Of a DNA stretch of 64,000 nt, positions 1 through 64,000 are shown piece after piece (the first letter of the stretch is position 1; the number at the start of each line of letters is the position of its first letter). The stretch is taken from positions 14,270 to 78,269 of the forward strand of contig JABMNY010000003.1 of NCBI GenBank assembly GCA_013204385.1. Reading direction: 5' to 3'. A program made the position numbers and the translations under genes. Below the pieces are notes generated by a model, which saw only the letters and a list, made by a program, of their open reading frames with translations, ran no database searches and was not told the origin of the DNA. This stretch comes from Candidatus Uhrbacteria bacterium (lineage in GTDB: Bacteria > Patescibacteriota > Patescibacteriia > UBA9934 > GWF2-40-263).

Positions 1-326
1 GTGGAGGTAATTCCACCAGGAACAGCCACCATCACCTCCGGACGGAACAATCGAACGCCTCCAAGGGCTTTGTTAATAAAATATCGGAGCATCGCCTCCG
101 TTGTGCGATAGTCTGCAATCACTCCGTCTTTGAGCGGACGTCTGGCCACAATCGAGTCTGGCGTTCGACCAATCATGTCTTTTGCCTCTTTTCCAACCGC
201 TAGGACTTTTTTATCAATGTATGAGACAGCCACCACGGAAGGTTCATGAATAATAATCCCTCGTTTAGGAACATAAACGAGGACAGTGGTGGTCCCAAGG
301 TCGATACCAATTTTTCTTTGAAACAT
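1..326 (-). CDS. mreB: Rod shape-determining protein MreB (N-terminal part, gene continues beyond window start)
   Basis: Reverse-complement translation from ATG at ~326: MFQRKIGIDLGTTTVLVYVPKRGIIIHEPSVVAVS... actin-like ATPase phosphate-1 motif DLGTT; not in ORF track because truncated by window edge. Confidence 0.9.
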   Translation of the reverse strand, partial: MFQRKIGIDLGTTTVLVYVPKRGIIIHEPSVVAVSYIDKKVLAVGKEAKDMIGRTPDSIVARRPLKDGVIADYRTTEAMLRYFINKALGGVRLFRPEVMVAVPGGITS

Positions 327-328
327 AC

Positions 329-2386
329 CTATAAAGCAACGTGAATCTGAAGGTCTTGATCTAAAATCGTATTCAAACGGTAGTACGCATCTCCCCACTG
401 TCCAGCCTCTTCTGAAGGGCTTGCGTGTGTCACATTCTTACCAAAATCAAGGTTGAGCGTCAACGCATTATTTTGTGCTCCAGCCTGTTTCAAAAAAGTT
501 AAGTCATATTCTCCTGATTCAATGGAAGAAACCACCTCAGGAGAAAGCATGAACTCAAACATGAGCGTACTCTCCTGCCCAGGCTCAACAGAGGTAAACG
601 TTCCAAAAGAGACCAGCCCTAATTCTTCTACCACATCCACAGGACCTTCTGCCTTTGTGGGATTTTGCGTCTTGTCATTCAACCAAGATCCATCCACGCT
701 GAGTAATTCCGTTCCCTCAGGAAGATATACGCGTGTATAGGTACGGTACCGTGTCGTCTTCCAGTCAAACACGCCGGTATGCATGTACTCAATGGACACA
801 CGGGCAAGCCATTGATCCGCAGAGTTCTGATACACCTCATACGTCACGTGGCGTGCAACTGCTGGATCTGATTTCAAACTAGCAAGGTTCGCATCCACAA
901 CAAGGAGAGTGTCTACCGTCGAACTCTCAACAGAACCAGCCCAACCTGTACGCACCAAAACTTCTTCGACCGATTCCTCTGTGCTATACAATAAAAGTTG
1001 TTTCTCTTGAAGTGCTTGTTTCATGACGAAAAATACCTGTGGCCACTCTTGCGAAGAAAGCGCATAGAGCCGTGATTTCATTTCGTTTACAAGATCCGCT
1101 AAAATTTCTTTTCTTTGGGCTTCTAAAAGCCCGTCATTCACATATCCATACTGCACTTGATACTCGAGGAGGTCCGCCACATTCTCTGAGGTAAATGTCT
1201 GTCCAGCGACGGTAATGGGCCCCGTAATATTCAGAAGATCCGCGGCGAATGTTGCTGTAAGCCCTATGACATGATCGACGTGATCAACAGCTGGAACCGA
1301 AGATCCCTCAGGAAGAAGGGCAACTTCTTCTAGAAAAAGCTCTATTCCTTGTCTAGAAGACTCGGCAAAATCTGGAGACCAGTTACTGTCTCGAAAGAAC
1401 CAATTCGATGTTGCATTATAGCGACCGAGTGGTTCAGGGGCTGTTCGCGTGATCAATTCTTCAACCGCTCGATCCAAAGTATAGACGTCTGTTGTCTCAA
1501 GATGCGCAATATCTCCTCCATACATTTCAAGAACCCCATAGGAACCAATAAACCCTCCCCCCGGTCGCAACTCATTATTATTCAAAAACAGTAACAGGAT
1601 GGAGGACGGATCCTCAAGACCCGCAAACGCTGGCAAAATTCTCGCGGCAATTGAAAGCAGATATAACGGCTCCTGCATCTCTTCCAAATCTTGTGCAAGC
1701 GGATTCAACACAGAGAGGAGCGGTCCGACTTGAACAGATTGCGAGAGGAACACAATCTCCTCCTGCAAAATATCCATCTGTGCAACCAGAAGGTCTAGGT
1801 TATCAACCGAGGCTTCCAATCGTTGAAGAATAGATCGCTTTGTTTCAGTCGAAAGATCTTCAAACGTAACCTCTGGCTTCAGGCCTTCACGCATCTGTTT
1901 AAGATAAGAGGCACTTAATCCTGAAAGTTGCACAAGATCAGACCCTAAATCCACAAGTGGAATAAAGCTTGCGATCAAGCTTTCACTTGAATCAATGATA
2001 TCTGCAAATGACTCAATGGAACTCCCAATAACCGGCACCCATTGCATGGTACGAACGATTGGCATGACACGTGTGGCGGAAGTGAGAGAAACGGAGGCAT
2101 TCTCAAGCGCCACCTCTGCTGTATCAAATTCAAATTGTTCAACAGCGTCCTTTGCATTCAAAATATCGTCACGCGCATCAAAAAGAGTGGTCGTGAGATA
2201 AACGGCAGCCGCTGCACATCCACTAATCCACACAATTAGAACAACAACCATGAACACGAAAAAAACACGGAATGTTCGTGCGCGTGACTGTCGAACCTGA
2301 ACCTCTTTAGGTTCGGTCGTGTGAAGATAATTCGGTGCGTGTGTCATGCCCCCTATGAGAATATTTCTTATAGTAGTATAGCGCAC
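329..2386 (-). CDS. DUF4012-like membrane-anchored envelope protein (N-terminal TM helix, NNNELRPGGGFIGSYG motif)
   Basis: 685-aa ORF; TM segment FFVFMVVVLIVWI; motif recalled from DUF4012 family that typically precedes glycosyltransferases; true start may be an internal Met (overlaps next gene by ~80 nt). Confidence 0.6.
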   Translation of the reverse strand: MRYTTIRNILIGGMTHAPNYLHTTEPKEVQVRQSRARTFRVFFVFMVVVLIVWISGCAAAAVYLTTTLFDARDDILNAKDAVEQFEFDTAEVALENASVSLTSATRVMPIVRTMQWVPVIGSSIESFADIIDSSESLIASFIPLVDLGSDLVQLSGLSASYLKQMREGLKPEVTFEDLSTETKRSILQRLEASVDNLDLLVAQMDILQEEIVFLSQSVQVGPLLSVLNPLAQDLEEMQEPLYLLSIAARILPAFAGLEDPSSILLLFLNNNELRPGGGFIGSYGVLEMYGGDIAHLETTDVYTLDRAVEELITRTAPEPLGRYNATSNWFFRDSNWSPDFAESSRQGIELFLEEVALLPEGSSVPAVDHVDHVIGLTATFAADLLNITGPITVAGQTFTSENVADLLEYQVQYGYVNDGLLEAQRKEILADLVNEMKSRLYALSSQEWPQVFFVMKQALQEKQLLLYSTEESVEEVLVRTGWAGSVESSTVDTLLVVDANLASLKSDPAVARHVTYEVYQNSADQWLARVSIEYMHTGVFDWKTTRYRTYTRVYLPEGTELLSVDGSWLNDKTQNPTKAEGPVDVVEELGLVSFGTFTSVEPGQESTLMFEFMLSPEVVSSIESGEYDLTFLKQAGAQNNALTLNLDFGKNVTHASPSEEAGQWGDAYYRLNTILDQDLQIHVAL

Positions 2387-3152
2387 TTTTGATTTGAATT
2401 CTGGTGAGGGGGTTCAAAAGCTGTTTAAAAAATCCACCTTGCGCTGTTTCACGACGATGATAGTGAATGAGTTTGACAGGCGGATAATAGACGACGCGCC
2501 ATCCACGTTCCCAAAATCGACGGCACCAATCTTGATCCTCAAAATACACGAAAAAATTTGGATCAAATCCCCCCACCTCCTCCAATGCGCGTCTGCGAAC
2601 AAACATCGCCGCACCAAGGATATAATCGACATCTCGAATCTTCGCACGATCTTCCCCTACCATCAGATAGGAGTCCACGGAACGTTTGGCAAATGGGAGT
2701 GATCGCAAAAATGGCACGCGACGATACAAAATGACACGTGGATCCATAAACCGATACGCACTATGTTGTAGTGATCCATCAGGGTTTTGAAGTTGTGGTC
2801 CAACCATTCCAACGGTTGGATGTGAATCCATAAACGCCAGCAACTGTTCTACTGCCTGAGGCAGTAGAATCATGTCTGGATTGAATACAAAAAGATATCG
2901 ACCAACGGCCGTTTCCATCGCCTTGTTCATTCCGCCCCCAAATCCGATATTGCGGTCACTCACAAGACATTTCACTTCTGGAAATTCCGCTTCAACCATT
3001 GCTTGGACTCGCATGTTGGGATTATTGTCTACAACAATAATCTCATACGAAACAGATGGAGCTGCACGATAAATCCCCTTCAATGTTTGTCGAAGAAGTC
3101 CAGGAGTATTGTAGTGCACGATCAAGAGTGAAACATCTATCATACAAACCAT
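2307..3152 (-). CDS. Glycosyltransferase family 2
   Basis: 281 aa; N-terminal VSLLIVHYNTPGLL...IIVVDNNP typical GT-A fold start, DxD-like region. Confidence 0.75.
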   Translation of the reverse strand: MVCMIDVSLLIVHYNTPGLLRQTLKGIYRAAPSVSYEIIVVDNNPNMRVQAMVEAEFPEVKCLVSDRNIGFGGGMNKAMETAVGRYLFVFNPDMILLPQAVEQLLAFMDSHPTVGMVGPQLQNPDGSLQHSAYRFMDPRVILYRRVPFLRSLPFAKRSVDSYLMVGEDRAKIRDVDYILGAAMFVRRRALEEVGGFDPNFFVYFEDQDWCRRFWERGWRVVYYPPVKLIHYHRRETAQGGFFKQLLNPLTRIQIKSALYYYKKYSHRGHDTRTELSSHDRT

Positions 3153-4192
3153 TTACGAAGATCTTTTGCCGAACGTTTAACGTGACTCATGGTCGCACAC
3201 CGTTTTTTCCACATCGTTGGCAAAAGCCCCACTGCTTCTTTAAACGCACGCCACCCAGTCCGTTCAAATACCAGAACGTATCCCAGTCGACCGATCTCAG
3301 TAACCAAGATGAGAGGAAATGAAAAAAGAAAATTGACGAATCGAAGATTTTTAAAAAGCATCAACCAATGATTCCGTGTTGAAAAAAAGTTTCTCAATGA
3401 CGATTTGTCTCGACGATTACGAAGACGTTCTCTGAATCCACTCTTTTCAGGTCCATACATGCCACGATAATGATACGCAATCGCTTGAGGCACATACAAT
3501 GCATCCCAGCCAGCATGCTGAAGACGCCAAGCGAGATCAACATCTTCTTTGTACGCAAAAAAGTGGTGGTCGAGAATTTCATCCTCATAGCGCACACCCT
3601 CAAGGGCAGATGCTCGATAGAGGGCAAGAGCCCCTGAAATCCCAAACACCTGTTCAACTTGTTCAAATTGTCCTTCATCCAATTCCCCTGCTCCACGATC
3701 TGTCACTGTGCGGTTTTTATGAGGGTTGAGTCCAACAGAATCAATCCGATCTGAACGAATAATCTCTTTGAACAGTTCGTCTCCCAAATTCTCTCCAAAT
3801 GCGCGGAGAAGCTTTCCTCCAAAACTTCCAACCTCTGGATGAGCTTTTGTCACTGCGACAATTTCTGCAAGAAATGTCTCTGACAACAAAACGTCCGGAT
3901 TTGTCAGTAGCACAAATCGATCTTGAACTTCTTCCTTTGGCCAATGCTCCAGAGCATAGCGAATCCCCTGATTATGTGCCGCTGAAAATCCAAGATTTCG
4001 TGCATTTCTTAAAAACGTAATTTCAGGATAGTTTTCACGTAAAAATGACTCAATTCCATCTGTTGAAGCATTATCAATAATAAGCACATTGAAATCCCGG
4101 TAGGTCTGCCCCATAATGGATTCTAAGAGATCTGGAAGGAACCGCATGGAGTTCCAAGTCACAATATGAATGCTGATAGATGGATACGTCAT
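3140..4192 (-). CDS. Glycosyltransferase family 2
   Basis: 350 aa; ISIHIVTWNSMRFLPDLLESIMGQTYRDFNVLIIDNASTDG GT2 signature. Confidence 0.75.
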   Translation of the reverse strand: MTYPSISIHIVTWNSMRFLPDLLESIMGQTYRDFNVLIIDNASTDGIESFLRENYPEITFLRNARNLGFSAAHNQGIRYALEHWPKEEVQDRFVLLTNPDVLLSETFLAEIVAVTKAHPEVGSFGGKLLRAFGENLGDELFKEIIRSDRIDSVGLNPHKNRTVTDRGAGELDEGQFEQVEQVFGISGALALYRASALEGVRYEDEILDHHFFAYKEDVDLAWRLQHAGWDALYVPQAIAYHYRGMYGPEKSGFRERLRNRRDKSSLRNFFSTRNHWLMLFKNLRFVNFLFSFPLILVTEIGRLGYVLVFERTGWRAFKEAVGLLPTMWKKRCATMSHVKRSAKDLRKWFV

Positions 4193-4947
4193 ATGATGCC
4201 CCTATGGTAGACAACAACGCCCAACAAAACAACTCCCCAGACATTCGACCAAAAGTTGGAGTCGGCGTTCTTATTGTAAAAGAAGGAAAAGTACTTCTTG
4301 GGAAGCGAATCGGATCTGATGGAGCAAGGACTTGGAGTACGCCTGGAGGACATCTAGAATATAGAGAACGTTGGGACGAATGTGCTCAACGAGAAACACG
4401 AGAAGAAACAGGTCTTGAGATAAAAAACCTACGGTTCTTTGCGGTAACGAATGACCACTATCCTCAAAGTAAAAAGCACTACATCACAATCATCATGTTA
4501 AGCGATTGGAGTGAAGGGGTAATTGAAAATCGAGAACCAGAAAAATGTGAACAGTGGGAATGGTTTCAATGGGAAGAACTCCCCAGACCTCTGTTCACAC
4601 CCATGAACACGATCGTTCGCCAAGGCCTGCACCCACTCGTAGTCAGGCATGACAAACTCGTTCGAGATCGAATGGCAGAGATTATCGAGTCTCATGGAGA
4701 CACAGCGATTACCTCCACGGCTGATGACCATGAATTTAAACACCGCCTTCGATTGAAGCTGATTGAGGAAGTAGAAGAGTACCTTGAGAGCGAATCACCT
4801 GAAGAACTCGCAGACATCCTGGAAGTCATTCATTCACTCACTGCCCTTCATGGAGTGAACCGCGAACATCTCCATCTGATTCAAACTAAAAAACGCGACG
4901 AGCGCGGAGGGTTTGATAATCGGATTGTCCTAAAAGAGACGAGGTAA
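4180..4947 (+). CDS. NUDIX hydrolase fused to MazG/HisE-like all-alpha NTP pyrophosphohydrolase domain
   Basis: 255 aa; Nudix box GGHLEYRERWDECAQRETREETGL; C-terminal EE-rich helical domain (LIEEVEEYLESESPEELADILEVIHSL). Confidence 0.7.
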   Translation: MDTSYDAPMVDNNAQQNNSPDIRPKVGVGVLIVKEGKVLLGKRIGSDGARTWSTPGGHLEYRERWDECAQRETREETGLEIKNLRFFAVTNDHYPQSKKHYITIIMLSDWSEGVIENREPEKCEQWEWFQWEELPRPLFTPMNTIVRQGLHPLVVRHDKLVRDRMAEIIESHGDTAITSTADDHEFKHRLRLKLIEEVEEYLESESPEELADILEVIHSLTALHGVNREHLHLIQTKKRDERGGFDNRIVLKETR

Positions 4948-6432
4948 TTACCTCGCCTTTTTTGTTACTTGAAATCCAAGGTATTTTCCAATCATGAGTC
5001 TTGTTTGTGCATCGATTGCTGGGAAGGATCCAAATACGATAAATGTGACGGGAAGCAAAAGCCATTGCAATCCCATTACAAGCCACGTATGTCTGCGCAC
5101 TTGTGAAGGACGTGCTGGAAGCAACGTAAGCGACATCATAGCTGAAACAAAAATTCCAACCATCGCGAACTGCATGAGCTGTTCGAGCGTAAACGGGGCA
5201 GCTTGAATCAAGGCGTTTGTCTCCCCTTTTGCCACCCATAACGGCAACCATCCTAAAACGAACATGATGATGGGCGCGGTCGCCCATGTAAACATTCCTT
5301 CGATGTGATTAAACACATATTGAAACTTCTTTCTTTTTGAAATGAGTGGATCGCGTTTAAATCCATCAATCACATACGGAAGATGCTCCACTCCCCAAGC
5401 CCATCGACGCATTTGAATGTATAGCGCCTTCATCGACTCCCAATACGTCTTCCCTGTTACGGCGTCCATGGAGACAGGCAGGAACATTGGGGTCACACGA
5501 TAATCCCCGTGATAATGAAGGAACGCCTGCATGAATATTCGTGAGTCCTCACTCACGATATCTTTCTGCCAAAACCTGACATCCTTCAACATCTTCCAAG
5601 GCATGGAGTGTGAAGAAAACGTCCAAAGACGTTCAGACCGCGTAAGCTCTCCAAACAACCAAAAGGTTGTTCCAAACGCCCCAATACGGACCGGTGCAGA
5701 AGCAGACCAAATATTGTTTGAGAAAAGCGCGATAGGCTGATAGGAAGAATGTGTAGGGTCCTCCACAGTACAGTAGAGATAAGTGAGATACGAAAAATAC
5801 TGGGGATGTGCAATTGTATCGATATCAAACGCCGACACAACAACATCCTCATCTTGAACCTCAGGAAACTGCGTTGCCAAAATCTTCTCCATGGTATGGC
5901 CCATCCAGCTCAAATTTGATCCCTTCCCAGGAATTTCATCCGGAAGCCCCTTTGGATGCACTGTTGAACCAAAATACTTAAACACCGAACCAAATTCTTG
6001 TTCAGCACGACGAACTATTTTTTGAAAAGCCTCCTGATCCGCTTCTTCTCCCCCTAGCACAACCATCATGCGACTGTTTGAAAATCGATTATCTTTGAGA
6101 GAGCGAAGTGTAGAGCGAATAATCTCATACCCCTCCTTATATGTCGGCAGAAGAATCATGTGCACAATCCGATCAGAACCCTCAATCGATGAAAGTTTTG
6201 ATTGCCAATCTGTTTTATTCGCCTGACGATATCGATTCCACGAGATCACCACAAAAATATTGAAGTACAGCACACGAAACAACCACAACAAATCAAACAC
6301 GATGATAAAAATGATCACCCACAGAGGTTGGAAGAAACTCAGAATAAGCGCAATAGAAAAAGTTCCCCAAACCAAGAGGCCGGGGAACATTTCCCAAAAA
6401 CGCATCGATCCGTAGGTGTAAGGTTCTCGCAT
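4948..6432 (-). CDS. Processive family-2 glycosyltransferase (cellulose/chitin-synthase-like), multi-TM
   Basis: 494 aa; N-terminal TM helices, central GT domain, QxxRW motif (IQMRRWAWG); start ATG overlaps upstream stop by 1 nt (TAATG). Confidence 0.7.
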   Translation of the reverse strand: MREPYTYGSMRFWEMFPGLLVWGTFSIALILSFFQPLWVIIFIIVFDLLWLFRVLYFNIFVVISWNRYRQANKTDWQSKLSSIEGSDRIVHMILLPTYKEGYEIIRSTLRSLKDNRFSNSRMMVVLGGEEADQEAFQKIVRRAEQEFGSVFKYFGSTVHPKGLPDEIPGKGSNLSWMGHTMEKILATQFPEVQDEDVVVSAFDIDTIAHPQYFSYLTYLYCTVEDPTHSSYQPIALFSNNIWSASAPVRIGAFGTTFWLFGELTRSERLWTFSSHSMPWKMLKDVRFWQKDIVSEDSRIFMQAFLHYHGDYRVTPMFLPVSMDAVTGKTYWESMKALYIQMRRWAWGVEHLPYVIDGFKRDPLISKRKKFQYVFNHIEGMFTWATAPIIMFVLGWLPLWVAKGETNALIQAAPFTLEQLMQFAMVGIFVSAMMSLTLLPARPSQVRRHTWLVMGLQWLLLPVTFIVFGSFPAIDAQTRLMIGKYLGFQVTKKAR

Positions 6433-7112
6433 TAACGTTCTGATGAAATATCTTTCTTTAATCGAGTCAAGAAACGAGACGCATGTTCTTGTCCCCCAAG
6501 CCCAAATGCCAACCCACCTGAGAGCGCAAGCATTGCAATAAGTCCGGTAAAGAGAACACGAATGAGCTCAGGGGCAATTTGCAACTGCACGAGTGCTGCC
6601 ATGAATGTAAAGATCAAAATCGCCCACTTAGCAATTCCTGAGAGAAAATCTGCAGAAGAAAGTTTTGCTGCTTCTACAGCTGTTTTTACAACGTTCTGAA
6701 CAAAATTTCCAAGCAAGATTCCTGCAAGGAGAATAATAACTGAAATAATGACATTTGGAACAAAGAGAACAACTTGCTGGAGATAATCAGTCACCTGATC
6801 CCAACCAAGAATATCTGTTGCGGCAATCAGGGCAATAATAATCACAAACCACTTTACGATCCATCCAAGAAGGGCTCCGATATGAAGCCGAAGACCAGCT
6901 CGCTCAAACTGAGAAGTAATGTCCAAACGTTTTGCAAGTTCATCAACTCGCAAAAGAGCAATCACCTTAATTACAACGCTTTGCAAGACATGAGCAACGA
7001 TCGCTCCAATAATGAAGACAATAATCGCTCCTAGTAAGTTCGGAAGATACGCAACGATCGTATCCCAAAGTTGCAACAACGGACCTTGAAAAATATCTTG
7101 TGAGAAATACAT
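6432..7112 (-). CDS. Membrane protein with conserved TM-helix repeats (mechanosensitive-channel-like small membrane protein)
   Basis: 226 aa, repeated hydrophobic helices with A/I/L-rich periodicity. Confidence 0.5.
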   Translation of the reverse strand: MYFSQDIFQGPLLQLWDTIVAYLPNLLGAIIVFIIGAIVAHVLQSVVIKVIALLRVDELAKRLDITSQFERAGLRLHIGALLGWIVKWFVIIIALIAATDILGWDQVTDYLQQVVLFVPNVIISVIILLAGILLGNFVQNVVKTAVEAAKLSSADFLSGIAKWAILIFTFMAALVQLQIAPELIRVLFTGLIAMLALSGGLAFGLGGQEHASRFLTRLKKDISSER

Positions 7113-7168
7113 AGGGTATGGATGTTAAAAATTACACGAATGATACGTATACAGTATCACTTTCCTCT

Positions 7169-7603
7169 TTATTCGGGCATGCTCGTTATCCCCATTACTT
7201 GATTACTCTGTGTGATAAGCGGAGGTCGATCATAGGAGGAGTTCACAGACGCACCCCCTTCAAACGTTCGTCCTGCCAACAATTGAGCAAGATCCAGACG
7301 ATCTGGATTTTCTAATCCAAAAATGGGAATAGATTGTGTAAATGCAATCCCATTCGCGATCGTCGTACTTATACGACTCGCCGTAAACGATCCCGGGCCT
7401 GTCACAACAATCACCCCTTTAAGTTGTTCAAGGTTCACTGATTGCTCATGAAGGAACCGATTCAGAGCAGAAAGAAACCCTTCAGGTGACTCAACTAATG
7501 TCACTTCAAATTGAATCTCCATCCCTTCAGACAACCCAAGCGTAAGAGAATGAATGTCTTGTGAGGCAATGAGTAGATACATATTACCCCTTGATATTAT
7601 CAA
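7169..7603 (-). CDS. tsaB: tRNA threonylcarbamoyladenosine biosynthesis protein TsaB (short, N-terminal domain only)
   Basis: 144 aa; VIVVTGPGSFTASRISTTIANGIAF matches YeaZ/TsaB core; likely start at MYLL (~7582) to avoid overlap. Confidence 0.65.
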   Translation of the reverse strand: MIISRGNMYLLIASQDIHSLTLGLSEGMEIQFEVTLVESPEGFLSALNRFLHEQSVNLEQLKGVIVVTGPGSFTASRISTTIANGIAFTQSIPIFGLENPDRLDLAQLLAGRTFEGGASVNSSYDRPPLITQSNQVMGITSMPE

Positions 7604-8189
7604 TCATCACGACACGTTCTCCGTTCAAAATAGAAGAAAGAAATCGATCTGATACTTGACGGCGATCAAGAAACTCATCCTTTGGCATCAATGTATAGTT
7701 AATCTCGTACGGAATTTCATCTTCAAACTTCCCAATCACCTTTTCTAGATCTTCCTGCTTAATTGAACCAACAATCAATATATCTGTGGCAATATCCGTT
7801 GCGTCCACAAAACGTCCCGTAAAGGCAAAATAGTCTATTTTCCCTTTTTCTTGGATTTCTTGAACAAGATTCTGTTTCAGGAGAATTTGTACTTTTTGAA
7901 ATAATGATCGAAGATCCTCAAACAGGATAAAATCTTTATCCACCCCATAATACTTCTTTCTATCGGACAATCGCTTCGCATCCTTCTTTTCGCCTACTTT
8001 TTCATACAAAAGACCAAGTTCTACAAGGTTTTTTAACTCTCTCCTAACAGAATTCAACTGTGCATCGATTCTTCGAGTGAGCTCGCGAACAAAAAAAGTA
8101 TCGCCAGGTTGTTGCAGAAACAAGGCAATAAGCCTTGCTCTGGTCTTAGAACCAAACATCTGCTCAAGTTTAAAAGGTTTTTTCATCAT
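7584..8189 (-). CDS. Winged-helix (ArsR-like) transcriptional regulator domain protein
   Basis: Start chosen at MMKKPF; N-terminal RARLIALFLQQPGDTFFVRELTRRIDAQLNSVRRELKNLVELGLL wHTH pattern. Confidence 0.5.
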   Translation of the reverse strand: MMKKPFKLEQMFGSKTRARLIALFLQQPGDTFFVRELTRRIDAQLNSVRRELKNLVELGLLYEKVGEKKDAKRLSDRKKYYGVDKDFILFEDLRSLFQKVQILLKQNLVQEIQEKGKIDYFAFTGRFVDATDIATDILIVGSIKQEDLEKVIGKFEDEIPYEINYTLMPKDEFLDRRQVSDRFLSSILNGERVVMIDNIKG

Positions 8190-8259
8190 ACATGATTCAT
8201 TTGCGCCCCCAGAGCATCTAGGTATAATGTACACAAATGACCATATCCGGGCAAATTAT

Positions 8260-10470
8260 ATGAGCGTCGAGATTAAAGGAGCTTCCTACGAACCTCAAAC
8301 ACCTGATGAACACATCCGGGGTATCTCTCTCCTCCTTCCGATCCAGGAACGAGGTGGATTTATTTTTTTAACTGCCTACACAAAAAAAGAAAATGCCGAT
8401 TCGGAGTTTCTTCTTCAAGTGTTGATGGATCAGACAAGACGTCTCGCTGATACGTTTGGCAAGGAGGCAAATCCACAACATCGTTTTGAACAATTTCTTG
8501 GTGCGCTAAACGAAACGCTTGCAGAACATGTTCGTGAAGGTCATTGGAATCTTCCCATCGATCAATTTCATGCGTTGATCGGGATTGCTTCCACGACACA
8601 GATGTATCTCTCAGGAACAGGTGAACTCGTCGCACTCTTTCTTCACAAAAAACCATCTCAACGCTACCAGGTCTTCAATTTATTTCGTGGCCTGCAAACA
8701 GAACAGTCATTGTTGACATGGGAAAAAGCCTTCGCGATCGTGTTGGATGGTGATCTCCATCCAGGGGACGTTTTTTGTGTCACAGACAAAGATATTCAGC
8801 AGATGATTCCAACAGATGAACTGAATCATATTCTCTCTTCCCTCCCCCCCATTGGGGCCGTAGAAAAAGTGCGTCAATATTTCTCTCATAAAGAAGGACT
8901 ACTTTTGACGATTCTAAAAACAACGGATGATGCCATCCCCTCAAGCTCTCATCAGAGTCGTTCTGCTGTCCTACAATCCAACCTTTCTGTTGAAGAACTC
9001 AACTCCACAGAAACCACTACTGATCGACTTCTTGATGACCAACGACCAAGTATTTCAATCATCATTAAGAAAATAACGGCGTTCATTCAGTCAAAAACGG
9101 ACCAACGATCACGTCTCTTAAAAGATCTTCAGACGCAAGGTAGTCTGCAACATAGCATTAAGAAAATTGGAAGAATCGTTTGGAAAGGAGGAGTGTTCTT
9201 TGGAAAATACAGTCTAAAGAAAGCCACGAATACAGCACATCTTCTTAACAATAAGGAAGAACGCACAAAGATAAAGGAACACCTTCAAATCAAACAGAGA
9301 GATGCTCATGGAAGTGTTCTCTCACTGGTATCGCGTGTACGTGGTGTTCAAACATCTACAAAATACCTCATAGGAGGAATCGCCGTTGCTCTTCTTGTGT
9401 TAACGATTGGAATTTCTGTCATCTCAAAATCTCAATCTCAAGCCACAGACGAACGCGTCTACCAAGAACATCTCACAGAGATTGAAGATATTATGGAGCG
9501 CGCAGCAGGAGCTGTTATCTACAAAGATGAAAATCAAGCTCGTAGTCTGTATGTGAATGCACAAACACTCATCGAAGAACTTTCTGTAAGCACACCAGAG
9601 CGAGAAGAAATCTCTCAAGGATTGAATAATGATCTTCAGGCAGCACTCAATGAGATTCGCCATCTGGTCACCATTCCGAACCCACCATTGCTTGCAGATC
9701 TTGCACTTCTCACAGATGGAGTCTTTGGAAACACCCTTCTCTTCAACGGAAATTCAGTCTATGTCGCAGGATCTGATGGAAGAGTCTATCTGTATAACAA
9801 TACAGAAAAACGATTCGAGAGCGTCACAGCCACACCCGAAGAAGCAATCTCATCCATTGCGTCGACAGAGGAAGATGGAAGAATGTACCTCCTAAATAGC
9901 TCAGGATCTGTTTCAAGCATCTCTCTTGAAAATACTTCCGTAAGCGCACTTGGGATCGCAGATGCGTATTGGATTGATTTTGAAGCATATGCGAATCGTC
10001 TCTACTTTCTCCGTCCGAGTGGAAATGGAGTAGAAGGCCAAATTATTCGATTCAACAGAAGTGGATCCTCATTCACAGACGAATCAGAATGGATTACTTC
10101 ACGGACAGTTTCATTCGATCATGCAGTTTCAATCGCCGTAGATGGAAATGCTTATGTTCTTATGCAGGATGGATCTATCTCCCGTTTTGCCAGCGGAGCA
10201 GAAGAGGGATGGGATACAGGAATTGTTGATCCACGTATCACGCAAGCGACAAAACTTTGGACAGACACAGAAAGTGAGTATCTCTACATTCTCGAACCCA
10301 CCACCCAACGTCTGATTGTGTTTAAAAAAGATACTGGAGAGTTTGTTGTTCAATATCGATCTGATGCCTTCTCAGGTATCACCGACTTCATTATTGACGA
10401 AGCAGGTTATACCATTTATCTTTTAGCTGGATCAAAACTTTATTCAATCGCCCCAAGTCATCTTGAATAA
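8260..10470 (+). CDS. Large single-pass membrane protein: cytoplasmic N-terminal domain, TM helix, extracytoplasmic beta-rich (propeller-like) C-terminal domain
   Basis: ORF track start 8077 overlaps divergent gene; chose ATG at ~8260 (MSVEIKG) downstream of TATAAT box at ~8223; TM YLIGGIAVALLVLTIGISVI. Confidence 0.5.
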   Translation: MSVEIKGASYEPQTPDEHIRGISLLLPIQERGGFIFLTAYTKKENADSEFLLQVLMDQTRRLADTFGKEANPQHRFEQFLGALNETLAEHVREGHWNLPIDQFHALIGIASTTQMYLSGTGELVALFLHKKPSQRYQVFNLFRGLQTEQSLLTWEKAFAIVLDGDLHPGDVFCVTDKDIQQMIPTDELNHILSSLPPIGAVEKVRQYFSHKEGLLLTILKTTDDAIPSSSHQSRSAVLQSNLSVEELNSTETTTDRLLDDQRPSISIIIKKITAFIQSKTDQRSRLLKDLQTQGSLQHSIKKIGRIVWKGGVFFGKYSLKKATNTAHLLNNKEERTKIKEHLQIKQRDAHGSVLSLVSRVRGVQTSTKYLIGGIAVALLVLTIGISVISKSQSQATDERVYQEHLTEIEDIMERAAGAVIYKDENQARSLYVNAQTLIEELSVSTPEREEISQGLNNDLQAALNEIRHLVTIPNPPLLADLALLTDGVFGNTLLFNGNSVYVAGSDGRVYLYNNTEKRFESVTATPEEAISSIASTEEDGRMYLLNSSGSVSSISLENTSVSALGIADAYWIDFEAYANRLYFLRPSGNGVEGQIIRFNRSGSSFTDESEWITSRTVSFDHAVSIAVDGNAYVLMQDGSISRFASGAEEGWDTGIVDPRITQATKLWTDTESEYLYILEPTTQRLIVFKKDTGEFVVQYRSDAFSGITDFIIDEAGYTIYLLAGSKLYSIAPSHLE

Positions 10471-10472
10471 CT

Positions 10473-10850
10473 ATGAAAAAACATCACTGGATCGTACTCA
10501 CTCTCTCCATCGCCGTCATAGGAACACTCCTTTTATGGCCCAAAACACACACGGAAGACATTGCGATAAATGAACTCGTTGGTCAGTGGCATGCAGGGGG
10601 AGTAAATGCAGACGGATTCGAATGGTTCATGGAATACACGTTTAAAAAAGACGGGACGTATGAGCTTGTCACAGGAACAGACTACACAGAAGAAGGGGTC
10701 TACGAAATTACCAATCGCTACTTAGACGGATCAATTGAAATAAAGAAAGTATTTAGTGAAGGAACAAAAGACTACACAATGGTCATTGTCACTCAAGAAG
10801 ATCCAGATATCGTAATGCTTGAAGGCACACAACTCAATCGAATCAAGTAA
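10473..10850 (+). CDS. Small secreted/lipoprotein-like hypothetical protein
   Basis: 125 aa, N-terminal signal/TM MKKHHWIVLTLSIAVIGTLLLW. Confidence 0.5.
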   Translation: MKKHHWIVLTLSIAVIGTLLLWPKTHTEDIAINELVGQWHAGGVNADGFEWFMEYTFKKDGTYELVTGTDYTEEGVYEITNRYLDGSIEIKKVFSEGTKDYTMVIVTQEDPDIVMLEGTQLNRIK

Positions 10851-10856
10851 CAAAAA

Positions 10857-10886
10857 CACCGCTCAGACATCTGAGCGGTGTTTTTT
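10857..10886. terminator. Bidirectional intrinsic terminator between convergent genes
   Basis: caccgctcagacatctgagcggtg hairpin followed by TTTTTT; A-run on the other side. Confidence 0.7.
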
Positions 10887-10898
10887 AACGAAGAATAA

Positions 10899-11306
10899 TT
10901 ACTTGAGTGAAACAGCTCCACCAGCATCTTCGATCTGCTTCTTCATCTCTTCTGCTTGTTCTTTTGAAACACCTTCTTTTACCATTGTTGGCGCAGCGTC
11001 AACAATATCTTTTGCCTCTTTGAGTCCAAGACCTGTGATCGCTCGAACGGCCTTAATCACATTGATCTTGTTGTCTCCACAGCTTGTAAGCTCAACATCA
11101 AATGATGTTTGTTCTTCTGCAGCAGGTCCAGCAGCAGGTCCAGCAGCCATCATCATTGCTGGAGCAGACGCGCTCACACCAAACTTGTCTTCGAGAACTT
11201 TTACGAGATCTGCAAGGTCCAATACAGACATCTTTTCAACAGACTCTACAAGCGCTTTAAACTTTTCTGGCACCACAACTTCTTCCTTGGTTGTTTCTTC
11301 TGACAT
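10899..11306 (-). CDS. rplL: 50S ribosomal protein L7/L12
   Basis: 135 aa [11 protein letters not shown]...[19 protein letters not shown]...[17 protein letters not shown]. Confidence 0.95.
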
Positions 11307-11336
11307 AATTGATTGAATAAGTGAATAATATATTGA

Positions 11337-11465
11337 GAGACTTCTGAAAAAGTGATGGATTTTCGTTAAACGGGCTGCTGAGATCGTGAACCCTACTCAA
11401 ATGTAGGGAGAACGGAATCAGCGGGTGCCCGTGAGACGAAAAGACGCGCTTTTACAGAGGTCTCT
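11337..11465 (-). repeat. 129-nt element with ~10-15 nt terminal inverted repeats (copy A), filling rplJ-rplL intergenic space and abutting rplJ stop codon
   Basis: ~90% identical (as reverse complement) to 59843-59969; ends AGAGACYTCTG...CAGARGTCTC; internal hairpin CCCTAC-N6-GTAGGG. Confidence 0.6.
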
Positions 11466-11987
11466 TTACGCCTTTGCTTCTTTGATCGCACTAAGAACGT
11501 AAACGAATTTACGGAGATTTCCTGCAAGAACATTAACGAATCCAGAGATTGGTGCGTTGAGTGTTCCAACGAGCTGTCCAAGTAATTGTTCTCTGCTTGG
11601 TAAGGTTGCAAGTTGTTGAATGGCCTCTTTTGAGACAAACTGTCCCTCGAGAATTCCTCCAACAATGGAGATTGTGTCACGACCTTTTGAAAACTCAGCC
11701 ATGAGTTTTGCGGCTGCGACTTCATCATCGAACCCGAATGTGGTGAGAATACTGCCTTCCAAATCATCTCTTGTGATTGGGAATCCATTTTTCTCAAGCG
11801 CACGTACGAGAAGAGATTTTTTTGCGATGAGAAGTTCTACTCCAACGGAGCGACCTTTTTCACGCAGAGTGTTTGCATCTTCCATGGTATATCCAGCGAC
11901 GCTGGTAAACACCACAGATTTCATGCTTGTGAGCTTCTCCGCAAGCCCATCAACAATCTCTGACTTCTGTACACGTGTTTTTGGCAT
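11466..11987 (-). CDS. rplJ: 50S ribosomal protein L10
   Basis: 173 aa MPKTRVQKSEIVDGLAEKL... Confidence 0.95.
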   Translation of the reverse strand: MPKTRVQKSEIVDGLAEKLTSMKSVVFTSVAGYTMEDANTLREKGRSVGVELLIAKKSLLVRALEKNGFPITRDDLEGSILTTFGFDDEVAAAKLMAEFSKGRDTISIVGGILEGQFVSKEAIQQLATLPSREQLLGQLVGTLNAPISGFVNVLAGNLRKFVYVLSAIKEAKA

Positions 11988-12002
11988 AATTTGTTCGACC
12001 TT

Positions 12003-12140
12003 TAAAAATAAAAAACTACGGATTCACGCCGTAGAACAAGGTCGAAAAGACATCTTTTCGCTGTTCACCTCGACGAGACTTGTGGCACGTGCCTGCTCGT
12101 GGTCTACGGTAAATCTTCAGTTCGATAAGAGCATACAAGA
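12003..12140 (-). promoter_or_regulatory. rplJ promoter (TTGACA-N17-TATGCT) and structured leader with hairpin+U-tract attenuator immediately upstream of rplJ start
   Basis: On minus strand: ttgacacacatcccgtcttcttgtatgct; leader contains ggcacgtgcc palindrome and cuacggcgugaauccguag followed by UUUUUUAUUUUU just before the ATG. Confidence 0.4.
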
Positions 12141-12164
12141 AGACGGGATGTGTGTCAATAAAAA

Positions 12165-12195
12165 AGCCGCTCTGAAACAGAGACGGCCGTGCCCA
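12165..12195 (-). terminator. Intrinsic terminator downstream of PP2C gene
   Basis: minus-strand gccgtctctgtttcagagcggc + TTTTTT. Confidence 0.65.
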
Positions 12196-12202
12196 TGCGG
12201 GA

Positions 12203-13096
12203 TCAAGAGGTTTGGCGAAAGAAAACGATCGTCACGTCATCTGTCGCCTGAGGGAGCAGGCTTCGAGCGTAGTCGTGAACTTCGCTCAGAGAAACCGTCT
12301 GCGTACGTCCCTGAAAGTGCCTGAGCGTACTCTCCACGATCCTGTTGCCTCCGTCCGAGCAAAGAGCGAACAGTTCACCCCTGGCAAACTCCGCCAGCTG
12401 GATCGTGGAACAGCTTGGTGTATGAATGACTGCTGGGTGGTAATCCCAATTTCCAAACGTCCGAGTAGGTTCAAGTCCACCAACCCACCGTCCGTTTACA
12501 GATCGATACAGTCGATCAACCGATCCTGGTGGCAGAGGTGGCAAACCATTTCCACTTGGGTTCGGAAACACGTTGAATTGACCAGATCGCAGAAATGATC
12601 GCAGGCGAGCAATCTCATCGGGATGATCGACATTGTGATCCTGCGTGAGACAGGCGAACCCTCGATTCCACCTAGGCAAACTCACATAGAGTCGGCAGTC
12701 ACCGGTTTGCGCCAGGCGGATTTGCGTCTCTTCCACCACGATCGCCGTGGCAACGGCTCCGACGGTAAGAAATCGATTCTTGTTTATCTCCGCAATTCGC
12801 GGGAGATACACCGAGCCCAGAACCTGCGCGACTTCATCGAACTGATCAGGAAAACAACTCGGATCCGGATACTGCTGAAACAGCACATTCAAACCCACAG
12901 CCACATCACCAGCAAATGTCGCGATGACGTATGACTTGTTTTTCCAGTGTCCTATGACATCTGTTTCGTTCCCATGTCCATCAACGACCACCGCAAAGAA
13001 CGGTCGACCGCCTCCAGCTGGAGTCACAAGAACAGCATCCTCACTTGGCCCACCGATGTACAGTGGGGCCGAGATAACTGTATATTCAACATGCAT
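12203..13096 (-). CDS. PP2C-family (PPM) serine/threonine protein phosphatase
   Basis: 297 aa; AVVVDGHGN, DHNVDHPDEIARL, GRWVGGLEPTRTFGNWDYH, LCSDG, ATDDVTIVFF motifs; GC higher than neighbours. Confidence 0.85.
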   Translation of the reverse strand: MHVEYTVISAPLYIGGPSEDAVLVTPAGGGRPFFAVVVDGHGNETDVIGHWKNKSYVIATFAGDVAVGLNVLFQQYPDPSCFPDQFDEVAQVLGSVYLPRIAEINKNRFLTVGAVATAIVVEETQIRLAQTGDCRLYVSLPRWNRGFACLTQDHNVDHPDEIARLRSFLRSGQFNVFPNPSGNGLPPLPPGSVDRLYRSVNGRWVGGLEPTRTFGNWDYHPAVIHTPSCSTIQLAEFARGELFALCSDGGNRIVESTLRHFQGRTQTVSLSEVHDYARSLLPQATDDVTIVFFRQTS

Positions 13097-13138
13097 GGCA
13101 CCCTCCTGATAGGTTGTCGCCCAGAATTGGGACAGCTA

Positions 13139-13168
13139 AACCTATCCCAATTCCTCCACTTTGTCAAC
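13139..13168 (-). promoter_or_regulatory. Candidate sigma70-type promoter (TTGACA-N18-TAGGTT) plus AGGAGG RBS for PP2C gene
   Basis: minus strand ttgacaaagtggaggaattgggataggtt; AGGAGG 5 nt before ATG. Confidence 0.45.
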
Positions 13169-13202
13169 CAAAAAGAGAGCGTACAGCTCTCTTTTTTTCA
13201 TC

Positions 13203-13913
13203 CTAATTTCCAATCACGGTTCCGATAAACCGCTTTCCTTTCAAGAGTCCCTCAAGATTCTTTAAATTCTTTCCGTTCAAAATCGCAACCTTCATGCCAC
13301 TATGATGTGCGAGTCGGGACGCAACAGGATCAAATGGAACATTCATTCCAGGGTCCCACTCGTTTCCAACCATCTTGCGAAAATCTTTCCAAGTAATATC
13401 GCAAATGACTTCCGCGTCTGAATACTTGTTTGGATCTTTATCGTAGACGTAATCGATATTTGAAAGATTGATGACCACCTTACTTCCCAATCGCTTTGCA
13501 AGGCGCGTTGCCACGTAATCCGTTGACCAGCCTGGTTTCCACCCTGCCGCAACAAGCACAGGCTGTTTTGGATGCTTTGGGGCGCGCGTTGGATCCTTGA
13601 TCATGACAGGATGGGCAATGTCACGAAACGCTGTTCTCATGAGATGTCCGTTCAATCGTGTTGCGTGGATGCCGAGCCAATCTAAATCCTCTCGAGTCAG
13701 CTCCCCTACTTTTCGTGCTGCCTCTTGATATTGCCGTGCGGTCCCCCCACCTCCGACAACAATCACAAATTTCCATCCTTTCTTGACGGATGCACTAATG
13801 AGTTTTTTAAAATCTTTTAAGAATTGAGAATCGATTCCTCCGTTTGGAACGACGAGTGAGCCTCCAACAGAAATGACAAGTGTACTTGGTTTGAGTGAAT
13901 TGGAATGAGTCAT
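13203..13913 (-). CDS. pyrH: Uridylate (UMP) kinase, amino-acid-kinase family
   Basis: 236 aa; VISVGGSLV...VIVVGGGGTARQY... typical PyrH glycine-rich motifs. Confidence 0.8.
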   Translation of the reverse strand: MTHSNSLKPSTLVISVGGSLVVPNGGIDSQFLKDFKKLISASVKKGWKFVIVVGGGGTARQYQEAARKVGELTREDLDWLGIHATRLNGHLMRTAFRDIAHPVMIKDPTRAPKHPKQPVLVAAGWKPGWSTDYVATRLAKRLGSKVVINLSNIDYVYDKDPNKYSDAEVICDITWKDFRKMVGNEWDPGMNVPFDPVASRLAHHSGMKVAILNGKNLKNLEGLLKGKRFIGTVIGN

Positions 13914-13958
13914 AGGCGAAAAAAAGACGCCCCCATCACATTGAGGAGGGCGGCTTTT

Positions 13959-14312
13959 TTAACTTTCTTTTGATTGTTTAATTAACCAGTTCGTTGCGAG
14001 TGAGATCACCCACAAAAGAAGTGCTGCCAATAATGCAGGAACGAATCCTTCTACATTGAACCCTTTCACAATGGTTGAAACCAGCCAAATCATCAAGGCA
14101 TTGATCACAAACGAGAATAATCCGAGCGTGATGATTGTGACAGGAAGTGTCAGAATGAAGAGGAGCGGTCGAATAAGTGCATTCACAAGCCCTAAGACAA
14201 GCGCGGCAATAAGTGCACTGTAGAATGTGTCCACACCAAACCCAGGAACCACATTCGCGACCACAAGGAGTGTAACTGCATTAATCACCCATCGAAATAA
14301 GATCTGTGCCAT
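13959..14312 (-). CDS. Phage-holin-4-like / DUF360-type small multi-TM membrane protein
   Basis: Start chosen at MAQILFRWVINAVTLLVVANVVPGF (4 nt after xseB stop); 3-4 TM helices. Confidence 0.5.
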   Translation of the reverse strand: MAQILFRWVINAVTLLVVANVVPGFGVDTFYSALIAALVLGLVNALIRPLLFILTLPVTIITLGLFSFVINALMIWLVSTIVKGFNVEGFVPALLAALLLWVISLATNWLIKQSKES

Positions 14313-14316
14313 AGGA

Positions 14317-14526
14317 TTATTGTGAAAACTTTTCTTTAATCTCTTCGACTTTGTTCTCAACCTGGGCAAGTTTCTTTTTGAGTTCACTTGCAAGCTCTAA
14401 GCCTCGCTCAAACTTTTTCAAACCCGCATCCAGATCAAGTTGGTCTTCTGAATCAAACCATTTTGTGATCTCTTCGAGTTCTGAAAAGGCTTCTGTAAAA
14501 TTTACCTCTTGTTTTTTTGCGCTCAT
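14317..14526 (-). CDS. xseB: Exodeoxyribonuclease VII small subunit
   Basis: 69 aa coiled-coil MSAKKQEVNFTEAFSELEEITKWFDSEDQLDLDAGLKKFERGLELA. Confidence 0.85.
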   Translation of the reverse strand: MSAKKQEVNFTEAFSELEEITKWFDSEDQLDLDAGLKKFERGLELASELKKKLAQVENKVEEIKEKFSQ

Positions 14527-15731
14527 ACGAGTTTTTGCTGACCTTTATCTTTTAATCGCAGGATTCGTGCCTGAGCTGAACTTGTGGCGAATTGTACCGT
14601 AATCTCCCCTCCTACTTCAAGTTGCCCTGCGTCGCGCACCACAGCCCCTCCTGCCATGACAAGACTGTACCCTCGCGCGAGAATACGTTTTGGGTCTACC
14701 TGACGCAGGAATCGCTCTGATCCAGACAACCGATCACTCAGTCGTGGAAGCCAGGCATTCACACGAGAAAGGATTCCTTCTTGTGCACGTGACAGGCGAT
14801 CTTTCTGTCGCTCTAAAATAAATCCAATCAGATTTGTCACACGCTCAATACTGAATTGTTGATCCTGAATCGTGTCACGCAGGCGCGATTCCATATGTTG
14901 CTCAAGCGTCCCAATCTCATACAACACATCCTGCCTGCTCGGCACAATACGCTCGGCAGCGTTCGAAGGCGTCGACGCACGAATGTCTGCCACAAAATCT
15001 GCCAATGATTCATCTCGCTCATGCCCCACCGCACACACAACGGGAATCTCAGACGCATATACAGCGCGTGCCACAGCTTCGTCGTTAAATGCATGCAAAT
15101 CCTCAAGTCCTCCTCCCCCCCGCGTAAGCACAAGAACCTCTGGACGCTTCTCCGCAGGGAGCGCATTAAAAAACTGGAATGCGCCCACAATATCTCCCAC
15201 CGCTTCTCTTCCTTGTACATGGACATGTGCATGTAACACTTGCACACCTCCCCATCGATTATTTAGAATCCTCAAAAAATCTCCGTATGCAGCCGCGTCC
15301 CTTGAAGTTAAAAGTCCAATGCGTTCAGGAAATCGCGGGAGTTCACGCTTACGCCCCTCTCCAAAAAGTCCTTCATCCTGAAGTTTCTTTTTGAGTAATT
15401 CATACGATCGTCGCAATGCTCCTTCTCCTACAGCGGCAACCTCCGTTACATTCATCTTAAACGTCCCAAAGCGCTCGTAGATTTTTGGTGCGCCCTTGAG
15501 TTGCACCCGCATGCCATCTTCAATCGGAGATTTCAGTTGCCAGGTGGTCATAAAACATTTCAGAACGGCTTGCGCTTCTTCATCTTTCAAATCAAAACTG
15601 ACCCACTTTCCTTGGGCGACACGATAATCAGAAACTTCCCCCTCCACAATAACTTCATGGGAAGGAATACACTGCAATGTTTGATTGACGAGCGTTAAAT
15701 ACTCGCCAACAGAAAGCGCTTTTTCAGGCAT
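14523..15731 (-). CDS. xseA: Exodeoxyribonuclease VII large subunit
   Basis: 402 aa; OB-fold N-terminus and catalytic core LLTSRDAAAYGDFLRIL...LTRGGGGLEDLHAFNDE; 4-nt overlap with xseB. Confidence 0.9.
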   Translation of the reverse strand: MPEKALSVGEYLTLVNQTLQCIPSHEVIVEGEVSDYRVAQGKWVSFDLKDEEAQAVLKCFMTTWQLKSPIEDGMRVQLKGAPKIYERFGTFKMNVTEVAAVGEGALRRSYELLKKKLQDEGLFGEGRKRELPRFPERIGLLTSRDAAAYGDFLRILNNRWGGVQVLHAHVHVQGREAVGDIVGAFQFFNALPAEKRPEVLVLTRGGGGLEDLHAFNDEAVARAVYASEIPVVCAVGHERDESLADFVADIRASTPSNAAERIVPSRQDVLYEIGTLEQHMESRLRDTIQDQQFSIERVTNLIGFILERQKDRLSRAQEGILSRVNAWLPRLSDRLSGSERFLRQVDPKRILARGYSLVMAGGAVVRDAGQLEVGGEITVQFATSSAQARILRLKDKGQQKLV

Positions 15732-15732
15732 G

Positions 15733-16215
15733 TTAAAAGACAGGATTAAAGAAGACTGGCTGAAAATATTGAACCAAAAGCCACAAGCTGATTCCGAGAA
15801 TCAAATGGGAAACAATGGTCTCCATCCAGACATGACGCCCTTCTTTGAGACCAAATACCCCGAACCCAAGAAGTGGGTAGACCAGCAAACCTACTATGAC
15901 CCAACTCAGAATTGCATAAACGAGAAGTGAAATGAAGGAATAGGGCTCATGCAATCCCATCAACCACTCTAATTGAACCAACGCAACATAACAGAACCCA
16001 AACAAAAACCCCATCACCACATGAATCAGAAGTCCGATAAAAAAAACTTCATGTTTATGACGAATCTTCAGACCAAAAATGGTTTTGACATCAATAAGAA
16101 GCGGAACTTCCTTCACACGACCCTTCTCTGTAATTTCAAGCAAAATTGCTGGGAGCGCAAAGACAAATGCAACTAACCCCCCAAGTGATCCGCCTAATAA
16201 ATAATCGATCGACAT
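15733..16215 (-). CDS. Hypothetical multi-TM membrane protein
   Basis: 160 aa, 4-5 hydrophobic helices. Confidence 0.45.
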   Translation of the reverse strand: MSIDYLLGGSLGGLVAFVFALPAILLEITEKGRVKEVPLLIDVKTIFGLKIRHKHEVFFIGLLIHVVMGFLFGFCYVALVQLEWLMGLHEPYSFISLLVYAILSWVIVGLLVYPLLGFGVFGLKEGRHVWMETIVSHLILGISLWLLVQYFQPVFFNPVF

Positions 16216-16218
16216 ATA

Positions 16219-17148
16219 TTATGGATAGAGAACAAGAACAACTTTTCTTCCCTGGGTAATTTCCCCCCCATCATTCCAGTCGTGCATTGCGTACAAAACA
16301 GTCTCTGCGTCATAGACGAATGCTTCCCCGCGCGAAGTTCCTGGATCATTCACAATAAACTGGCCATCCGTTGTATATCCACGAATCACAAGCATATGGT
16401 ACAGCGGACCTGGAGCGGTAAAATAGGGGTTTCCCAACAATCGTCCAGCCGCTGGAAGAAGGACGGGGTGCCCTGCAGCAAGTTCTGTTTGAATGTCTTC
16501 AATCGTTGGATTCTCGATAAGTTTATAGGTATGTCCAAACTTGAGTTCTGCTAAGACGCCTGTTTTTTCTGCGGTTGTGTCTTCATAATAGCCAAACGTC
16601 TCTTTTTCAAATGCAACAATATTCAACAGATCAAGATCGGCTGTATCTGGAGGAATAGGTCCTGCAGACACCCCTTCATAGTAAGAATGGACCATATACA
16701 CGCTCGCCTCCTCACAAGACTCTTGATAGGGCTCATCCCAATTCCCATGTGGGGCTTGAGACGTAAATGGAACCGCAAGATTCACAGACTCAGGAAGTGT
16801 TTCTACCACTTCTTCAGGCAATTCTTGTTCAACGGGAACTTCTGGATCATTCACTTCAGCTTCGACAACAACTTCTAAATCTGGTTCTGTTGAATCCTGA
16901 GGAACCTCGGAGTCTATGACTGCCTCCTCTTCTACCTCCGCTTCTGTCACATCTTCACCCGTTGTCGACTTCACTTCCTGTTGTTCTGTCATTTCTTCAT
17001 ATCCGATCGCGTCCGGAAGAACAGGTGCCCCCATCTTGAGATACCACTCCATGACCTCCACACGTTGAGAATAGACTCCTGCAGAAAAAGCAATGAGGAG
17101 AATGAACAATGTGAAAATTCTTTTTATGTGCCTTGCTCTCATAAACAA
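16219..17148 (-). CDS. Secreted papain-like (C39-like) peptidase domain protein with acidic Glu/Val-rich linker
   Basis: 309 aa; N-terminal signal/TM; putative catalytic Q/C (SQAPHGNWDEPYQESCEEASVYMV) and H (YHMLVIRGY) arrangement. Confidence 0.5.
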   Translation of the reverse strand: MFMRARHIKRIFTLFILLIAFSAGVYSQRVEVMEWYLKMGAPVLPDAIGYEEMTEQQEVKSTTGEDVTEAEVEEEAVIDSEVPQDSTEPDLEVVVEAEVNDPEVPVEQELPEEVVETLPESVNLAVPFTSQAPHGNWDEPYQESCEEASVYMVHSYYEGVSAGPIPPDTADLDLLNIVAFEKETFGYYEDTTAEKTGVLAELKFGHTYKLIENPTIEDIQTELAAGHPVLLPAAGRLLGNPYFTAPGPLYHMLVIRGYTTDGQFIVNDPGTSRGEAFVYDAETVLYAMHDWNDGGEITQGRKVVLVLYP

Positions 17149-17468
17149 ATTCCCTTACCTTCGACAAATTCTCCGCAAGTAAATCCTGTTGGGCACTGGG
17201 CGTCACTCTCACACTCACAGTATTCGAAGCACAGATCAATACAAACCTCTCCAGGATTCAGTCGACACGCAGATCCGCACGCGTTCCATGTCCCTCCCGA
17301 ACTCGCACAACTTGTCTGATTCAATACACTCTCCTCAGATAGTTCTTCTTGTGCCTGCTCTGTACTGGTTGGAACTTCTTGCATTTCACGCTCTCCCCTT
17401 GGCATAAGCCAATACAACGCAATCAAGAGGGCTCCAAAGAACAGTATGGTGAATATCCCTTTTTTCAT
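17139..17468 (-). CDS. Small secreted cysteine-rich protein (12 Cys in C-terminal 55 aa)
   Basis: Start at MKKGIFTILFFGALLIAL (3 nt after upstream stop); CASSGGTWNACGSACRLNPGEVCIDLCFEYCECESDAQCPTGFTCGEFVEGKGICL. Confidence 0.5.
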   Translation of the reverse strand: MKKGIFTILFFGALLIALYWLMPRGEREMQEVPTSTEQAQEELSEESVLNQTSCASSGGTWNACGSACRLNPGEVCIDLCFEYCECESDAQCPTGFTCGEFVEGKGICL

Positions 17469-18865
17469 AAAATGGCATTTTCTCGCACCCAACGCTGAAG
17501 GACATATGTTGCACGTACATCATCCTCATTATATTCCAAAATTTTCTGCAACACTTTAGGTTTCTTTTTTTGTAGCCATTCTTCAAACCAAAGGACAGAA
17601 TTGGCTCCGCCTGCATCCTCTGCCCGCCAAGAAAAACCGATATAGGCAGCAATATCTTTTAACGAATAGGACGAGAGAGGGAAAATAACGGTTGGACGGA
17701 TAATGGAAAGCAAATCAATCATATTCGTCTCAAGTGCCTCACGCGCAATCTCTCCAATTCCATATTTCGCCCCAAAGCGACGGACGACCTCTTCTTCAAA
17801 CCATCCGTAATGATAGATTGGGGAATCAATATGACGTTCAATAAAATGGACAAACTCTGCCCACATCTCCCCTTCTTTTTCTGGAGACTCTGCAAAAAAT
17901 GAATGATAAACCTCCTCTTTCTCACTTACCTCCAACACCCCAAACAAGTAATCAAAATCCCGAAGCGGATCACTTTCAATATCAAAATAAAGTTCCGTTC
18001 CGGCTTCTGGTAAATGCGCAGTTCCTCGAATGATGTGGCGACGCTCTGTAAGTGCAATGGCTTGATCACGCATCATTTCAAGTCGCGATGAACTAACGTC
18101 TGGAGCAAGCGATTCTAGCTGCGTCACAGACATCAACGAGAGCTTGGCGATAGTGGTCACCCCCGCTTCTGCAAGCCGATGAACTTCCTCTCGCCAGACA
18201 CGATTCAGCAACGATAAATCATCACAACTCTCTGATTCATTTTTACATTCCTTCTGCCAAGGAGATTGCTTACACCCACTTGTCATAAAATGAGCTGGAC
18301 GCGCCCCAGAAATGATCTTCTCAATCTCTGTAAGCGTGAGCTCATACTCTGCCTCAAACTCTTCAATGAGATACGGAAATGTTTCGTTGTCCGGGGAGAC
18401 CACATACCCTTGAACAGGTCTCACTCCCTGAAGAGACTCGAGAAGCTCCGCATAAAAACAACCTTGAAACTTAAACTCATCTCGCAGAAAGCGCGAGCGC
18501 TTCATGTCTGCAGCCACGTAGTAAAAATTTCCAAGTCGTGAACGACCTTCAACTTTCTCAAGCACGTCCGGATGCCCTACCCAATGCTTATCAATCAGCA
18601 CACCATGATAAATGGTTTGACGCCCCTCTCGCATAAATGCGAGCGTTTGTTTGAAAGCTTCCTCTGGATCCTCTGCCGTTACTTCTACGAGATCTTGTTT
18701 ATCTGAAAGTAAATCACGCTCCTTTTCCTCAATAAGGCCATCGTCTTGAAGTTTTGCCATCAGCACCTCATGCGGTCTTGGCTCTCCAGAATGTGTATCA
18801 AAATACACCCAATTTGGACATTTGAGATATTGATAAAACGTCTTTTCCGTAATTGATCCATGCAT
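17465..18865 (-). CDS. TM0106-family RecB-like nuclease with C-terminal RNase-H-like exonuclease domain
   Basis: Start chosen at MHGSITEKTFYQYLKCPNWVYF (alternative 18916); YHGVLID..HPDVL..YYVAADMK nuclease core; C-terminal LYFDIESDP exonuclease-like motif. Confidence 0.65.
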   Translation of the reverse strand: MHGSITEKTFYQYLKCPNWVYFDTHSGEPRPHEVLMAKLQDDGLIEEKERDLLSDKQDLVEVTAEDPEEAFKQTLAFMREGRQTIYHGVLIDKHWVGHPDVLEKVEGRSRLGNFYYVAADMKRSRFLRDEFKFQGCFYAELLESLQGVRPVQGYVVSPDNETFPYLIEEFEAEYELTLTEIEKIISGARPAHFMTSGCKQSPWQKECKNESESCDDLSLLNRVWREEVHRLAEAGVTTIAKLSLMSVTQLESLAPDVSSSRLEMMRDQAIALTERRHIIRGTAHLPEAGTELYFDIESDPLRDFDYLFGVLEVSEKEEVYHSFFAESPEKEGEMWAEFVHFIERHIDSPIYHYGWFEEEVVRRFGAKYGIGEIAREALETNMIDLLSIIRPTVIFPLSSYSLKDIAAYIGFSWRAEDAGGANSVLWFEEWLQKKKPKVLQKILEYNEDDVRATYVLQRWVRENAIL

Positions 18866-18909
18866 ACACGCATTATAGCAGAGTCTTCTAAAATTTGGAG
18901 CATGTTGAG

Positions 18910-18939
18910 TTGACAATTTTGGCTATTTTCCCTAGATTA
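18910..18939 (+). promoter_or_regulatory. Near-consensus sigma70 promoter TTGACA-N17/18-TAGATT driving the E2/E1/Ubl operon
   Basis: ttgacaattttggctattttccctagatt; GGAG RBS ~6 nt before ATG at ~18985. Confidence 0.5.
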
Positions 18940-18984
18940 TGGAGTCCGAGTGAAATCGGAACGTTCTTTTACAACGGAGAACCC

Positions 18985-20406
18985 ATGCCCCAAAATACCG
19001 AGATCGATCAATTTCTCACGAGACCGCTTCACAAAGCGTTTCTTGTTCCAGAAGTCTATGGACTTGAACAAAGAGAAGCTCTCATCACAGCTGGATTCAA
19101 AACCAGCTTGAAGACTGCGCGCAGTGGTCACTTCGCTTTTCGTGCACTGTGCATTTACATCGGTCGTCGAGGAAACGCACGACTGCAACGATTGCAATCA
19201 GCCATCAAGATCATATTCGACTCGACCGATAAGCTCGCAAGCTTTGAAGGACGCATCGTTGATCAGATTCTGCCCATCATCGCTCCGAGCGATGTTACGG
19301 TCCATATTGATCAGACACAACGAAATGATTCGACTGGAAACGATCCGACGGAAAAAGCGCTAAACGCTTATCTTCCGATCCTGACACGATTGGCTCAGAT
19401 TTCCGGGCTCAGTGTGGAATTCCATGTTCCACAAAAAGAACGGCTTCACTCACCCCATGCATCCGACGGTGTGATCCATATCTACGCCAACGCCTGCCCA
19501 CCTGGAGAATATCAATCTTGGTATGTCGATACGGCATTTGGACTCACGATTGCTCCTGCATCAAAAGACCGGCCTGTCGGCTATGGCCCAACACAAGGAA
19601 GAGGAATTGTTCTGAAGGATGCAGATGAAAAAAATCTTGTTCAAATTCTCGAAGACACTTGGTACCTTCTCATTCCAACGCTTGGAATCTTCAATCCTTT
19701 GACGAGTGTCCAGATCTTCGAGCAATTGCTCGCGCTCGGTTGGGATGCGAAGCGCACGGGAAAGCCTACTGCCCAAAAACCTCTTCCGTGCACGAAATTT
19801 CTCCGAAAAGCTCGTACATGGATCGAACCGTTTGCGGATGGCGCTACGGAAAATGCACGCAACTGCGAAGAAGAGATCAAGCGATTGCATGCAAGGCTCG
19901 CAGAGAAAACGCGCGAACTCGTTCTCTGGAGAGGTATGGAAGAAGCTCTGAAAAAGACATCGTATTCTCGCGCAACCAAAAAACGGCTTCCAAAGGATCT
20001 TCAGATCATTCTCAATCTTCCGGATGTTGATCGCCTGGAACTCTTCGAGGATGCCATGCATGTGTGGACACGTCCTCTTGTCATCATTCATGAACTCGAG
20101 GCGTATCTCGCAGGAACTTTTGTTATTCGTCTCAACAAGGAAGGTGGTGTAACCGTGTGGAGTGAAGACTCCACCCATCCAGACGGGGTTCCTCATCCGC
20201 ATATCGCCAAGCATGGCGGTCCTTGCTTTGGAAACGCTGGAACAGCCATAGCTAAAGCTGGAGGAGAGGCGCGTTACGCAGATGCTGTAAAGCATGTCCT
20301 CACCTGGCTGATACTTGGTTACACACCAAATCTGGCAACAGTGAAAATTGAAGCATGGCCGAAAGTCCCAAGCATGGAGAACTCCGATGCAACCTCCCCC
20401 TCCTGA
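18985..20406 (+). CDS. 473-aa protein: uncharacterised N-terminal ~380 aa fused to C-terminal UBC/E2-like domain (HPH-x4-G-x-C)
   Basis: Start at MPQNTEIDQF (ORF track start 18895 is upstream alternative); C-terminal HPHIAKHGGPCFGNAG...LTWLILGYTPN resembles E2 catalytic core; GC above flanks. Confidence 0.6.
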   Translation: MPQNTEIDQFLTRPLHKAFLVPEVYGLEQREALITAGFKTSLKTARSGHFAFRALCIYIGRRGNARLQRLQSAIKIIFDSTDKLASFEGRIVDQILPIIAPSDVTVHIDQTQRNDSTGNDPTEKALNAYLPILTRLAQISGLSVEFHVPQKERLHSPHASDGVIHIYANACPPGEYQSWYVDTAFGLTIAPASKDRPVGYGPTQGRGIVLKDADEKNLVQILEDTWYLLIPTLGIFNPLTSVQIFEQLLALGWDAKRTGKPTAQKPLPCTKFLRKARTWIEPFADGATENARNCEEEIKRLHARLAEKTRELVLWRGMEEALKKTSYSRATKKRLPKDLQIILNLPDVDRLELFEDAMHVWTRPLVIIHELEAYLAGTFVIRLNKEGGVTVWSEDSTHPDGVPHPHIAKHGGPCFGNAGTAIAKAGGEARYADAVKHVLTWLILGYTPNLATVKIEAWPKVPSMENSDATSPS

Positions 20407-21052
20407 CCGTTCCATGAACTTTGATCAACAAGATGAGCTCTTTGATCCCGCACTTGCACGACCTGTTACCGTCATTGGTGCAGGGTCTGTTGGTGGTGAA
20501 GTGGTGGTCAAACTCTCTCAAATCGGAGCAGTGAATATCCAAGTTTGGGACAATGATGATGTAGCTTCACACAATATTCCTATGAGCGTCTATCGGATCA
20601 AGGACCTCGGTCGTTATAAAGTCGATGCTCTCAAGGAGATTGTAAGAGAAAAAAGTGGAATAGAGATCAGAACTCACCTGAAAAATTGGACGAGACAGCC
20701 CCTCAGGGATTCCGTCATTTGTTGTGTTGATTCCATGGATGTTCGTTGCGATGTCTGGGGGATCGTACGAGACAATCCACTCATCGATGTCTTCATTGAC
20801 ACACGGATCGCAAAAGAATTCGTCGTGGTCTATGCCATCAACCCCACAGACCCAGTACAGATCGCGTTTTACGAATCGCGATTGTACTCCTCAAGCGAAG
20901 CGGTAACGCCAACATGTGGAGACCATGGCATAACCTATGTCAGTAGTATCGCCGCCAGTGCAGCTATTGCACGATTGACGAATTCGTGGAAAGGCGGTAC
21001 AAATTCCCCACTATTTGAGATGTTGGTGGGTAACCTCCTTCAAATCACCTAG
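20387..21052 (+). CDS. ThiF/MoeB-type E1-like adenylyltransferase (short, no rhodanese domain)
   Basis: VTVIGAGSVGGEVVVKL (GxGxxG), VWDNDDVASHNIPMSVY, D..ICCVDS ThiF pattern; ATG at ~20387 has GGAG RBS and overlaps upstream gene by ~20 nt. Confidence 0.75.
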   Translation: MQPPPPDRSMNFDQQDELFDPALARPVTVIGAGSVGGEVVVKLSQIGAVNIQVWDNDDVASHNIPMSVYRIKDLGRYKVDALKEIVREKSGIEIRTHLKNWTRQPLRDSVICCVDSMDVRCDVWGIVRDNPLIDVFIDTRIAKEFVVVYAINPTDPVQIAFYESRLYSSSEAVTPTCGDHGITYVSSIAASAAIARLTNSWKGGTNSPLFEMLVGNLLQIT

Positions 21053-21090
21053 TTCATCATGAATCGATCAAAAAGTTGCAAGGAGCCCTA

Positions 21091-21339
21091 ATGTCAGCCA
21101 CAGTCACCGTACGAGTGGTTCCGCTAAGCGGAACCCCGACCGAAGTCACCGTACCATTCAAGAAGGGAATGACCGTCAATTCGGCGCTCACCGCCGCGGG
21201 GGTCTCGAGCGACAAGCGCGACCTCTCTGTCGAAGCGGCTCCGGGCCAGACCCTCAAGTCGGGTCAGACCGTCGTCGTCACGGATAAGGTCAAGGCCGGC
21301 GGGCAGGTCACTGTCCGCGAACGTCCACAGGGGTCCTGA
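21091..21339 (+). CDS. Small beta-grasp-sized protein (candidate ubiquitin-like/ThiS-like carrier) with internal GG followed by 11-aa C-terminal tail
   Basis: MSATVTVRVVPLSGTPTEVTVPFKKGMTVNSALTAAGV...TVVVTDKVKAGG|QVTVRERPQGS; AAGGAG RBS 5 nt upstream; ~60% GC. Confidence 0.5.
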   Translation: MSATVTVRVVPLSGTPTEVTVPFKKGMTVNSALTAAGVSSDKRDLSVEAAPGQTLKSGQTVVVTDKVKAGGQVTVRERPQGS

Positions 21340-21450
21340 CCCTACAACAACAAGAGTGCCGTCTCCGACACTCCGCTACGCCCCGACCCCTCATTGAGCG
21401 GTCGGTTTTATTTTTCCTTATTTGTCGGCGGCTCAGCCCCCGACCTGGTT
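21340..21450 (+). terminator. Intrinsic terminator (ccgacc-N11-ggtcgg + TTTTATTTTT) followed by conserved 34-nt module TTATTTGTCGGCGGCTCAGCCCCCGACCTGGTTG
   Basis: Module recurs as reverse complement at 35405-35452 downstream of the other high-GC orphan gene. Confidence 0.55.
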
Positions 21451-21464
21451 GGCTAAAACGTGTG

Positions 21465-22610
21465 TCATGGAAGATAGTTTGCGGGCTCGTACACATTTCG
21501 GGCATTCCACAGAATCCACCCACTTGCCCCGGCGTCACGTGCCGCTTGGATCTGTGCCTCGATCAATGTACTTGTGTACACTGCGCCAATGTCAAAATCT
21601 TGAAGCCATGGTCGCCAATGCGATCGCAGCTCCTCTTCGGTTCCCGAATACATTCCAAGCATCAAGTGTGTTCCTGAATCCAATGCCATTTTCACGATCT
21701 CATACGGATACAAAGCTGGATTTCCAAGTCCTTTAAATCCGTCTGGATAATGCGAGGGATACACCATGGGTGAAACCCAATCAGCAAAGGGAAAGACATC
21801 CGCTAAACGCTGACCGATATTATAATCATGATGGGACTCAAACGTCATGCCAAACACATCAAACGAAACAGGAATCCCTTCATCATGCATCGTCCCTCCC
21901 ACGGTTTGAAAAAATCTCTGCATCACTTCCACTTTTGTCTCGCGGTGATCATACACAGGATAGACAGTCGCGTTCACGGCGCCATCTGAAGCAAATCGCA
22001 CATAGTCATACTGAATCTCATCGAATCCCGCTTCGTAAAATCGTCGACCAAGTTCGATAGCGTAGTCTGAGACTTCTTGTGCGGAAGGATCCACCCAAAC
22101 CGATCCGATCGAATCAGTCCAATACCCTCCTCCTAACGAGCGCAGTGCCACACTTGGATGATCCCAAGCAAATGCTCCATCACGCATCACCGCGATGCGT
22201 GCGATCCGATAGATTCCTGCGTCCGCAAGACGCACCAATACTTCCCTAAAATCCTCGACCTCAAGCAGTTGTCCATTATCCATCTTCACATCAATCACTA
22301 CCGCGTTCAGCCCCGTCTCCAACATGTACTCAATCAATTGATCTGCACGTGCATTCGTTGCTGTCACAGCGGTCCAATAGATTCCACGCACTTCTTCTGG
22401 AAGAAGTACGTGCGAAGTAACTTCAACAGGGAATTCTTCTTCTACTCCCTCTTTTTCCTCAACCAGCAGTTCTTCAGGCTCTGTTTGTATCACGAGCTCA
22501 ACTTCTTTCTTTTGTTCCTGATGCATCAACATCCCGATACCCAACACAATCAAAAGCGCAGAAAACAAAAACACAGGGACGAGAAACTCGACCCTGTGTT
22601 TGGTATCCAT
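21465..22610 (-). CDS. Membrane-anchored TIM-barrel glycoside-hydrolase-like (GHL10/DUF4015-like) protein
   Basis: 381 aa; N-terminal TM; weak family recollection only. Confidence 0.45.
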   Translation of the reverse strand: MDTKHRVEFLVPVFLFSALLIVLGIGMLMHQEQKKEVELVIQTEPEELLVEEKEGVEEEFPVEVTSHVLLPEEVRGIYWTAVTATNARADQLIEYMLETGLNAVVIDVKMDNGQLLEVEDFREVLVRLADAGIYRIARIAVMRDGAFAWDHPSVALRSLGGGYWTDSIGSVWVDPSAQEVSDYAIELGRRFYEAGFDEIQYDYVRFASDGAVNATVYPVYDHRETKVEVMQRFFQTVGGTMHDEGIPVSFDVFGMTFESHHDYNIGQRLADVFPFADWVSPMVYPSHYPDGFKGLGNPALYPYEIVKMALDSGTHLMLGMYSGTEEELRSHWRPWLQDFDIGAVYTSTLIEAQIQAARDAGASGWILWNARNVYEPANYLP

Positions 22611-22611
22611 A

Positions 22612-23238
22612 TTATTGTGCGCGCTCTTCGACCGTAACGGTTGTCATGACATCTCCGACCATAATGGCATCCACGACATCCATTCCTTCAAGTACACGTC
22701 CAAAAATGGAGTAAGACTTTGGAAGTGGCACATCTCCTAACATGACAAAAAATTGCGAGCCATTTGTACTGGGTCCACGGTTTGCCATGGCGACAATTCC
22801 GCGCTCATACGTGTAATCATCTGTAAGCTCATCAGAGAATTCATAGCCTGGACCACCCGTCCCATTTCCAGCAGGATCTCCTCCTTGAATCACAAACCCC
22901 TCTTCACGTCGATGAAATTTCAGTCCAGTGTAGTATCCTCCTTCCGTTAAATATACAAAGTTAGAAACGGTCATTGGAGCCGTATCTGCAAAGAGTTCAA
23001 AAACGATATCTCCCTTTTCTGTTGAGATACGAATCTGTTTATTGGCAATCTGTTCTTCTGGAAGGGTTCCAGGAAAACTCCACGTTTGAGTTGATGTTTC
23101 GTCTTGCACAGAGTCTGGATAGCTAAAGGTGAGTGAAGATTCTTCTTGGGCAACTGGGGCACACCCAGCCCCCATTAACACGAGCGCGCTCAGAGAAATG
23201 AGTCCTAGATATTTCATAGAGTATATCCGCTGATCCAA
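22612..23238 (-). CDS. ppiB: Peptidyl-prolyl cis-trans isomerase, cyclophilin type, with signal/lipobox-like N-terminus
   Basis: FHRREEGFVIQGGDP...GIVAMANRGPSTNGSQFFVML cyclophilin signature. Confidence 0.9.
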   Translation of the reverse strand: MDQRIYSMKYLGLISLSALVLMGAGCAPVAQEESSLTFSYPDSVQDETSTQTWSFPGTLPEEQIANKQIRISTEKGDIVFELFADTAPMTVSNFVYLTEGGYYTGLKFHRREEGFVIQGGDPAGNGTGGPGYEFSDELTDDYTYERGIVAMANRGPSTNGSQFFVMLGDVPLPKSYSIFGRVLEGMDVVDAIMVGDVMTTVTVEERAQ

Positions 23239-23693
23239 TCTGTAAAACCACTCACAGAAAGAGATGGCATTTCGAAATTTCCGGGGAGTGCTGTTGAGAG
23301 CAAGAGACCAGAGAGAATCGCGATAGAGATAGAGAGGACTCCGATCAACTTATTTACCCCCATTGGCATGTGATCACAATTGCGACACGTTCCAAGAAAA
23401 ACGATTTTATGATGCACTTCTAATTTTGAACGAGATCCTGGTGCAGATTTTTCTATGATAGTCACTACAGGAACGGTCTCTTCTTCCACTTGAAATACCA
23501 GTTCAGGAGTTTTAGCTACGGGAGTTTTTTTTGCAACAGACTTTTTTGCAACAGGTTTCTTTTTTGCTCCTGCTTTTTTTGTTGTTGTTTTCTTGACGGC
23601 TGTTTTCTTTGAAACCGTTTTCTTTTTTGCAACAGGTTTCTTTACCTCCTTTGTGTTTGAAGCAGAGGAGGATGTTTTTGTTTTTGTTGGCAT
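23214..23693 (-). CDS. Lys/Ala/Pro-rich histone-H1-like N-terminal repeats fused to C-terminal TM helix
   Basis: KKPVAKKKTVSKKTAVKKTTTKKAGAKKKPVAKKSVAKK repeats; C-terminal LIGVLSISIAILSGLLL. Confidence 0.45.
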   Translation of the reverse strand: MPTKTKTSSSASNTKEVKKPVAKKKTVSKKTAVKKTTTKKAGAKKKPVAKKSVAKKTPVAKTPELVFQVEEETVPVVTIIEKSAPGSRSKLEVHHKIVFLGTCRNCDHMPMGVNKLIGVLSISIAILSGLLLSTALPGNFEMPSLSVSGFTDWISGYTL

Positions 23694-23788
23694 AGACTTC
23701 TCTCCTCACCGCTTGCACGGGAAGAATAAAGAACGTTAAGAAATTTTATTACTCACAGTATAACACACGTAAATACAGGATACCAAAC

Positions 23789-24268
23789 TTACTCAACAAG
23801 AACCCGTTCTCCCAATCCCACAAGAAGATTTCCCGCAAAACTTACCGGAGCAAAAAGTGTTTGTGTCTCAAGTACAAAAGATGTTGGGAGTGCCTCCCAA
23901 GAAAGTGTAGAACGATCAAATTGATAGACCACGACATCTTGAATCATGAGTCCTTCTTCTGTGAATTGATCGAATTCAAATGTGAGCTCCCCCTCCTGAA
24001 GGATCCCTCTCTGTGTAAACGCAAGTTCATACACGGGACTCACTGCGTGTTCAATATCTGTTGTCACTCCATCAAGACGTTCGATCACAATCACTCCTGA
24101 TTCACTTGTGACTCCTTCAAGTGAGACGATCCCGTCTTCTGAGCGTGCCTTTACTTCTTCAGGAGCAGGTCGTAGAAAAAGAAATGTACTTGCAATTAAA
24201 ACAATCGCGACCACCATCGCGACTGAAAAATTTGATTCTTTTTTTGAATTCTTACTTCCCATACCCAT
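23789..24268 (-). CDS. Hypothetical N-terminally anchored protein
   Basis: 159 aa; single TM near N-terminus. Confidence 0.4.
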   Translation of the reverse strand: MGMGSKNSKKESNFSVAMVVAIVLIASTFLFLRPAPEEVKARSEDGIVSLEGVTSESGVIVIERLDGVTTDIEHAVSPVYELAFTQRGILQEGELTFEFDQFTEEGLMIQDVVVYQFDRSTLSWEALPTSFVLETQTLFAPVSFAGNLLVGLGERVLVE

Positions 24269-24271
24269 TTA

Positions 24272-25327
24272 CTATATCACAAACGTTTCCTCCCACGGGA
24301 ACCCTTCTCGTCCAAAATGTCCGTAGGCAGCGGTTGCTCGATATACAGGCTGAAACAGATTTAACCGCTCTGTAATGGCTTCTGGTCGAAAATCAAATGT
24401 CTGCAAGAGTAGGTTTGTCAGATCTGTCTTGCTTCCTCGAGACTTCACTCCCATCCCAACTGCCTGAACATGCACAGGCTCTGCCCGACCCATCGAATAC
24501 ACAAGTGTAACCATCGCAGAGGCTACCAACCCCTGCTCCACCAAATAACGCGCCGCGTAGCGCGCCATGTACGCACCTGCACGGTCCACCTTACTTGGAT
24601 CCTTTCCAGAAAGAGATCTGTCTCCTTGTGGAATGAGCCCCCCATAGGTATCAACGGTAAGTTTGCGTCCAGACGCTCCTGAATCTGCACGGAATCCTGC
24701 ATCAATAAAAGATCCAATCGGATTGATAAAAATTTGCACGCCATCTTCTCCTACAATCGGAATCAAGAGACGCTCGAGCAACGCAGTCTTTACCTCTTTT
24801 TCTTCTATGCTCACTTGATGCGACGCAAGAACCGTCACAGAACTCACCTGTGCCCCATCCATGGTCAACTGAATTTTTCCGTCTGGTTTGAGCCAAGAAA
24901 ACATCGGATCACTTTTGCGTAGATCGTCCAGTCGTCTGGCAAGATTCTGTGCGTATACGACAGCGCGTGGCATGAGCTCGCGTGTTTCATTTGTGGCATA
25001 CCCGTTTACAACCATGTTGTCCGTCACGCCATTTGAGACGCGCTTCATTTCATCAGATTGCGTTTCGATATTCACGAACACTTCAATATCATCCTTATAC
25101 CCAATCTCTGCGTACACCTGGCGAGCAAGTGCTCCGATATCAAAGTCAGCCGTACTCGTCACCTCTCCACCAACCATCACCATCCCATGACTTCCTAATA
25201 CATTTACGTCCACGCGTGCCTGCGCGTCACGACGTAAATATTCATCCACAATGGCGTCTGCGATTTGATCACAGACTTTATCAGGCTGACCTTGAGTGAC
25301 AGATTCGACCGTTTTTTTCATACGCAA
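24272..25327 (-). CDS. metK: S-adenosylmethionine synthetase
   Basis: GQPDKVCDQIADAIVDEYL, GGGAFSGKD-like and C-terminal GHFGR motifs. Confidence 0.95.
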   Translation of the reverse strand: MRMKKTVESVTQGQPDKVCDQIADAIVDEYLRRDAQARVDVNVLGSHGMVMVGGEVTSTADFDIGALARQVYAEIGYKDDIEVFVNIETQSDEMKRVSNGVTDNMVVNGYATNETRELMPRAVVYAQNLARRLDDLRKSDPMFSWLKPDGKIQLTMDGAQVSSVTVLASHQVSIEEKEVKTALLERLLIPIVGEDGVQIFINPIGSFIDAGFRADSGASGRKLTVDTYGGLIPQGDRSLSGKDPSKVDRAGAYMARYAARYLVEQGLVASAMVTLVYSMGRAEPVHVQAVGMGVKSRGSKTDLTNLLLQTFDFRPEAITERLNLFQPVYRATAAYGHFGREGFPWEETFVI

Positions 25328-25459
25328 TGTTGCCTCAGGTTAACAAAATTTTGACCGCTTGTCATCGCATAGAGTGGGGATGAGTTCGGGATAATTGCCT
25401 GAACCCTTGATCTTTTTGTATTTCTAAGCTATGTTCTAGCGTTCTTTGGAGGATGGAAC

Positions 25460-26008
25460 ATGTTAGACACAGGAACTCTGCGACTTAAATTCATCGCTCT
25501 CATCAACCGAGGGTCTGATGGACTCGACTTGGGTGCAGGTGATGGCCGTTGGGCATTCGTCGCCTCAAGTAAACAAGCTCGTGTCACAGCCATTGACCGC
25601 CAACCATCACCAGATTCGCTTCCAATCGGAATGCGATGGATTCAAGCAGATGTGTGTAATGGTCTCTCAAGCTTCTTGGAATCAAACCATTCAGGTTTTG
25701 ACTTCATGATGTGCTGGAACCTCATTCAGTTCCTTCCCCACGACTACGTGACAGACAATCTGCTTCCAAGCCTCGCTCAGTACGCACGACCCAACTGTGT
25801 GCTGGGTCTACGGACATTCTGGCGCAACCCAATTCCCGGTTTTGCAAATCCTGTCCCCTCACTCTATAGAACCAATGAACTTGTCAGGAGTCTGAAGGGT
25901 TGGGACATCATTCACAAGGAAGAAATCGAAGGTGATGGCCCAAGTCTCGATGGGACAACCATGCGTCACTGGTATTTCACCGACATCATCGCTCGCTTCC
26001 CCTCATAG
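25460..26008 (+). CDS. Class I SAM-dependent methyltransferase
   Basis: motif I LDLGAGDGRWAFV; 182 aa; slightly elevated GC. Confidence 0.6.
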   Translation: MLDTGTLRLKFIALINRGSDGLDLGAGDGRWAFVASSKQARVTAIDRQPSPDSLPIGMRWIQADVCNGLSSFLESNHSGFDFMMCWNLIQFLPHDYVTDNLLPSLAQYARPNCVLGLRTFWRNPIPGFANPVPSLYRTNELVRSLKGWDIIHKEEIEGDGPSLDGTTMRHWYFTDIIARFPS

Positions 26009-26118
26009 AGATACTCTCCTCTCACACCTACCACTTGGTAGGTTTTTATATTGACAATCTCCTTCAAAATGTGTACCGTCAGCCTCCACTCCCTCCCCCA
26101 TCCTTATGGAGTTGAAAC

Positions 26119-26943
26119 ATGTTTGCTCTTCTCACACTTGCTTCACGAGCTGCTCAGATGGGTGGAAGATCTCTTGTAGACTTCCGTACGCGTGGTCTCT
26201 CCCTAGAGACCACGAAAAAGCCTGATGGCACGCTCGTCACAGAGGCAGACGCTCGAGCGTCTCGAATCATTCAACGGGTCTTGAAGGCTGGCGATCCTTA
26301 TGCATTCATCCTTGATGAGGAGGCTGTAAACACACATGACCTCGAGCGCCCTAAGTACTTCTGGATCGTGGATCCACTCGATGGAACAAGTGCGTTTATC
26401 GAAGGAGCCGACACCTTCTGTACAATGATCGCACGCATGCAAGGGAATATCCCTGTATTGGGAGTGATCTACTTCCCTGTGAGCAACACGCTCTTCTGGG
26501 GTGGGTACCGACAAGGTGCGTGGATGAAAGTCGGTGATCAACCAGCGAGAGAACTTTCTGGTCGACGCATCCAGCTCATGGAGCAGGTGCGTATGACCAC
26601 CCCCACAAAAGTTGTGACGCGCGCCCTTTTCATGCGCATCGCTCAATCGCTCAATGTTCAAGCGGTTGAGATCGACCAACCGTCTGGTGGTCTCTATACC
26701 GGCATACTCAACAATGGACATGACCTTGTTATCACTCGACCTGGTAGACCAGCCGTCTGGGATACCGCTGCAGGCCACGCCATCCTCCTTGCTGCTGGCG
26801 GGAAGATCGTCGATTTGCATGGCGACCCACTCAACTACCAAGAAGGCACTCACTTGAAATACGGATCCGTCGCCGTGATCGATCCGAGTCTTCTTCCTGT
26901 GATCCTGCACCAACTTCCTCCTCGCAACGAACTCATCCCTTGA
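26119..26943 (+). CDS. Inositol monophosphatase / CysQ-family 3'(2'),5'-bisphosphate nucleotidase
   Basis: WIVDPLDGTSAF, DEEAV.. metal-binding motifs. Confidence 0.8.
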   Translation: MFALLTLASRAAQMGGRSLVDFRTRGLSLETTKKPDGTLVTEADARASRIIQRVLKAGDPYAFILDEEAVNTHDLERPKYFWIVDPLDGTSAFIEGADTFCTMIARMQGNIPVLGVIYFPVSNTLFWGGYRQGAWMKVGDQPARELSGRRIQLMEQVRMTTPTKVVTRALFMRIAQSLNVQAVEIDQPSGGLYTGILNNGHDLVITRPGRPAVWDTAAGHAILLAAGGKIVDLHGDPLNYQEGTHLKYGSVAVIDPSLLPVILHQLPPRNELIP

Positions 26944-26947
26944 TGAA

Positions 26948-26985
26948 ACGCTCGCTCAGCCCACTTGGACTGAGCGTTTTTTATT
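26948..26985 (+). terminator. Intrinsic terminator after IMPase-family gene
   Basis: cgctcagcccacttggactgagcg + TTTTTTATT. Confidence 0.7.
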
Positions 26986-27042
26986 ATCCATCTTTGTCTC
27001 CCAACAACGATACAAAACGTGTGTGTGAAATTTTGGAGAAAT

Positions 27043-27224
27043 GGTGGTGGTCAAGGTATTGCAAGACTTGGCCTGGCTCCACCATTCGTCAGTAAATTCT
27101 CTCTCTTCTAGCAACACTCAACAGGGTGGAAATAAATTTAGGTGTGCCGGTGGTAGTCAAGATATTGTAAGACTTGGCCCGGTTCCGCCGAAGCACCTCA
27201 ATTTATTTCCACCCTGTTGAGTTA
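27043..27224. repeat. Two related ~41-nt hairpins (conserved loops TATTGYAAGA) with the second embedded in a 22-bp long-range inverted repeat
   Basis: ggtggtggtcaaggtattgcaagacttggcctggctccacc vs ggtggtagtcaagatattgtaagacttggcccggttccgcc; actcaacagggtggaaataaatt / aatttatttccaccctgttgagt. Confidence 0.5.
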
Positions 27225-27244
27225 TCCCCACCCCACCCCTTGCG

Positions 27245-27288
27245 TTCGGTTTTTGTTCGGTTCATAATACGAACATAAAGCGAACACC
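27245..27288. promoter_or_regulatory. 44-nt imperfect dyad (GTTCGG-N5-GTTCGG...CGAACA-N5-CGAACA) 15-55 nt upstream of lexA: candidate LexA autoregulatory operator(s)
   Basis: gttcggtttttgttcggttcataatacgaacataaagcgaaca; inner GTTC-N7-GAAC. Confidence 0.4.
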
Positions 27289-27302
27289 TAACGAGATACT
27301 GT

Positions 27303-27917
27303 ATGCCACAACTCACAAAAAAACAGTCAGCTGTGCTCGCGTTCATTCGCACACACATTGAAGAGAACGGGTATGCCCCCTCCTACAGAGAAATCGCTGA
27401 CGCATTCGGACTCTCTTCCCCCGCAACCATTCATGGCCATGTCCAGTCTCTCGTTGAAAAAGGACTTATCGTAAATGGAGATGATGGTGAAGCACGTTCA
27501 ATTGAACTCGTTCAAGAAGCCGCATCAGGATCCTCTATCCTTCTCCCCTTCATCGGACTCATTACCGCAGGAGAACCAATAGAAGCTGTCCAAGATAATG
27601 AAACGATGGCTGTCCCTGTAGACTTTGTTCTCGATGGTGCCAACTCATTTGTCTTACGTGTAAAAGGACGCTCCATGATTGAAGACGGAATTCTTGATGG
27701 AGACTATGTTGTCATCGAACGTAATCCTTCCCCACGTAACGGAGAGGTTGTCGTCGCACTTCTGGACAATGCCTTTGCAACGCTCAAGCGTTTTTACCGA
27801 GAGACAAATCGTATTCGTCTTCAACCAGCCAACAGCTCAATGGATCCAATCTACGTCCAAGACTGCATTATCCAAGGGGTGGTCCGAGCCGTCATCAGAA
27901 AGTTCCAACCCATCTAA
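27303..27917 (+). CDS. lexA: LexA repressor
   Basis: N-terminal wHTH; C-terminal S24 peptidase with Ala-Gly cleavage site region and Ser...Lys dyad (VKGRSM...ATLKR). Confidence 0.9.
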   Translation: MPQLTKKQSAVLAFIRTHIEENGYAPSYREIADAFGLSSPATIHGHVQSLVEKGLIVNGDDGEARSIELVQEAASGSSILLPFIGLITAGEPIEAVQDNETMAVPVDFVLDGANSFVLRVKGRSMIEDGILDGDYVVIERNPSPRNGEVVVALLDNAFATLKRFYRETNRIRLQPANSSMDPIYVQDCIIQGVVRAVIRKFQPI

Positions 27918-28380
27918 TAATAACATCCAACCGTCCTTAGACTCGCGAAGCTAAGGACGGTCACCAGCTGACAATTTGAGATCCCATGATGAGACGCGTA
28001 AGGGATCACGCGTCTGACCGTGGGATTTTAGTTTGCCAATTTTCAGAATCATCGAGGCTAAAGGTCTCGCTACAATACGCGGTAACAGAGAAGACGTTAT
28101 TCTGCTTCGCTCAGAATCGTCACGCTCGTGAAACCCTCATTGTGGCCTGACCTTCATCCTTTGATGAACCTGATCCCTTAATTCACTTACTCTTTACGTT
28201 CTATGTCTACCGCCACTACACTACGCCACCACTCCAACACATTCGCCTTCCTTCCACGACAACGGGATCAACGTTTCATCAAGAGTCTTCGTGCGATCAA
28301 AATCCGAACGAGTCGCCGAAAAATCAGACAAGTCATTCGTCAAATGATCGACCACCGATCACTTAGCACCATCTAATCCT

Positions 28381-28629
28381 ATGCACGAAATGCTTAACGA
28401 TCCTATAGACGTCACTGTCGCATTCAAAGATAATCGCGTCTTTCCACGCACCATGAGATGGAACGAACGTGACTACAAAATCGAAACCGTAAACCTTGTG
28501 CATACCGCTCGCGAAGGTCAAAAACGTATATTCTATTTCTCTGTGTCAGACACAACAAATTATTTCAAACTCAAACTCGACCCAGAAATGCTCGAATGGC
28601 GATTAGTCGAACTCTATACAGATGGATAA
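28381..28629 (+). CDS. Hypothetical 82-aa protein in SOS neighbourhood
   Basis: ORF only; no motif recognised. Confidence 0.4.
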   Translation: MHEMLNDPIDVTVAFKDNRVFPRTMRWNERDYKIETVNLVHTAREGQKRIFYFSVSDTTNYFKLKLDPEMLEWRLVELYTDG

Positions 28630-28650
28630 GAAAAAAGCACCTGATAGGTG

Positions 28651-29133
28651 CTAGCTGAGCGTATGTTCGAAATGAATGTTCGAACCTTTGACGGGTCTGA
28701 ACCCAAGCTTCTCGTAGAGGATTCGTGCCCCCTCACGTTCCTCCTCGGAAACGAGCTTGAGCAGAGAGATCTTTGGACGCACCTCCCCTGCCTGTTCGAT
28801 CAAATGTTCCATGACAGCGCGACCAAGCCCGCGACCTTCTCCGCGAAACTCAGGGTGCACCAGAACATATTCAACGTCCCCAACCCCCTTGCGCCAGTCG
28901 TAGCTGATCTTGAGCAAAGCAACAGCAACAATCTGTCGCGCACCTTTCTCTCGAATAATGCTAATGCGCGTTCGATTTGGATCCATGAGACGCGCCTGAA
29001 ACAGCGCGTCTTTGTAGTCGAGTGGACCCGACCGAAGCAGATCTTGCCCATGCTCATTCAGGAACGTTATGCAGTCTCGATAATCCCAGAGTTGAGCTTT
29101 CGAGTGAACAAATCGTTCTGGATCAAATGCCAT
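28651..29133 (-). CDS. GNAT-family N-acetyltransferase
   Basis: Start at MAFDPERF with GGAGGTG RBS; VHPEFRGEGRGLGRAVMEHLIE acetyl-CoA motif A. Confidence 0.75.
   Translation of the reverse strand: MAFDPERFVHSKAQLWDYRDCITFLNEHGQDLLRSGPLDYKDALFQARLMDPNRTRISIIREKGARQIVAVALLKISYDWRKGVGDVEYVLVHPEFRGEGRGLGRAVMEHLIEQAGEVRPKISLLKLVSEEEREGARILYEKLGFRPVKGSNIHFEHTLS
29106..29118. promoter_or_regulatory. GAAC-N5-GTTC palindrome ~65 nt upstream of dinB start: candidate Cheo-like SOS box
   Basis: gaacaaatcgttc. Confidence 0.35.
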
Positions 29134-29182
29134 GAGACACCTCCGTATACAAACCCTAACATTCCAGAGCACATCGTCAACT

Positions 29183-30388
29183 ATGCATCGCATCATCCTT
29201 CACATTGACATGAACTCGTACTTTGCCTCTGTAGAGCAACAGGCGAACCCTTTTTTGCGTGGAAAACCGATTGGGATTACAGGAAAAGACCAAGAGCGCT
29301 CCGTCGTCGCAACCGCCTCTATTGAAGCTAAGAAACTTGGGGTGAAGACCGCTATGTCTACCTGGGAAGCAAAGAAGATTTGCCCTTCACTTATTCTCTA
29401 TGCCGGCGACCCAGAAAAGTACTCAGACATCATGCATCGCTTCAACGCAATTTACCAGGAGTTCACTCCACATGTGGAACCATTCAGTGTAGATGAAAGT
29501 TTTTTAGATATAACAGAAGAGGCGGAAGATTTTTTTGGAGCGACGTATATGGCTCAAATGATCCGTACACGTCTTAAAGAAGAACTCGGGAATCACATCA
29601 CCGCCTCCATCGGTATTGCCCCAAACAAACTCATGGCAAAGCTTGCGTGTGAGACTGTGAAACCAAGTGGACTCACTGTTGTTCAACCAGAAGAACTTAT
29701 CGACTTGTTGAACCGTTGTAAACTTGATGACCTCTGCGGAATCGGTCCCCGTATTCTTAAACGTTTACACGCACTTGATATTAAAACATTCGCAGAACTA
29801 CGTGCATGCCCACTTGAGGATCTTCAACGTGAATTTAAGAGCTACGGTCTTTGGCTTCACGAAGCCGCTTACGGACGAGACTCTTCACAAGGAGTGAATG
29901 CGAATTCTTCAGACGCAAAATCTTACGGACATTCCTATACACTGCCAGAGAATACTCAAGATCAAACAGTACTCAAACGTTATCTCTTTGGACTCGCCGA
30001 CAAAGTTGGTTGGCGCATGCGTCGAGATGGAGTTGTTGCGCGTCGCATTACCGCCCATGTGCGGTTTGGAGATTTTACAAGTCATAGTGAACAACGAACG
30101 GTGAATACTCCAACAGCAGACGGCATGGATCTTTTTAAAATTTCCTGGAACATCGTAAAACCCCTACTCACAAGCGATGTACGTCTTGTCGGTCTCTCCG
30201 CCTCTATGCTTACAAAAAATCCTAGCCAACCGTCCCTATTCAAAAAAGAACGGAACATGCAGTCCGTCCTATGTGCGCTCGATTCTCTCCAACACCGCTA
30301 TGGCACAGGTGTCTGGAAACGAGGTGCAACACTCCCCCTCAACCTCAAACAACGCTCAAGCGGCTTCCATTTTGATCATGAAGTGTAG
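29183..30388 (+). CDS. dinB: DNA polymerase IV (Y-family)
   Basis: Start at MHRIILHIDMNSYFASVEQ; SVDESFLD catalytic motif. Confidence 0.9.
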   Translation: MHRIILHIDMNSYFASVEQQANPFLRGKPIGITGKDQERSVVATASIEAKKLGVKTAMSTWEAKKICPSLILYAGDPEKYSDIMHRFNAIYQEFTPHVEPFSVDESFLDITEEAEDFFGATYMAQMIRTRLKEELGNHITASIGIAPNKLMAKLACETVKPSGLTVVQPEELIDLLNRCKLDDLCGIGPRILKRLHALDIKTFAELRACPLEDLQREFKSYGLWLHEAAYGRDSSQGVNANSSDAKSYGHSYTLPENTQDQTVLKRYLFGLADKVGWRMRRDGVVARRITAHVRFGDFTSHSEQRTVNTPTADGMDLFKISWNIVKPLLTSDVRLVGLSASMLTKNPSQPSLFKKERNMQSVLCALDSLQHRYGTGVWKRGATLPLNLKQRSSGFHFDHEV

Positions 30389-30542
30389 AGAGTGAACTTA
30401 AGAAGTTCCTCTTCTTAAGTTCCGAACGAAGCGAAGTGATCTGTTCTACAGATCATGAAGTGTAGTGAGCGAGTTCATAAAGTTCCTCTTTATGAATTCC
30501 GAACGGAACGCCATGACTTGTTCTACAGATCATGAACTCTAG
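30374..30542. repeat. 2.2 tandem copies of a 77-bp unit beginning with the last 5 codons+stop of dinB (gatcatgaagtgtag), each unit carrying a 12-bp-stem hairpin with conserved TTCCTC loop
   Basis: Units at 30374, 30451, partial at 30528; stems gaacttaagaag/cttcttaagttc vs gagttcataaag/ctttatgaattc differ but stay complementary. Confidence 0.7.
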
Positions 30543-31093
30543 CCTCCAAACTCACCAATCACTTTATGCGTTCCTGGACCCGCGTCTCCGTCGTAGGCAT
30601 TTACCGTCACAATAATATGTCCATACCCCGAATAATCCTCTGTGTCTGGCGCCTGCCACTCAATCACAAAATATCCATCCTCGTCCGTGGTCATTTCCCC
30701 AAGAGAAAAGAACTCATACGGGAGTCGACGTAATAACCATACTTGATAATAATGCACCTCCCGATCAATCTCTGGGAGTGTCATTTTCATTTCCACGTAA
30801 TACTTGCCATCTTTTTCTCCTCGGCTCGCCGAGCCAACACGCGCATTTGATGATTTCCAATACAACTCCGCATCCCGACTCACTGTATCAATGGCTCCAT
30901 CAATCACCGCTTGCGAAATTGGATCTGGTTTCAACACGTCGACAATCGACGACACAACCTCTTCCTCAGGAATCGGCTCCGCCCGAAACCATTTCACCGC
31001 AATAATAAACACCAAAAACAACACGATCACAACGCCCACAGAACCAACTGCGGAGCTGACGCGGACTATTTTCTTATGCTGTTTTTGTCCCAT
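30539..31093 (-). CDS. Hypothetical N-terminally anchored protein
   Basis: 184 aa; TM VGSVGVVIVLFLVFIIAV. Confidence 0.45.
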   Translation of the reverse strand: MGQKQHKKIVRVSSAVGSVGVVIVLFLVFIIAVKWFRAEPIPEEEVVSSIVDVLKPDPISQAVIDGAIDTVSRDAELYWKSSNARVGSASRGEKDGKYYVEMKMTLPEIDREVHYYQVWLLRRLPYEFFSLGEMTTDEDGYFVIEWQAPDTEDYSGYGHIIVTVNAYDGDAGPGTHKVIGEFGG

Positions 31094-31096
31094 ATT

Positions 31097-32245
31097 CTAA
31101 GCTGCCTTCTTCACCGCTTCTGCCACAACGTCCGCAAGTCCAGGAACAAATGGAGAAGGCATAATTGTCTCGGCTGTTGGATCTGGAACCAGACCAGCTA
31201 ATGCATGCGCGGCAGCAACACGCATGGCGGGTGTAATCTTTCGTAGCCGTCCTTCAAGCGCCCCTTTGAAAATTCCAGGAAATGCTAAGACGTTATTTAC
31301 CTGATTTGGGAAATCTGATCGTCCTGTCGCAATAACAAACGCTCCCCCCTCCTTTGCAATGTCCGGCATAATCTCAGGAATAGGGTTCGAGAGCGCAAAG
31401 ATGATCGCTCTCGGTGCCATTGTTTGTACCATTTGTGCAGTGACAAGTCCTGGCTGGCTCACCCCAATAAAAACGTCTGCCCCAAGAAGCGCATCCTCTA
31501 ACGTTCCTGTGCGTCCTTCTGGATTAATCCGAGCAGCAAGCTCTTCTTTGTACGTGTTCATTCCTTCTCGACCAGGGGCAATGATTCCTTTTGAATCCAA
31601 CATAGCTAACTTCTGCATCCCTGCTTCAAACAATAAATGCGCGATCCCCATCCCTCCTGCACCAGCTCCAGAAATAACAACAGAAATATCTTCGATGTTC
31701 TTCCCAACCACTTTGAGTGCATTCAAAAGCCCAGCCAAAACCACCACAGCCGTTCCATGCTGATCGTCATGCATCACCGGAATATCAAGTTCTTCAATCA
31801 ACCGTCGCTCAACTTCAAAGCACGCCGGTGCAGCGATATCTTCAAGATTAATTCCTCCAAAACCTGGAGCAATGCGCTTTACCGTCTCGACAATCTCATC
31901 GACATCTTGTGTATTCAAACAAATGGGAAACGCATCGAGTCCTGCAAAGCGCTTAAACAAAATAGCTTTCCCTTCCATGACAGGAAGACCAGCTTCTGGT
32001 CCAATATTCCCAAGCCCAAGCACGGCAGACCCATCAGTTACAATGGCAACCGTATGTCCTTTCATGGTGAGATCCCAGGCACGCTCCTTATCTGCGGCGA
32101 TTACGCGACAAGGTTCCGCCACACCAGGGGTATAGGCGATTGAAAGATCCTCTTTCGTCTCAAGCGGAACACTCGACTTAATTTCAAGCTTTCCTCCATA
32201 CCGCTTATGCATGTCCAATGACGCAATATCGTAATTCATAATCAA
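31097..32245 (-). CDS. NAD(P)-dependent malic enzyme (short form)
   Basis: YTPGVAEPC, GAGAGGMGIA Rossmann motif. Confidence 0.9.
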   Translation of the reverse strand: MIMNYDIASLDMHKRYGGKLEIKSSVPLETKEDLSIAYTPGVAEPCRVIAADKERAWDLTMKGHTVAIVTDGSAVLGLGNIGPEAGLPVMEGKAILFKRFAGLDAFPICLNTQDVDEIVETVKRIAPGFGGINLEDIAAPACFEVERRLIEELDIPVMHDDQHGTAVVVLAGLLNALKVVGKNIEDISVVISGAGAGGMGIAHLLFEAGMQKLAMLDSKGIIAPGREGMNTYKEELAARINPEGRTGTLEDALLGADVFIGVSQPGLVTAQMVQTMAPRAIIFALSNPIPEIMPDIAKEGGAFVIATGRSDFPNQVNNVLAFPGIFKGALEGRLRKITPAMRVAAAHALAGLVPDPTAETIMPSPFVPGLADVVAEAVKKAA

Positions 32246-32251
32246 TAAGTG

Positions 32252-32815
32252 CTAATTGAAAATATCTGGTGGAAGTTTGTCTGGCCATCTTTTTGTCTCT
32301 CGAGCAATCGCAAATGCCCAAACGAGATGTCCAATGCGCACATTTCCTTTTTCAAACGGACAAATTTCCTGAAACTCTCTGCAAAACTCAGTCGGAGTCA
32401 TGCGATGAAGATTATTCTGATCAAGAGGCCCAGCCAATTCCTTTAAAAACCTCTTCATTAAGCGAGGAACTTCCTGAGCAGATGCTCTTCGATTTCCATT
32501 TGTAGCCTTGATTTCGCTTGTCCGATACCCTTTATTTTGTTTCTCAATGAATTCAGCCCACTTCAAAAGACATTCTTCCAGTTGATCCTTTGTGAGAGGA
32601 GCCCCTTCAATATACCCTGTCGCTAACTGTTTCGCCTCAAGATACGCTTGCGCGAACGCTTCTATTCTCGCACGTTCTACTGTGTCTTGATTTTCTGATT
32701 GCACAAGAATCAATTCTCTATCACACAGATCTAATCCGTCTGGAAAATGGACTGTGGAGTGCTGTTCGGCAGTTGAAACCGGTCCTTTATGATCATGCAT
32801 ATCAAAGTTCATCAA
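32252..32815 (-). CDS. Fic/DOC-family protein with degenerate Fic motif
   Basis: CPFEKGNVRIGHLV resembles HPFx[DE]GNGR. Confidence 0.55.
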   Translation of the reverse strand: MMNFDMHDHKGPVSTAEQHSTVHFPDGLDLCDRELILVQSENQDTVERARIEAFAQAYLEAKQLATGYIEGAPLTKDQLEECLLKWAEFIEKQNKGYRTSEIKATNGNRRASAQEVPRLMKRFLKELAGPLDQNNLHRMTPTEFCREFQEICPFEKGNVRIGHLVWAFAIARETKRWPDKLPPDIFN

Positions 32816-34904
32816 TATCTCTTAAAAAACTCATTCCGGTGGTTGGTTTCTTTTTCACGCGTTCTCCTAAATCATCAAACACAATCGTGGGTCCCTCATC
32901 GACCCACTCATCGTTTGAGAACGATCCGTACGAAGGCTTTGACACACTCGCCTTTAATTTAATCTCTTCTAAAAGCTCCCTTGGAAGCTCTTGTAAGAAC
33001 ATCGAAGGCTGACTAAGCATGAGTGTATCGTATCCAGAGGTAATCGGATAGGTATAAAACAAATGCTTTTTGGCTCGTGTTGTGGCGACATAAAAGAGTC
33101 GTCGCTCTTCCTCAAGTCCTCCTTTTTCATCAAGTGCCGCTCCAATTGGGAACTTTCCGTCAACGAGATGCATGATAAAGACCGCAGACCACTCCAATCC
33201 TTTTGACTGATGAATTGTAGAAAGCACCATCTTCTCTTCTTCAAACACGCTCCCATCCTCACGGAGTGCTCCATACTCCCCTGTGAGCGCGACCTCATCT
33301 AGGAATTTCTGCAAACTTGTATATCCTTCCGCAAACAGGGCAAACTGTTCGATATCCTCAAGACGATCCATAAAATCAGGATACTCCGCCTCGATGTAGT
33401 CTCGATAGTCTCCCGTGACAACAGCGCGAATGAGCTCCGAAGGTCGTTCTTCATCCCTCATGAGTACAAGGGTCTTTGCAAGATTATTCCATCCAATCTG
33501 TGCACGCTTTGGAACACGCGGCTGTGAATGCAAAATTTCATCAAGAGTCGTGAATTGTTTGAACACGGATGCCATTTTTTCCGCAGTCACAAGTCCGACA
33601 CCTGGAATCAATGAGAGAACGCGCATCCACGCCATCTCGTCTTTTGGATTCATTTTCACCCGCAAATGCGCAACCAGATCTTTCACATGCGCGCGCTCAA
33701 AGAACTTGAGTCCCCCGCGATACTCATACGGAATATCTCTACGCATCAATTCAAACTCCAACTGCTGAGAATGAAATGCTGCACGAAACAACACGGCTGT
33801 TTCTGAAAGCGGAACCCCCTCGTCCCGCAGGGCTAAAATGCGCTGTGCAATAAACTGTGCTTCTTGTGCCGCATTCTGTGCTGGCACAATGTTTGGTTTC
33901 TCAAAAGACGCCAGAACGGCCCCAAGTTCTTTTTTAAACTGTTCTCGATTTTGAAGAATCGTATTGTTTGCGACCGCCAAAATCTCAGGGGTGGAACGAT
34001 AGTTCGTAACAAGTCGAAATGTTTTTGTATTGTTGTAGGTTTGCGGAAACCCAAGAATATTCTTGATCTCTGCCGCACGAAAAGAATAAATCGACTGTGC
34101 ATCGTCTCCGACCACTAATACATTTCCATGTACACTCGCAAGCTGTCGAATAATATCCGCTTGAATGACATTCGTATCCTGATACTCATCCACCAAGATA
34201 TACTCAAACTGCTGTCCGAGTCTTTGACGCACCCCCTCGTTTGTAAACAACAGCTCTCGCAACTTCAAAAGCAGATCATCAAAATCCATCGAATCTGACT
34301 CACGCTTGCGAGACGCATACAGTTCCGCAATACGCTCAATCGTCGAACTCATCTCAATAAAACTTGGATAGCGCGTCTCAAGCACATCGATCATCGGTTG
34401 CCCAGAGTTTTTCGCGTAACTAATAATTCCATTGAGCTTAGCTGGCGATGGAAATCGTCGTGAAGTGGTATCGATCTTAAGCGCCTTGATACAGACCTTC
34501 ACTAGTGCCTTTGCGTCTTCCTGATCGAGAATTGTGAAGTTCGATGTGTGCCCAATCTCAGGAGCGTAAATCCGAAGCAGTCTGTTCGCAATCGAATGGA
34601 ACGTTCCACCCCACAATCCTTTGGGTTTACGACCAAGCAAACTCTCCACGCGCTCCATCATTTCTTTTGCCGCCTTGTTCGTAAACGTCACAAGCAAAAT
34701 ACTCTCTGGACTCACCCCTCGCTCAAGCAAATACGCCACACGATAGGTAATGGTCCGAGTCTTTCCGGACCCTGCCCCTGCCAACACGAGAGCTGGCCCA
34801 TCCCCATGCAAAACCACCTCTAATTGCTCCGCATTCAATTCCTTTTGATAATCAATGTTTGCCTTCGATAGGTCAAAATCATCATGTAACACGAATTCTT
34901 TCAT
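32802..34904 (-). CDS. uvrD: ATP-dependent DNA helicase UvrD/PcrA
   Basis: Walker A GAGSGKTRTITYRVAYLL, helicase motifs; ORF-track start is a TTG; chose ATG (MKEFVLH). Confidence 0.9.
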   Translation of the reverse strand: MKEFVLHDDFDLSKANIDYQKELNAEQLEVVLHGDGPALVLAGAGSGKTRTITYRVAYLLERGVSPESILLVTFTNKAAKEMMERVESLLGRKPKGLWGGTFHSIANRLLRIYAPEIGHTSNFTILDQEDAKALVKVCIKALKIDTTSRRFPSPAKLNGIISYAKNSGQPMIDVLETRYPSFIEMSSTIERIAELYASRKRESDSMDFDDLLLKLRELLFTNEGVRQRLGQQFEYILVDEYQDTNVIQADIIRQLASVHGNVLVVGDDAQSIYSFRAAEIKNILGFPQTYNNTKTFRLVTNYRSTPEILAVANNTILQNREQFKKELGAVLASFEKPNIVPAQNAAQEAQFIAQRILALRDEGVPLSETAVLFRAAFHSQQLEFELMRRDIPYEYRGGLKFFERAHVKDLVAHLRVKMNPKDEMAWMRVLSLIPGVGLVTAEKMASVFKQFTTLDEILHSQPRVPKRAQIGWNNLAKTLVLMRDEERPSELIRAVVTGDYRDYIEAEYPDFMDRLEDIEQFALFAEGYTSLQKFLDEVALTGEYGALREDGSVFEEEKMVLSTIHQSKGLEWSAVFIMHLVDGKFPIGAALDEKGGLEEERRLFYVATTRAKKHLFYTYPITSGYDTLMLSQPSMFLQELPRELLEEIKLKASVSKPSYGSFSNDEWVDEGPTIVFDDLGERVKKKPTTGMSFLRDIDEL

Positions 34905-34912
34905 ACCCAGCA

Positions 34913-34985
34913 AGACAACTTTTTAGATAACAATCCGAATGCCCATTTGCAAGATATCTTTCTTTAAATAAAGAAAAAGTTGTCT
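34913..34985. promoter_or_regulatory. 12-bp perfect inverted repeat (agacaacttttt / aaaaagttgtct) separated by 49 nt, ending 9 nt upstream of uvrD start
   Basis: seen directly in divergent uvrD / small-peptide intergenic region. Confidence 0.4.
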
Positions 34986-35030
34986 TACTGAGCATAGCCG
35001 TGCCATTTTAGCATACAACCCTGTTTGGAT

Positions 35031-35059
35031 TGACAAAATCAAGATTTTCAGGTATAAAA
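35031..35059 (+). promoter_or_regulatory. Consensus-like promoter TTGACA-N17-TATAAA for small peptide gene
   Basis: ttgacaaaatcaagattttcaggtataaa; GGAG RBS upstream of ATG 35113. Confidence 0.5.
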
Positions 35060-35112
35060 TCGTCTCGATTCTGGAAAATCCTCACCCCCCCAGTAAATCG
35101 AGTGGAGACCTC

Positions 35113-35253
35113 ATGAACGGATGGACCGCAGCAACAGTGATCACTCTCACGATCGTGGTCGGAATGGTCGCATGGTTGACCAACGAACCCTGGGTCGCAT
35201 TGGCATTCCTCCTGCCCGCAGGAATTGCCTGGCAAGCAGTCTTTAGTCGCTGA
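35113..35253 (+). CDS. 46-aa hydrophobic (two-helix) membrane peptide, below ORF-track threshold
   Basis: MNGWTAATVITLTIVVGMVAWLTNEPWVALAFLLPAGIAWQAVFSR; own promoter, RBS and terminator; ~56% GC. Confidence 0.45.
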   Translation: MNGWTAATVITLTIVVGMVAWLTNEPWVALAFLLPAGIAWQAVFSR

Positions 35254-35255
35254 CC

Positions 35256-35336
35256 TGACTGCACACTCCCAGCGACCAACGGCAACCTGCCCACCTTAGC
35301 TTTTCGAGCAACGGTGGGTTTTTTCTTTTTCAAAAA
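35256..35336 (+). terminator. Tandem hairpins + U-tract terminator module (ACCTGCCCACC..AGCT.TTCGAGC.ACGGTGGGTTTT) plus duplicated dcd-leader-like segment ending in ATG
   Basis: ~70 nt similar to 61650-61746. Confidence 0.55.
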
Positions 35337-35398
35337 ATTCCTGGCTACCATAAATATGGACTCAATAAAGTTGTAATTTCGACTAACGACTTATCAAG

Positions 35399-35500
35399 AA
35401 AACTCAACCAGGTCGGGGGCTGAGCCGCCGACAAATTAGGGAAAATAAAAACCCTTCGCCAGAGCGAGGGGTGTGCGTTTAGTCCTGTATAGAGTCGGAT
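35399..35500 (-). terminator. Terminator (cccttcgcc-agag-cgaggg + U-tract) and conserved 34-nt module downstream of 441-aa gene
   Basis: reverse complement of module at 21404-21450. Confidence 0.5.
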
Positions 35501-35516
35501 GTGGTGACCTTGTTGG

Positions 35517-36842
35517 TCACAGTGGAGCGCAGGCGAGTTTGAGCTCGGTCTGCATGGTCTTGAGATCAGGTCCCCCGTCGATGAGTTTCCTCATGAGTGC
35601 CTCGACGGCGAGGTGAATGCGCGGAAGGACACGTGGAAGGACGGGACGTTTGAACCCGTGTTCGAGCTTTCTCGCCGTACGTGGATCAACATGCGCAAGA
35701 CGGCGATGGATCGCGAGAAGTTCTTCTTTGTACATCAGTTGCTCGGATGCCCCGATGTCTTGTTTGCGATCTTCCAGAATTCCCACTTGGAGCAGGACCT
35801 CTTCAAGACGTCGGTGACAATCCATCTGAATCATCGCGCGATAGACGCGTCCGATGACATCCTTGGACTGGTCCACATATTGACCATCACTCGCAGTCGC
35901 AGCCTGACGCAGAAGTTGTGCCGCTTCATCGAGATCGTCCGCACAGCGATTGAACGAACGCGAGAACGGTCGGGAGACGATTGCTCGCAAGCGCTGTGCT
36001 TCGAACTCTATTTGACCAGCTTCCTTTCGAACAGAATTGGGAGTCCGTTTCAGAGGAACCAACCACTCCCCACGCAGACGATGCTCTTGACTTCGAGACA
36101 CATCACGCGAGATCTCGTGCAAGCGATCGATGTAGTGCTCAAGCACCACCTCGCGGAAACTCATCCGACGACCGATACCACGTACTGCTTGGATGCGCGA
36201 GGCAACCTTGTTCTCACCCGCAAAGCAGATGAGTGGAATCCGTCCTGGATTGAAACGACCGATTGAGTCGATCACAGAACCAGCTTGGAGCGTTCGCTGT
36301 TGAGCCATGACTTTCGTCTCGTCGATTGGCTTCCCGTATGCCTTGGCAGCACGCACCGCGATGAGCACGAACGACGATTGTCCTTCCTCATCGACCTTGC
36401 GCAATTCCCACGAGTATTTCATCAGCTCATCGAGTGTCCCCGCGAGCTTCTTGTTCGCCGGAATCTCGCGTGAGCGATATCGTCGATCAATCTTCCCAAG
36501 ACCACGACGCGCCTTGAAGACCCCATCGAATGACTGAAAGCACTGATCGACCTGGCTCTCGATAGGTCCGCCACTGAGACGTTCACTGACTTTCATATTT
36601 CGACTCAGGATACTTCCCGGCCGAAGTTCTCGAACATCTTTCGCCAACTCGTGACAGTCCATTGGGACTTCGTACAAGCAATGCGGAATAAGTTCGATGA
36701 GCTTGGCACCCGTAAGCACCAACGGCTCAATCTTGGGTTCGCCCTTTTTGCGACGACGACGATTCCGCAGAACCGTCAGGTCCCGGACGATGATTCTTGG
36801 CTCTTGTGGATCTGGCCACACGAACGAAAAAGGAACGGTCAC
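35517..36842 (-). CDS. 441-aa Arg-rich orphan protein, GTG start, no recognisable catalytic motif
   Basis: Longest ORF in a ~58% GC segment; AGGAGG-N5-GTG; own TTGACA-N17/18-TAATTT promoter and structured ~75-nt 5' UTR. Confidence 0.6.
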   Translation of the reverse strand: MTVPFSFVWPDPQEPRIIVRDLTVLRNRRRRKKGEPKIEPLVLTGAKLIELIPHCLYEVPMDCHELAKDVRELRPGSILSRNMKVSERLSGGPIESQVDQCFQSFDGVFKARRGLGKIDRRYRSREIPANKKLAGTLDELMKYSWELRKVDEEGQSSFVLIAVRAAKAYGKPIDETKVMAQQRTLQAGSVIDSIGRFNPGRIPLICFAGENKVASRIQAVRGIGRRMSFREVVLEHYIDRLHEISRDVSRSQEHRLRGEWLVPLKRTPNSVRKEAGQIEFEAQRLRAIVSRPFSRSFNRCADDLDEAAQLLRQAATASDGQYVDQSKDVIGRVYRAMIQMDCHRRLEEVLLQVGILEDRKQDIGASEQLMYKEELLAIHRRLAHVDPRTARKLEHGFKRPVLPRVLPRIHLAVEALMRKLIDGGPDLKTMQTELKLACAPL

Positions 36843-36939
36843 GATAGCCTCCTAGGTGATTGGATCTTCCGATGTCTGAATTCAAAAGCTGAAACTCAGA
36901 AAACGAAAGACCCTCCAGAACCAAGGTCACCGAAGGGTC

Positions 36940-36969
36940 AAATTACGGATAAAACATCTTTTTGTCAAT
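36940..36969 (-). promoter_or_regulatory. Promoter TTGACA-N17/18-TAATTT for 441-aa gene
   Basis: minus strand ttgacaaaaagatgttttatccgtaattt. Confidence 0.5.
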
Positions 36970-36972
36970 CCA

Positions 36973-37995
36973 TTACTTTAAGTACTTATACTTATTGTCA
37001 ATATGTTGATCAAAGGTTTTTGCATAGATTACTTCTCCTTCTGGAGAGGTAAGAAAGAACACGTAATCTGAATCCACTGGATTCAAGACGGCCAAAATCG
37101 CATTCATCCCAGGATTACTGATTGGTCCAGGAGGGAGTCCAAGGTTTCGATAGGTATTGTATGGTGAACTGATCTGACTATCATCAAGGGAGATAGATGG
37201 GGTATCCTTGCCCGTCACATAATTGACCGTAGAGTCAGCCTGAAGTGCCATGCCAATTTGCATGCGCGTGTAAAAGATTCCCGCAACAATTTTCATCTCA
37301 TCCGCCTGACGCACTTCGCGTTCTACAATCGACGCAAGTGTCATCATTTCATGAAACGTGAGCCCTCCTTCAAAAATAAGATTGCGAGGAATGACAATAT
37401 CATTTTCTGCCAACCTTCGCTTTAAGGTTAACACCATTGTCTCTACAACTGTCTCTGCCGTCGCATCTGCTCGGAATCGATACGTGTCGGGAAAAAGGTA
37501 TCCCTCCAGTCCTTGTCCAACTGGAATTCCAGAAAGGATTTCAGACTCGGCCACCATCCACTTGCCATTTGGTCCCGCTACCTCCTCCCATTCCTCTTGA
37601 GTGATCTCTGGTAATACACTCATGACAGCCTCCCCAATCTGCTTGAGTGTGTATCCTTCAGGAATGGTTACTTGCACTTCTGATACACGTGCATCTCCAA
37701 GCACAGAAACGATTGCTCGAAGACTCATTCCCGGTTTCAGTTCAAATATTCCTGCCTGAAGAATTGACCCTGATACCCTAGTGTACAATCGAAAAAAAAG
37801 CTGGCTTGTGATGATCCCTTCCGCTTCAAGTTGCTCTGCTATTCCAACTCCTCGAGACCCCTCTTCGATCGTAATCGATATAGCTTCCGCATCATCGTCA
37901 GGAGAAATCAGATAGGCATCAAACAGATAGGAGCCAGACAATACAACCCCGACTAAGAGCACGATTCCAATAATCAATCCAAGAAATTTCATCAT
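36973..37995 (-). CDS. mltG: Endolytic murein transglycosylase MltG (YceG-like)
   Basis: N-terminal TM, YceG domain pattern. Confidence 0.8.
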   Translation of the reverse strand: MMKFLGLIIGIVLLVGVVLSGSYLFDAYLISPDDDAEAISITIEEGSRGVGIAEQLEAEGIITSQLFFRLYTRVSGSILQAGIFELKPGMSLRAIVSVLGDARVSEVQVTIPEGYTLKQIGEAVMSVLPEITQEEWEEVAGPNGKWMVAESEILSGIPVGQGLEGYLFPDTYRFRADATAETVVETMVLTLKRRLAENDIVIPRNLIFEGGLTFHEMMTLASIVEREVRQADEMKIVAGIFYTRMQIGMALQADSTVNYVTGKDTPSISLDDSQISSPYNTYRNLGLPPGPISNPGMNAILAVLNPVDSDYVFFLTSPEGEVIYAKTFDQHIDNKYKYLK

Positions 37996-37998
37996 AGA

Positions 37999-38481
37999 TT
38001 ACTTCCCATGACAGGCATTATATTTAGAACCTGACTCACAAAAACAATCACGTTCCTCTCGATCCTCCGCAGTTAACCATGAACTTGATTGCATCTTTCC
38101 GCCTTGCCCCACATTAAACACGGCTTCAATCCCAAGCTCACGACACACAATCGCCTCAGGAATATTGTCTGCAAATCTGTCCCCACCGTTCGCAAAAATC
38201 TGTGGCTCAATCATCCGCAATTCTCGACAAACAGATCGATCTTCATCATCAGGCTCATGCGCCGTAAACACCACACGTGTCACCCCCTTAATCGCCTCCA
38301 CGATTTCTCTCCGCTGATCCTGAGGCATGAACACATGTCCTTTCTTTTTTCTGAGCCAATGATCATTATTAATAATCACCACCAACTCATCTCCAAGAGC
38401 CGCCGCCTCCTGGATCATACGAATATGTCCAACATGAATTGGATCAAACCCCCCAGAAACAGTTACGATTTTTTTTGTCAT
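37999..38481 (-). CDS. Cytidylyltransferase-like nucleotidyltransferase (HxGH) with C-terminal SEC-C zinc motif
   Basis: VSGGFDPIHVGHIRMI; C-terminal CFCESGSKYNACHGK. Confidence 0.7.
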   Translation of the reverse strand: MTKKIVTVSGGFDPIHVGHIRMIQEAAALGDELVVIINNDHWLRKKKGHVFMPQDQRREIVEAIKGVTRVVFTAHEPDDEDRSVCRELRMIEPQIFANGGDRFADNIPEAIVCRELGIEAVFNVGQGGKMQSSSWLTAEDREERDCFCESGSKYNACHGK

Positions 38482-39011
38482 AGTCTCTCTAAAATCATAA
38501 TTACGCCGACGGTCGCATACGGTGTGACAAGAAGTCCGATGAATGCTCCTGCAAGAATATCTGAAAAAAAGTGGACTCCTGTGGCTACTCGACCAAGTGC
38601 AACCACAATACCAGCCGCAAGCATATACGGCAAAAGGGCTGTATAAAATAAGAAACTCAAAGAAATAATCGTGAATGCAAAGGTCGCATGTGCGCTTGGA
38701 AACGACGCTGTATGAACAAATGGATCAATAAGTGGTTTCTGTTTCGTTTCAAGATACGGACGCTTTCGATTAACCAATTTTGAAATAATTCCTGTCACCC
38801 CCCATGCAGGAAGCAGAAGTGCAAGTACGAACAACGTGTCGGCCCCAGGAACAAAAACGATTGTTTCGGAATTCCATGCCGTAACCGTCACGAGCACCCC
38901 AATCATCAACCAGATAAGATGGGTCGATGCGGCAACAGCAATATGTCGAGAAAGCCAGTGCTGACGCGTCTTGTTAAAAAAGGCGTGAGAGAATTTATGA
39001 TCGATGTTCAT
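38478..39011 (-). CDS. PAP2-family phosphatase (undecaprenyl-diphosphatase-like)
   Basis: SFPSAHA and SRxxxxxHxxxD-like motifs; multi-TM. Confidence 0.75.
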   Translation of the reverse strand: MNIDHKFSHAFFNKTRQHWLSRHIAVAASTHLIWLMIGVLVTVTAWNSETIVFVPGADTLFVLALLLPAWGVTGIISKLVNRKRPYLETKQKPLIDPFVHTASFPSAHATFAFTIISLSFLFYTALLPYMLAAGIVVALGRVATGVHFFSDILAGAFIGLLVTPYATVGVIMILERL

Positions 39012-39012
39012 A

Positions 39013-40134
39013 TTACACAGCTTGTTCTCTTAATTGTTCGAGCTCGAGCTCTCGTCGCTTAATATCAGTAAGCATCTCTTCTGCATTCTTTGGTATGGCA
39101 AGATTCTTCTGTTTGAATGCACACTGTTCGCGCACAGGGCAGGCCCAGCATCGGGGTTTACTAATACAGATGTACCGCCCATGCTTCACAAATACCTGAT
39201 TCACCGTTTTCTTCATCTTGTCTGGCACAATCTTCAACAACGCTTCTTCTGTTTTTTCTGGCGTCTTCGTCTTTACCCATCCTAATCGATTTGTGACGCG
39301 GTGAACATGGGTATCCACCGCAATCGCAGGTGTATCAAACGAGGCAACGAGAACGACACTTGCAGTCTTACGTCCCACCCCAGCAAGACTCACGAGCTCT
39401 TCCATGGTATCAGGAATCTCAGCATCAAACTTTTCCACGACATCAACAGCCATCGACTTTAGATTCTTCGCCTTCTGTCGAAACATGCCAATCGTGTTGA
39501 TCTTTTGTTCGATCTGTTTCGTTGTTGCTTTTGCAAGTTTTTGAGGAGTAGGAAACGCTTTGAAAAAACCTGGCATCAACTTCAACACCTGTTCATCTCG
39601 TGTCCGTGCACTCAACAACACCCCTACCAAATTCTGATAGGGATTCCCAATCTCCATCGCCCCAGGGTTCGGCCATCGTTTTTTAAGAAGTTGAAGTATG
39701 GAAAAAATTTCTTGAGAACGAAACCAGACACTTTTTTCAATTTTTTTCTGATACCTTCGATCTACATCATTTTTATGAGAACGTACTATAGCGAATGCTG
39801 CTGAAGTTTCCGTCCTTACTAATTGGAGTAATATAGATCCTTGTTGATCGGGATCAAGGGCATACCATTGACGATATAAAACGTTTACAGCCGCAAGAGA
39901 ACCTGATGACGCAAGATCAAACAGTAAATCATTTTGCTTCCAATCCTGATAAAAGCCCATGTGTTTCTCAACAAAATCAACATGAGATGCCTTTCCACTT
40001 CTCGCACACAACGAAAGCAAAAGATACCTCTCATCCATAGAAAGTATCTGCCAACATTTTTCAAGAGAGCGTGTCGCAGTCAATTCTGGCCAACGCTCCT
40101 TGAGCAGTTTTAAAAACACCGCATCTGTCTTCAT
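39013..40134 (-). CDS. nth: Endonuclease III (HhH-GPD, 4Fe-4S) with ~140-aa N-terminal extension
   Basis: LVSLAGVGRKTASVVL, C-x6-C-x2-C-x5-C cluster (CISKPRCWACPVREQC). Confidence 0.85.
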   Translation of the reverse strand: MKTDAVFLKLLKERWPELTATRSLEKCWQILSMDERYLLLSLCARSGKASHVDFVEKHMGFYQDWKQNDLLFDLASSGSLAAVNVLYRQWYALDPDQQGSILLQLVRTETSAAFAIVRSHKNDVDRRYQKKIEKSVWFRSQEIFSILQLLKKRWPNPGAMEIGNPYQNLVGVLLSARTRDEQVLKLMPGFFKAFPTPQKLAKATTKQIEQKINTIGMFRQKAKNLKSMAVDVVEKFDAEIPDTMEELVSLAGVGRKTASVVLVASFDTPAIAVDTHVHRVTNRLGWVKTKTPEKTEEALLKIVPDKMKKTVNQVFVKHGRYICISKPRCWACPVREQCAFKQKNLAIPKNAEEMLTDIKRRELELEQLREQAV

Positions 40135-40136
40135 AT

Positions 40137-41717
40137 CTACAAGAGTGACTGCCCCGTCATGTCAGGAGGTTGCTCAATTCCCATCACTGCAAGAATGGTC
40201 GGTGCAACATCAGCCAGCATTCCCACAGGCGACATCAGTGAGAGATCTCCCTCTGGAACCTCTCCGGCAATCGACGGCTGACCTTCATATTCTTTTCCGA
40301 TAATAAGGAATGGCACAGGATTGGTCGCATGCTCTTTGTAGTTCTCTCCCGTGCGCAGGTTTTTCATTTCTTCTGCGTTGCCGTGATCCGCCGTGATAAA
40401 CACATGTCCTTCTCGCGCAAGCGTCTCATCCACAATTTTCCCAATGCACTCATCCACGACCGCAATCCCTTTCATCGCGGCTGCTTGATCTCCGGTATGT
40501 CCTACCATATCAGGATTGGCAAAGTTCGTGACGATGAAATCAAATTTATTTTCACGCATTTCTTTCACGACACGATCTGCAATAAGTCGTGCACTCATCT
40601 CCGGAGCCTCATTATAATTTGCGACCTTTGGACTTGGGATGATAATGCGTTCTTCACCTGGAAACGCCTCTTCCTTTGTTCCATTCAAGAAGAATGTGAC
40701 ATGCGCATACTTTTCCGTCTCTGCAATATGAAGTTGCTTAAGCCCCTTCTCAGATAATATTTGTGCCAAGGTGTGCTCAATAACTTCTGGAGCAAACGCG
40801 ACTTCTACAGGAAGTCCTTTCTCATACTCTGCCATGGTCACAGAAAAGACATTCTTCACTTGCGTACGAACGAACCCATCAAAATCCGGTAATACAAATG
40901 CCTTACAAAGTTCCCGCATACGGTCTGGACGAAAATTGAAAAAAATGACCGCATCATTCTCTTCCACGCGACCAACTGGCGCCCCATCTTTCACAATCAC
41001 TGTCGGCAAAAACTCCTCGTCATACACTTCCTTTTGATACGATGCACGAATTGCTTCAAGTGGATCTTCAGCGGTTTCTCCAACTCCCGTCACCATTGCG
41101 TTATACGCTTTTTCTACTCGATCCCATCTTGTATCACGATCCATCGCATAATAACGCCCTGACAAAGAAGCAATCTTCCCGATCTTCAATTCAGCCATCT
41201 TTGCTTGTAAGTTCGTTAAAAAATCGATTCCTGCATTATAAACAGTGTCACGACCGTCGAGAATGGCTTGCACACAAACCTCTTTCACGCCGGCCATTTT
41301 TGCCGCTTCCAAGAGAGCGTGACAATGTAAATCCATTGAATGCACACGGCCCTGCGAGACCATTCCAATGAGATGCAGTTTACTTCCCTGTTTTTTGACA
41401 TGCTCAAACGCATGAACAAACCCTTCAATCCCCGCGAACTCCCCTGCTTCCATTGTACGATTGATGCGTGGAAAGGTTTGATAGTACACACGCCCCGCAC
41501 CGATTGCCAAGTGTCCGACTTCTGAATTTCCCATCTCCCCCCAACTCAATCCAACCTCCTCTCCAGAGGCTCGAAGGGTCATCGTTGGATAGGTGCGAAC
41601 AAATCGATCGTACTGAGGAGTCTTTGCTCGTACAATGGCATTTCCCTCTCCATCAGGCGCCACACCAAACCCATCAATAATGATAAGCACGTTCGGTTTT
41701 TTTAGGGGGTCAGACAT
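40137..41717 (-). CDS. gpmI: 2,3-bisphosphoglycerate-independent phosphoglycerate mutase
   Basis: 526 aa; full-length iPGM. Confidence 0.95.
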   Translation of the reverse strand: MSDPLKKPNVLIIIDGFGVAPDGEGNAIVRAKTPQYDRFVRTYPTMTLRASGEEVGLSWGEMGNSEVGHLAIGAGRVYYQTFPRINRTMEAGEFAGIEGFVHAFEHVKKQGSKLHLIGMVSQGRVHSMDLHCHALLEAAKMAGVKEVCVQAILDGRDTVYNAGIDFLTNLQAKMAELKIGKIASLSGRYYAMDRDTRWDRVEKAYNAMVTGVGETAEDPLEAIRASYQKEVYDEEFLPTVIVKDGAPVGRVEENDAVIFFNFRPDRMRELCKAFVLPDFDGFVRTQVKNVFSVTMAEYEKGLPVEVAFAPEVIEHTLAQILSEKGLKQLHIAETEKYAHVTFFLNGTKEEAFPGEERIIIPSPKVANYNEAPEMSARLIADRVVKEMRENKFDFIVTNFANPDMVGHTGDQAAAMKGIAVVDECIGKIVDETLAREGHVFITADHGNAEEMKNLRTGENYKEHATNPVPFLIIGKEYEGQPSIAGEVPEGDLSLMSPVGMLADVAPTILAVMGIEQPPDMTGQSLL

Positions 41718-41749
41718 ACAGGATTTAGTAACAGTTATTGATATTCTTC

Positions 41750-42619
41750 TTAGTTCGTCTGTTCATCTTTTCTACGCAAACGCTCTAAAAGTGGTCCACA
41801 AATTCGCTGGAACTCCTGAAATAAAACCTTCTTATTTGAACCGTATTGTTCGAAAATCGTTCTTGCAAGAAGCAAGTACTTTTCATCAGGATTGCTCGCA
41901 CTTAGTAAAAGGGCTTCCTCTCCTGTTTGCTTCACTTCCTCTTTATGCTCTGGCACTCTTCGAAATGCAGTCTCACTTAAAAAAAGGACGATTGTTTTTT
42001 CGTACGCACGACGTACAGATTCAAAATCTTTGTGATCCACCTCTGAAGCAATTTTCTCAAAAGCGACTTTGGCAACTTCCGGATGTTCATAATCACCAAC
42101 CGTCAAAACTTCCATGAGTGCGCTTGTAGATTCCGAATCTAAAAACGAAGCAAACAAAGGTCGTCCTTCGAAAATTTGTGAAAAGATGAGAGCAGGAAAT
42201 TCCTCGAGCATCACGTTCGGATCTGTGTACCCTTCTTCTAACGTTGCCGTAAGGAAGCTTGGCACCAAACTCTTTCCTTCGCTTTTATCATACATCGCAA
42301 TCGCATGAGCTGGGTCATGAAATGAAATGAATCCAAAGCGCTCTTTTGGATCGAATAAGCATTGCTTCGCTTTCTCCTTCGTTGAAATTTCGGCTCCAGG
42401 GCGATGCAGAGCCGCATTCACTAATCGTTTACTCACATGCTCGACAAAACGACCTACGTCTGCCTTCTCTTCCTCTGAAAGTTTTTCTCCCTCAAGCAGA
42501 AAGAAATTATCAATTGCTTCATCAGAAACTTCTCGTGAACCAAAAATTTCGCGTGACTTTCGGTAAATAGCCTCACGAATAATAGGATCTCGATAAAAGG
42601 AGGGTCGACGTTCAGTCAT
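41750..42619 (-). CDS. Hypothetical cytoplasmic protein
   Basis: 289 aa, no motif recognised. Confidence 0.45.
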   Translation of the reverse strand: MTERRPSFYRDPIIREAIYRKSREIFGSREVSDEAIDNFFLLEGEKLSEEEKADVGRFVEHVSKRLVNAALHRPGAEISTKEKAKQCLFDPKERFGFISFHDPAHAIAMYDKSEGKSLVPSFLTATLEEGYTDPNVMLEEFPALIFSQIFEGRPLFASFLDSESTSALMEVLTVGDYEHPEVAKVAFEKIASEVDHKDFESVRRAYEKTIVLFLSETAFRRVPEHKEEVKQTGEEALLLSASNPDEKYLLLARTIFEQYGSNKKVLFQEFQRICGPLLERLRRKDEQTN

Positions 42620-42623
42620 ATAC

Positions 42624-43877
42624 TTAACTCACTTCCTCTTCAATTTCCATTAACCGATTATACTTTGCAAGACGTTCTGAGCGTGACAAGGAGCCTGTCT
42701 TGATAAAGTCTGCGTTCACCGCAACCGCGAGATCTGCGATTGTTGTATCTGCTGTTTCTCCAGAGCGATGTGAAACACTCACTTTCCACCCATATTGTTT
42801 TGCCAGCATAATGGCATCCACAGACTCAGTGAGTGTTCCAATTTGGTTTACCTTAATCAAAATGGCATTCCCCGCTTTCAGTTCAATCGCTTTTGCTAGT
42901 CGAGCAACATTTGTCACAAGAAAATCGTCTCCCACAAGTGTCACTTTTTTCCCGAGACGTTTTGTAAGCTCCACCCAACCGTCCCAATCATCTTGATCAA
43001 GACCATCTTCCAAAGAAATGATTGGGTATTTTGCAAGCCATCCTTCCCATAAATCAATCATTTGCGCACTTGTCATCTTCTTTGCTTCTGTCTTCAATAT
43101 GTACCGTTTTGTCTTTTTATCATAGAGCTCTGAAACCGCAGGATCCATGGCAAGAAACACATTCTTTCCTGGGATATACCCAGCGTTCTTAATTGCCACA
43201 ATAATCAACTTAAACGCCTCTTCATTGTTTTTGAGCGGTACAGCGTATCCTCCTTCATCACCTTTGAGAGTTGAGTATCCCTTCTTCTTCAAAAGTAATC
43301 CAAGCTCTTCAAAAATCTCCGCCCCTGCTCGCACTCGTTCCTTAAACGTTGCTTGTTTTGGAACGATCATGAATTCCTGAAAATCTAAAATCCATCCTGC
43401 ATGCGCCCCACCATTCAAAACATTCATGGTTGGCACAGGAAGTTTGTACGTTGTAAACGGGAGTTCAAATGTCTCTCGAATATACGCATACAGTGGCATT
43501 TTCTTTGCTCGCGCCGCCGCATATGCACACGCAAGACTCACACCTAAAATGGCATTCGCCCCAAGATGGGCCTTATTAAGCGATCCATCAAGCTCCATCA
43601 TCACCGCATCAATATCCCGTTGATGCATTACGTTCATCCCTATAAGAGCTGGGGCAATTTTCTTATGCACATTCGCCACGGCCTTCAAAACCCCCTTCCC
43701 GTGGTAGCGTTTCGCGTCTCCATCACGTAACTCAAGAGCCTCGTGCACTCCTGTAGAAGCACCACTTGGAACGCTTGCGCTTCCTGATATCCCTCCTTTC
43801 AACAACACAGTTACATTCAAAGTCGGATTCCCACGAGAATCTAGGATTTCATGTGTGTGGATAGATTCAATTTTCAT
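42624..43877 (-). CDS. eno: Enolase
   Basis: 417 aa; canonical enolase sequence. Confidence 0.95.
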   Translation of the reverse strand: MKIESIHTHEILDSRGNPTLNVTVLLKGGISGSASVPSGASTGVHEALELRDGDAKRYHGKGVLKAVANVHKKIAPALIGMNVMHQRDIDAVMMELDGSLNKAHLGANAILGVSLACAYAAARAKKMPLYAYIRETFELPFTTYKLPVPTMNVLNGGAHAGWILDFQEFMIVPKQATFKERVRAGAEIFEELGLLLKKKGYSTLKGDEGGYAVPLKNNEEAFKLIIVAIKNAGYIPGKNVFLAMDPAVSELYDKKTKRYILKTEAKKMTSAQMIDLWEGWLAKYPIISLEDGLDQDDWDGWVELTKRLGKKVTLVGDDFLVTNVARLAKAIELKAGNAILIKVNQIGTLTESVDAIMLAKQYGWKVSVSHRSGETADTTIADLAVAVNADFIKTGSLSRSERLAKYNRLMEIEEEVS

Positions 43878-43880
43878 AGA

Positions 43881-45071
43881 CTACATGGTAAGTGCTTCAA
43901 TTCCAGGCAGAGACTCTCCCGCAAGAAATTGAAGGAGGGCCCCTCCTCCTGTTGAAAGAAGAGTATATTTATCCGCAAGTTTAAGTGCTTCGATGACCGG
44001 AAGTGTATCTCCCCCACCCACAATCGTTGTTGTACTTCCCGTCTGATGGGCGATCACCTTTGCGACATCACGCGTCCCTGCACAAAATGCTGCAATTTCA
44101 CAATAACCGAGCGGCCCATTCCAGACAATCGTCTTGGCAGTACTGAGAGTTTCTTGAAAGAGTTTTCGTGTGCGTGGCCCGATATCCACAATGCGATCTG
44201 TCTCGCCAATCTCTTCTACAGCAACCTCACGTTGTTTCGCATCTTTTCTAAGCGAACGCACAACAACGACGTCTAACGGAAGGAGGATTCTGTCTCCATG
44301 AGTTCGCAGGAGTGTGCGAGCTGATTCAACAGATGCTTCCTCATATACAGATCTCCCCACAGACAGACCTTTCGCTACTAAAAAGACATTCGCAAGTGCT
44401 CCTCCGACTAATAAGTTATCTAGATCAGAAATAAATCGTTCAATGATCGGAAGCTTCGTCGTCATTTTAAGCCCCCCGAGCATTAACACGAACGGCTTTT
44501 TTGCTTGTTTCTCAAGTCGACTGAGTACCGCCACCTCTTGAGCCAACAAAGGACCTGCGTACGAAGGAAGATGTGAGGTAATCGCCACAAGTGACGCATG
44601 CGCGCGATGCGAAACAGCAAACGCATCATTTACATAGACATCTGCTAATCGCGCGAGCTCTTGTGCAAATCCTTCATCGTTCTCAGATTCTCGCGCATCG
44701 AACCGCAAATTTTCTAATAACAAAACTTCTCCATTTTCCATTTTTTCAATCGCTCGCTCAACATCTTTCCCAATCACCGATCGCATCACTTGAATGCGTG
44801 TTCCCAACAAACCCGAAAGTCGCTTCGCAATTGGTTTCACAGAATACGCAGAAATATGCCGACCGTTTGGTCGACCAAGGTGCGTCATCACAATAACTTT
44901 TGCTCCACGTTGTGAAAGCCAATTAATATCCACAGCACTACGAGCGATCCGTCCATGAGGACCATCTTGTGCGCGTCCTTTAATCACAGGCACATTTCCA
45001 TCGATGCGAATCAAGACTCGTTTTCCTTTCAGATTCATCGTGTTCCCAAGTTTGCGTAATTTCATAATCAT
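43881..45071 (-). CDS. pgk: Phosphoglycerate kinase
   Basis: GKRVLIRIDGNVP N-terminal signature. Confidence 0.95.
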   Translation of the reverse strand: MIMKLRKLGNTMNLKGKRVLIRIDGNVPVIKGRAQDGPHGRIARSAVDINWLSQRGAKVIVMTHLGRPNGRHISAYSVKPIAKRLSGLLGTRIQVMRSVIGKDVERAIEKMENGEVLLLENLRFDARESENDEGFAQELARLADVYVNDAFAVSHRAHASLVAITSHLPSYAGPLLAQEVAVLSRLEKQAKKPFVLMLGGLKMTTKLPIIERFISDLDNLLVGGALANVFLVAKGLSVGRSVYEEASVESARTLLRTHGDRILLPLDVVVVRSLRKDAKQREVAVEEIGETDRIVDIGPRTRKLFQETLSTAKTIVWNGPLGYCEIAAFCAGTRDVAKVIAHQTGSTTTIVGGGDTLPVIEALKLADKYTLLSTGGGALLQFLAGESLPGIEALTM

Positions 45072-45090
45072 TCTCCCCCCTATTCCCCAA

Positions 45091-45591
45091 TTAACCCAAA
45101 AACAGACGAACCCACTTCATGCGAGGTGCAAGTCGGCGTTCGATAATTGAATCTACCCCCCACACATGACCGAATCCACCAAGAATAAAAAGTAAAAGGA
45201 CTGTTGCATAGACAACATGTTCATCTATGAACCCGTGTGCCGTATTCCCCACAAGATCTGCAAAGTAATACAGGACCATTATAACGATTCCAAACGCAGA
45301 AGCTGTTCGCACAAGCAGACCAATGATAAGCGCTACACCTATCAGTGTCAGTCCCCACATATTCAAGAAATCAATAAATCCATTGCCCGCAAGCGACTGA
45401 AACCAAGAGGCAAATGGACCAGTTGCATTTGCGAGATATCCTGCTGCACTCCAATCAGGAGAAACGAGTTTTGACCAACCTGCATAGAAGAATAAAAATC
45501 CGATCACGATCCGCAAAAGCACAACTCCCCATCCCATCGCTTCTTGATAGGTTCCTTCAATAAATGTATCAAATGATGTTGATTTTCTCAT
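45091..45591 (-). CDS. DoxX-family membrane protein
   Basis: LLRIVIGFLFFYAGWSKL DoxX pattern; start trimmed to avoid overlap with gap. Confidence 0.55.
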   Translation of the reverse strand: MRKSTSFDTFIEGTYQEAMGWGVVLLRIVIGFLFFYAGWSKLVSPDWSAAGYLANATGPFASWFQSLAGNGFIDFLNMWGLTLIGVALIIGLLVRTASAFGIVIMVLYYFADLVGNTAHGFIDEHVVYATVLLLFILGGFGHVWGVDSIIERRLAPRMKWVRLFLG

Positions 45592-45599
45592 ATATCTGA

Positions 45600-46604
45600 T
45601 TATTGCTTCGCAATATAAAGCGCCATGTCGACGAGGCGCTGAGTATACCCCCATTCGTTGTCATACCATGCAAGAATTTTCACAAGATCTCCATCCACAA
45701 CACGTGTCATCCCAAGATCCACAACCGCCCCAAATGGCGACCCAATAAAATCTGATGAAACGAGTGGTTCATTCGTCACATCAATAATCCCTTTCCATCG
45801 CTTTGAACGCGCAGCTGTTTTAAAAAGTGTATTCAGTTCTTCAACGCTCGTCTTGCGCTTCATCACGAATGTAAAGTCCGTAAGAGAAACATCAAGTGTT
45901 GGAACACGTACAGAGATTCCATCAAACTTATCTTTCAAGGATGGAATTACTTGTGTTGTTGCTTTTGCAGCTCCTGTGCTTGTAGGAATAATATTCACAA
46001 GCGCAGAACGACCAATTCTCAAGTCTGTCTTCTTACTCGGAAGTCCATCAACAATATTTTCACTCGCAGTCACAGAATGAATCGTGGTAAGCATTGCTTT
46101 TTGAATCCCAATCGCTTCTGTCAAAATCTGCGCAATAGGTGCTGCTGAATTTGTTGTGCATGAAGCATTGTTCACAACGTCCTGTGATTTTTTACATGTT
46201 GTATGATTCACCCCCATTAAAAATGTTGGAGCATCGTCCGACGGAGCAGAAATCACAACGCGCTTTGCCCCCGCTTCAATATGTTTGCGTGCATCCGCTT
46301 CTTTTCGAAAAAAGCCTGTAGACTCAATCACTACATCGATCTTGAGTTCTTTCCAGGGAAGTAGACTTGGATCTTTCTGTGCATAGATTGGAATCTTCAC
46401 TCCATCCACTTGAATAAAGTCCTTTCCGGCTTTGACCGTCTTCCCCCATGTACGAAACACCGAGTCATATTTTAAAAGATAAGAAAGTGTCTCTGGATCA
46501 GTAAGGTCGTTGATCGCAACGACTTGAACCCCTTTTCGCTCACTCATGGCACGGAGTGTTGATCGACCAATCCGACCAAACCCATTAATTGCAATTCGTA
46601 TCAT
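45600..46604 (-). CDS. gap: Glyceraldehyde-3-phosphate dehydrogenase
   Basis: INGFGRIGR, SCTTN motifs. Confidence 0.95.
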   Translation of the reverse strand: MIRIAINGFGRIGRSTLRAMSERKGVQVVAINDLTDPETLSYLLKYDSVFRTWGKTVKAGKDFIQVDGVKIPIYAQKDPSLLPWKELKIDVVIESTGFFRKEADARKHIEAGAKRVVISAPSDDAPTFLMGVNHTTCKKSQDVVNNASCTTNSAAPIAQILTEAIGIQKAMLTTIHSVTASENIVDGLPSKKTDLRIGRSALVNIIPTSTGAAKATTQVIPSLKDKFDGISVRVPTLDVSLTDFTFVMKRKTSVEELNTLFKTAARSKRWKGIIDVTNEPLVSSDFIGSPFGAVVDLGMTRVVDGDLVKILAWYDNEWGYTQRLVDMALYIAKQ

Positions 46605-46684
46605 AGAAAAATGAAATGATTATCGTCAGTATTTTATCACTCTTTGCTCGAAACAAAAAACAGGGTCGGAACCCTGTTTTTTGT

Positions 46685-47272
46685 TTAGATATTGAATCGG
46701 GCGAAACGACGAATTGAAATGTTTTCTCCGATACTCGCAATTTTGGATTTTACATACTCATCAATGGTCTGATCTTCATCTTTGATGAATGATTGTTCAA
46801 GAAGAACTATCTCAGAATACCATTTATTCAGCTTCCCTTCGACAATCTTTGCGATAACATCTGAAGGTTTTGCTTGATTCTCCATCTCCTTAGTAAAGAT
46901 CTCCATCTCTTTTTCAACGAGATCCATTGGAACATCTTCACGCTTGAGGTAGAGCGGTTCTGTAGCACTAATGTGCATCGCGACATCGTTACAGAAATCG
47001 ATGAATGCTTCATTGCGCGCAACAAAATCTGTTTCGCACAAGATTTCTACCATCGCTCCCAGTTTTCCATTCGAATGGATGTATGCATGCACACGACCTT
47101 CATTGGTTTCTCGTGAGGATTTCTTTGCTGCCTTCACCATCCCCTTCTCACGAAGAAGTTGGGAGGCTTTCTCTAAATCTCCTGTGGCTTCTTCCAAAGC
47201 TTTCTTGGCATCCATCATGCCAGCACCCGTCATAGATCGAAGCTCTGCGACGAGTTTTGCGTCAATACTCAT
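46685..47272 (-). CDS. tsf: Elongation factor Ts (short form)
   Basis: LRSMTGAGMMDAKKAL. Confidence 0.9.
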   Translation of the reverse strand: MSIDAKLVAELRSMTGAGMMDAKKALEEATGDLEKASQLLREKGMVKAAKKSSRETNEGRVHAYIHSNGKLGAMVEILCETDFVARNEAFIDFCNDVAMHISATEPLYLKREDVPMDLVEKEMEIFTKEMENQAKPSDVIAKIVEGKLNKWYSEIVLLEQSFIKDEDQTIDEYVKSKIASIGENISIRRFARFNI

Positions 47273-47293
47273 AGGCTAAAGAACAGTTAGATG

Positions 47294-48040
47294 TTAGGAA
47301 GTTGTTTCTACTTTTTTGATTGTTTTTGCACGTGTATCCGCTGCAACTTTTGCGGCAGATGCTTTTCCGTCCTTAATCGCGTCACATACAAGCTTCAAGA
47401 TGAGCTCAATAGATTTTACCGCATCATCATTCCCTGGAATGACTTTTGCAACACCGTCAGGATTAACGTTTGTGTCACACAACGCAATAACAGGAATCCC
47501 AGTCACGTTTGCTTCTTTCAGCGCTGTCTTTTCTGTTTTAATATCGATGATAAAAATAGCATCTGGAGTCCGGGTAATATTTTCAATTCCCCCAAACTTC
47601 TCTTCCATTTCAACAATCTCTCGAGAGATCATGAGACGCTCTTTCTTTGTGTATTTCTTGAGCTCTCCCTTATCGCGCTGATCTTTCAACATCTTCATGC
47701 GCTTCAATGTCTGTTTGATTTGCACGAAGTTTGTCAGGGTTCCCCCAAGCCATCGATTGATGACGAATGGCATTCCACATGCTTCTGCATATTTCTGCAC
47801 AGGAGCTTTTGCCTGAAGCTTTGTGCCAATAAACAAGATGACTCCCCCACGAGAAGCAATCCCTCTTAGTGTTTCAAGCGCATCCTCAAGATACACCTGA
47901 GTCTTTTCTAAATTGATAATGTGGACACCCTGTCGAGCCCCAAAAATGAACTGTCTCATCTTAGGATGCCAGCGGGATGTTGAGTGACCAAAGTGCATGC
48001 CGGATTTCAGCATGTCTGTGAGCGAAGGCATATTTGCCAT
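47294..48040 (-). CDS. rpsB: 30S ribosomal protein S2
   Basis: GVHFGHSTSRWHPKM. Confidence 0.95.
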   Translation of the reverse strand: MANMPSLTDMLKSGMHFGHSTSRWHPKMRQFIFGARQGVHIINLEKTQVYLEDALETLRGIASRGGVILFIGTKLQAKAPVQKYAEACGMPFVINRWLGGTLTNFVQIKQTLKRMKMLKDQRDKGELKKYTKKERLMISREIVEMEEKFGGIENITRTPDAIFIIDIKTEKTALKEANVTGIPVIALCDTNVNPDGVAKVIPGNDDAVKSIELILKLVCDAIKDGKASAAKVAADTRAKTIKKVETTS

Positions 48041-48299
48041 AGTTTTTCTCCTTTTTTACCCGCCATAACTCCAAAAGAGTGCTGGTAGGTTACGTCAATG
48101 GCGATTACCAGGCCCCAAAATCATTGGGGAGGATCTGGATCATCGTAATTCCATCTGTTGGGTTAATTACGGGCAGAAGTATAAACAATCACCTCTCGTA
48201 CGTCAATGTTTACCTCATCATTAATTGACAAATAATGGTCGAATTGCTATTCTCCAGCCGTCAAAACTAATCATGTACGTATACAAGCGTGCACCTACT

Positions 48300-48593
48300 A
48301 TGAAGAAAGATATCCACCCAAATTACACCGCTCAAGCAACGATCACCTGTGCGTGTGGACAAGAGTACACGATTGGATCAACACAAGCAGCCCTTCAAAC
48401 AGAGCTCTGTTCCGCTTGTCACCCATTCTACACAGGAAAGCAAAAGATCATGGATACGGCACGTCGCGTAGAAAAGTTCGAAGAACGAGCTTCTTTGCAA
48501 ACCGATGATAAGACTGGAAAAAAGGCAAAAGCAGAAAAGCGTAGTAAGCAGAAAATCACAAAGCGTGAAGAGAAAGAAAAGTCTGAAGCTTAA
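48300..48593 (+). CDS. rpmE: 50S ribosomal protein L31 with Lys/Glu-rich C-terminal tail
   Basis: [10 protein letters not shown]...CACGQ...[10 protein letters not shown]; TTGACA-N17-TATTCT promoter upstream. Confidence 0.9.
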
Positions 48594-48678
48594 CCGCAAT
48601 GAGAAAAGCGTTCTTCGAGTCTGGAAGAACGCTTTTTTATTAGCTACACTATTAAGAGCATAAAAAGGCTCTAACACT

Positions 48679-49752
48679 ATGAACCTCATCCAACAACTCA
48701 TCACCCGAAGGGAACACATGAGAGAACTTGAAACTCAGATGGCAAGTTCTGAGGTGCTTTCGGACCCACAAAAAATTCGTGAAGTCCACGAAACGTATGC
48801 ACGCGAAAAAGAAGTTGTTGAAATTGGCGACCGCTACGAAAAAGCCATGTCTAACCTAGAGCAATCAAAGGAGACGATCGCAACTTCCAAAGACGCTGAT
48901 TTGCTTACACTCGCCGAACAGGAGATTGAAGAGATTAAAATGGCCCTTCCCCTCCTCGAACACGAACTCACTGTCGCACTCATTCCACCAGACCCCATGG
49001 ATAAAAAGAATGTGATCATCGAAATTCGTGCGGGAGCAGGTGGAGATGAGTCATCTTTGTTTGCCGCTGAGCTCATGCGTTCATACATGATGTACGCAGA
49101 GACACACGGATGGAAGGCAGAACTTGTATCCGCAAGCAGAAGTGATGTTGGAGGATTCAAAGAAGCGATCATGGAAATCAAGGGGGCAAATGCCTATAGC
49201 CGACTTAAATTTGAAAGTGGCGTTCATCGTGTTCAGCGTGTTCCTGAAACGGAGAAGCAAGGACGAGTCCACACATCCACCATCACGGTCGCAATTATGC
49301 CTGAAGCAGAAGAAGTCGATATCCGGATTGAACCACAAGACCTGAAGATTGAAGCAACAACCTCCACAGGTGCAGGAGGACAAAGCGTAAATACCACCTA
49401 TTCAGCTGTGCGTATTACCCATCTTCCAACAGGAGTCATGGTGTACTGCCAAGAAGAGCGCTCTCAAAAACAAAACAAGGAGCGAGCCCTCTCTATTATT
49501 CGATCACGCGTATACGCAATGGAACAAGAACGCTTACGTAAAGAACGTGATGATAAACGCCGAGGACAGATTGGGACAGGAGACCGTTCAGAAAAAATTC
49601 GTACCTACAATTTTCCTCAAGACAGAATCACAGATCATCGCGTTAATGAAAACTTTCACAATATTCCAGGAATCATGAATGGAAATCTGGACGAGATTAT
49701 TGACTCTCTCAAGCGTACAGAAATTGAAGAACGTCTAAGTGAGCTTGTCTAA
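48679..49752 (+). CDS. prfA: Peptide chain release factor 1
   Basis: GGQ motif (GAGGQSVNTT), PxT-region consistent with RF1. Confidence 0.95.
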   Translation: MNLIQQLITRREHMRELETQMASSEVLSDPQKIREVHETYAREKEVVEIGDRYEKAMSNLEQSKETIATSKDADLLTLAEQEIEEIKMALPLLEHELTVALIPPDPMDKKNVIIEIRAGAGGDESSLFAAELMRSYMMYAETHGWKAELVSASRSDVGGFKEAIMEIKGANAYSRLKFESGVHRVQRVPETEKQGRVHTSTITVAIMPEAEEVDIRIEPQDLKIEATTSTGAGGQSVNTTYSAVRITHLPTGVMVYCQEERSQKQNKERALSIIRSRVYAMEQERLRKERDDKRRGQIGTGDRSEKIRTYNFPQDRITDHRVNENFHNIPGIMNGNLDEIIDSLKRTEIEERLSELV

Positions 49753-49757
49753 TCCGT

Positions 49758-50411
49758 ATGCAAGCCGTCATTCTCGCAGCAGGCAAAGGAGCTCGCCTTC
49801 GTCCGCTCACAGACACTGTTCCAAAACCATTGATTCTAATCGGACAAAAACCATTACTCCTGCATGTTCTTGAGGTACTTCCAGACGCGATCGATGAAAT
49901 TTTTATCGTCGTCAATCATTTACAACAACAGATCATAGAAACCATCGGGCCTGTATGGAAGAACATTCCTGTAACGTATATTTTTCAAGAATCCTTAGAC
50001 GGAACTGCAGGAGCGCTGACCCATGTAAAAGAGCATCTTTCAAACTCATTTCTCGTCTTGAATGCCGATAATCTTTACGCTAAGGCAGATCTTGAACAAC
50101 TCATCGACCACAAATGGTCGATCCTTGTTTCACCACTGAATCACACATTGAAGGCTGCAGCACAAGACCAAGAACAGAGATTCACAGGACTCGGGCCCGG
50201 CAATCTTGCTGTGTGTGGAGCATATGTTCTTGGAATGGATTTTTTTAATGCGCCTCTTGTGGAAATTCAAGTCCAAACGCATCATGAATTCGGATTACCA
50301 CAAACACTTGCAACGACAACAGATCAACATACAATACACACCATTCACGCAACATTCTGGCACCAAGTTGGTACCCATGAAGAGTTAGATCGCGCACGAT
50401 TACTCGTATGA
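49758..50411 (+). CDS. Sugar-phosphate nucleotidyltransferase
   Basis: MQAVILAAGKGARLRPLT. Confidence 0.7.
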   Translation: MQAVILAAGKGARLRPLTDTVPKPLILIGQKPLLLHVLEVLPDAIDEIFIVVNHLQQQIIETIGPVWKNIPVTYIFQESLDGTAGALTHVKEHLSNSFLVLNADNLYAKADLEQLIDHKWSILVSPLNHTLKAAAQDQEQRFTGLGPGNLAVCGAYVLGMDFFNAPLVEIQVQTHHEFGLPQTLATTTDQHTIHTIHATFWHQVGTHEELDRARLLV

Positions 50412-51319
50412 CCATCATGGAGGCTCTTCAATGGGCAAACAATAAACTCCGCAAAGCCGATGTCGACTCTCCTATGCTCGACGCGGAGATTTTACTTGCC
50501 CATACACTGGACACTTCGAAAGCATGGCTCTTCTCTCATTTTGCAGACACATTAAAAACCCATCAGCAAGAGCAATTTTCTGAACTGGTTGATCTACGAG
50601 AAAAACGAGAACCGATCGCGTATCTCGTAAAGAAAAAGGCATTTTACGGACGGGATTTTCATGTCAATAAAAACGTTCTCATTCCAAGACCAGAAACCGA
50701 AACACTGATTGAGCTTGCAATCACCCTCCTTGATGAGACGGACCCAGAACGCACACTGCTCGTAGACATCGGAACAGGTTCCGGAGCAATCGCTGTGACG
50801 CTCGCTGTGGAAACATCCCTTCCCGTCATCGCAATCGATATAGACGAAGCTGCGCTTCAAACCGCAAAGAAGAACGCAGAACTCCTTGCCCCAGATACGG
50901 CAGTGGATTTTCAACAAGGAAATCTCGCCGAACCACTTATCCGTATATTCAAAACCATTCGAGGGCAAACAAACGTACAAACCTCTTCCATTTATCCATT
51001 TAAAACGCTCCTCATCACTGCCAACCTTCCGTATATTCCAGAGTCTCGTATGGAACGCCTTCAACCAGAAGTCCGTGACTTTGAACCACGTCTGGCGCTC
51101 GCCGCCGGAGCAGATGGACTAGACGCGTACTGGGAACTCTTTCGTCAACTGCGTGCGGATAGAAAAATTCTTCCGCGTGAATGCACAGTCTTAATCGAAA
51201 TGGATCCAGAACAACGACACTCCTGCGAAAAACTCATCCTCCACAATTTCGCGCAAGCAACCCTCACCACCCACAAAGACCTCCGAGGCGACGACCGCGT
51301 CATCGAAGTACATATCTAA
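50408..51319 (+). CDS. prmC: Release factor glutamine N5-methyltransferase
   Basis: NLPYIP (NPPY) motif, DIGTGSGAIA motif I; 4-nt overlap with upstream gene. Confidence 0.85.
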   Translation: MTIMEALQWANNKLRKADVDSPMLDAEILLAHTLDTSKAWLFSHFADTLKTHQQEQFSELVDLREKREPIAYLVKKKAFYGRDFHVNKNVLIPRPETETLIELAITLLDETDPERTLLVDIGTGSGAIAVTLAVETSLPVIAIDIDEAALQTAKKNAELLAPDTAVDFQQGNLAEPLIRIFKTIRGQTNVQTSSIYPFKTLLITANLPYIPESRMERLQPEVRDFEPRLALAAGADGLDAYWELFRQLRADRKILPRECTVLIEMDPEQRHSCEKLILHNFAQATLTTHKDLRGDDRVIEVHI

Positions 51320-51345
51320 AAACTGACCACACGGTCAGTTTTTTG

Positions 51346-52416
51346 TTACTTGATAATCACATCCTCTTCATCTCCCACAATCTCGATCCAAGTCTTACCT
51401 GCGTTCATGATAATCTCTTCCCCAGTCTCTCGATCGTAGAACTTTAGACGTTCTGACTTGGAAGGTTTTCTCCATGTTGCTTCTATGACGTTCCCGTCTT
51501 GAAACACATACCCTTCTCCTTCCCCCGTTGTACGAATTGCCCGACGTCCTACAGCGTCGATTACACTCACATCCGTAAGCACAAGAGCAACGTTATCCGC
51601 TGTGAGTTGCGCTCCTGATTCTACAAGGTGTGGATCTAGATACTGTGAACGTTCATATTGGTTTGTTTCTGTGTTGTATACCCAATCAACGACATATACA
51701 GGCGGAAGAAAATCAATATGCAGTCCTAACCCCTCTGACCCAGATGGACTTGGATTCTTAAATTCCCAAAGATCATATAACCGCGTTGGAACAACTCCAG
51801 CTTCCGCTCGAACCGTATAAAATTCATTTAAATAGTCTGAAGAGGTATACACATTATGTGGAGCGTATCGATTGGTTGATCGCCAAAAATATTGCCCCCA
51901 CCAGTACTGGTTCATATCAAACGTGTCACCAGAAGCAATAAGATCAAGCGCCTCGTTTGATCCTCCCACATGCACGTACTGCGCATCAAATTCATTTGCC
52001 CAATCAAGAAAATACGGTCGTGCAGATCGGACAGGTCCAATTTTTTCTATTTCCACTTCCTGTGTAAAAAATGCTTCCATGCGAGACATTCCAGCCTCAA
52101 CAGGAGCCTCGATCACAAGAAAGGCCTGATCAATCCCAGCGGGTGGCCAAGCATCTGAATGATTATCAATCATCACGGCAAATACCTGAGGAAGATCCAT
52201 GGCTTCATTCAACGCCATTCCCGTAAGCGGATGACGATATAAAACTTCTTCGTATAACTCCTGTGAGAGCGTTTGTTGTTCTTGAGATCTATAAATAAAT
52301 CTTGGAAACACGGCGGCGACCAATACAACAAGACCCAAGATAACAAGAAGACCGACCAGCAACGGCTGATCGGTCTTTTTCATTCTAATCTGTTCTTTTT
52401 TTTGACTCTCTAACAT
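51346..52416 (-). CDS. DUF3048-like secreted/anchored hypothetical protein
   Basis: 356 aa; N-terminal TM; weak family recollection. Confidence 0.45.
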   Translation of the reverse strand: MLESQKKEQIRMKKTDQPLLVGLLVILGLVVLVAAVFPRFIYRSQEQQTLSQELYEEVLYRHPLTGMALNEAMDLPQVFAVMIDNHSDAWPPAGIDQAFLVIEAPVEAGMSRMEAFFTQEVEIEKIGPVRSARPYFLDWANEFDAQYVHVGGSNEALDLIASGDTFDMNQYWWGQYFWRSTNRYAPHNVYTSSDYLNEFYTVRAEAGVVPTRLYDLWEFKNPSPSGSEGLGLHIDFLPPVYVVDWVYNTETNQYERSQYLDPHLVESGAQLTADNVALVLTDVSVIDAVGRRAIRTTGEGEGYVFQDGNVIEATWRKPSKSERLKFYDRETGEEIIMNAGKTWIEIVGDEEDVIIK

Positions 52417-52428
52417 GCAGGATTGATG

Positions 52429-53106
52429 TTATTTTTTGGCTTCCTCTGTTGGTTCTTCTCCATCCTCTGATTCCTTCTTCTCTCCAACAGTCTCAACAGC
52501 AGTGACGTCTGCGTCTACCGCTGAATCAAGAGCTTCCATTTCCTCATCTGTTCGTGGAGCAGATACAGAGGCAATTGTCAGATCTCCTTCATCGAGCACC
52601 ATCACACCTTCTGGGATATCTAAGTCTGAAACACGAATCACATCATCGAGTGTTACCAGCTTACTAATATCTACAGATAATGAGCGTAACAACTTTGAAG
52701 GCAGACAACGCACAGAGATTGATGAATGTGTGAGAACAAGTGTTCCTCCCAATCCTTTGACGGCTGGTGACACTCCTTCGATCACAAGGTCCACTTCTGT
52801 TTCAATCTCCTTGTTCATATCAATAGAACGGAAATCCACATGTGTCACTTCATCTCGAAGAGGATCAACTTGATAATCTTGGATCAGAACATGCAACGCT
52901 GTTTCTCCGTCTACCTTCAACTCAACAATGGAGCTTTCTCCAGCTGCCTTATAGGTCTTTACGAACTGGATACGATCCAATGTAATCATTTGAGGCTCTG
53001 TTCCGATCCCATAGACAACAGCTGGGACAGCACCTTCCGCTCGTAAAACGTTTGTTTTACGCCCTTTTTCTGTTCGTGTTTTTGCTTCGAGGATATTCTC
53101 GCTCAT
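52429..53106 (-). CDS. rplY: 50S ribosomal protein L25 / general stress protein Ctc, acidic C-terminal tail
   Basis: EAKTRTEKGRKTNVLRAEGAVPAVVYG. Confidence 0.85.
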   Translation of the reverse strand: MSENILEAKTRTEKGRKTNVLRAEGAVPAVVYGIGTEPQMITLDRIQFVKTYKAAGESSIVELKVDGETALHVLIQDYQVDPLRDEVTHVDFRSIDMNKEIETEVDLVIEGVSPAVKGLGGTLVLTHSSISVRCLPSKLLRSLSVDISKLVTLDDVIRVSDLDIPEGVMVLDEGDLTIASVSAPRTDEEMEALDSAVDADVTAVETVGEKKESEDGEEPTEEAKK

Positions 53107-53171
53107 AAAAAATCAGGATAATTCGGGGATATTGTGCTCGACTCCTCTCAAAAAGTCAAGCGACTCGCATC

Positions 53172-53591
53172 TTAGCGGGTCGCTTGATTTTTTTGTTCCT
53201 TTTTTTCGCGCTGTTGTCGCTTTTTTTGTACGTGTTGGATTTGTTCTTGCGAGGCTCTTCCAAGCTGATCCTCCCAGTGATTGGTTTCAAACGCAGAATG
53301 AACGTCCATAACATCATCAATTGTCACAGATCGAGCAGTTTTCAGTCGAAGAACATCCTCATAGGAAAGATCTGTGAGTAAGCCCACAGAGCTGGCTCCC
53401 ACTCGATTTACCAGAACAAGCGCAAGGATAGAATGTTCACACTTACGGCATTGCACATGGAGGAGATGTGTCTCACCTTCTTGCTCGAGAATCCGAGCCT
53501 CCATTGGATTGTACCGCGTGTCACAAACGGGACAAAAAGAAACGAGCTTGAGTCCCTCGTTCCACAGCTCCGAACCGAGCGTTGAAGACAT
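53172..53591 (-). CDS. Zinc-ribbon-containing hypothetical protein
   Basis: CPVCDTRY...CRKCEH. Confidence 0.45.
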   Translation of the reverse strand: MSSTLGSELWNEGLKLVSFCPVCDTRYNPMEARILEQEGETHLLHVQCRKCEHSILALVLVNRVGASSVGLLTDLSYEDVLRLKTARSVTIDDVMDVHSAFETNHWEDQLGRASQEQIQHVQKKRQQREKKEQKNQATR

Positions 53592-53646
53592 ATGGTTGAT
53601 ATTATTTTCCCTTTACTGACACGATAACACACCTCTACCCCTGTGA

Positions 53647-54765
53647 CTACTTTCGTTGTCTCATCGCGATACTTTGCGAGAATGCAAATAACGCAAGCAT
53701 CACAACGAGAGACGATCCTCCATAACTCACAAAAGGAAGTCCAATCCCCGTCACTGGAAACAATCCTAAGTTCATTCCCACATTTACGAGAAATTGAAGG
53801 AAAAACACGGCAACAATTCCAAACGCAAGATACGCTGTAAAATCGTCGCTTGCCTGTGAACCTTGTTTAATCAGACGATAAAACACGAGACCAAATGCAA
53901 TACACAAAAAAATCGCTCCAAAAAAACCAAGTTCCTCTGCAATAACCGCAAAAATGAAATCCGTCTGACTTTCTGGAAGAAACTTTAATTGACTCTGTGT
54001 TCCAAATCCCAAACCACTTCCAAACCATCCTCCAGATCCTACCGCAATGATCGCTTGCGTCACGTTATACCCCTGCCCCAATGGATCAAGACTCGGATCC
54101 AAAAACGTCAAAATACGCGCACGTTGATAATCGGCAAAAAAGAAATTCCAACTGAGAACAAAAAACACCACTCCAGCAAAGATAAGCGAAATAATATAAC
54201 GCCAAGGAATTCCTGCGTACAGCATGGCAAACCCCCAGATCCCCATCAAAATCGAAGCCGATCCAAAGTCTGGTTGAAGCATGACGAGAAAAACGGGAAT
54301 ACCAGTAATACATCCACTTTCAATAAATGCACGCAAATCAAAGCGTCGTTTCCCACGCCTGGCAAAATAGGTCGCAAGCGCAATGAGAAGACCAATCTTC
54401 ATGAACTCCACTGGCTGAAAACTGACTGGTCCGATCACATACCATCCCGTTGCTCCTCGGATCGTCTCACCGAGCACGAGTACTCCAATAAGCAGTAGAC
54501 AACAGAGTGCGTACAAAATCAGTGCGTAATTTTGTAGCAGACGATAATTCGACGGAGCGAGAAACAAAAAGACACCGATTCCAATTATCAATGCGACAAG
54601 CTGTTTTTTAACATGTAAAAATTGGGCTGCATCTTGCGAAAGCTCAACAGAGTAAATTGCCGCAAGACCCAAGAGAATCAGTCCAAAAACAGCCAATAAA
54701 AGAATCCAATCCATTCCCCGCATCAGGCGAAAGAATCGAAAAACATAATTTTGAATACGAGCCAT
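53647..54765 (-). CDS. SEDS-family peptidoglycan glycosyltransferase (RodA/FtsW)
   Basis: 372 aa, 10 TM, conserved SEDS loops. Confidence 0.85.
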   Translation of the reverse strand: MARIQNYVFRFFRLMRGMDWILLLAVFGLILLGLAAIYSVELSQDAAQFLHVKKQLVALIIGIGVFLFLAPSNYRLLQNYALILYALCCLLLIGVLVLGETIRGATGWYVIGPVSFQPVEFMKIGLLIALATYFARRGKRRFDLRAFIESGCITGIPVFLVMLQPDFGSASILMGIWGFAMLYAGIPWRYIISLIFAGVVFFVLSWNFFFADYQRARILTFLDPSLDPLGQGYNVTQAIIAVGSGGWFGSGLGFGTQSQLKFLPESQTDFIFAVIAEELGFFGAIFLCIAFGLVFYRLIKQGSQASDDFTAYLAFGIVAVFFLQFLVNVGMNLGLFPVTGIGLPFVSYGGSSLVVMLALFAFSQSIAMRQRK

Positions 54766-54783
54766 GTCGATGAAGGTCTAATG

Positions 54784-55770
54784 TTAGCGAAATGCGCGAG
54801 TGCGCGTATCACGTGTCGTCTCCCCCACCAAAGGTTTATACACCCCCACATCAAAAATGTTGAGTTCTGGAATCACAACAACTTGTGTCGCCGAAGGAAG
54901 TGTTCCAAACCAATTAACTGTCACCTCCACTTCTTCCCCTGTCACAATCTGGGAAAGCGTTGTGCGATTCACCCCAACAACAGATGAACCACGCATTAAC
55001 AAAACATATAATCCAACATCGTAATAACTGAATGCCGTATCATTTGCCACGGTAAATGTTGTGCGACCGTACACCTCACCATCAAATCGGGTTTCTTTTT
55101 CAAACAAGGCGTCCTCAATCACAAGATTCAAACGATCTAAAGACCATGTTTCATAATTTGAAATCAAATGATGATCAACTCGATGCCACTGAATATTTTC
55201 AAGAACAAGCTTTGCTGAAGAAATAGGCACGCTGGATTCGATCGCAAGTTCTGAAAGTGGCTTTTCTTGACCTGGAAGAATGAATCCCTTTTGTGTTTGC
55301 GACTCTCCTTCTGAGAGCGTAAATGTATAGTCAAACTCTGCCCACCAATCTGCATTTGGATTCAAGAGTTCAGTATAAAGATCATATCGACTACTTCCAA
55401 TCGAAATGACACGCACATCATTTTGCTCAAGATCATCGGCGGCGTTCGCGACGGTGTACCCACGAAGATCTTCTTGCCCGAATGCAACCATCTGCATCAC
55501 AATTCTTTCCTCTGCCCCATACTTGATCGCAAACGCATTCAAAAGATGCCATCCAGCAAACAAAAGGAGTACTGCATCAAACGCAATGAACAATGCATAT
55601 CCAATCCGCCTTAACGAATCTCGATGTTCGACCCACCACAAGGATAAACGATACATCCGCTTAAATTCTTTTTCTTCCTCAAGAAGAAGCCCTCCTTCAT
55701 TCATATACAAAAAGTATACCATGATCAACTCATTGCGTGAGAGCTTGGCTTCTTCCAAATTCCTTCCCAT
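54784..55770 (-). CDS. Hypothetical membrane-anchored protein
   Basis: 328 aa. Confidence 0.45.
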   Translation of the reverse strand: MGRNLEEAKLSRNELIMVYFLYMNEGGLLLEEEKEFKRMYRLSLWWVEHRDSLRRIGYALFIAFDAVLLLFAGWHLLNAFAIKYGAEERIVMQMVAFGQEDLRGYTVANAADDLEQNDVRVISIGSSRYDLYTELLNPNADWWAEFDYTFTLSEGESQTQKGFILPGQEKPLSELAIESSVPISSAKLVLENIQWHRVDHHLISNYETWSLDRLNLVIEDALFEKETRFDGEVYGRTTFTVANDTAFSYYDVGLYVLLMRGSSVVGVNRTTLSQIVTGEEVEVTVNWFGTLPSATQVVVIPELNIFDVGVYKPLVGETTRDTRTRAFR

Positions 55771-55805
55771 TCCTGTAAGGTAGTACCGAAATTGATGACC
55801 TGTGA

Positions 55806-57911
<2,106 letters not shown>

Positions 57912-57979
57912 AAGAACAGGCCCATTTGGGTCTGTTTTACTTATCCCCTCTCTATATTTTGTTAAACAAGCATTGCCCA

Positions 57980-58038
57980 TTGCCAAACCCTCTAACATGG
58001 GGTATATTCTTCTCATCAGCCCCCACCAGGGGGTTTTA
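57980..58038 (+). promoter_or_regulatory. Promoter TTGCCA-N17-TATATT followed by GC hairpin + UUUU in the secE-nusG leader
   Basis: ttgccaaaccctctaacatggggtatatt ... cccccaccagggggtttt. Confidence 0.4.
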
Positions 58039-58054
58039 AGATACTTTATTCTCT

Positions 58055-58279
58055 ATGTCCACCACTACCAAAAAGAAAGAGAATCCTATTCAGTGGCTTT
58101 GGCGCTACTTGAATGAGTCTCGCGAAGAACTTCGTAAAGTCACCTGGCCAACTCAAAAAGAAACAACCAAATACTCGTTGATTGTGATTGTGTTGTGTCT
58201 CGCACTCGCCTTATTTTTTGGAGGTCTTGATTACCTCTTAAACTTAGGTCTCGAGTGGTTAATTAGTGTCACCAATTAA
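58055..58279 (+). CDS. secE: Preprotein translocase subunit SecE
   Basis: 74 aa single TM; WPTQKETTKYSLIVIV. Confidence 0.8.
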   Translation: MSTTTKKKENPIQWLWRYLNESREELRKVTWPTQKETTKYSLIVIVLCLALALFFGGLDYLLNLGLEWLISVTN

Positions 58280-58283
58280 TTCT

Positions 58284-58829
58284 ATGGCAAAACAGACAGC
58301 CAATTTTGGACGACGATGGTTTGCGATCCACACCTACTCAGGATACGAGGAAAACGTGATGGAAAACTTGAACCAGCGTATTGAAACAATGGACATGGAA
58401 GAAAAGATCTTCAGTGTTCTTGTTCCGAAAGAAAAGAAAATTAAAATCAAGAACGGAAAACGAAAAGTCATCGAAGAAAAGATTTTTCCTGGATATGTTC
58501 TTGTGGAGATGCTCGTAACCGATGATTCTTGGTACGTTGTTCGAAACACCCCAAACGTCACAGGTTTTATTGGAACAGGAACCACTCCAACACCAATCGC
58601 AGAGGAAGAAATGGAAGCGCTTAAAAAACGCATGGGAGTGGATGAGCCTGAATTTAAGATGGATGTCGAAAAAGGATCTTCTATTCAAATCACAGACGGA
58701 CCATTTAAAGGTCAAGAAGGAAAAGTATCTGAAGTTGACGAAGAACGTGGAAAAGTCAAAGTGCTTGTTAACCTCTTTGGTCGAGAAACACCTGTGGAAC
58801 TCGACTTCTTGCAAGTTAAGAAGATTTAA
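58284..58829 (+). CDS. nusG: Transcription antitermination factor NusG
   Basis: WFAIHTYSGYEENV NGN domain; KOW C-terminus. Confidence 0.9.
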   Translation: MAKQTANFGRRWFAIHTYSGYEENVMENLNQRIETMDMEEKIFSVLVPKEKKIKIKNGKRKVIEEKIFPGYVLVEMLVTDDSWYVVRNTPNVTGFIGTGTTPTPIAEEEMEALKKRMGVDEPEFKMDVEKGSSIQITDGPFKGQEGKVSEVDEERGKVKVLVNLFGRETPVELDFLQVKKI

Positions 58830-58834
58830 CCTCT

Positions 58835-59338
58835 ATGCCTCCTCGTCGCATTCTTGAAATTGGACCAGGACCCAGTCCTCTCCATCATCGAGGAATAGAA
58901 AACTCCCTGCAACTAAAGGACAATGAAGAGTATCACGGCATTGACTCACACGAAGGAATGTCTGAAAGAACCGTCTGGAAGCAAGCAAAGGAAGAATATG
59001 GAGATCGTGTGTTTCTGTATCAAGGGGATCGCACTGACCTCCATCAAATTGCAAACAACAGCATGGACGAACTTGTCGCTCTAGGAACCTATGGTCGAAA
59101 CGGAAAAGCCGTTCGCGAGTTTGATCGTGTTCTTAAAGAAGGTGGAAAACTTCTGTTGGGAACCAACACATCAAATGAACAGGCACTTCGTGAATCTTGG
59201 GGAGCCCGTCTTGAGCGACGTGGGTATCAAGAACTTCCCTCCAAAACAAAGCGATATACCCATAAAGGAAATACTTCTGCTGAATCTCCTTTTATCGTCC
59301 TGGTTTGGCAAAAAGGCTATTCTGAGGAATCGCATTGA
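58835..59338 (+). CDS. Small class I SAM-dependent methyltransferase inserted between nusG and rplK
   Basis: motif I ILEIGPGPSP. Confidence 0.55.
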   Translation: MPPRRILEIGPGPSPLHHRGIENSLQLKDNEEYHGIDSHEGMSERTVWKQAKEEYGDRVFLYQGDRTDLHQIANNSMDELVALGTYGRNGKAVREFDRVLKEGGKLLLGTNTSNEQALRESWGARLERRGYQELPSKTKRYTHKGNTSAESPFIVLVWQKGYSEESH

Positions 59339-59419
59339 CAAAAAACCCATTTCCATCAATAATCACCCCGTTAATCCTTAGCTGTGGTTGCCTGTAAAAT
59401 AGGAATCCACTTAAAAAGT

Positions 59420-59842
59420 ATGGCAAAAAAACTTGTTACTCAAATCAAATTGCAGGTTCCAGGTGGAGCAGCAACTCCAGCCCCTCCAATTGGACCAGCG
59501 CTTGGACAGCATGGTCTCCCTATTCAAGAGTTCGTTGTTCGTTTTAACAACGACACACAAGATCGACGTGGAGAAATTGTTCCAGTGGTCATCTCTGTGT
59601 ACGACGATCGAACATTCGACTTCATTTTAAAGACTGCCCCGGCGTCTGACATGATTTTGAAAGCAGCGGGCATCAAAAAAGGATCAGGAAATCCTTTGAC
59701 GACAAAAGTTGGATCTATCACCCAGGCGCAACTCAAAGAAATCGCAGAGAAGAAAATGCCTGACCTCAATACAAATGACACAGAAGCTGCCATGAAAATC
59801 ATTGCAGGGACCTGTCGTCAGATGGGAGTCGAAATCAAGTAG
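59420..59842 (+). CDS. rplK: 50S ribosomal protein L11
   Basis: [29 protein letters not shown]. Confidence 0.95.
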
Positions 59843-59969
59843 AGACCTCTACAAAAGCGCGTCTTTTCGTCTCACGGGCACCCGCTGACCCCGTTCTCCC
59901 TACGTTTTAGTAGGGTTCTCGGTTTCAGCAGCCCGTTCAACGAAAATCCATCACTTTTTCAGAGGTCTC
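59843..59969 (+). repeat. 129-nt terminal-inverted-repeat element (copy B) between rplK stop and rplA
   Basis: agagacctctacaaaag...ctttttcagaggtctc; ~90% identical to reverse complement of 11337-11465. Confidence 0.6.
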
Positions 59970-60036
59970 GTAAGTCTAATCATTCATTACTGTGGGAGGT
60001 GTGAGATACTCTCAGACCGACCGAACCACTACCTGT

Positions 60037-60720
60037 ATGCCAAGTAAACGTTTTCAAGCAGCCAAGACCCTTGTTGATAAAAACAAGGTCTACACAATCA
60101 CCGAAGCGATTGCCCTCACAAAGAAAGCGGCGACCGCCAAGTATGACGAAGCAATCGAACTTCACCTTCGTATCGGAATCGATCCAACAAAGTCAGACCA
60201 GCAAATTCGTGGAACCATTTCCCTTCCACATGGAACAGGAAAAACCAAGCGTGTTGCTGCGTTCGTAGAGGGAGACAAGGAAGCAGACGCAAAAGCTGCT
60301 GGGGCAGACATTGTTGGAGGAGAAGAACTCATCGCAACAATTGCTGCAAAGGGAACCATCGACTTTGATGTCGCAGTTGCCACACCAGCCATGATGCCAA
60401 AACTTGCAAAGCTTGCTCGACTCTTAGGACCTCGTGGTCTGATGCCAAACCCAAAAACAGACACTGTTTCTCCAAACGTCACCAAGATGATTGAGGAGCA
60501 AAAGGCGGGTAAGGAAAGTTTTAAGAACGACAACACTGCAAACATCCACCAGATCTTTGGACGGAAGTCTTTCACAGAAGCACAACTCGAAGAAAACCTT
60601 CGAGCGCTCCTAGAAACACTGAAACGCATGAAGCCACAGTCTTCAAAAGGAATTTATTTGAAGAGTGCAACCATTGCGTCAACCATTGGTCCTGGAATCA
60701 AAGTAGATATAAACTCATAA
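60037..60720 (+). CDS. rplA: 50S ribosomal protein L1
   Basis: Start at MPSKRFQAAK. Confidence 0.95.
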   Translation: MPSKRFQAAKTLVDKNKVYTITEAIALTKKAATAKYDEAIELHLRIGIDPTKSDQQIRGTISLPHGTGKTKRVAAFVEGDKEADAKAAGADIVGGEELIATIAAKGTIDFDVAVATPAMMPKLAKLARLLGPRGLMPNPKTDTVSPNVTKMIEEQKAGKESFKNDNTANIHQIFGRKSFTEAQLEENLRALLETLKRMKPQSSKGIYLKSATIASTIGPGIKVDINS

Positions 60721-60730
60721 TCTCCATAAA

Positions 60731-60758
60731 AACACCCGCCTTCTGGCGGGTGTTTTTT
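60731..60758. terminator. Bidirectional intrinsic terminator
   Basis: aacacccgccttctggcgggtgtt + TTTTT. Confidence 0.7.
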
Positions 60759-61068
60759 ATGAACGACGACCACCAAACATCCCACCAAACCATCCTCTTC
60801 CTGTTTCTGTTTTTGTTTCAACCTGAGACTCTTTTAACATATCCTCTAATGGAATTTCTTTGATCAGTTGAGCTATCTCTGCACCAGAGGGTGGATTTGC
60901 GTGATCAAGACGTGCTTGTATTTCTTCAAGCGCTTGAACAAGTGCAGGAACATTTTGAAGCTGATACTTGGAACCTTGCATCAAACGATGATGATCAATA
61001 ATTGCTGTCGTTCTTTGAAGTTGCGCCTTCAACTCAAAAAGAACATCTTCTATCTCATTTCTTTTCAT
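60757..61068 (-). CDS. Hypothetical 103-aa coiled-coil protein
   Basis: ORF only. Confidence 0.4.
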   Translation of the reverse strand: MKRNEIEDVLFELKAQLQRTTAIIDHHRLMQGSKYQLQNVPALVQALEEIQARLDHANPPSGAEIAQLIKEIPLEDMLKESQVETKTETGRGWFGGMFGGRRS

Positions 61069-61170
61069 ATGATCAAATTATATCATAGTGTTTTTGTAGA
61101 TAAAACCTGAAGGTACGTTGATTGACAGGATCACCTCATATTGCTAGCCTCACCCACAAGGAGGTGAACT

Positions 61171-61647
61171 GTGTTCAATTTACAAGATCCCCCACCACGT
61201 CGGTGGATCGAACCAACCATCAAGGAGTATACCGGTCCTGAACGGGTTGGAGTCCTTGCAATAAGTTTCATTGTCCAAGAACGCGACAAACATCCGGATC
61301 TGGCGCTGGCTCAGCGTATTGTCGGAGATCATCCCCACTTTCTCTACGGATCCAATGCTGGGAATCGCTACGCTCATGCAGGATGGGCTTATCTGACCCT
61401 TGGTCTGGACGATGAGGCTTGGCGAGTCCTTGTCACCATCGAGCGCACAGCCATGCACTTTCTCAAGATGAAAAGGTTCCCTGCTCCTACCCCTACTGCC
61501 CTCGTATTCATCTACACGGCACTGCGCATGGGAAAACTCGACTCCGCATATCTTGGAATCCAGCTCGCTCGCCTGCGCCGACTCACCTTCCAAGAAAAAG
61601 AAGATCTCTCAATGCTCGATCAAGCCTGCATCCAAGCAGCCATCTAG
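61171..61647 (+). CDS. 158-aa orphan protein, GTG start with AAGGAGGTG RBS, elevated GC
   Basis: ORF + RBS; no motif recognised. Confidence 0.5.
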   Translation: MFNLQDPPPRRWIEPTIKEYTGPERVGVLAISFIVQERDKHPDLALAQRIVGDHPHFLYGSNAGNRYAHAGWAYLTLGLDDEAWRVLVTIERTAMHFLKMKRFPAPTPTALVFIYTALRMGKLDSAYLGIQLARLRRLTFQEKEDLSMLDQACIQAAI

Positions 61648-61649
61648 CA

Positions 61650-61725
61650 CTGCCCCGTTCCAAACACGGGGACCTGCCCACCAAAGCTCTTCGAGCGACG
61701 GTGGGTTTTATTATTTTCAAATCTG
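61650..61725 (+). terminator. Tandem hairpins + U-tract terminator module (copy of 35256-35336)
   Basis: ccccgttccaaacacgggg; cccaccaaagctcttcgagcgacggtggg + TTTTATTATTTT. Confidence 0.55.
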
Positions 61726-61743
61726 TGGCAGGCTAGAGGTACT

Positions 61744-62400
61744 ATGTCCATCCTTACACGATCTGAAATCACAAAACACATTACAGACCAACAGCTGGTA
61801 TTCACCCCCGCATTGGATCAGTTTCAACTCCAGCCACATGCAGTCGATCTTCGACTTGGCTACAAATTTCTCATACCACGCAACTGGACCGTGGATGAAA
61901 AAGGACGTCGTGCCATCAACATGTCGATCGATGACATCGATGCGCATCGCGATCAGTTCGATGAAGTCCAGCTCCAACCAGGACAATACTTCGATCTCCT
62001 CCCAAACGAATTCGTGATTGGGACAAGTCTCGAACGCATCGAAATAAACGCGATGAACCTGATGGCGATTCTCTTCCCTCGCACGAGCACAAACCGTCGT
62101 GGGATCGACCTCTCCCTTTCAGGCATCATCGACACCGGCTACAAGGGACACCTGATCTTCCCAATGAAGAACGAAGCGGGCGACCAAGTCATTCGCATCT
62201 ATCCAGGCGAGCGCGTCTGCCAAGTCATTTTCCAAGAACTCAACCACCCCCTCACCCCAGAAGAAGCCAACCTCCACGGCCTCTCTGCTGCCAAGTACAG
62301 CGGATCAGGTTCGCAAGGCTTCAAACTCGACAAAGACGAAGAGCGACAGATGCTCATCTCAGGAAAACTCGACGATTTGAAAAAGGAATACGGACTTTAA
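61744..62400 (+). CDS. dcd: dCTP deaminase / dUTPase-fold protein
   Basis: 218 aa; MSILTRSEI...VDLRLG dCTP deaminase N-terminus. Confidence 0.8.
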   Translation: MSILTRSEITKHITDQQLVFTPALDQFQLQPHAVDLRLGYKFLIPRNWTVDEKGRRAINMSIDDIDAHRDQFDEVQLQPGQYFDLLPNEFVIGTSLERIEINAMNLMAILFPRTSTNRRGIDLSLSGIIDTGYKGHLIFPMKNEAGDQVIRIYPGERVCQVIFQELNHPLTPEEANLHGLSAAKYSGSGSQGFKLDKDEERQMLISGKLDDLKKEYGL

Positions 62401-62403
62401 ATA

Positions 62404-62431
62404 AAATCAGCCCAAAACGGGCTGATTTTTG
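62404..62431 (+). terminator. Intrinsic terminator after dcd
   Basis: aaatcagcccaaaacgggctgattttt. Confidence 0.65.
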
Positions 62432-62616
62432 TTTGGTTTGTCCCAAAATAGATTGACAAAAGACTGTTTTTATAGTACCTTTGCCTGTTCGCTTTTTTAT
62501 TCTGATCTTGTGAAACCAGCGCTCATTACGTTGATTTCGCCAGAGCAGAAAATGGCGGCGCAGGGAGGGTGGCGATAGCTTTCCCATGTGTATCCTTATC
62601 GCATTCGAGGTTTGTC

Positions 62617-64000
62617 ATGAAATTCAACACTTACGTTGGTTCCAACAACTGGAAGAAGGTTGAGATTCAGGTTCCAGACGGCAAATGGGCTCTGAGAATC
62701 AAGCTCTCGACTTCCCTGACTTCACACCCACAGGACAAGCGCTTCGGGATCAACCAAGAGGGACACTCGGACGCACGCCTGCGTCCACATACCCAGGTGG
62801 TCACTCGATTCGTACGAGTCCTAGGAGTGGCTGAAGATGCGGTCACGATCCACCAGATCAACGACCATCACGATCGAGAGTCCCACCACTGGATCAACGA
62901 TCTCGATCTCCTGCTCGTGTGTGATCAACCCTTCGCGGTTCTCACCATCAGTGACGACCAGGAATTCCCCAGCCAGAGTGGCTACCGACGAGCCAGCATC
63001 CGGGTCGCTCGGCAGGTCCACAAGGGTGAACTGTCGCAGACGTTCAGACCAGTCGTGCTCAGAAGCACCGAGAGCGACCTGCAGATCAATCATGCGCCGG
63101 TGCAATACGTTCAACTGAAGGATGTTGCACAAGCCATCAACATCGATCCCCTCGAATGTCTGCGCACCTTCGCTGTTGTCTCGCCCTCGAGCTACTACGA
63201 AGCGAATGCGTCGATCTCGCACCGGGGTGCACGGTATCGCATTTACGAGACTGTCCCACAGGGCGGTGACTGTACTGGTGCAAGTCAGTGGGGAGAGACA
63301 GCGATCAGCTGGGAAACCTTCCAGGCGAACATGAACACGAAGGGTTGGCATTCGGACCAGATCTTCATTCCCATGGCCTGGGCGCGCGACATTCTCATCC
63401 TCGCGCACTTCGGGTTCATCCCAGGAGTGAACGAGAAGCCGGAGCGTTCCTTCCTGATCAAGGCCGAACAGCCCGAACCCTACACTATCCTCGGACTCCT
63501 GCCTGTACTCCCGATCGACGAGATCCGAGAACTGCGGGGCTCCATCCAGAAGGCACGAACACCTGGAGAGTGGAACGCTCTGGTAAAAGCGACCCTGGGT
63601 CCCCAGAAACAGAGCGCGACGCACCCCAAAGACCGCCCCTTCACAGACAGAGACCGATCTGCCTTCGAGTGTTGGGTCGAGACCGTGACTGGTCATAGCA
63701 ACTGGGCTCAGGCGCAGGACCTCAACGACACCGGCAGTTTCGTCTACCACAACGACTTCCGTGTCCTGCGACTCTTCAACGATCGTCTCTCGATCGCAAC
63801 CAGCTTCTGGTCACGAGGTGGCGCAGATAAAGGACAGTACTGGGCCGGTTTCATCGCTGTACACCCAGAGATCGCTGTGGATCCCAGGCGTGAACCCGCG
63901 CTCTACAGGCTGATGATCTGGCCTGACCAGATCCTTCGCCAGACGCCAATCGGTGTGGAAGGAGGATTCTTCCCAGAGATCGAAGGCATCGAGCCCGAGA
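62617..64000 (+). CDS. Large (>460 aa) orphan protein, ~58% GC, open to window end
   Basis: Uninterrupted frame from ATG 62617 (GAGG RBS) to position 64000; MKFNTYVGSNNWKKVEIQVPDGKW...; absent from ORF track because it has no stop within window. Confidence 0.55.
   Translation, partial: MKFNTYVGSNNWKKVEIQVPDGKWALRIKLSTSLTSHPQDKRFGINQEGHSDARLRPHTQVVTRFVRVLGVAEDAVTIHQINDHHDRESHHWINDLDLLLVCDQPFAVLTISDDQEFPSQSGYRRASIRVARQVHKGELSQTFRPVVLRSTESDLQINHAPVQYVQLKDVAQAINIDPLECLRTFAVVSPSSYYEANASISHRGARYRIYETVPQGGDCTGASQWGETAISWETFQANMNTKGWHSDQIFIPMAWARDILILAHFGFIPGVNEKPERSFLIKAEQPEPYTILGLLPVLPIDEIRELRGSIQKARTPGEWNALVKATLGPQKQSATHPKDRPFTDRDRSAFECWVETVTGHSNWAQAQDLNDTGSFVYHNDFRVLRLFNDRLSIATSFWSRGGADKGQYWAGFIAVHPEIAVDPRREPALYRLMIWPDQILRQTPIGVEGGFFPEIEGIEPE

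Follow-up and report, generated by a model that had tools for sequence, protein, structure and literature searches.

A probable family of ~128-bp MITEs in Candidatus Uhrbacteria and related CPR/Patescibacteria, with two copies in the split rplKA and rplJL operons

The ERIC/IRU elements of the Enterobacteriaceae and Vibrio are imperfect palindromes of ~127 bp that have been reported at TA dinucleotides. They are non-coding, lie in transcribed intergenic regions where they often abut stop or start codons, and are co-transcribed. The Correia elements (CREE/NEMIS) of Neisseria are MITEs of 100-160 bp with a TA duplication, conserved terminal repeats of ~26 bp, and promoter and IHF sites. They occur in many intergenic copies and in operon mRNAs, their terminal hairpin is a substrate of RNase III, and they can sit flush with genes. 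For both ERIC and Correia elements, orientation-dependent effects on mRNA stability and processing have been described. Elements of the IS200/IS605 type and REPs insert without target duplication. In the ISfinder classification, the IS5-family subgroups IS1031, IS427 and IS5 duplicate 2-4 bp and have ends that begin with GA or GAG, and the IS3 family duplicates 3-4 bp.

Here we describe an element that occurs twice (copies A and B) in a 64-kb stretch of Candidatus Uhrbacteria DNA, the whole of which was analysed and is referred to as the window. We assign both copies, with a probability of about 0.88, to a family of ~128-bp non-autonomous MITEs in Candidatus Uhrbacteria and related CPR/Patescibacteria. 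The family is apparently undescribed, and no description of a MITE in CPR/Patescibacteria was found in the literature searched. ERIC/IRU and Correia elements would be its closest analogues in behaviour. With ERIC/IRU, as generally described, it shares a near-equal size, a single hairpin over the full length, the absence of coding sequence and an intergenic position, but no sequence relationship was detected, its duplications are variable and 3-4 bp long, and it lives in a CPR bacterium whose genome is tiny. With Correia elements it shares the build of a small MITE with inverted termini and many intergenic copies that can lie flush with genes; it differs from them in its variable 3-4-bp duplication, in its full-length pairing and in having no promoter-like site.

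Copy A lies between rplJ and rplL and copy B between rplK and rplA (Table 1). The two are 92% identical over the alignment with no indels within the element, and both are in the sense orientation relative to their own operon. In a pairwise alignment, the similarity ended exactly at the inverted termini and the flanks were unrelated. An earlier reading of this DNA, made from the letters only (the sequence-only reading), had already reported inverted-repeat ends for the element and a ~90% identical second copy after rplK in the same orientation, and the present data agree on both points. Its span for copy A, 11337-11465, contained the element but included one flanking A too many, and the string printed for it was 130 nt long (11336-11465); the element itself is present, with the shorter bounds given here. 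The covariance model R1, when run over the whole window with filters off, retrieved copies A and B only. An unrelated long hairpin at 27112-27226, which scored 20 bits on both strands, was rejected as lying outside the family.

Table 1. Coordinates of the two element copies, their flanking duplications and the adjacent genes in the window.
Feature	Position	Strand	Remarks
MITE copy A	11337..11464	-	128 bp, ends GAGACCTCTG...CAGAAGTCTC; R1 148.1 bits
Left (5') target-site duplication, copy A, TAAA	11465..11468	-	includes rplJ stop TAA; 3/4 match to right flank
Right (3') target-site duplication, copy A, TCAA	11333..11336	-	one mismatch to TAAA
rplJ (L10), upstream of copy A	11466..11987	-	NCBIfam NF000955, E = 4.9e-43; stop TAA 11466-11468
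rplL (L7/L12), downstream of copy A	10899..11306	-	NCBIfam, 1.1e-43; start 11306
MITE copy B	59842..59969	+	128 bp, ends GAGACCTCTA...CAGAGGTCTC; R1 148.5 bits
Left target-site duplication, copy B, GTA	59839..59841	+	direct reading ATCAAGTA followed by GAGACC
Right target-site duplication, copy B, GTA	59970..59972	+	direct reading GGTCTC followed by GTAAGTC
rplK (L11), upstream of copy B	59420..59842	+	NCBIfam TIGR01632, E = 1.2e-54; stop TAG 59840-59842
rplA (L1), downstream of copy B	60037..60720	+	NCBIfam TIGR01169, E = 3.9e-90; ATG at 60037

No ORF was found inside the element, which is devoid of coding capacity; the single ORF of at least 50 aa that touches copy A is an out-of-frame read-through across rplJ (11393-11803). 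Each of the two-gene units is bracketed by promoter-like and terminator-like sites with the copy inside, and no such sites were found within copies A and B in the sense orientation. The element should therefore be co-transcribed with its neighbors.

Homologous copies were searched for in rplJ loci of relatives by blastn, and R1 was then built from five copies. Scanning metagenomes with the core pattern gave at least 120 loci, and R1 confirmed at least about 40 further family members, at 81 to 132 bits, among the matches listed, all on CPR genome or metagenome contigs. Some contigs carry more than one copy (three within 8 kb in L153, two in L157), and in each of the metagenomes Ga0209824, Ga0209417 and Ga0265296 several contigs bear copies, those of Ga0209824 two to three. 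Across the copies measured, the length ranges from 123 to 136 bp. Most have terminal inverted repeats of the consensus GAGACCTCTG / CAGAGGTCTC, while a minority have other termini that are still self-complementary. Derivatives of the kind usual in MITE families exist as well, namely a 171-nt element with the same termini and an unrelated interior (L088:114-284) and internally deleted mini-copies of 36 nt. Extrapolating from two copies in 64 kb, the source genome would hold roughly 20-40. The exact core 21-mer CGTCTCACGGGCACCCGCTGA had no match in 185,579 species-representative genomes, a result which says little about the distribution of the family because relatives differ at a few core positions. 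The core pattern had no match in viral contigs and blastn gave none in plasmid or phage records, so that these collections show no sign of such a vector.

The neighbors of the copies are diverse. Among the 20 Pfam-annotated genes flanking metagenome copies in the matches listed, only one encodes a ribosomal protein (S2); the others include PBP2 transpeptidase, Mur ligase, FtsW/RodA (twice), RecJ, lumazine synthase, IMPDH, NrdR, VIT1, a T4SS coupling protein and a prepilin peptidase, and some copies lie next to tRNA 3' ends.

By its RplJ relatives among species-representative genomes, the source is a Candidatus Uhrbacteria bacterium. The rplJ loci of relatives allowed the sites of insertion to be compared. 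In the closest relative (L002, Candidatus Uhrbacteria CG10), whose RplJ and RplL are 91 and 97% identical to those of the window, the rplJ-rplL spacer has 30 nt, reads TAA CCTCATTATTCAATCAATCAATGTATT ATG and is without the element, the empty site being GCG TAA CCTCATTATTC... The sequence downstream of copy A, TCAATATATTATTCACTTATTCAATCAATT ATG, has about the same length as this spacer, and its ATG-proximal half can be aligned with it. Since the relative lacks the element and this half is alignable, we consider copy A an insertion beside the stop codon that left the upstream region of rplL, with its original spacer of ~30 nt, intact. In all of the 14 closest rplJ loci (L002-L014 and L039), the spacer between rplJ and rplL was free of the element, and R1 had no match after rplJ in any of 38 rplJ loci. 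Other positions are occupied instead. In L003 and L004, the element is inserted upstream of the rplJ ATG, just after the L10 leader with its conserved 3' end (AAAGGTCGAACA), a site that is empty in the window, L002 and L006; in L010, it directly follows the stop codon of a gene for a PF04020-type membrane protein and precedes pyrH; and in L029, a diverged copy is found upstream of rplJ. These loci were fetched because they contain rplJ, and they hold about three independent insertions in ~56-190 kb, compared with two per 64 kb (one per 32 kb) in the window; the densities are comparable, and there is thus no rplJ enrichment to explain.

To determine target-site duplications, the flanks were compared after the boundaries had been anchored at the outermost pair, GAGAC...GTCTC. 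Exact 4-nt direct repeats flank 11 of the 41 independent copies (TCCA, ATCA, GAAA, GATA, AATA twice, ATGA, AAAT, TAAA, AAAA and TGTT), whereas permuting the right flanks gave 0.63 on average and never more than 5 in 5000 runs. Exact 3-nt repeats were found for a further five copies and a match at three of four positions for another five, a clean duplication being still visible in only ~40% of the copies. Both copies in the window have such flanks, TAAA/TCAA in the case of copy A and GTA/GTA in that of copy B. A TA-dinucleotide target in the style of Correia or IS630-Tc1 elements was ruled out, as the anchored duplications measure 3-4 nt and vary in sequence. No fixed flanking target motif was found beside the copies, including a conserved 4-5-nt motif on one side.

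The duplications also account for the position of the element relative to genes. According to the sequence-only reading, copy A lies flush against the rplJ stop codon, and indeed this stop codon falls within the left duplication of the copy. At copy B, the rplK stop TAG consists of the TA of the left duplication and the first base, G, of the element, and the GTAAG to the right of the copy would preserve the TAA stop codon that rplK had before the insertion. The element is hence flush with the rplJ and rplK stops because either the duplication (TAAA) or TA plus its own first G forms the stop codon. In the whole set, 13 of 41 copies have a duplication that overlaps the stop codon of a co-oriented gene upstream, and in two copies a tRNA-like 3' CCA end is retained through the duplication TCCA.

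Of the traits expected of a MITE, a length of 128 bp, lack of coding sequence, inverted termini, short duplications, dispersed copies and an empty rplJ-rplL site are found here. The proposal that the element is MITE-like mobile DNA, one of two offered by the sequence-only reading, is supported by the dispersed contexts, the 3-4-bp duplications and the empty orthologous site of L002. The many copies with target-site duplications that it had associated with an ordinary MITE are essentially what was found, the copies coming from related contigs. Its notion of a preferred insertion at the ends of ribosomal-protein genes was not supported, since ribosomal proteins make up 1 of 20 annotated neighbors of metagenome copies and the density at rplJ loci is no higher than in the window. 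It is notable that both window copies fall in the split operons rplKA and rplJL, although this was recognized post hoc; a mild preference for highly transcribed regions is conceivable.

The following course of events would fit a MITE. A DDE-type transposase supplied in trans may make a staggered cut of 3-4 bp and insert the element. In the gene-dense genomes of CPR bacteria, the surviving insertions would be those that leave the flanking genes intact. As the A/T-rich target often holds a stop codon, the left duplication, or TA together with the first G, could re-create the stop; the element would thereby come to lie exactly flush with the upstream gene, and the downstream gene would keep its original upstream spacer. 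In the rplJ-rplL and rplK-rplA mRNAs, the element would be co-transcribed as a very stable hairpin, which is probably tolerated rather than required. The 3-4-bp duplication, the GAG termini, the A/T-rich targets and the occurrence of non-autonomous derivatives and mini-copies are reminiscent of MITEs derived from DDE-type insertion sequences. However, the stems and termini vary here in a compensated manner that preserves self-complementarity, which is unusual for terminal repeats bound by a transposase and speaks against the MITE reading. A search for an autonomous parent, i.e., for matching termini 0.7-4 kb apart in the window and ~1 Mb of fetched loci, found no such pair and yielded mini-derivatives and chance matches only. 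Because neither a parent IS nor a transposase was found, the assignment to an IS family is a lead and not a result.

Copies A and B each fold as one long interrupted hairpin, with -50.2 kcal/mol (z = -7.2) and -58.2 kcal/mol (z = -10.3), respectively, and for neither copy was any of 200 shuffles as good. In the 42-sequence model alignment, 91.6% of the cells are paired, compared with 75.1% in shuffled and 31-45% in slid-partner controls, and 34 of the 46 pairs have changed on both sides. On none of five structure measures was the observed value reached by any of 500 shuffles; pairing is kept in every helix, and the asymmetric internal loops are conserved. The outer stems of five copies (L056, L087, L097, L099 and L140) are entirely different in sequence and still perfectly complementary. 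In L056, even indels are complementary, with CC replaced by AAGT on one arm and GG by ACTT on the other. Independent point mutations are a less ready explanation for such changes than a concerted process between the arms or a mobility that depends on structure. Conservation is highest in the central core of the element; this is partly a matter of ascertainment and should not be over-read, because the metagenome copies were fetched with the core pattern.

The orientation of the copies is biased. Where both neighbors are co-directional, 26 copies among the matches listed are in sense and 5 in antisense orientation (binomial p = 1.9e-4), which points to some strand-specific selection or mechanism. 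In the window, the GC skew around the copies is uniformly negative, and the copies lie on opposite strands, yet both are sense. As a means of discriminating between replication and transcription, the local GC skew was uninformative, since it is confounded with gene direction.

These observations raise the question of whether the MITE may also act at the RNA level, e.g., as a processing site of the RNase III type, as a stabilizer of mRNA 3' ends or as an insulator that uncouples translation. Selection would then be expected to keep the sense orientation and the paired stems. Besides the 26:5 bias and the sense orientation of both window copies under a uniform skew, the paired cells, the two-sided changes, the conserved asymmetric loops and the location of both copies inside transcription units are what such a role would predict. 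However, the pairing is almost purely Watson-Crick, with 20 G-U cells against ~27 A-C cells if the conserved mismatch columns are left out, and without an excess of G-U over A-C nothing singles out the sense RNA as the strand under selection. Moreover, L002 does without the element at this site, the neighboring genes have no functional theme in common, and a replication-linked insertion bias could underlie the orientation of the copies, as local GC skew is confounded with gene direction. We therefore regard a role in RNA as unlikely. A related view, which we consider distinctly unlikely, is that of a mobile structured module whose hairpin is itself under selection, either as RNA or as a folded single strand. 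If the former were true, the element would serve in processing, stability or insulation, in sense orientation, and be tolerated or exploited by CPR bacteria in essential operons; if the latter were true, one arm would be templated by the other during transposition or replication, which would explain outer stems that are divergent yet complementary. The sense bias and the co-change of the arms leave room for an RNA-level role or a strand-specific mechanism, and the classification as a MITE is unchanged by either.

A strand or orientation bias is also a feature of REP/BIME-like elements and of palindromic elements of the IS200/IS605 type (PATE), which a Y1 (HUH) transposase or RAYT mobilizes as single-stranded DNA, recognizing the hairpin by its structure instead of its terminal sequence. 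The family resembles these intergenic hairpins in its place after stop codons, in the conservation of the outer stems in structure rather than in sequence, with changes on two arms that would suit recognition of a folded single strand, and in its orientation bias. Their transposition leaves no duplication, however, whereas exact 3-4-bp duplications of variable sequence are present in 16 of 41 copies and are statistically clear. The conserved 4-5-nt target motif on one side is not seen, and at 128 bp with symmetry over the full length, the element is unlike the much shorter REP units of ~35 nt; nor was a TnpA(Y1) or RAYT gene noticed in passing. A REP- or IS200-like origin is accordingly very improbable.

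The sequence-only reading had offered a structured RNA shared by the two operons as its second proposal, and an RNA, cis-regulatory or structured, that serves specifically the operons L11-L1 and L10-L12, such as an autoregulatory site for ribosomal proteins or a processing signal, would indeed agree with the location of both window copies, in sense orientation, within the classical rplKAJL cluster, one in each half. The strong hairpin with covariation and two more independent insertions just upstream of rplJ (L003/L004 and L029) are in line with it as well. Such an element should be conserved at its site, but the orthologous spacer of L002, the closest relative, is empty, the positions differ between relatives, and the gene that follows the element changes with the genome (rplL, rplA, rplJ or pyrH). 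Furthermore, 19 of the 20 annotated neighbors of metagenome copies in the matches listed are not ribosomal-protein genes, target-site duplications are present, and the density of copies at rplJ loci is comparable to the one per 32 kb of the window. Rfam gave no match in the window at gathering thresholds. At relaxed settings (E <= 10), the element remained without a family match at both loci, with noise at E >= 5, so that it matches no Rfam family. The L10 leader of this operon was found separately. It corresponds to RF00557 (L10_leader) and occupies 12001-12127 of the minus strand, ahead of rplJ; its score of 32.6 bits is under the gathering score of 44. Like the MITE, it is a structured RNA segment of the same operon, but it is a separate element, as the sequence-only reading had held, and its sequence, unlike that of the MITE, is conserved in every close relative. 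A dedicated operon RNA is thus scarcely credible. A local duplication or gene conversion between the two ribosomal-protein operons without transposition, which the 92% identity and the analogous positions of the copies might suggest, can practically be dismissed, because the similarity stops exactly at the inverted termini with unrelated flanks, dozens of homologous copies lie in unrelated contexts of other genomes, and each copy has its own flanking duplication.

Classification as a MITE removes a tempting false lead, as a strongly folded element that occurs twice in the L11-L1 and L10-L12 operons looks riboregulatory and is mobile DNA. It would also document a MITE family in CPR/Patescibacteria, whose genomes are ~1 Mb in size and very gene-dense, and it suggests a route by which a transposon can survive there, namely by landing on stop codons or tRNA CCA ends, where the duplication or the first base of the element restores the end of the gene. 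The bias in orientation and the concerted change of both arms bear on how palindromic MITEs move and are tolerated.

For annotation, it is relevant that the element lengthens intergenic spacers which might otherwise be read as regulatory. A small hairpin upstream of rplA, GGGAGGUGUGAGAUACUCUCAGACC, which could be taken for an L1 site, folded no better than shuffles (z = -0.5). For assembly, the element matters since it breaks short-read contigs in core marker operons: at both loci, Logan short-read contigs from the same organism stop after 22-42 nt of the element, the behavior to be expected of a repeat.

In the window, the classical secE-nusG-rplKAJL cluster is present as two separate parts (11466-13913 and 58055-60720). 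Neither rplA nor rplK was found within 2.5 kb upstream of rplJ in any Uhrbacteria-like relative (loci L002-L022), indicating that the split of the cluster is common to the group.

The leader upstream of rplJ (CTGAAGATTTACCGTAGACC...AAAGGTCGAAC) has kept its sequence in the Uhrbacteria relatives L002-L010. The CPR versions of L10_leader seem to be under-scored by the Rfam model. The hairpin with a T-run at 12034-12016 looks like an attenuator.

Location of features in the window and in related or same-organism contigs
Feature	Location	Strand	Remark
pyrH-(PP2C-like gene)-rplJ-rplL	~10.9-13.9 kb	minus	
Promoter-like site TTGACA-17-TATGCT	12158-12130	minus	5' region of rplJ (12001-12158)
Rfam L10_leader match, sub-threshold	12001-12127	minus	32.6 bits vs gathering score 44
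Hairpin then T-run	12034-12016	minus	5' region of rplJ
Long hairpin, near-perfect	27112-27226		~115 nt, intergenic
Partial repeat of the long hairpin (GGCCAAGTCTTRCAATAYCTTGAC)	~27045-27085		
Two tandem units	30374-30527		77 nt each, 77% identical
56-nt repeat	35279-35334; 61666-61721		84% identical, copies 26 kb apart
secE-nusG-(methyltransferase-like gene)-rplK-rplA	~58-60.7 kb	plus	
Small hairpin GGGAGGUGUGAGAUACUCUCAGACC	59993-60023	plus	14 nt upstream of rplA ATG
Long ORF	62821-63750	minus	overlaps the next
Long ORF	63288-63698	plus	
MITE upstream of rplJ	L003:2360-2490; L004:2362-2490		
rplJ-rplL spacer inserts	L012:3017-3148; L011:3017-3132; L039:1177-1306		
Element with MITE termini	L088:114-284		171 nt
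Mini-hairpins	L047:6634-6669; L041:4614-4649		36 nt
Ends of Logan contigs	L001:3523-3564; L161:3424-3463; L163:1712-1733		22-42 nt inside MITE

In two of the relatives, L003 and L004, the MITE (the ~128-bp hairpin element that follows rplJ and rplK in the window) has the conserved AAAGGTCGAACA, located where the L10 leader ends, on one side and the ATG of rplJ on the other. The leader and any ribosome-binding sequence are therefore displaced by ~134 nt from the rplJ start codon, and leader and start would be rejoined solely via the hairpin fold of the MITE. This arrangement is a natural experiment on the role, if any, of the fold in translation.

In three other relatives (L011, L012 and L039), the rplJ-rplL spacer contains insertions of hairpins or repeats that differ from the MITE. 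The insert in L012 is an AGTGACT-based palindrome, and another, different repeat is located upstream of rplJ at the same locus. The rplJ-rplL spacer seems to be a repeated insertion place for palindromic DNA in the Uhrbacteria-like group.

The element on contig L088 has the MITE termini TAGAGACCTCTG...CAGAGGTCTCT and an unrelated interior, while the mini-hairpins on contigs L047 and L041 consist of the terminal parts only; these elements are a sibling and deletion derivatives with common ends. Short-read Logan contigs of the same organism as the window stop inside the MITE, downstream of both rplJ and rplK, showing that the repeat fragments core marker operons in assemblies.

We wondered whether the small hairpin upstream of rplA, which lies downstream of the second MITE copy, represents an L1 autoregulatory site. 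The 75-nt stretch around it folded no better than shuffled sequences (z = -0.5), and Rfam gave no match for the hairpin.

Further repeats were observed in the window. The long intergenic hairpin is unrelated to the MITE and scored 20 bits on both strands, by structure only, against the covariance model built from five MITE copies. Part of its loop region, GGCCAAGTCTTRCAATAYCTTGAC, recurs just downstream, and the hairpin may represent a second palindromic repeat family. Each of the two tandem units carries its own inverted repeat (CTTAAGAAGTTCCTCTTCTTAAG / TTCATAAAGTTCCTCTTTATGAA). The 56-nt repeat is built of a GC-rich stem (CCCACC...GGTGGG) and, after it, a T-run, which gives it the look of a terminator. 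At the window edge (62001-64000), where the long ORFs overlap on opposite strands, the GC content is 0.547 compared with 0.41-0.51 elsewhere in the window, and this edge may hold a gene of foreign composition.

Follow-up and report, generated by a model that had tools for sequence, protein, structure and literature searches.

A three-gene operon at positions 18985-21339 of the window (the whole stretch of 64,000 nucleotides that was analysed) probably encodes a self-contained, three-component ubiquitin-like conjugation cascade, a reading to which we give a probability of roughly 0.6. The idea of an E2-like protein, an E1-like enzyme and a beta-grasp protein forming a module of unusual architecture, with no JAB peptidase or cyclase, was put forward in a sequence-only reading of this DNA and has been supported by all tests run. 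The computation gives the folds and families of the three proteins and their invariant residues; it also shows that the three genes are strictly linked, with translational coupling, and that the operon has a promoter and a terminator. The operon looks like a representative of a family of ubiquitin-style tagging systems with a compact layout, and a matching description was absent from the curated databases and papers that could be searched. The three open reading frames, along with the peptides quoted from them, were recovered as first read, except that the small protein is 82 aa long and not 83 aa. The features of the locus are listed below.

18910-18938, plus strand: promoter-like site TTGACA-17 nt-TAGATT upstream of gene A (10 of 12 matches).
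18985-20406, plus strand: gene A, 473 aa, E2-like with a large N-terminal region (open reading frame; ATG at 18985 fits the alignment of 13 homologues; GGAG at 18976-18979).
18985-19770, plus strand: A residues 1-262, alpha/beta domain of class-I glutamine-amidotransferase-like (GH42 domain B / ThuA / GIFT) fold, nucleophile not conserved.
19771-20019, plus strand: A residues 263-345, coiled coil in the form of a long helical hairpin, connecting to the UBC-like domain.
20020-20370, plus strand: A residues 346-462, UBC/RWD-fold (E2-like) domain.
20194-20226, plus strand: predicted E2 active site His404-Pro405-His406...Cys414, H-P-H-x7-C (conservation; alignment to UBE2L3).
20387-21052, plus strand: gene E1, 221 aa, minimal single-domain ThiF/E1-like adenylating enzyme (PF00899; GGAG at 20375-20378; 20-nt overlap with gene A).
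20915-20917, plus strand: E1 Cys177 (C-G-x-H-G), candidate thioester-forming cysteine (invariance).
21091-21339, plus strand: gene Ubl, 82 aa, beta-grasp protein of SAMP2/ThiS type (profile against the PDB; AGGAG at 21081-21085).
21319-21336, plus strand: Ubl C-terminus Glu-Arg-Pro-Gln-Gly-Ser, predicted activation site (conservation; aligned where SAMP2 has its C-terminal tail).
21383-21415, plus strand: intrinsic-terminator-like hairpin (21383-21405) and U-run that closes the operon (folding against shuffles).

Co-occurrence of the three genes, on which the sequence-only reading had staked its proposal beforehand, held without exception. The order A, E1, Ubl on one strand was found in all loci long enough to judge (~25), down to ~21% identity, and in each of these the E1 gene overlaps gene A or directly adjoins it. 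The overlap and the E1 ribosome-binding site described for the present locus were confirmed, and the ATG of every one of the three genes is preceded by a GGAG at a distance of 8-12 nt. As had been claimed for this locus, JAB peptidase and cyclase are absent; they are absent at every related locus as well. No E3, deconjugating peptidase or target could be identified, the first two being missing from the operon. The operon recurs in tiny-genome bacteria of the Patescibacteria/CPR type. In a high-GC lineage, a flanking enzyme has its closest named relatives in MAGs whose labels disagree (Eisenbacteria, Binatia and Patescibacteria group), and therefore no claim of CPR restriction is made for the family; the listing of cluster members supplied only one further name, Kaiserbacteria.

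The assignment of A to the E2-like proteins is based on its motif and its fold. The UBC catalytic core motif first noticed in gene A proved to be a family trait: H-P-H-x7-C-x-G is found in 160 of 162 family proteins, with a His-to-Cys spacing of 10 in 155. Residues H404, H406, C414 and G416 are invariant (141 sequences), and the motif was aligned by HMMER to HPN...Cys86 of UBE2L3. A was modelled with AF2 from 141 sequences (mean pLDDT 92), and its E2-like domain has the helix, four-stranded meander, active-site loop and C-terminal helices of a UBC fold; a shallow first model gave no significant Foldseek match in the PDB. Gene A has zero matches in Pfam, NCBIfam, PADLOC and PHROG, and the Pfam E2 models (UQ_con, Prok-E2_A to E) gave no match at E<=10 in 27 diverse members. 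This family without a Pfam, NCBIfam or PADLOC model is large, comprising 2,084 clusters (E<=1e-3; 50% identity), and a second homologue search with a 27-sequence profile added one new protein only. The sequence-only reading had placed a 380-aa unknown domain N-terminal to the E2 domain. A large region is indeed present there, but it is not unknown, consisting of the glutamine-amidotransferase-like alpha/beta fold and then the coiled coil. The Cys-His-Glu triad of catalytic class-I glutamine amidotransferases is absent from this fold. Divergence within A is fastest in the N-terminal region and coiled coil, and the UBC domain holds ~60% identity.

The ThiF/MoeB/E1 adenylation signature seen in the second gene was recovered by Pfam PF00899 (47.5 bits against a cut-off of 28.1; 1.6e-12). 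The closest match of the E1 profile in the PDB was ThiF (4.8e-10), followed by TcdA, PaaA, MccB, Cap2, UBA5 and UBA1. The GxGxxG motif (G31-x-G-x-x-G36), D55, K78, D115 and R120 are invariant, and D115, in the role of the Mg-binding Asp, aligns to the ThiF segment 'CTDNMATR'. C177, the candidate cysteine, and the nearby G178 and H180 do not vary among 9 diverse E1 sequences. Judged by its position relative to ThiF and MoeB, Cys177 would be located in the crossover loop. In place of the N-L-x-R-Q motif, E1 reads S-H-N-I-P-M-S, without the usual Arg, and it contains no CxxC pair for a zinc site; its adenylation competence is therefore assumed.

The Ubl profile matched P. furiosus SAMP2 (2.7e-6), PF1061 (4.4e-6) and RnfH (0.004) in the PDB. 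Among 12 Ubl homologues, the Pfam beta-grasp models matched were Ub-Mut7C (9/12), SAMP2 (6/12) and ThiS (5/12), with RnfH also represented. On this family signature, Ubl is predicted to belong to the beta-grasp clan (ThiS/MoaD/SAMP/ubiquitin). The sequence-only reading had described its end as GG plus a tail, which was not upheld: the AGG varies in relatives (AGG/PGD/AGS/AGD) and forms the turn before the last strand, and the conserved end is ERPxGS. Alignment thus ruled out a Gly-Gly followed by a cleavable tail. The Ubl end reads E-[RK]-[PA]-x-G-S in nearly all loci, with Gly-Ser where a C-terminal Gly-Gly would be expected of the clan; in one lineage, ERPQGS is read only after a frameshift. 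We know of no precedent for activated Ubls with a C-terminal serine, and the terminal Ser might need removal by a peptidase. At a single locus (L013), Ubl ends QRPQGG, the sole Gly-Gly end found; this speaks for the importance of the terminal carboxylate and against that of the Ser side chain.

From these features we infer all the chemical steps, the role of the N-terminal region of A and the type of target. Most likely, E1 activates Ubl, the E2 cysteine receives it and the target is chosen by the E2's own N-terminal region. The 221-aa ThiF-type E1, probably a homodimer like its relatives, would bind the 82-aa beta-grasp protein and adenylate its C-terminal carboxylate, the Gly-Ser end sitting where SAMP2 and ubiquitin have Gly-Gly. 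Cys177 of E1 would accept Ubl as a thioester, and Ubl would then be handed to Cys414 in the UBC-fold domain of A, where the H-P-H motif may act as the equivalent of the eukaryotic H-P-N. A would finally pass Ubl to an amine on the target. The variable amidotransferase-like domain and the coiled coil of A presumably bind the target or an activating ligand, and the same parts may also oligomerise the enzyme.

To our knowledge, bacterial E1/E2/Ubl operons are rare, have been characterised recently and serve phage defence in all cases so far, and every known type has a peptidase and a fused or multidomain E1. The layout described here, with three separate genes and no peptidase, is the barest that we have met. 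Bil (BilABCD; operon type 6C/CEHH), a bacterial ISG15-like system, likewise has a free-standing Ubl, separate E1 and E2, a cysteine-based relay and no E3, its target being thought to be picked by the E2 (PMC11601596; PMC10557695). However, Bil includes the JAB peptidase BilC and a multidomain E1, whereas in the present family no locus has a peptidase, E1 is a single domain of 180-225 aa across loci, the UBC domain of the E2 is preceded by 345 residues and the last two residues of Ubl are Gly-Ser. Bub (operon type 6E / DUF6527) has in common with this operon a minimal homodimer-type E1 like ThiF/UBA5 and a diverged UBC fold (PMC11601596). Bub differs in forming Ser/Tyr oxyesters without catalytic cysteines, in its Ubl-E2 or E2-E1 fusions and in its DUF6527 serine protease; the present family has an invariant Cys414 (E2) and Cys177 (E1), encodes its proteins in separate genes and showed no DUF6527 gene among its neighbours. 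In type II CBASS, E2 and E1 are fused (Cap2), the protein that is conjugated is a CD-NTase and a JAB peptidase (Cap3) is encoded; none of these is found here. The PRTRC systems encode ThiF, E2-like and Ubl-like proteins on conjugative elements, but E1 scored 29 bits with PRTRC_ThiF against a cut-off of 144.75, no PRTRC model (PRTRC_A, PRTRC_B, PRTRC_C) matches A or Ubl, and ParB and other PRTRC genes are not nearby. The closest sequence relatives of Ubl (SAMP2) and E1 (ThiF) belong to archaeal SAMP2/UbaA and bacterial ThiS/ThiF and MoaD/MoeB, which, as here, are missing a dedicated E3. Unlike the present operon with its E2-like A and Gly-Ser end, these pairs have no E2 and end in Gly-Gly.

Of the possible biological roles, a function in conflict or stress seems to us somewhat more likely than one in biosynthesis; foreign or damaged proteins would be tagged much as by Bil. 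The same biochemistry could be specifically anti-phage, which we regard as possible but rather doubtful. The operon would then be a DUB-less analogue of Bil, in which the variable N-terminal region of the E2 recognises a phage structural protein and tagging cripples virion assembly. Phage defence is the function of all characterised bacterial E1/E2/Ubl operons, and direct target recognition by the E2 has been suggested for Bil (PMC11601596; PMC10557695). In three syntenic Uhrbacteria-type genomes, A (45-55% identical), E1 (66-72%) and Ubl (65-70%) are more diverged than the flanks (77-92%), and the trees of module and flanks disagree, as expected of a swapped or fast-evolving conflict cassette; the non-catalytic parts of A are the most variable. 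In a second lineage, however, the module and its flanks have been inherited vertically over long distances and E1 is more conserved than its neighbours. Known defence genes, integrases and mobile-element marks do not adjoin the operon in any locus, and PADLOC matched only the nucleotide-binding region of E1, to the E1 half of E1-E2 (Cap2-type) models. A phage or plasmid origin was rejected, as tblastn of one distant member (P0130) was empty in phage and plasmid collections and a viral-contig pattern scan found no relative. Since the cassette is hyper-diverged in one lineage and stably inherited by vertical descent in the other, the choice between defence and housekeeping is directly testable.

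Could the small protein instead be a sulfur carrier? E1 would adenylate it for thiocarboxylation, the sulfur would end up in a cofactor or a tRNA, on the model of ThiS/ThiF, MoaD/MoeB and TtuB/TtuC, and the cysteine of A would be a persulfide relay rather than an E2 residue. The best matches of the small protein (SAMP2, ThiS, RnfH) and of E1 (ThiF) fit this account, as do the missing deconjugating peptidase and the frequent position of the triplet amid ordinary metabolic or housekeeping genes. Nevertheless, we consider it unlikely, given that E1 falls far below the NCBIfam equivalog cut-offs of ThiF (43.8 vs 159) and MoeB (22.1 vs 266), that the C-terminus is GS instead of GG and that the protein always encoded alongside has a UBC fold and an HPH...Cys motif, for which we know of no role in sulfur transfer. 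Moreover, in the loci with Pfam-labelled neighbours, the triplet is never adjoined by ThiG/ThiH, MoaE, TtuA, a rhodanese or a cysteine desulfurase. Least probable is a tailoring reaction in which E1 modifies the invariant C-terminal Ser of Ubl or couples Ubl to a small molecule or lipid with A as the acceptor-binding partner: MccB and PaaA, which act on peptides, are among the closest solved relatives of E1, the C-terminal hexapeptide of Ubl is strikingly invariant and the N-terminal fold of A resembles ligand- or sugar-binding GIFT/ThuA/GH42-B domains, but the MccB/PaaA similarity is limited to the shared nucleotide-binding half (residues ~20-90), the substrate is a folded beta-grasp protein and not a short peptide, and the L013 Ubl ends in GG.

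If the conjugation cascade is active, it would extend the range of chemistry known for E1 enzymes to activation of a terminal Ser. It would also provide a natural E2 carrying a built-in recognition domain and a small, tractable model for the origin of E2-dependent tagging from ThiF/ThiS-type systems. The module is found in ~1 Mb genomes, in which little is dispensable. More tentatively, and with the odds against it, the operon may represent an unrecognised, widespread Ubl conjugation pathway, chromosomal in ultra-small bacteria, in which Ubl is activated at its C-terminal Ser without proteolytic maturation by a minimal E1, the E2 is fused to its own recognition domain (a combined E2/E3) and the role is other than classical mobile phage defence. 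The role might then be tagging in connection with DNA damage, with stress or with life as an episymbiont; alternatively, Ubl might be attached to an acceptor other than a protein.

The promoter-like site noted upstream of gene A is present, and its -35 TTGAC is invariant and its -10 box conserved in syntenic loci (L006, L026, L024), the number of such promoter-like sites in the region being no higher than in shuffles. On the left flank, nucleotide similarity to L026 stops at 18947, just beyond the -10 box. The divergent neighbour was correctly read as a RecB-like nuclease (TM0106-type; TIGR03491, 2e-99). Inspection by eye of the 120-bp control region for a LexA-type operator revealed just a GAACGTTC palindrome without spacer. 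The hairpin and U-run terminator also stood (MFE -20.3 kcal/mol; folding better than shuffles, z = -3.35), and an equivalent hairpin with T-runs lies 3' of the Ubl gene in L009, L012, L013 and L014. An elevated GC of ~55-60% relative to the flanks had been claimed for the whole operon. This applies to the Ubl gene (63.5%) but not to gene A (49.5%) or E1 (47.6%), which fall inside the spread of the window (mean 46%, sd ~3%); a recent foreign insertion, as judged by GC, is ruled out for these two. The Ubl gene has a GC3 of 73.5% and is in the top 0.1% of 249-nt windows for GC, and the high GC of this small gene recurs in other genomes.

The three same-strand open reading frames proposed by the sequence-only reading are present in the window, which comes from a Candidatus Uhrbacteria genome, together with the promoter-like site and the terminator-like hairpin that it had placed around them. 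They encode protein A, an E2-like protein identical (100%) to HQ487_00245; a ThiF-type E1; and a small ubiquitin-like protein (Ubl). The features of the region are as follows.

14317-15731, minus strand: XseA/XseB, 3 kb from the triplet
17465-18916, minus strand: TM0106 RecB-like nuclease, divergent, syntenic in four genomes
18910-18938, plus strand: promoter-like site TTGACA-17-TAGATT (sequence match)
18985-20406, plus strand: gene A, 473-aa ORF
20387-21052, plus strand: gene E1, 221-aa ORF
21091-21339, plus strand: gene Ubl, 82-aa ORF
21383-21405, plus strand: terminator-like hairpin, then UUUUAUUUUU; folding z = -3.35
21465-22610: DUF4015 gene, present in the window and in loci L024 and L025, absent from L006 and L026

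Genes A and E1 share 20 nt, and GGAG lies 5-12 nt 5' of each of the three ATGs. The -35 and -10 boxes of the promoter-like site are kept in syntenic relatives; sites of the TTGACA/TAGATT type showed no excess over shuffles in the region. Four other genomes have a similar hairpin and T-run 3' of their Ubl gene. For the RecB-like nuclease, ATG 18865 (MHGSI…) is a likelier start than TTG 18916. The TIGR03491 alignment begins at residue 23 counted from the longer start, and directly 5' on the minus strand is a conserved TATAAT. The 64-kb window contains no tRNA genes and no Rfam families at the gathering threshold.

The proposal of a conjugation system had been made to depend on conserved co-occurrence of the three genes. 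The order A-E1-Ubl on one strand was found in every related locus of sufficient length (about 25 distinct loci, no exceptions). The sample was drawn from nine exact-protein lookups, seven species-representative-genome loci and twelve metagenome loci, all HMM-checked. The linked loci extend to members that share just 21-28% identity with the protein of the window, and the linkage also holds on a 1.0-Mb Kaiserbacteria contig. Genes A and E1 abut or overlap in all of these loci. Genes for JAB, DUF6527, cyclase, RING or a second Ubl were absent from the about 25 loci, which bears out the earlier claim that JAB and cyclase are missing. The flanks vary by lineage and include PPIase with MetK, EEP-family genes with AAA_28, Fpg with photolyase, ParAB with TopA, and ribosomal protein L28. 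A tblastn search of phage and plasmid collections with one distant member of the protein A family (P0130) gave no match, nor did scanning viral contigs for the pattern turn up a relative.

Protein A was not matched in Pfam, NCBIfam, PADLOC or PHROGs, and none of 27 diverse relatives was matched by Pfam or NCBIfam. An exhaustive profile search of its family returned 2,084 cluster representatives at E<=1e-3, of which 664 remain with a limit of 1e-10 and 174 with one of 1e-30. In 141 sequences reaching down to about 20% identity, H404, H406, C414, G416 and Y446 are invariant, and P405, W392, H398, G377, P172, G174, G205, G207 and Q220 are more than 90% conserved. The motif H-P-H-x7-C-x-G occurs in 160/162 retrieved relatives. 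When the C-terminal domain profile was compared with PDB sequences, UBE2L3 accounted for nine of ten matches, at E-values (0.11-0.22) that alone are not significant; the alignment keeps register over the whole stretch between helix 1 and the catalytic Cys, HPN/HPH included. The figures listed for protein A were 7.2 for MMS2, 7.1 for Ubc12, 7.0 for UBE2F, 6.3 for the CBASS E2 and 5.7 for Cap2. Since the predicted fold, the motif, its spacing and the genomic partners agree, an active E2-like domain, as first proposed, is the best reading of the C-terminal part. The fusion of this E2 to a further N-terminal region also stood, but the "380-aa unknown domain" described there is modeled as a GATase1-like domain and a coiled coil. 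Residues 269-343 form a long helical hairpin resembling those that precede kinetochore RWD domains. The N-terminal region has no conserved Cys or His; our reading is that this module serves binding or oligomerisation and has no catalytic part.

The ThiF/E1-like signature reported earlier for the second gene is matched by Pfam ThiF at 47.5 bits (threshold 28.1). A nine-sequence E1 profile found E. coli ThiF as its best match (4.8e-10), followed by TcdA, PaaA, MccB, Cap2, UBA5, UBA1 and NEDD8 E1. The GxGxxG loop, D55, D57, K78, D115 and R120 are among the invariant positions, as is the C177-G-x-H180 motif in the C-terminal half. The enzyme scores far under all NCBIfam equivalog cut-offs (ThiF, MoeB, SAMP E1, PRTRC_ThiF and 6A-MBL cap2_3), and it lacks both the Arg of N-L-x-R-Q and a CxxC pair. 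These features mark it, by sequence, as a minimal, divergent E1 that belongs to no named subfamily. It also matched the phage family phrog_15670 (function unknown) at 3.3e-9 over residues 21-199 of 221; as this is almost full length, some phages carry a comparable minimal ThiF-like protein.

The small protein is a predicted beta-grasp Ubl, in line with the original proposal. A 12-sequence profile matched P. furiosus SAMP2 (2.7e-6), PF1061, RnfH and H. volcanii SAMP2, and single members matched Pfam Ub-Mut7C, SAMP2, ThiS and RnfH. The reading of KVKAGG as a Gly-Gly followed by a tail was mistaken. Relatives carry AGG, PGD, AGS or AGD at that position, which is the counterpart of the Gly-Asp turn preceding the last strand in ThiS-type proteins. 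The conserved part is the extreme C-terminal end: ERPQGS in most loci, and EKARGS, ERPAGS, EKPRGS or ERPRGS in distant ones. This tail is equal in length to the SAMP2 tail ending in GG, and the Ubl of locus L013 (9505-10002) ends QRPQGG, with Gly-Gly where others have Gly-Ser. Ahead of its last strand the L013 protein carries an internal insertion as well. In three independent assemblies (L016 at 4860-4912, and likewise L017 and L018) the annotated Ubl ends prematurely at VELRP, and the +1 frame directly gives VRVAERPQGS and then a stop. The explanation is a frameshift, pseudogene formation or an assembly error that all three share. Uhrbacteria-type Ubls have a 10-residue insertion (PGQTLKSGQT…) ahead of the last turn. 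Those of the high-GC lineage (L001, L004, L007, L008, L009, L011 and L028) carry a Lys/Ser/Gly-rich N-terminal extension of ~15 residues (MARKKSGSGKKKSGSK…), absent from the window Ubl.

The most economical model for the three proteins is a thioester relay. E1 would adenylate the terminal carboxylate of Ubl and take it up on Cys177; Cys414 of protein A would then receive Ubl from E1 and transfer it to a target amine, with specificity supplied by the variable N-terminal region and coiled coil of A. Tailoring of the MccB/PaaA kind is less well supported, since the likeness to those enzymes is confined to the Rossmann half and the presumed substrate is a folded Ubl. A sulfur-carrier system is also less well supported: no sulfur-transfer partner gene adjoins the triplet in the loci with Pfam-labelled neighbours, the Ubl ends in GS, and the protein that always accompanies it is an E2.

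The triplet differs from conjugation systems described previously. Operon types 6a-6e all contain JAB and a fused or multidomain E1 (Iyer et al., 2006; PMC1779556). Bil has JAB and a CEHH-type E2, Bub works by oxyesters and has a DUF6527 protease, the conjugated protein in CBASS is the cyclase, and PRTRC models give no match to the triplet. As full-text literature searches found no description of A-E1-Ubl, we classify it, from sequence and structural models, as an undescribed form of bacterial E1-E2-Ubl conjugation operon. Its defining traits are three separate genes, no peptidase, a Gly-Ser Ubl end, a minimal E1 and, as modeled, an E2 joined via a coiled coil to a GATase1-like domain.

In three syntenic Uhrbacteria-type genomes, flank proteins (RecB-like nuclease, PPIase, MetK and DUF4015) are 77-92% identical, whereas the module shows 45-55% (A), 66-72% (E1) and 65-70% (Ubl). 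The trees are incongruent: flanks pair the window with L026, and the module pairs it with L025. Nucleotide similarity between the window and L026 ends at 18947 and returns at 22561. Between the window and the syntenic L006, UBC-domain identity is 61.5%, no higher than with a remote lineage. The pattern in these loci resembles the exchange of a cassette whose conserved flanks stay in place. In the second well-sampled lineage, module and flanks diverge together, A at about twice the rate of the flanks. Identities are 76% (A), 92% (E1) and 86-87% (flanks) for L007, and 41% (A) and 65-79% (flanks) for L011. MAG labels of the high-GC lineage clash (Parcubacteria, Patescibacteria group, Binatia, Gammaproteobacteria and Eisenbacteria), so the taxonomic range of the family is uncertain.

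Evidence on biological role is split between a conflict function and a resident cellular function. The former is favored by the cassette-like divergence of the module, with Bil, Bub and CBASS as further precedents (PMC11601596, PMC10557695). The latter is favored by the lack of adjoining defence or mobile genes, the occurrence of the triplet in genomes of about 1 Mb and its long vertical inheritance.

The GC-rich operon described at the outset was reduced to the small gene. Genes A and E1, at 49.5% and 47.6% GC, do not stand out from the window, which averages 46% (sd about 3%), and no other gene of the region approaches the GC content of the Ubl gene (63.5% GC, 73.5% GC3). Within the triplet the Ubl gene ranks first for GC in 10/11 other loci as well (60.1% against 47.6% for the locus in L020), perhaps a sign of codon bias linked to high expression. 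The L026 module has ~60-65% GC inside a 51% GC locus.

DNA-repair-type genes recur near the triplet, which in such small genomes could be coincidence. In the window they are the TM0106 RecB-like nuclease and XseA/XseB. Beyond it, they include Fpg and photolyase in L020, photolyase in L036, LexA in L006, and an RNase_H_2-type exonuclease with ribonucleotide reductase in L037. In the high-GC lineage, one or two EEP-family genes lie immediately 5' of the triplet.

Follow-up and report, generated by a model that had tools for sequence, protein, structure and literature searches.

Organization of the locus

The window, which is the whole 64,000-nucleotide stretch of Candidatus Uhrbacteria DNA that was analyzed, encodes a three-gene operon on the forward strand. 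The first gene, E2L (18985..20406), is a 473-codon open reading frame with an ATG start (N-terminus MPQNTEIDQF). Its product comprises, in order, a novel N-terminal domain, a putative coiled-coil arm and an E2-like domain. It is followed by the gene for a minimal ThiF/MoeB-type E1 of 221 aa (20387..21052, forward strand; ATG start, GGAGA site) and by that for a small beta-grasp (ThiS/SAMP-like) protein of 82 aa (21091..21339, forward strand; AAGGAG ribosome-binding site 7 nt 5'). An intrinsic-terminator-like hairpin, then UUUUAUUUUU (21383..21415, forward strand), closes the operon; folding of 21340-21420, which spans this hairpin and U-run, gave a dG of -20.3 kcal/mol and a z of -3.4.

The E2L protein is identical to an NCBI entry for Candidatus Uhrbacteria bacterium, the hypothetical protein HQ487_00245. 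A GGAGA ribosome-binding site lies 4 nt 5' of the ATG at 18985, and the equivalent Met is the start in 12 E2L homologs. There is an alternative TTG start at 18895, 5' of a sigma-70-like promoter candidate (TTGACA-17-TAGATT, 18910..18938, forward strand) that was recognized by consensus match only (10 of 12 positions). The position of this candidate downstream of the TTG supports the ATG as the start. The E1 start overlaps the end of E2L by 20 nt (20387-20406), and similar overlaps occur in homologous loci, which suggests translational coupling and a fixed stoichiometry of the two proteins.

The genes bordering the cassette are unrelated to it and lie on the opposite strand. They encode a DUF4015 protein and a TM0106-family RecB-like nuclease (17465-18916, reverse strand) with a C-terminal RNase_H_2 domain and weak similarity to Cas4. 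The nuclease gene is divergent from E2L and 68 bp from its start, a pairing that is absent in other loci. The GC content of the small beta-grasp gene is 63.5%, compared to 46% across the window, and that of the three-gene cassette is 50.2%, in the top 5% among windows of the same size. The high GC content of the cassette could indicate horizontal acquisition or simply reflect a composition rich in Ala, Gly, Val, Pro and Arg.

The E2-like domain

Residues 329-462 of E2L (19969..20370, forward strand) form an E2/UBC-fold domain. In the AF2 model of the full-length protein, which was built from 13 sequences and is of mediocre quality (pLDDT 74), this segment consists of a helix, a six-strand meander, a loop that runs from HPH404-406 to Cys414, and three helices. 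It thus contains the N-terminal helix, antiparallel beta-meander, active-site loop and C-terminal helices of the UBC fold. The arrangement of HPN followed by a Cys about eight residues on is present as an HPH variant, H404-P405-H406...C414 (nt 20194-20202 and 20224-20226). Among 141 full-length relatives, Cys414 is invariant (141/141), and H404, P405 and H406 are each found in 140. When the profile of the C-terminal domain was aligned by hhalign with three canonical E2s, whose sequences were entered by hand, 83 columns were matched (probability 57%, E 1e-4). In this alignment HPH404-406 falls on H75-P76-N77 of UbcH5b, and Cys414 on its catalytic residue, Cys85. None of 45 family members was matched at E<=10 by the curated E2 profiles (Pfam UQ_con, Prok-E2_A-E). 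The C-terminal domain of E2L is a new sequence family inside the UBC fold. In one subclade of E2L proteins (P0007-P0013, 509-563 aa) the C-terminal 40-90 residues form an additional low-complexity tail behind the E2 domain, rich in Ala, Asp and Glu, which the E2L of the window lacks.

Boundaries and fold of the N-terminal region

A reading of the sequence alone had placed a domain of roughly 380 residues upstream of the E2-like domain in one open reading frame, with its end at 20130. The open reading frame and a well-folded N-terminal domain are both real, but the boundary lies earlier. Residue 382 falls inside the beta-sheet of the E2 domain (strands 348-393), the E2-like fold starts near residue 329 (nt 19969), and the true boundary is at about residue 328 (nt 19968). 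The region upstream comprises a globular domain of 262 aa and a heptad-repeat helix of 66 aa.

An AF2 prediction for residues 1-262, using 38 diverse sequences, reached a pLDDT of 94.3 and a pTM of 0.91; none of the five models fell below 93.3. As modelled, these residues are an independently folding alpha/beta domain that is specific to the family. Subdomain A (residues 18-110; 19036..19314, forward strand) has the order beta-alpha-beta-beta-alpha-beta-beta-beta, a topology like that of ferredoxin and PII. Following a variable loop, subdomain B (residues 121-262; 19345..19770, forward strand) contains a helix, seven strands and a second helix. The helical linker to the E2 domain (residues 263-328; 19771..19968, forward strand) includes a 45-residue heptad-repeat helix at 280-324. 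Hydrophobic periodicity over these 45 residues peaks at 3.5 residues in the 141 sequences, which indicates a heptad-repeat arm of the coiled-coil type.

Search for relatives of the N-terminal region

No convincing relative of the N-terminal region was identified by library, PDB or fold searches, in line with the sequence-only reading, which had recognized no motif. Scans of whole E2L against Pfam, NCBIfam and PADLOC gave no match at E<=1, and those against PHROGs gave solely noise at E>0.2. When 38-45 diverse relatives were scanned singly against Pfam, NCBIfam and PADLOC, no family recurred and only chance coiled-coil matches were found. Searches of PDB sequences with the single protein and with the full-length family profile returned solely chance matches of the central helix to keratin and other coiled coils, and a profile of residues 1-262 returned none even at E<=10. 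Signals for JAB/JAMM, papain-like, metzincin or DUF6527 peptidases were absent for E2L and its relatives from every library scanned. A confident profile match to a housekeeping domain, the finding that would have counted against a novel domain, was likewise not obtained from Pfam, NCBIfam, PADLOC, PHROGs or the PDB.

Foldseek comparison of the N-domain model with the PDB, a check proposed earlier, gave no match at E<=1e-3. The best matches were to PII/PstA-like ferredoxin folds (E 0.015, query TM 0.19) and presumably stem from subdomain A. The fold also weakly resembles that of the class I glutamine-amidotransferase-like superfamily. The N-domain is best described as two-lobed and alpha/beta, its similarity to that superfamily being at most remote and unproven. 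The amidotransferase triad was not found in the 141 relatives, as the elbow nucleophile is not kept at residue 171 and no His/Glu pair is conserved. A second E2- or RWD-like domain was considered and rejected, given that residues 1-262 have no E2/RWD matches and that hhalign against E2s gave a probability of 0.1%. The N-domain is a new domain family.

Conservation of the N-terminal region

Mean pairwise identity falls from 37% in the E2 domain to 28% in subdomain B, 17% in subdomain A and 15% in the linker. In the 141 relatives, the strongly conserved positions of residues 1-328 are chiefly Gly and Pro (P22, G141, P157, P172, G174, G186, G205, G207), along with four polar positions conserved at 79% or above (R206 79%, D212 79%, Q220 97%, Y227 89%). 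Motifs shared across the family in subdomain B are P157, P172-P-G174, G205-R-G207, D212, Q220 and Y227. The most conserved patch of the N-domain, G205-R206-G207...D212...Q220...Y227 (19597..19665, forward strand), belongs to this subdomain (G207 138/141, Q220 137/141, G205 131/141, Y227 126/141, R206 and D212 111/141 each). The near-invariant Q220 lies next to two glycine-rich loops and might just as well belong to a binding site for a small molecule or nucleotide as to an adaptor surface.

Lacking from residues 1-328 is any position that is Ser, Thr or Cys in at least 66% of the 141 relatives, as is any family-wide conserved set of Ser/Thr/Cys, His/Asp/Glu or metal-ligand residues. A His/Cys cluster had been singled out as the conspicuous local feature of this region, but it is not conserved, the residues kept in that stretch being P157, P172 and G174. 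His155 lies inside an insertion that is missing from 132 of the 141 relatives, and positions 147 and 165 are occupied by His in about 60% (84/141 for H165). Residue 171 is Cys in 13 relatives and Ser in 37, and is otherwise Arg (23), Val (15) or Ala (13), among others. On its conservation across the 141 relatives, the cluster was rejected as a metal or catalytic site. If the N-A-C-P-P-G turn around residue 171 is a relic of a nucleophile elbow, it has lost its nucleophile.

Partner proteins

The E1 matches Pfam ThiF (1.8e-12) and the Cap2 models in PADLOC, with ThiF and MoeB as its best NCBIfam matches. Matches in the PDB include TcdA, PaaA, Cap2, ThiF, MccB, UBA3 and UBA5. Invariant motifs are GxGxxG, SHN, DTR and C190-G-x-H, the Cys being kept in all 12 E1 sequences aligned. 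From its position, we infer that Cys190 corresponds to the crossover-loop Cys of ThiF and MoeB.

Orthologs of the small protein match Pfam ThiS (31.6 bits, cut-off 22.5), and also SAMP2, Ub-Mut7C, ThiS-like and Ub-RnfH. By these matches, the small protein is a beta-grasp ubiquitin-like protein (Ubl). The protein of the window ends in ERPQGS-stop, its terminal Ser being residue 82, or 87 when counted from an upstream TTG, and the C-terminus [E/Q][R/K]-P-x-G-S-stop (21322-21339 in the window) occurs in 21 of 22 distinct loci, the other (L010) having ...PQG-G-stop. Ubls do not usually have a conserved Ser following the Gly. The G-G variant suggests that the last residue may need only to be small. 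Many orthologs (L001, L003, L006, L008, L015) have a polybasic N-terminal tail (e.g., MARKKSGSGKKKSGSK), which the Ubl of the window lacks; the tail might bind nucleic acids or membranes, or provide acceptor lysines.

Family size, distribution and genomic context

An exhaustive profile search of 1.84 billion representatives recovered 2084 proteins at E<=1e-3, 664 at E<=1e-10 and 174 at E<=1e-30. A word-indexed homolog search had found 13 clusters, and a rerun with alignments added no members. Nearly all of the best 150 of the 2084 are 420-560 aa long and match profile positions ~20-470 or 130-470, and the N-domain and E2 domain travel together in essentially all of these 150. The H[PA][HN]...C motif is present in 158 of 160 retrieved sequences, with exceptions involving an HVH variant, a frameshifted contig and a fragment. 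Almost all members sampled for names are lone metagenomic sequences, annotated as "hypothetical protein" at most. Searches of 50,697 phage records, 72,556 plasmids and IMG/VR yielded no relative, so that a phage, plasmid or viral-contig origin of the cassette is not supported by these collections.

Genomic context was compared across 27 related contigs, about 20 of them distinct, which are labelled as Uhrbacteria, Parcubacteria, 'Patescibacteria group', Binatia, two Gammaproteobacteria MAGs and unclassified bacteria. The order E2L, E1, Ubl is kept in each of the 24 contigs with enough sequence 3' of E2L; the other three end before the small gene. Across loci the E1 is 186-224 aa in length, usually overlapping the E2L stop, and the small protein is 70-98 aa. 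The flanks vary by locus and consist mostly of housekeeping genes. In the loci examined, no JAB, DUF6527 or other recurring peptidase was identified in or beside the cassette, no CD-NTase or effector was identified in its flanks, and no rhodanese, cysteine desulfurase, PP-loop or PLP enzyme is linked to it.

One subclade (L001, at 3330-5857 and 8715-12322, together with L006, L008, L020, L023 and L003) has additional shared neighbors. Upstream there are between one and three genes of the Exo_endo_phos (EEP) type; the others are a gene for a 204-aa protein and a downstream AAA_28 gene whose product has an N-terminus that looks CYTH-like. The neighbors are 45-80% identical although the MAGs are labelled as Parcubacteria, Binatia and Gammaproteobacteria, which reflects either mislabelled bins or a larger island moved between phyla. 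The EEP, AAA_28 and 204-aa neighbors were rejected as a functional requirement, since neither the window nor other clades have them; that they are so similar to one another points instead to synteny within a lineage.

Comparison to known systems

A description of the E2L cassette family was not found in the searchable literature. In Type II CBASS, Cap2 is an E2-E1 fusion, whereas E1 and E2 are separate genes here. A dedicated beta-grasp Ubl stands in place of the CD-NTase substrate, and there is no JAB (Cap3), CD-NTase or effector. Only the E1 half of Cap2 has a likeness in the cassette, the E2 of which carries a novel N-terminal region of 328 residues. The PADLOC E2 and Bil models did not match the E2L family. 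Given the lack of a CD-NTase and of an E2-E1 fusion, the cassette is not CBASS.

Eukaryotes have an E2/E3 hybrid enzyme in UBE2O, but there is no sequence or fold relation to it beyond the UBC core, E2L having instead a compact 262-aa alpha/beta N-domain and a putative coiled-coil arm. The UFM1-UBA5-UFC1 pathway uses UfSP cysteine proteases for maturation and an E3 complex, and UFC1 lacks the HPN motif. The cassette has no UfSP or E3 counterpart, and keeps the motif as HPH. The pairing of a small beta-grasp protein with a minimal ThiF-family adenylating enzyme is shared with ThiS-ThiF, MoaD-MoeB and SAMP-UbaA. Those systems lack an E2 and their carriers end in G-G, in contrast to the obligate E2-fold partner and G-S end found here.

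As in Bil (BilABCD), the Ubl, E2 and E1 of the cassette are each encoded by a gene of their own within a single operon, and some Bil Ubls also have one residue after the conserved Gly (PMC10557695). The Bil E2 has been proposed to recognize targets directly, with no E3 (PMC11601596). Bil differs in having four genes, a JAB peptidase (BilC) and an IAD-AAD-CYS E1, compared to the three genes and single-domain E1 (186-224 aa) of the cassette, and in having a variable tail where the residue after Gly is here a conserved Ser. Without a JAB peptidase or multidomain E1, the cassette is not Bil. The Bub (6E/DUF6527) operons resemble it as diverged bacterial E1/E2/Ubl operons found by genomics, and Type II Bub usually lacks a JAB (PMC11601596). 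Bub is reported to have Ubl-E2 or E2-E1 fusions, the DUF6527 serine protease BubE and oxyester intermediates. The cassette is set apart from it by its unfused genes, by the lack of DUF6527 in any locus and by a Cys that is invariant in the E2 and in all 12 E1s. It is thus not Bub, having no DUF6527 and no fusions and keeping Cys rather than oxyester chemistry (PMC11601596).

Predicted function

We conclude that the cassette is very probably a Ubl-conjugation module, because the signature residue sets of both E1 and E2 are conserved. In the established families, a ThiF-type E1 activates a beta-grasp protein by adenylating its C-terminal carboxylate, and a UBC-fold protein that has the HPN-Cys loop then takes the Ubl as a thioester and hands it to an amine. 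We predict that the minimal ThiF-type E1, probably as a dimer, adenylates the Ubl C-terminus and that the tag then moves as a thioester to Cys414 of E2L, possibly via Cys190 of the E1. The N-terminal module would be a built-in non-catalytic adaptor, making E2L an E2/E3 hybrid. Subdomain B, with its R206, D212, Q220 and Y227 patch and its PPG and GRG loops, may dock a constant partner (the E1, the Ubl tail or the E2 active site), and the variable subdomain A may select the target; both roles are suggested by the pattern of conservation. The coiled-coil arm of about 65 residues would hold the N-domain before the E2 domain, and probably pairs two copies to match the dimeric E1. Thioester chemistry at Cys414 and oligomerization are both predictions.

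The adaptor and E2/E3 hybrid role of the N-terminal region is plausible but stops short of probable. It follows from the constant fusion to the E2 domain, the good folding and the lack of a conserved catalytic set, as well as the conserved face of subdomain B, the fast-evolving lobe of subdomain A and the coiled-coil arm. The argument draws mainly on absent catalytic signatures, and unusual active sites exist elsewhere, for example the Ser-His dyad of BubE. Three roles had been suggested for the domain from sequence. Target recognition and E3-like activity fit the data, as roles deduced rather than demonstrated. The third, processing of a precursor behind GG, has the least support of the three, as the Ubl ends in ...PQG-S, with one conserved residue behind the Gly and no internal GG, and as the N-region keeps no Ser, Thr, Cys or metal-ligand set.

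A different function for the N-domain would be that of a peptidase that trims the terminal Ser to expose the Gly, or that reverses conjugation in place of JAB or DUF6527 peptidases. The terminal Ser hints at a processing step, and the N-domain is the sole visible candidate enzyme, there being no peptidase gene in or beside the cassette. The G-S end, found in all but one of the distinct loci, has a precedent in Type II Bil, where one residue beyond the conserved Gly obstructs the ATP site, so that BilC has to remove it (PMC10557695). The weak amidotransferase-like resemblance of the N-domain and its N-A-C-P-P-G turn, which follows a strand in the manner of a nucleophile elbow, also point in this direction. 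The class I glutamine-amidotransferase-like superfamily includes peptidases. However, the elbow residue is Cys or Ser in just 50 of 141 members, no Ser/Thr/Cys or His/Asp/Glu set is kept family-wide, and no JAB, papain, metzincin or DUF6527 signal was found in any library. Residues that are cleaved off are usually variable, yet the Ubl Ser is conserved, and the G-G variant also argues against trimming. We consider a peptidase unlikely. The weak fold hints and glycine-rich loops would also fit some other enzyme or ligand-binding module (for a sugar, lipid or nucleotide), which would direct the tag to a non-protein acceptor or itself be a regulated effector, although such a function seems unlikely.

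It is also unlikely that the cassette as a whole, instead of tagging proteins, serves sulfur transfer or biosynthesis in the manner of ThiS/MoaD-ThiF, with E2L as the acceptor-side enzyme. The ThiF/MoeB-like character of the minimal E1, including its best NCBIfam matches, would suit such a pathway, as would the match of the small-protein orthologs to Pfam ThiS, the housekeeping contexts and the lack of phage, plasmid or IMG/VR matches. Against it, the UBC fold of E2L, its HPN-type motif and its invariant Cys are the signature of Ubl transfer, and the small protein ends in G-S rather than G-G. Linked rhodanese, cysteine desulfurase, PP-loop or PLP enzymes are lacking, and the spread over phyla is sporadic, unlike that of a core biosynthetic pathway.

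Implications

Bacterial E1/E2/Ubl operons (CBASS Cap2, Bil, Bub) have recently shifted views on the origin of ubiquitination and on its use by bacteria. The E2L family is large, known from metagenomes only and missing from all annotation libraries tested. Its cassette unites the simplest possible E1, a eukaryote-like HPN-Cys E2 and a well-folded domain that has no recognizable relatives, with no deconjugating enzyme. The conserved Gly-Ser terminus poses the biochemical question of whether the Ser is kept or removed. We suggest, tentatively, that the cassette may represent an unclassified, widespread family of minimal systems akin to ubiquitination, with ~2000 clusters at 50% identity, in uncultivated bacteria, CPR/Patescibacteria among them, in which a structurally new domain would act as the E3 of the HPN-type E2 that carries it, and in which the Gly-Ser end would reflect maturation or transfer chemistry unseen in Bil, Bub, CBASS or eukaryotes. 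If the N-domain is a built-in E3 or target receptor, the cassette would provide a compact three-protein model of specificity without a separate E3, and would add a new fold to the evolutionary picture of ubiquitin-type cascades.

Follow-up and report, generated by a model that had tools for sequence, protein, structure and literature searches.

An 82-residue protein encoded on a contig of an Uhrbacteria bacterium resembles ubiquitin-like modifiers (Ubls) and holds a Gly-Gly dipeptide well ahead of its end: residues 69–71 are A-G-G, and 11 further residues (QVTVRERPQGS) follow. The open reading frame was present as described in the original prediction, which had been made from the sequence alone, and it raised the question which C-terminus such a protein would use. 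It had been proposed that the dipeptide is exposed by processing of a precursor with an 11-residue extension, with the fallback that the dipeptide is incidental. We analysed the gene, its operon, the surrounding 64-kb stretch of DNA (the window) and the homologs found in other genomes.

The three-gene operon and its products

The Ubl gene was the last of three co-directional genes, after those for a 473-aa E2-like protein and a ThiF-type E1; both neighbours had been predicted and both were recovered. The features of the operon are listed by position in the window:

18985–20406 (+): gene 1, a 473-aa E2-like fusion protein; start ATG at 18985 with GGAG at 18976–18979, in agreement with the NCBI call and all homologs
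20194–20226 (+): putative E2 active-site stretch H404-P405-H406-I-A-K-H-G-G-P-C414, with HPH at 20194–20202 and Cys414 at 20224–20226
20414–21052 (+): gene 2, a minimal ThiF-type E1-like adenylating enzyme of about 212 aa; start ATG at 20414, Pfam ThiF match at 1.8e-12
20915–20917 (+): invariant Cys of the E1 in the motif C-G-x-H-G, a candidate crossover-loop catalytic cysteine by conservation and spacing
21080–21085 (+): Shine-Dalgarno sequence AAGGAG of the Ubl gene, five bases 5' of the ATG, read from the sequence
21091–21339 (+): gene 3, an 82-aa beta-grasp ubiquitin-like protein; start ATG at 21091, stop TGA at 21337–21339
21298–21303 (+): Gly70-Gly71 dipeptide in the turn ahead of the last beta-strand, placed with the homolog and SAMP2 alignments and the AF2 model
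21319–21336 (+): C-terminal signature E77-R78-P79-Q80-G81-S82, directly followed by the stop codon (21337–21339)
21383–21415 (+): hairpin (21383–21405) followed by UUUUAUUUUU, a likely intrinsic terminator closing the three-gene operon, from RNA folding

The mechanically derived open reading frames of genes 1 and 2 started at the TTG codons 18895 and 20348, respectively. For the Ubl gene, the ATG at 21091 was favoured over a TTG further 5' (21076) because of the AAGGAG at 21080–21085. Its 82-aa product reads MSATVTVRVVPLSGTPTEVTVPFKKGMTVNSALTAAGVSSDKRDLSVEAAPGQTLKSGQTVVVTDKVKAGGQVTVRERPQGS. The segment 21340–21425 folded with −20.3 kcal/mol (z = −3.35); the terminator at 21383–21415 was missed by a consensus scan. 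A divergent gene for a RecB-like nuclease was located 5' of the operon and a convergent DUF4015 gene beyond the terminator. Since it is bounded by a divergent gene upstream and by a hairpin with a U-run and then the convergent DUF4015 gene downstream, the operon consists of exactly three genes and is free of a peptidase gene.

The convergent genes for the Ubl and DUF4015 are 125 bp apart, and the gap contained back-to-back hairpins (21353–21374 on the minus strand, 21383–21415 on the plus strand), with a T-run 3' of one hairpin on each strand, and looks like a bidirectional terminator region. The nuclease upstream (17465–18916, minus strand) was a TM0106-family RecB-like protein with Cas4-like and RNase_H_2 domains (NCBIfam 2.2e-99). 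Its gene also adjoined the cassette in loci L001 and L013, which looks like synteny within Uhrbacteria rather than a component of the cassette. The base composition of the Ubl gene was distinct (GC 0.63, GC3 0.73), as the neighbours in 14523–27917, its own E1 and E2 genes included, had a GC3 of 0.37–0.47. The Ubl gene also had the highest GC3 of the cassette in seven related loci (L001, L002, L008, L010, L013, L017, L019). Recent horizontal transfer and synonymous-site conservation were ruled out as causes. Four-fold sites were saturated between lineages, indicating a persistent codon or compositional preference.

The product of gene 1 was composed of an N-terminal alpha/beta region (residues 1 to ~260), a long helical hairpin (~269–343) and a C-terminal UBC-like domain (~345–460) with a UBC/RWD fold. 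In 14 proteins, down to 23% identity, H404, P405, H406, C414, G416 and N417 were invariant. The spacing of 8 residues from HPH to Cys equalled that from HPN to Cys85/86 of UBE2D2 and UBE2L3 in the alignments. The elements RRL-x-K-[DE]-L, Y-x-x-G-x-F and H-P-H-I-x(5)-P-C were in register with UBE2L3 and UBE2D2, including the catalytic Cys, so that an HPN-type motif and its Cys could be placed, although the HMM and hhalign comparisons with the two proteins were individually weak (E about 1; probability 33%). Few E2-like proteins of bacteria have such eukaryote-style HPN-type geometry (Iyer et al. 2006, PMC1779556).

The N-terminal region of gene 1 had been suggested as a possible site of the processing activity. 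Its only invariant residues were Gly, Gln220 and Tyr227, with Pro and Arg206 nearly so. No conserved set of Cys, Ser, His, Asp or Glu residues for a peptidase active site was found in the 14 proteins, and a fold search of the region gave no significant match, peptidase folds included. From these comparisons we see no basis for a peptidase in this region, which is presumably a built-in adaptor or target-binding part.

By fold and ATP-binding motif, gene 2 belonged to the E1/ThiF/MoeB superfamily (Pfam match above the cut-off). The E1 family profile matched ThiF (2.4e-8) and, over the nucleotide-binding half, also TcdA, UBA5, MccB, PaaA, Cap2, UBA3 and BubCD. GxGxxG, DxD, SHN, K and R were invariant, and the Asp of a CVD stretch was nearly so. 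The Arg-Gln of the ThiF 'NLQRQ' was missing and replaced by SHNIPMS, so the chemistry of this E1 may differ from that of ThiF. All 12 E1 sequences compared had the Cys of C-G-x-H-G, as did two that were more distant, and it was located 62 residues after the Mg-binding Asp. This is close to the Asp-to-Cys spacing of ThiF (Cys184) and MoeB (Cys187), roughly 57 residues; by its spacing, the C-G-x-H-G Cys would be the crossover-loop catalytic cysteine.

Searches against Pfam, PADLOC and NCBIfam returned nothing for the window Ubl or the 473-aa protein themselves. A match of the Ubl to DUF7601 (E = 0.007) was below the cut-off and was dropped, as other members of the family matched beta-grasp families. 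Among 42 members, these Pfam matches were to Ub-Mut7C (18/42), ThiS, SAMP2, DUF348, RnfH, lambda tail protein I and TGS. The family profile matched SAMP2 of P. furiosus (PF1061), for which a structure has been solved, with E = 4e-5. The structure prediction that had been called for (AF2, 4 sequences) gave the order b-b-a-b-b and placed the last strand (residues 72–77) after the Gly-Gly, but at low confidence (pLDDT 59). The top Foldseek matches of this model were all of ubiquitin or SUMO type and not significant (E ≥ 0.04). Judged by the Pfam and profile matches, the small gene encodes a ubiquitin-like beta-grasp protein of the ThiS/MoaD/ubiquitin type, as anticipated.

Most members outside the Uhrbacteria clade carried an N-terminal extension rich in Lys, Arg, Gly and Ser (MARKKSGSGKKKSGSKN...) before the beta-grasp domain. 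Examples were encoded in L008 (8256–8522), L010 (8358–8621), L012 (3924–4187), L014 (Ubl end at 5258) and most of the sequences numbered P00xx. The window Ubl was without this extension, which might serve as the acceptor site when chains are formed, or else contact nucleic acid or the ribosome.

The internal Gly-Gly and the C-terminal tail

The window Ubl contains 8 Gly in 82 residues, and a Gly-Gly dipeptide was present in 53% of composition-preserving shuffles. At the position of AGG, the three closest homologs (63–75% identity) had AGT, AGS and AGS, and their last 11 residues read QVTV[R/T]ERPQGS. More distant homologs had GD, GQ, GE or GS. Gly70 was thus nearly invariant, Gly71 was exchanged for D, S, T, Q or E, and none of the other family members examined had Gly-Gly there. 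The original prediction had asked for an alignment of homologs in which the dipeptide is invariant and the tails are variable. The reverse was seen, with a variable dipeptide and a near-invariant tail of fixed length. The proposed exposure of the dipeptide by removal of an extension failed on this lack of conservation, and the fallback was borne out by the homologs and the shuffles: the internal Gly-Gly is, on the evidence of these comparisons, an accident of the lineage of the window protein and not a processing site.

The alignment with SAMP2 accounts for the position of the dipeptide. The family form '...l-k-a-G-d-t-v-t-v' paired with 'VKDGDFVEV' of SAMP2, and this stretch reads V-K-A-G-G-Q-V-T-V in the window protein. 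In the ThiS/MoaD/SAMP motif L-x-x-G-D-x-V-x-V, Gly-Gly falls on the 'GD' turn, which precedes the last beta-strand; given this register, the second Gly occupies the place of the Asp in SAMP2 and in other members. Read by this alignment, the 11 residues taken for an extension comprise the last strand (QVTVRE) and a tail of normal length.

The E-R-P-x-G-S end was invariant in the set of 42 sequences, which had been obtained from syntenic loci and a profile search and extended down to 34% identity. With a cut-off of E ≤ 1e-3, an exhaustive profile search of 1.84 billion cluster representatives gave 300 proteins, of which the top 150 were pooled with the earlier members; the pool contained 148 non-redundant single-domain proteins with the terminal motif. 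Their tails had the following composition, counted from the C-terminus (n = 148):

Position −6: E 145
Position −5: R 136, K 9
Position −4: P 119
Position −2: G 140, S 5, A 2, N 1
Position −1: S 145, A 2, G 1

Residues beyond the motif were present in 0/148 members. The terminal Ser (145/148) was at least as conserved as the Gly before it (140/148), and variants ending in SS or NS retained it; one of the SS variants belonged to a complete cassette (L032). Where the last residue was not Ser, it was Ala or Gly, both small. Gly was the last encoded residue in 1/148 members, in contrast to the Gly-Ser end of 140/148. In the divergent cassette L018 the Ubl ended in ...VQVRQRPQGG and was of equal length, with Gly replacing Ser. 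In the window Ubl, 7 residues followed the 'GDxVxV' block, as in SAMP2, and Ser82 aligned with the final Gly of SAMP2. By alignment and conservation, the protein as encoded in the genome already ends in its functional C-terminus, ...E-R-P-Q-G-S; this tail has the canonical length, with Ser where other Ubls end in Gly.

The nearest relatives outside the family with the Gly-Ser end (GS family) consisted of 2–9 tandem beta-grasp repeats (P0062, P0084, P0088, P0090, P0113 and others). They ended in [KR]-G-[N/G/A] and 0–9 variable residues, the pattern that is expected for Ubls needing C-terminal processing. The conserved Gly of this outgroup aligned with Gly81, not with Ser82.

Distribution of the cassette and relation to known systems

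The set of loci comprised 34, with many duplicates and incomplete contigs, and about 16 distinct cassettes spanned all three genes. The Ubl was the last of the three genes (E2-like/E1/Ubl) in every locus covering the region. The neighbours changed wholly among the about 16 distinct cassettes and only the three genes persisted: a nuclease and DUF4015 were adjacent in the window, Exo_endo_phos and AAA_28 in one clade, and MFS transporters, a DEAD helicase or an AAA+ ATPase elsewhere. Neither JAB, nor another peptidase, nor any conserved fourth gene was found across these cassettes. Homologs of gene 1 were found only in metagenome-assembled genomes, each followed by an E1 and a Ubl ending in GS. 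Their source labels were mostly Uhrbacteria, Parcubacteria and Patescibacteria, with a few automated labels of Binatia, Eisenbacteria and Gammaproteobacteria. Going by these labels, the cassette is widespread in bacteria of the Patescibacteria/CPR type with tiny genomes.

Two members were located on contigs of about 1 Mb. No mobile-element genes were seen at the cassette loci, and PADLOC matched no complete defence-system model. A scan of viral contigs with the Ubl profile gave no relative, leaving a phage origin unsupported. By appearance, the cassette is a stable module of the chromosome and not a defence island.

The claim that no peptidase is encoded nearby held for the operon, which had no JAB/DUB gene, and a regular expression for the JAMM motif matched no open reading frame of ≥90 aa in the 64-kb window. 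For the wider surroundings it needs a qualification: the 309-aa product of a gene at 16219–17148 (minus strand) has an N-terminus that resembles a signal peptide, and it carries a linker that is acidic and of low complexity as well as a Peptidase_C39_2 domain (E = 1.1e-10). Peptidases of the C39 type cleave after Gly-Gly leaders. This C39-like peptidase, 4 kb upstream, was rejected as the processing enzyme. It has the signal-peptide-like N-terminus, is encoded on the opposite strand and is not co-conserved, being found with the cassette in L001, the closest relative, and in no other locus; a conserved Gly-Gly site at which it could cut is also missing. It is probably unrelated to the cassette.

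The divergent cassette L018 (2831–10048; Ubl at 7721–8005, ending in RQRPQGG) had a gene for an 877-aa AAA+ ATPase upstream. Downstream, on the same strand, proteins of 522 aa and 142 aa were encoded that had no Pfam match and may be extra cassette components in this lineage.

Among known systems, the best profile match of the Ubl family was SAMP2 (PF1061, PDB 1RWS/5LDA). With SAMP2 and ThiS/MoaD it shared the beta-grasp fold, the L-x-x-G-D-x-V-x-V motif, the 7-residue tail and a ThiF-type E1. However, SAMP2 and ThiS/MoaD end in Gly-Gly and work without an E2, whereas the GS family ends in Gly-Ser and was always encoded with a UBC-like protein. The UFM1 precursor ends in ...VG-SC and is trimmed by UfSP cysteine proteases, and its E1, UBA5, is minimal and homodimeric. 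The single Gly followed by Ser at the C-terminus is common to UFM1 and the GS family, and UBA5 was among the matches of the cassette E1. In contrast to UFM1, the extension of which is removed by dedicated cysteine proteases, the GS family had no such linked gene and only a single, near-invariant residue. MccB/MccA and PaaA, among the top structural-database relatives of the cassette E1, act on non-Gly C-termini, but their substrates are short peptides and not a folded beta-grasp protein, and they have no E2. The similarity to eukaryotic and Caldiarchaeum-type UBC E2s was not significant alone at the E-value and hhalign probability given above. The cassette E2 differs from these in having HPH instead of HPN and in being fused behind an N-terminal region of roughly 340 residues.

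The bacterial conjugation systems were similar in part. In Bil (BilABCD, Aravind '6d'), too, Ubl, E1 and E2 are encoded separately and an E3 gene is absent, the relay runs from Cys to Cys as proposed for the cassette, and some Bil Ubls have a single residue past the conserved Gly (PMC10557695). Bil always includes a JAB DUB, a large E1 (inactive and active adenylation domains and a CYS domain) and variable post-Gly tails, whereas the cassette had no DUB, a single-domain E1 of about 212 aa and a fixed tail. Bub (6E/DUF6527) is also a diverged bacterial E1/E2/Ubl set, in which JAB is often missing (10.1101/2024.11.21.623953). It uses Ser and Tyr oxyester intermediates, always includes the serine protease DUF6527 (BubE) and has a Ubl ending in Gly; the cassette, in contrast, had an invariant Cys in both E1 and E2 and no DUF6527 match. 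Type II CBASS (Cap2/Cap3) combines an E2-E1 fusion with a CD-NTase and JAB, whereas the E1 and E2 of the cassette were separate and CD-NTase and JAB were absent. The cassette proteins matched no PADLOC model except for generic E1-domain matches to the CBASS 'E1-E2' models. None of the operon types 6a–6e has the composition of the cassette (Iyer et al. 2006, PMC1779556). Nothing relevant came from literature searches for Ubl systems of CPR bacteria, Ubls with a C-terminal serine or the motif ERPQGS. The three-gene E2/E1/Ubl set is undescribed, in that neither the Ubl nor the E2-like protein is covered by a model of Pfam, NCBIfam or PADLOC and no paper on the set was found.

Candidate conjugation chemistry

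We propose, with about even confidence for and against, that the cassette encodes a ubiquitination-like cascade without a deubiquitinase in which the C-terminal Ser82 is activated directly. The mature Ubl would be the full-length protein, so neither a propeptide nor a peptidase would be needed. The E1 would adenylate the alpha-carboxylate of Ser82, and the Ubl would move onto the invariant Cys of the E1 (C-G-x-H-G), be handed to the invariant Cys414 of the UBC-like domain and end on a target amine, with the target presumably picked by the N-terminal region fused to the E2. Direct activation of Ser82 is favoured because the Ser is at least as conserved as Gly81, is kept in the SS and NS variants and is substituted only by Ala or Gly, and because an extension never follows, no peptidase co-occurs and MccB provides a precedent. 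This E1-like enzyme can O-AMPylate MccA peptides ending in Ser, Ala, Gly or Thr (N7S/A/G/T) (PMC11118369). Against direct activation stand the low-confidence model of the Ubl, the missing ThiF Arg-Gln, the outgroup Gly aligned with Gly81 and the precedent of Gly97-Ala98 in BilA of E. aridi, the one closely comparable case that has been tested, where the single Ala98 after the conserved Gly97 blocks adenylation until a JAB DUB removes it (PMC10557695).

The same experimental precedent from type II Bil underlies the main alternative, a rather unlikely one, in which Gly81 is the reactive residue and Ser82 a one-residue cap. The cap would be trimmed off ahead of activation, either by a peptidase whose gene lies elsewhere or by one of the cassette proteins through an activity that has escaped recognition. 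The alignment of the outgroup Gly with Gly81 is consistent with it, as is the general use of a C-terminal Gly by Ubl-directed E1-type enzymes (PMC11118369). However, the post-Gly residues of Bil vary in sequence and in number (0–9), whereas exactly one residue was present here in 148/148 members, Ser in 98%. Gly81 itself was exchanged for S, N or A in 8 members, with the Ser kept in the SS and NS variants; no peptidase co-occurred with the cassette in any locus, and the N-terminal region of gene 1 was without a conserved nucleophile or metal ligands.

We regard it as improbable that the Ubl, rather than being conjugated to proteins, is a sulfur carrier that receives a thiocarboxylate in the manner of ThiS, MoaD or TtuB and serves the thiolation of a cofactor or of tRNA. 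The closest sequence relatives were SAMP2, ThiS and Ub-Mut7C, some sources had automatically named members 'ThiS' or 'MoaD', and the E1 is of the minimal ThiF type. Yet the Gly-Gly terminus was missing, no gene for ThiG, MoaE, TtuA, a rhodanese or a cysteine desulfurase was present among the called genes and Pfam matches of the about 16 distinct neighbourhoods, and every cassette encoded the UBC-like domain with its invariant Cys, a feature foreign to sulfur-carrier systems. It is more doubtful still that Ser82 serves as a leaving group or reactive handle, for example in an N-to-O acyl shift at Gly81-Ser82, an ester or a transesterification, or through modification of its hydroxyl group. The near-invariance of Ser, as against any small residue, at the last position is all that points to such a role, and the E1 has kept its ATP-binding and adenylation motifs while Ala or Gly was tolerated at that position in 3 members. 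A mature C-terminus at Gly70-Gly71, after removal of QVTVRERPQGS, is barely credible: LKSGQTVVVTDKVKAGG locally resembles a ThiS/MoaD ending, but the dipeptide occurred at that position in no other member examined and arose in over half of the shuffles, and the 11 residues hold the last beta-strand and the most conserved motif of the family.

Direct activation of Ser82, the reading we prefer, is also part of a wider and more tentative picture. The cassette might represent a CPR-wide, chromosomal, housekeeping-like Ubl pathway with conjugation through a C-terminal Ser, a minimal Cys E1, an HP[N/H]...Cys E2 and no deubiquitinase; tagging would be irreversible, as no deubiquitinase is encoded.

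To our knowledge, every Ubl conjugation system characterised so far (eukaryotic, archaeal SAMP, Bil and Bub) relies on activation of a C-terminal glycine, and most of them need a peptidase to expose the Gly or to reverse the tag. The GS family, with at least 148 clusters at 50% identity, has a fixed Gly-Ser end and is peptidase-free. Either its E1/E2 chemistry runs on a serine carboxylate, or there is a trimming step that is not yet known. If the former were true, the conjugates would also be resistant to Gly-specific isopeptidases. The HPN-type active-site geometry of the cassette E2 is relevant to the question of how the ubiquitin system descended. The internal Gly-Gly is less interesting than the large undescribed family of Gly-Ser Ubls in a DUB-free three-gene module. 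The host genomes measure about 1 Mb, and a tagging module of three genes that is conserved in genomes of this size probably has an important part in the biology of the host.
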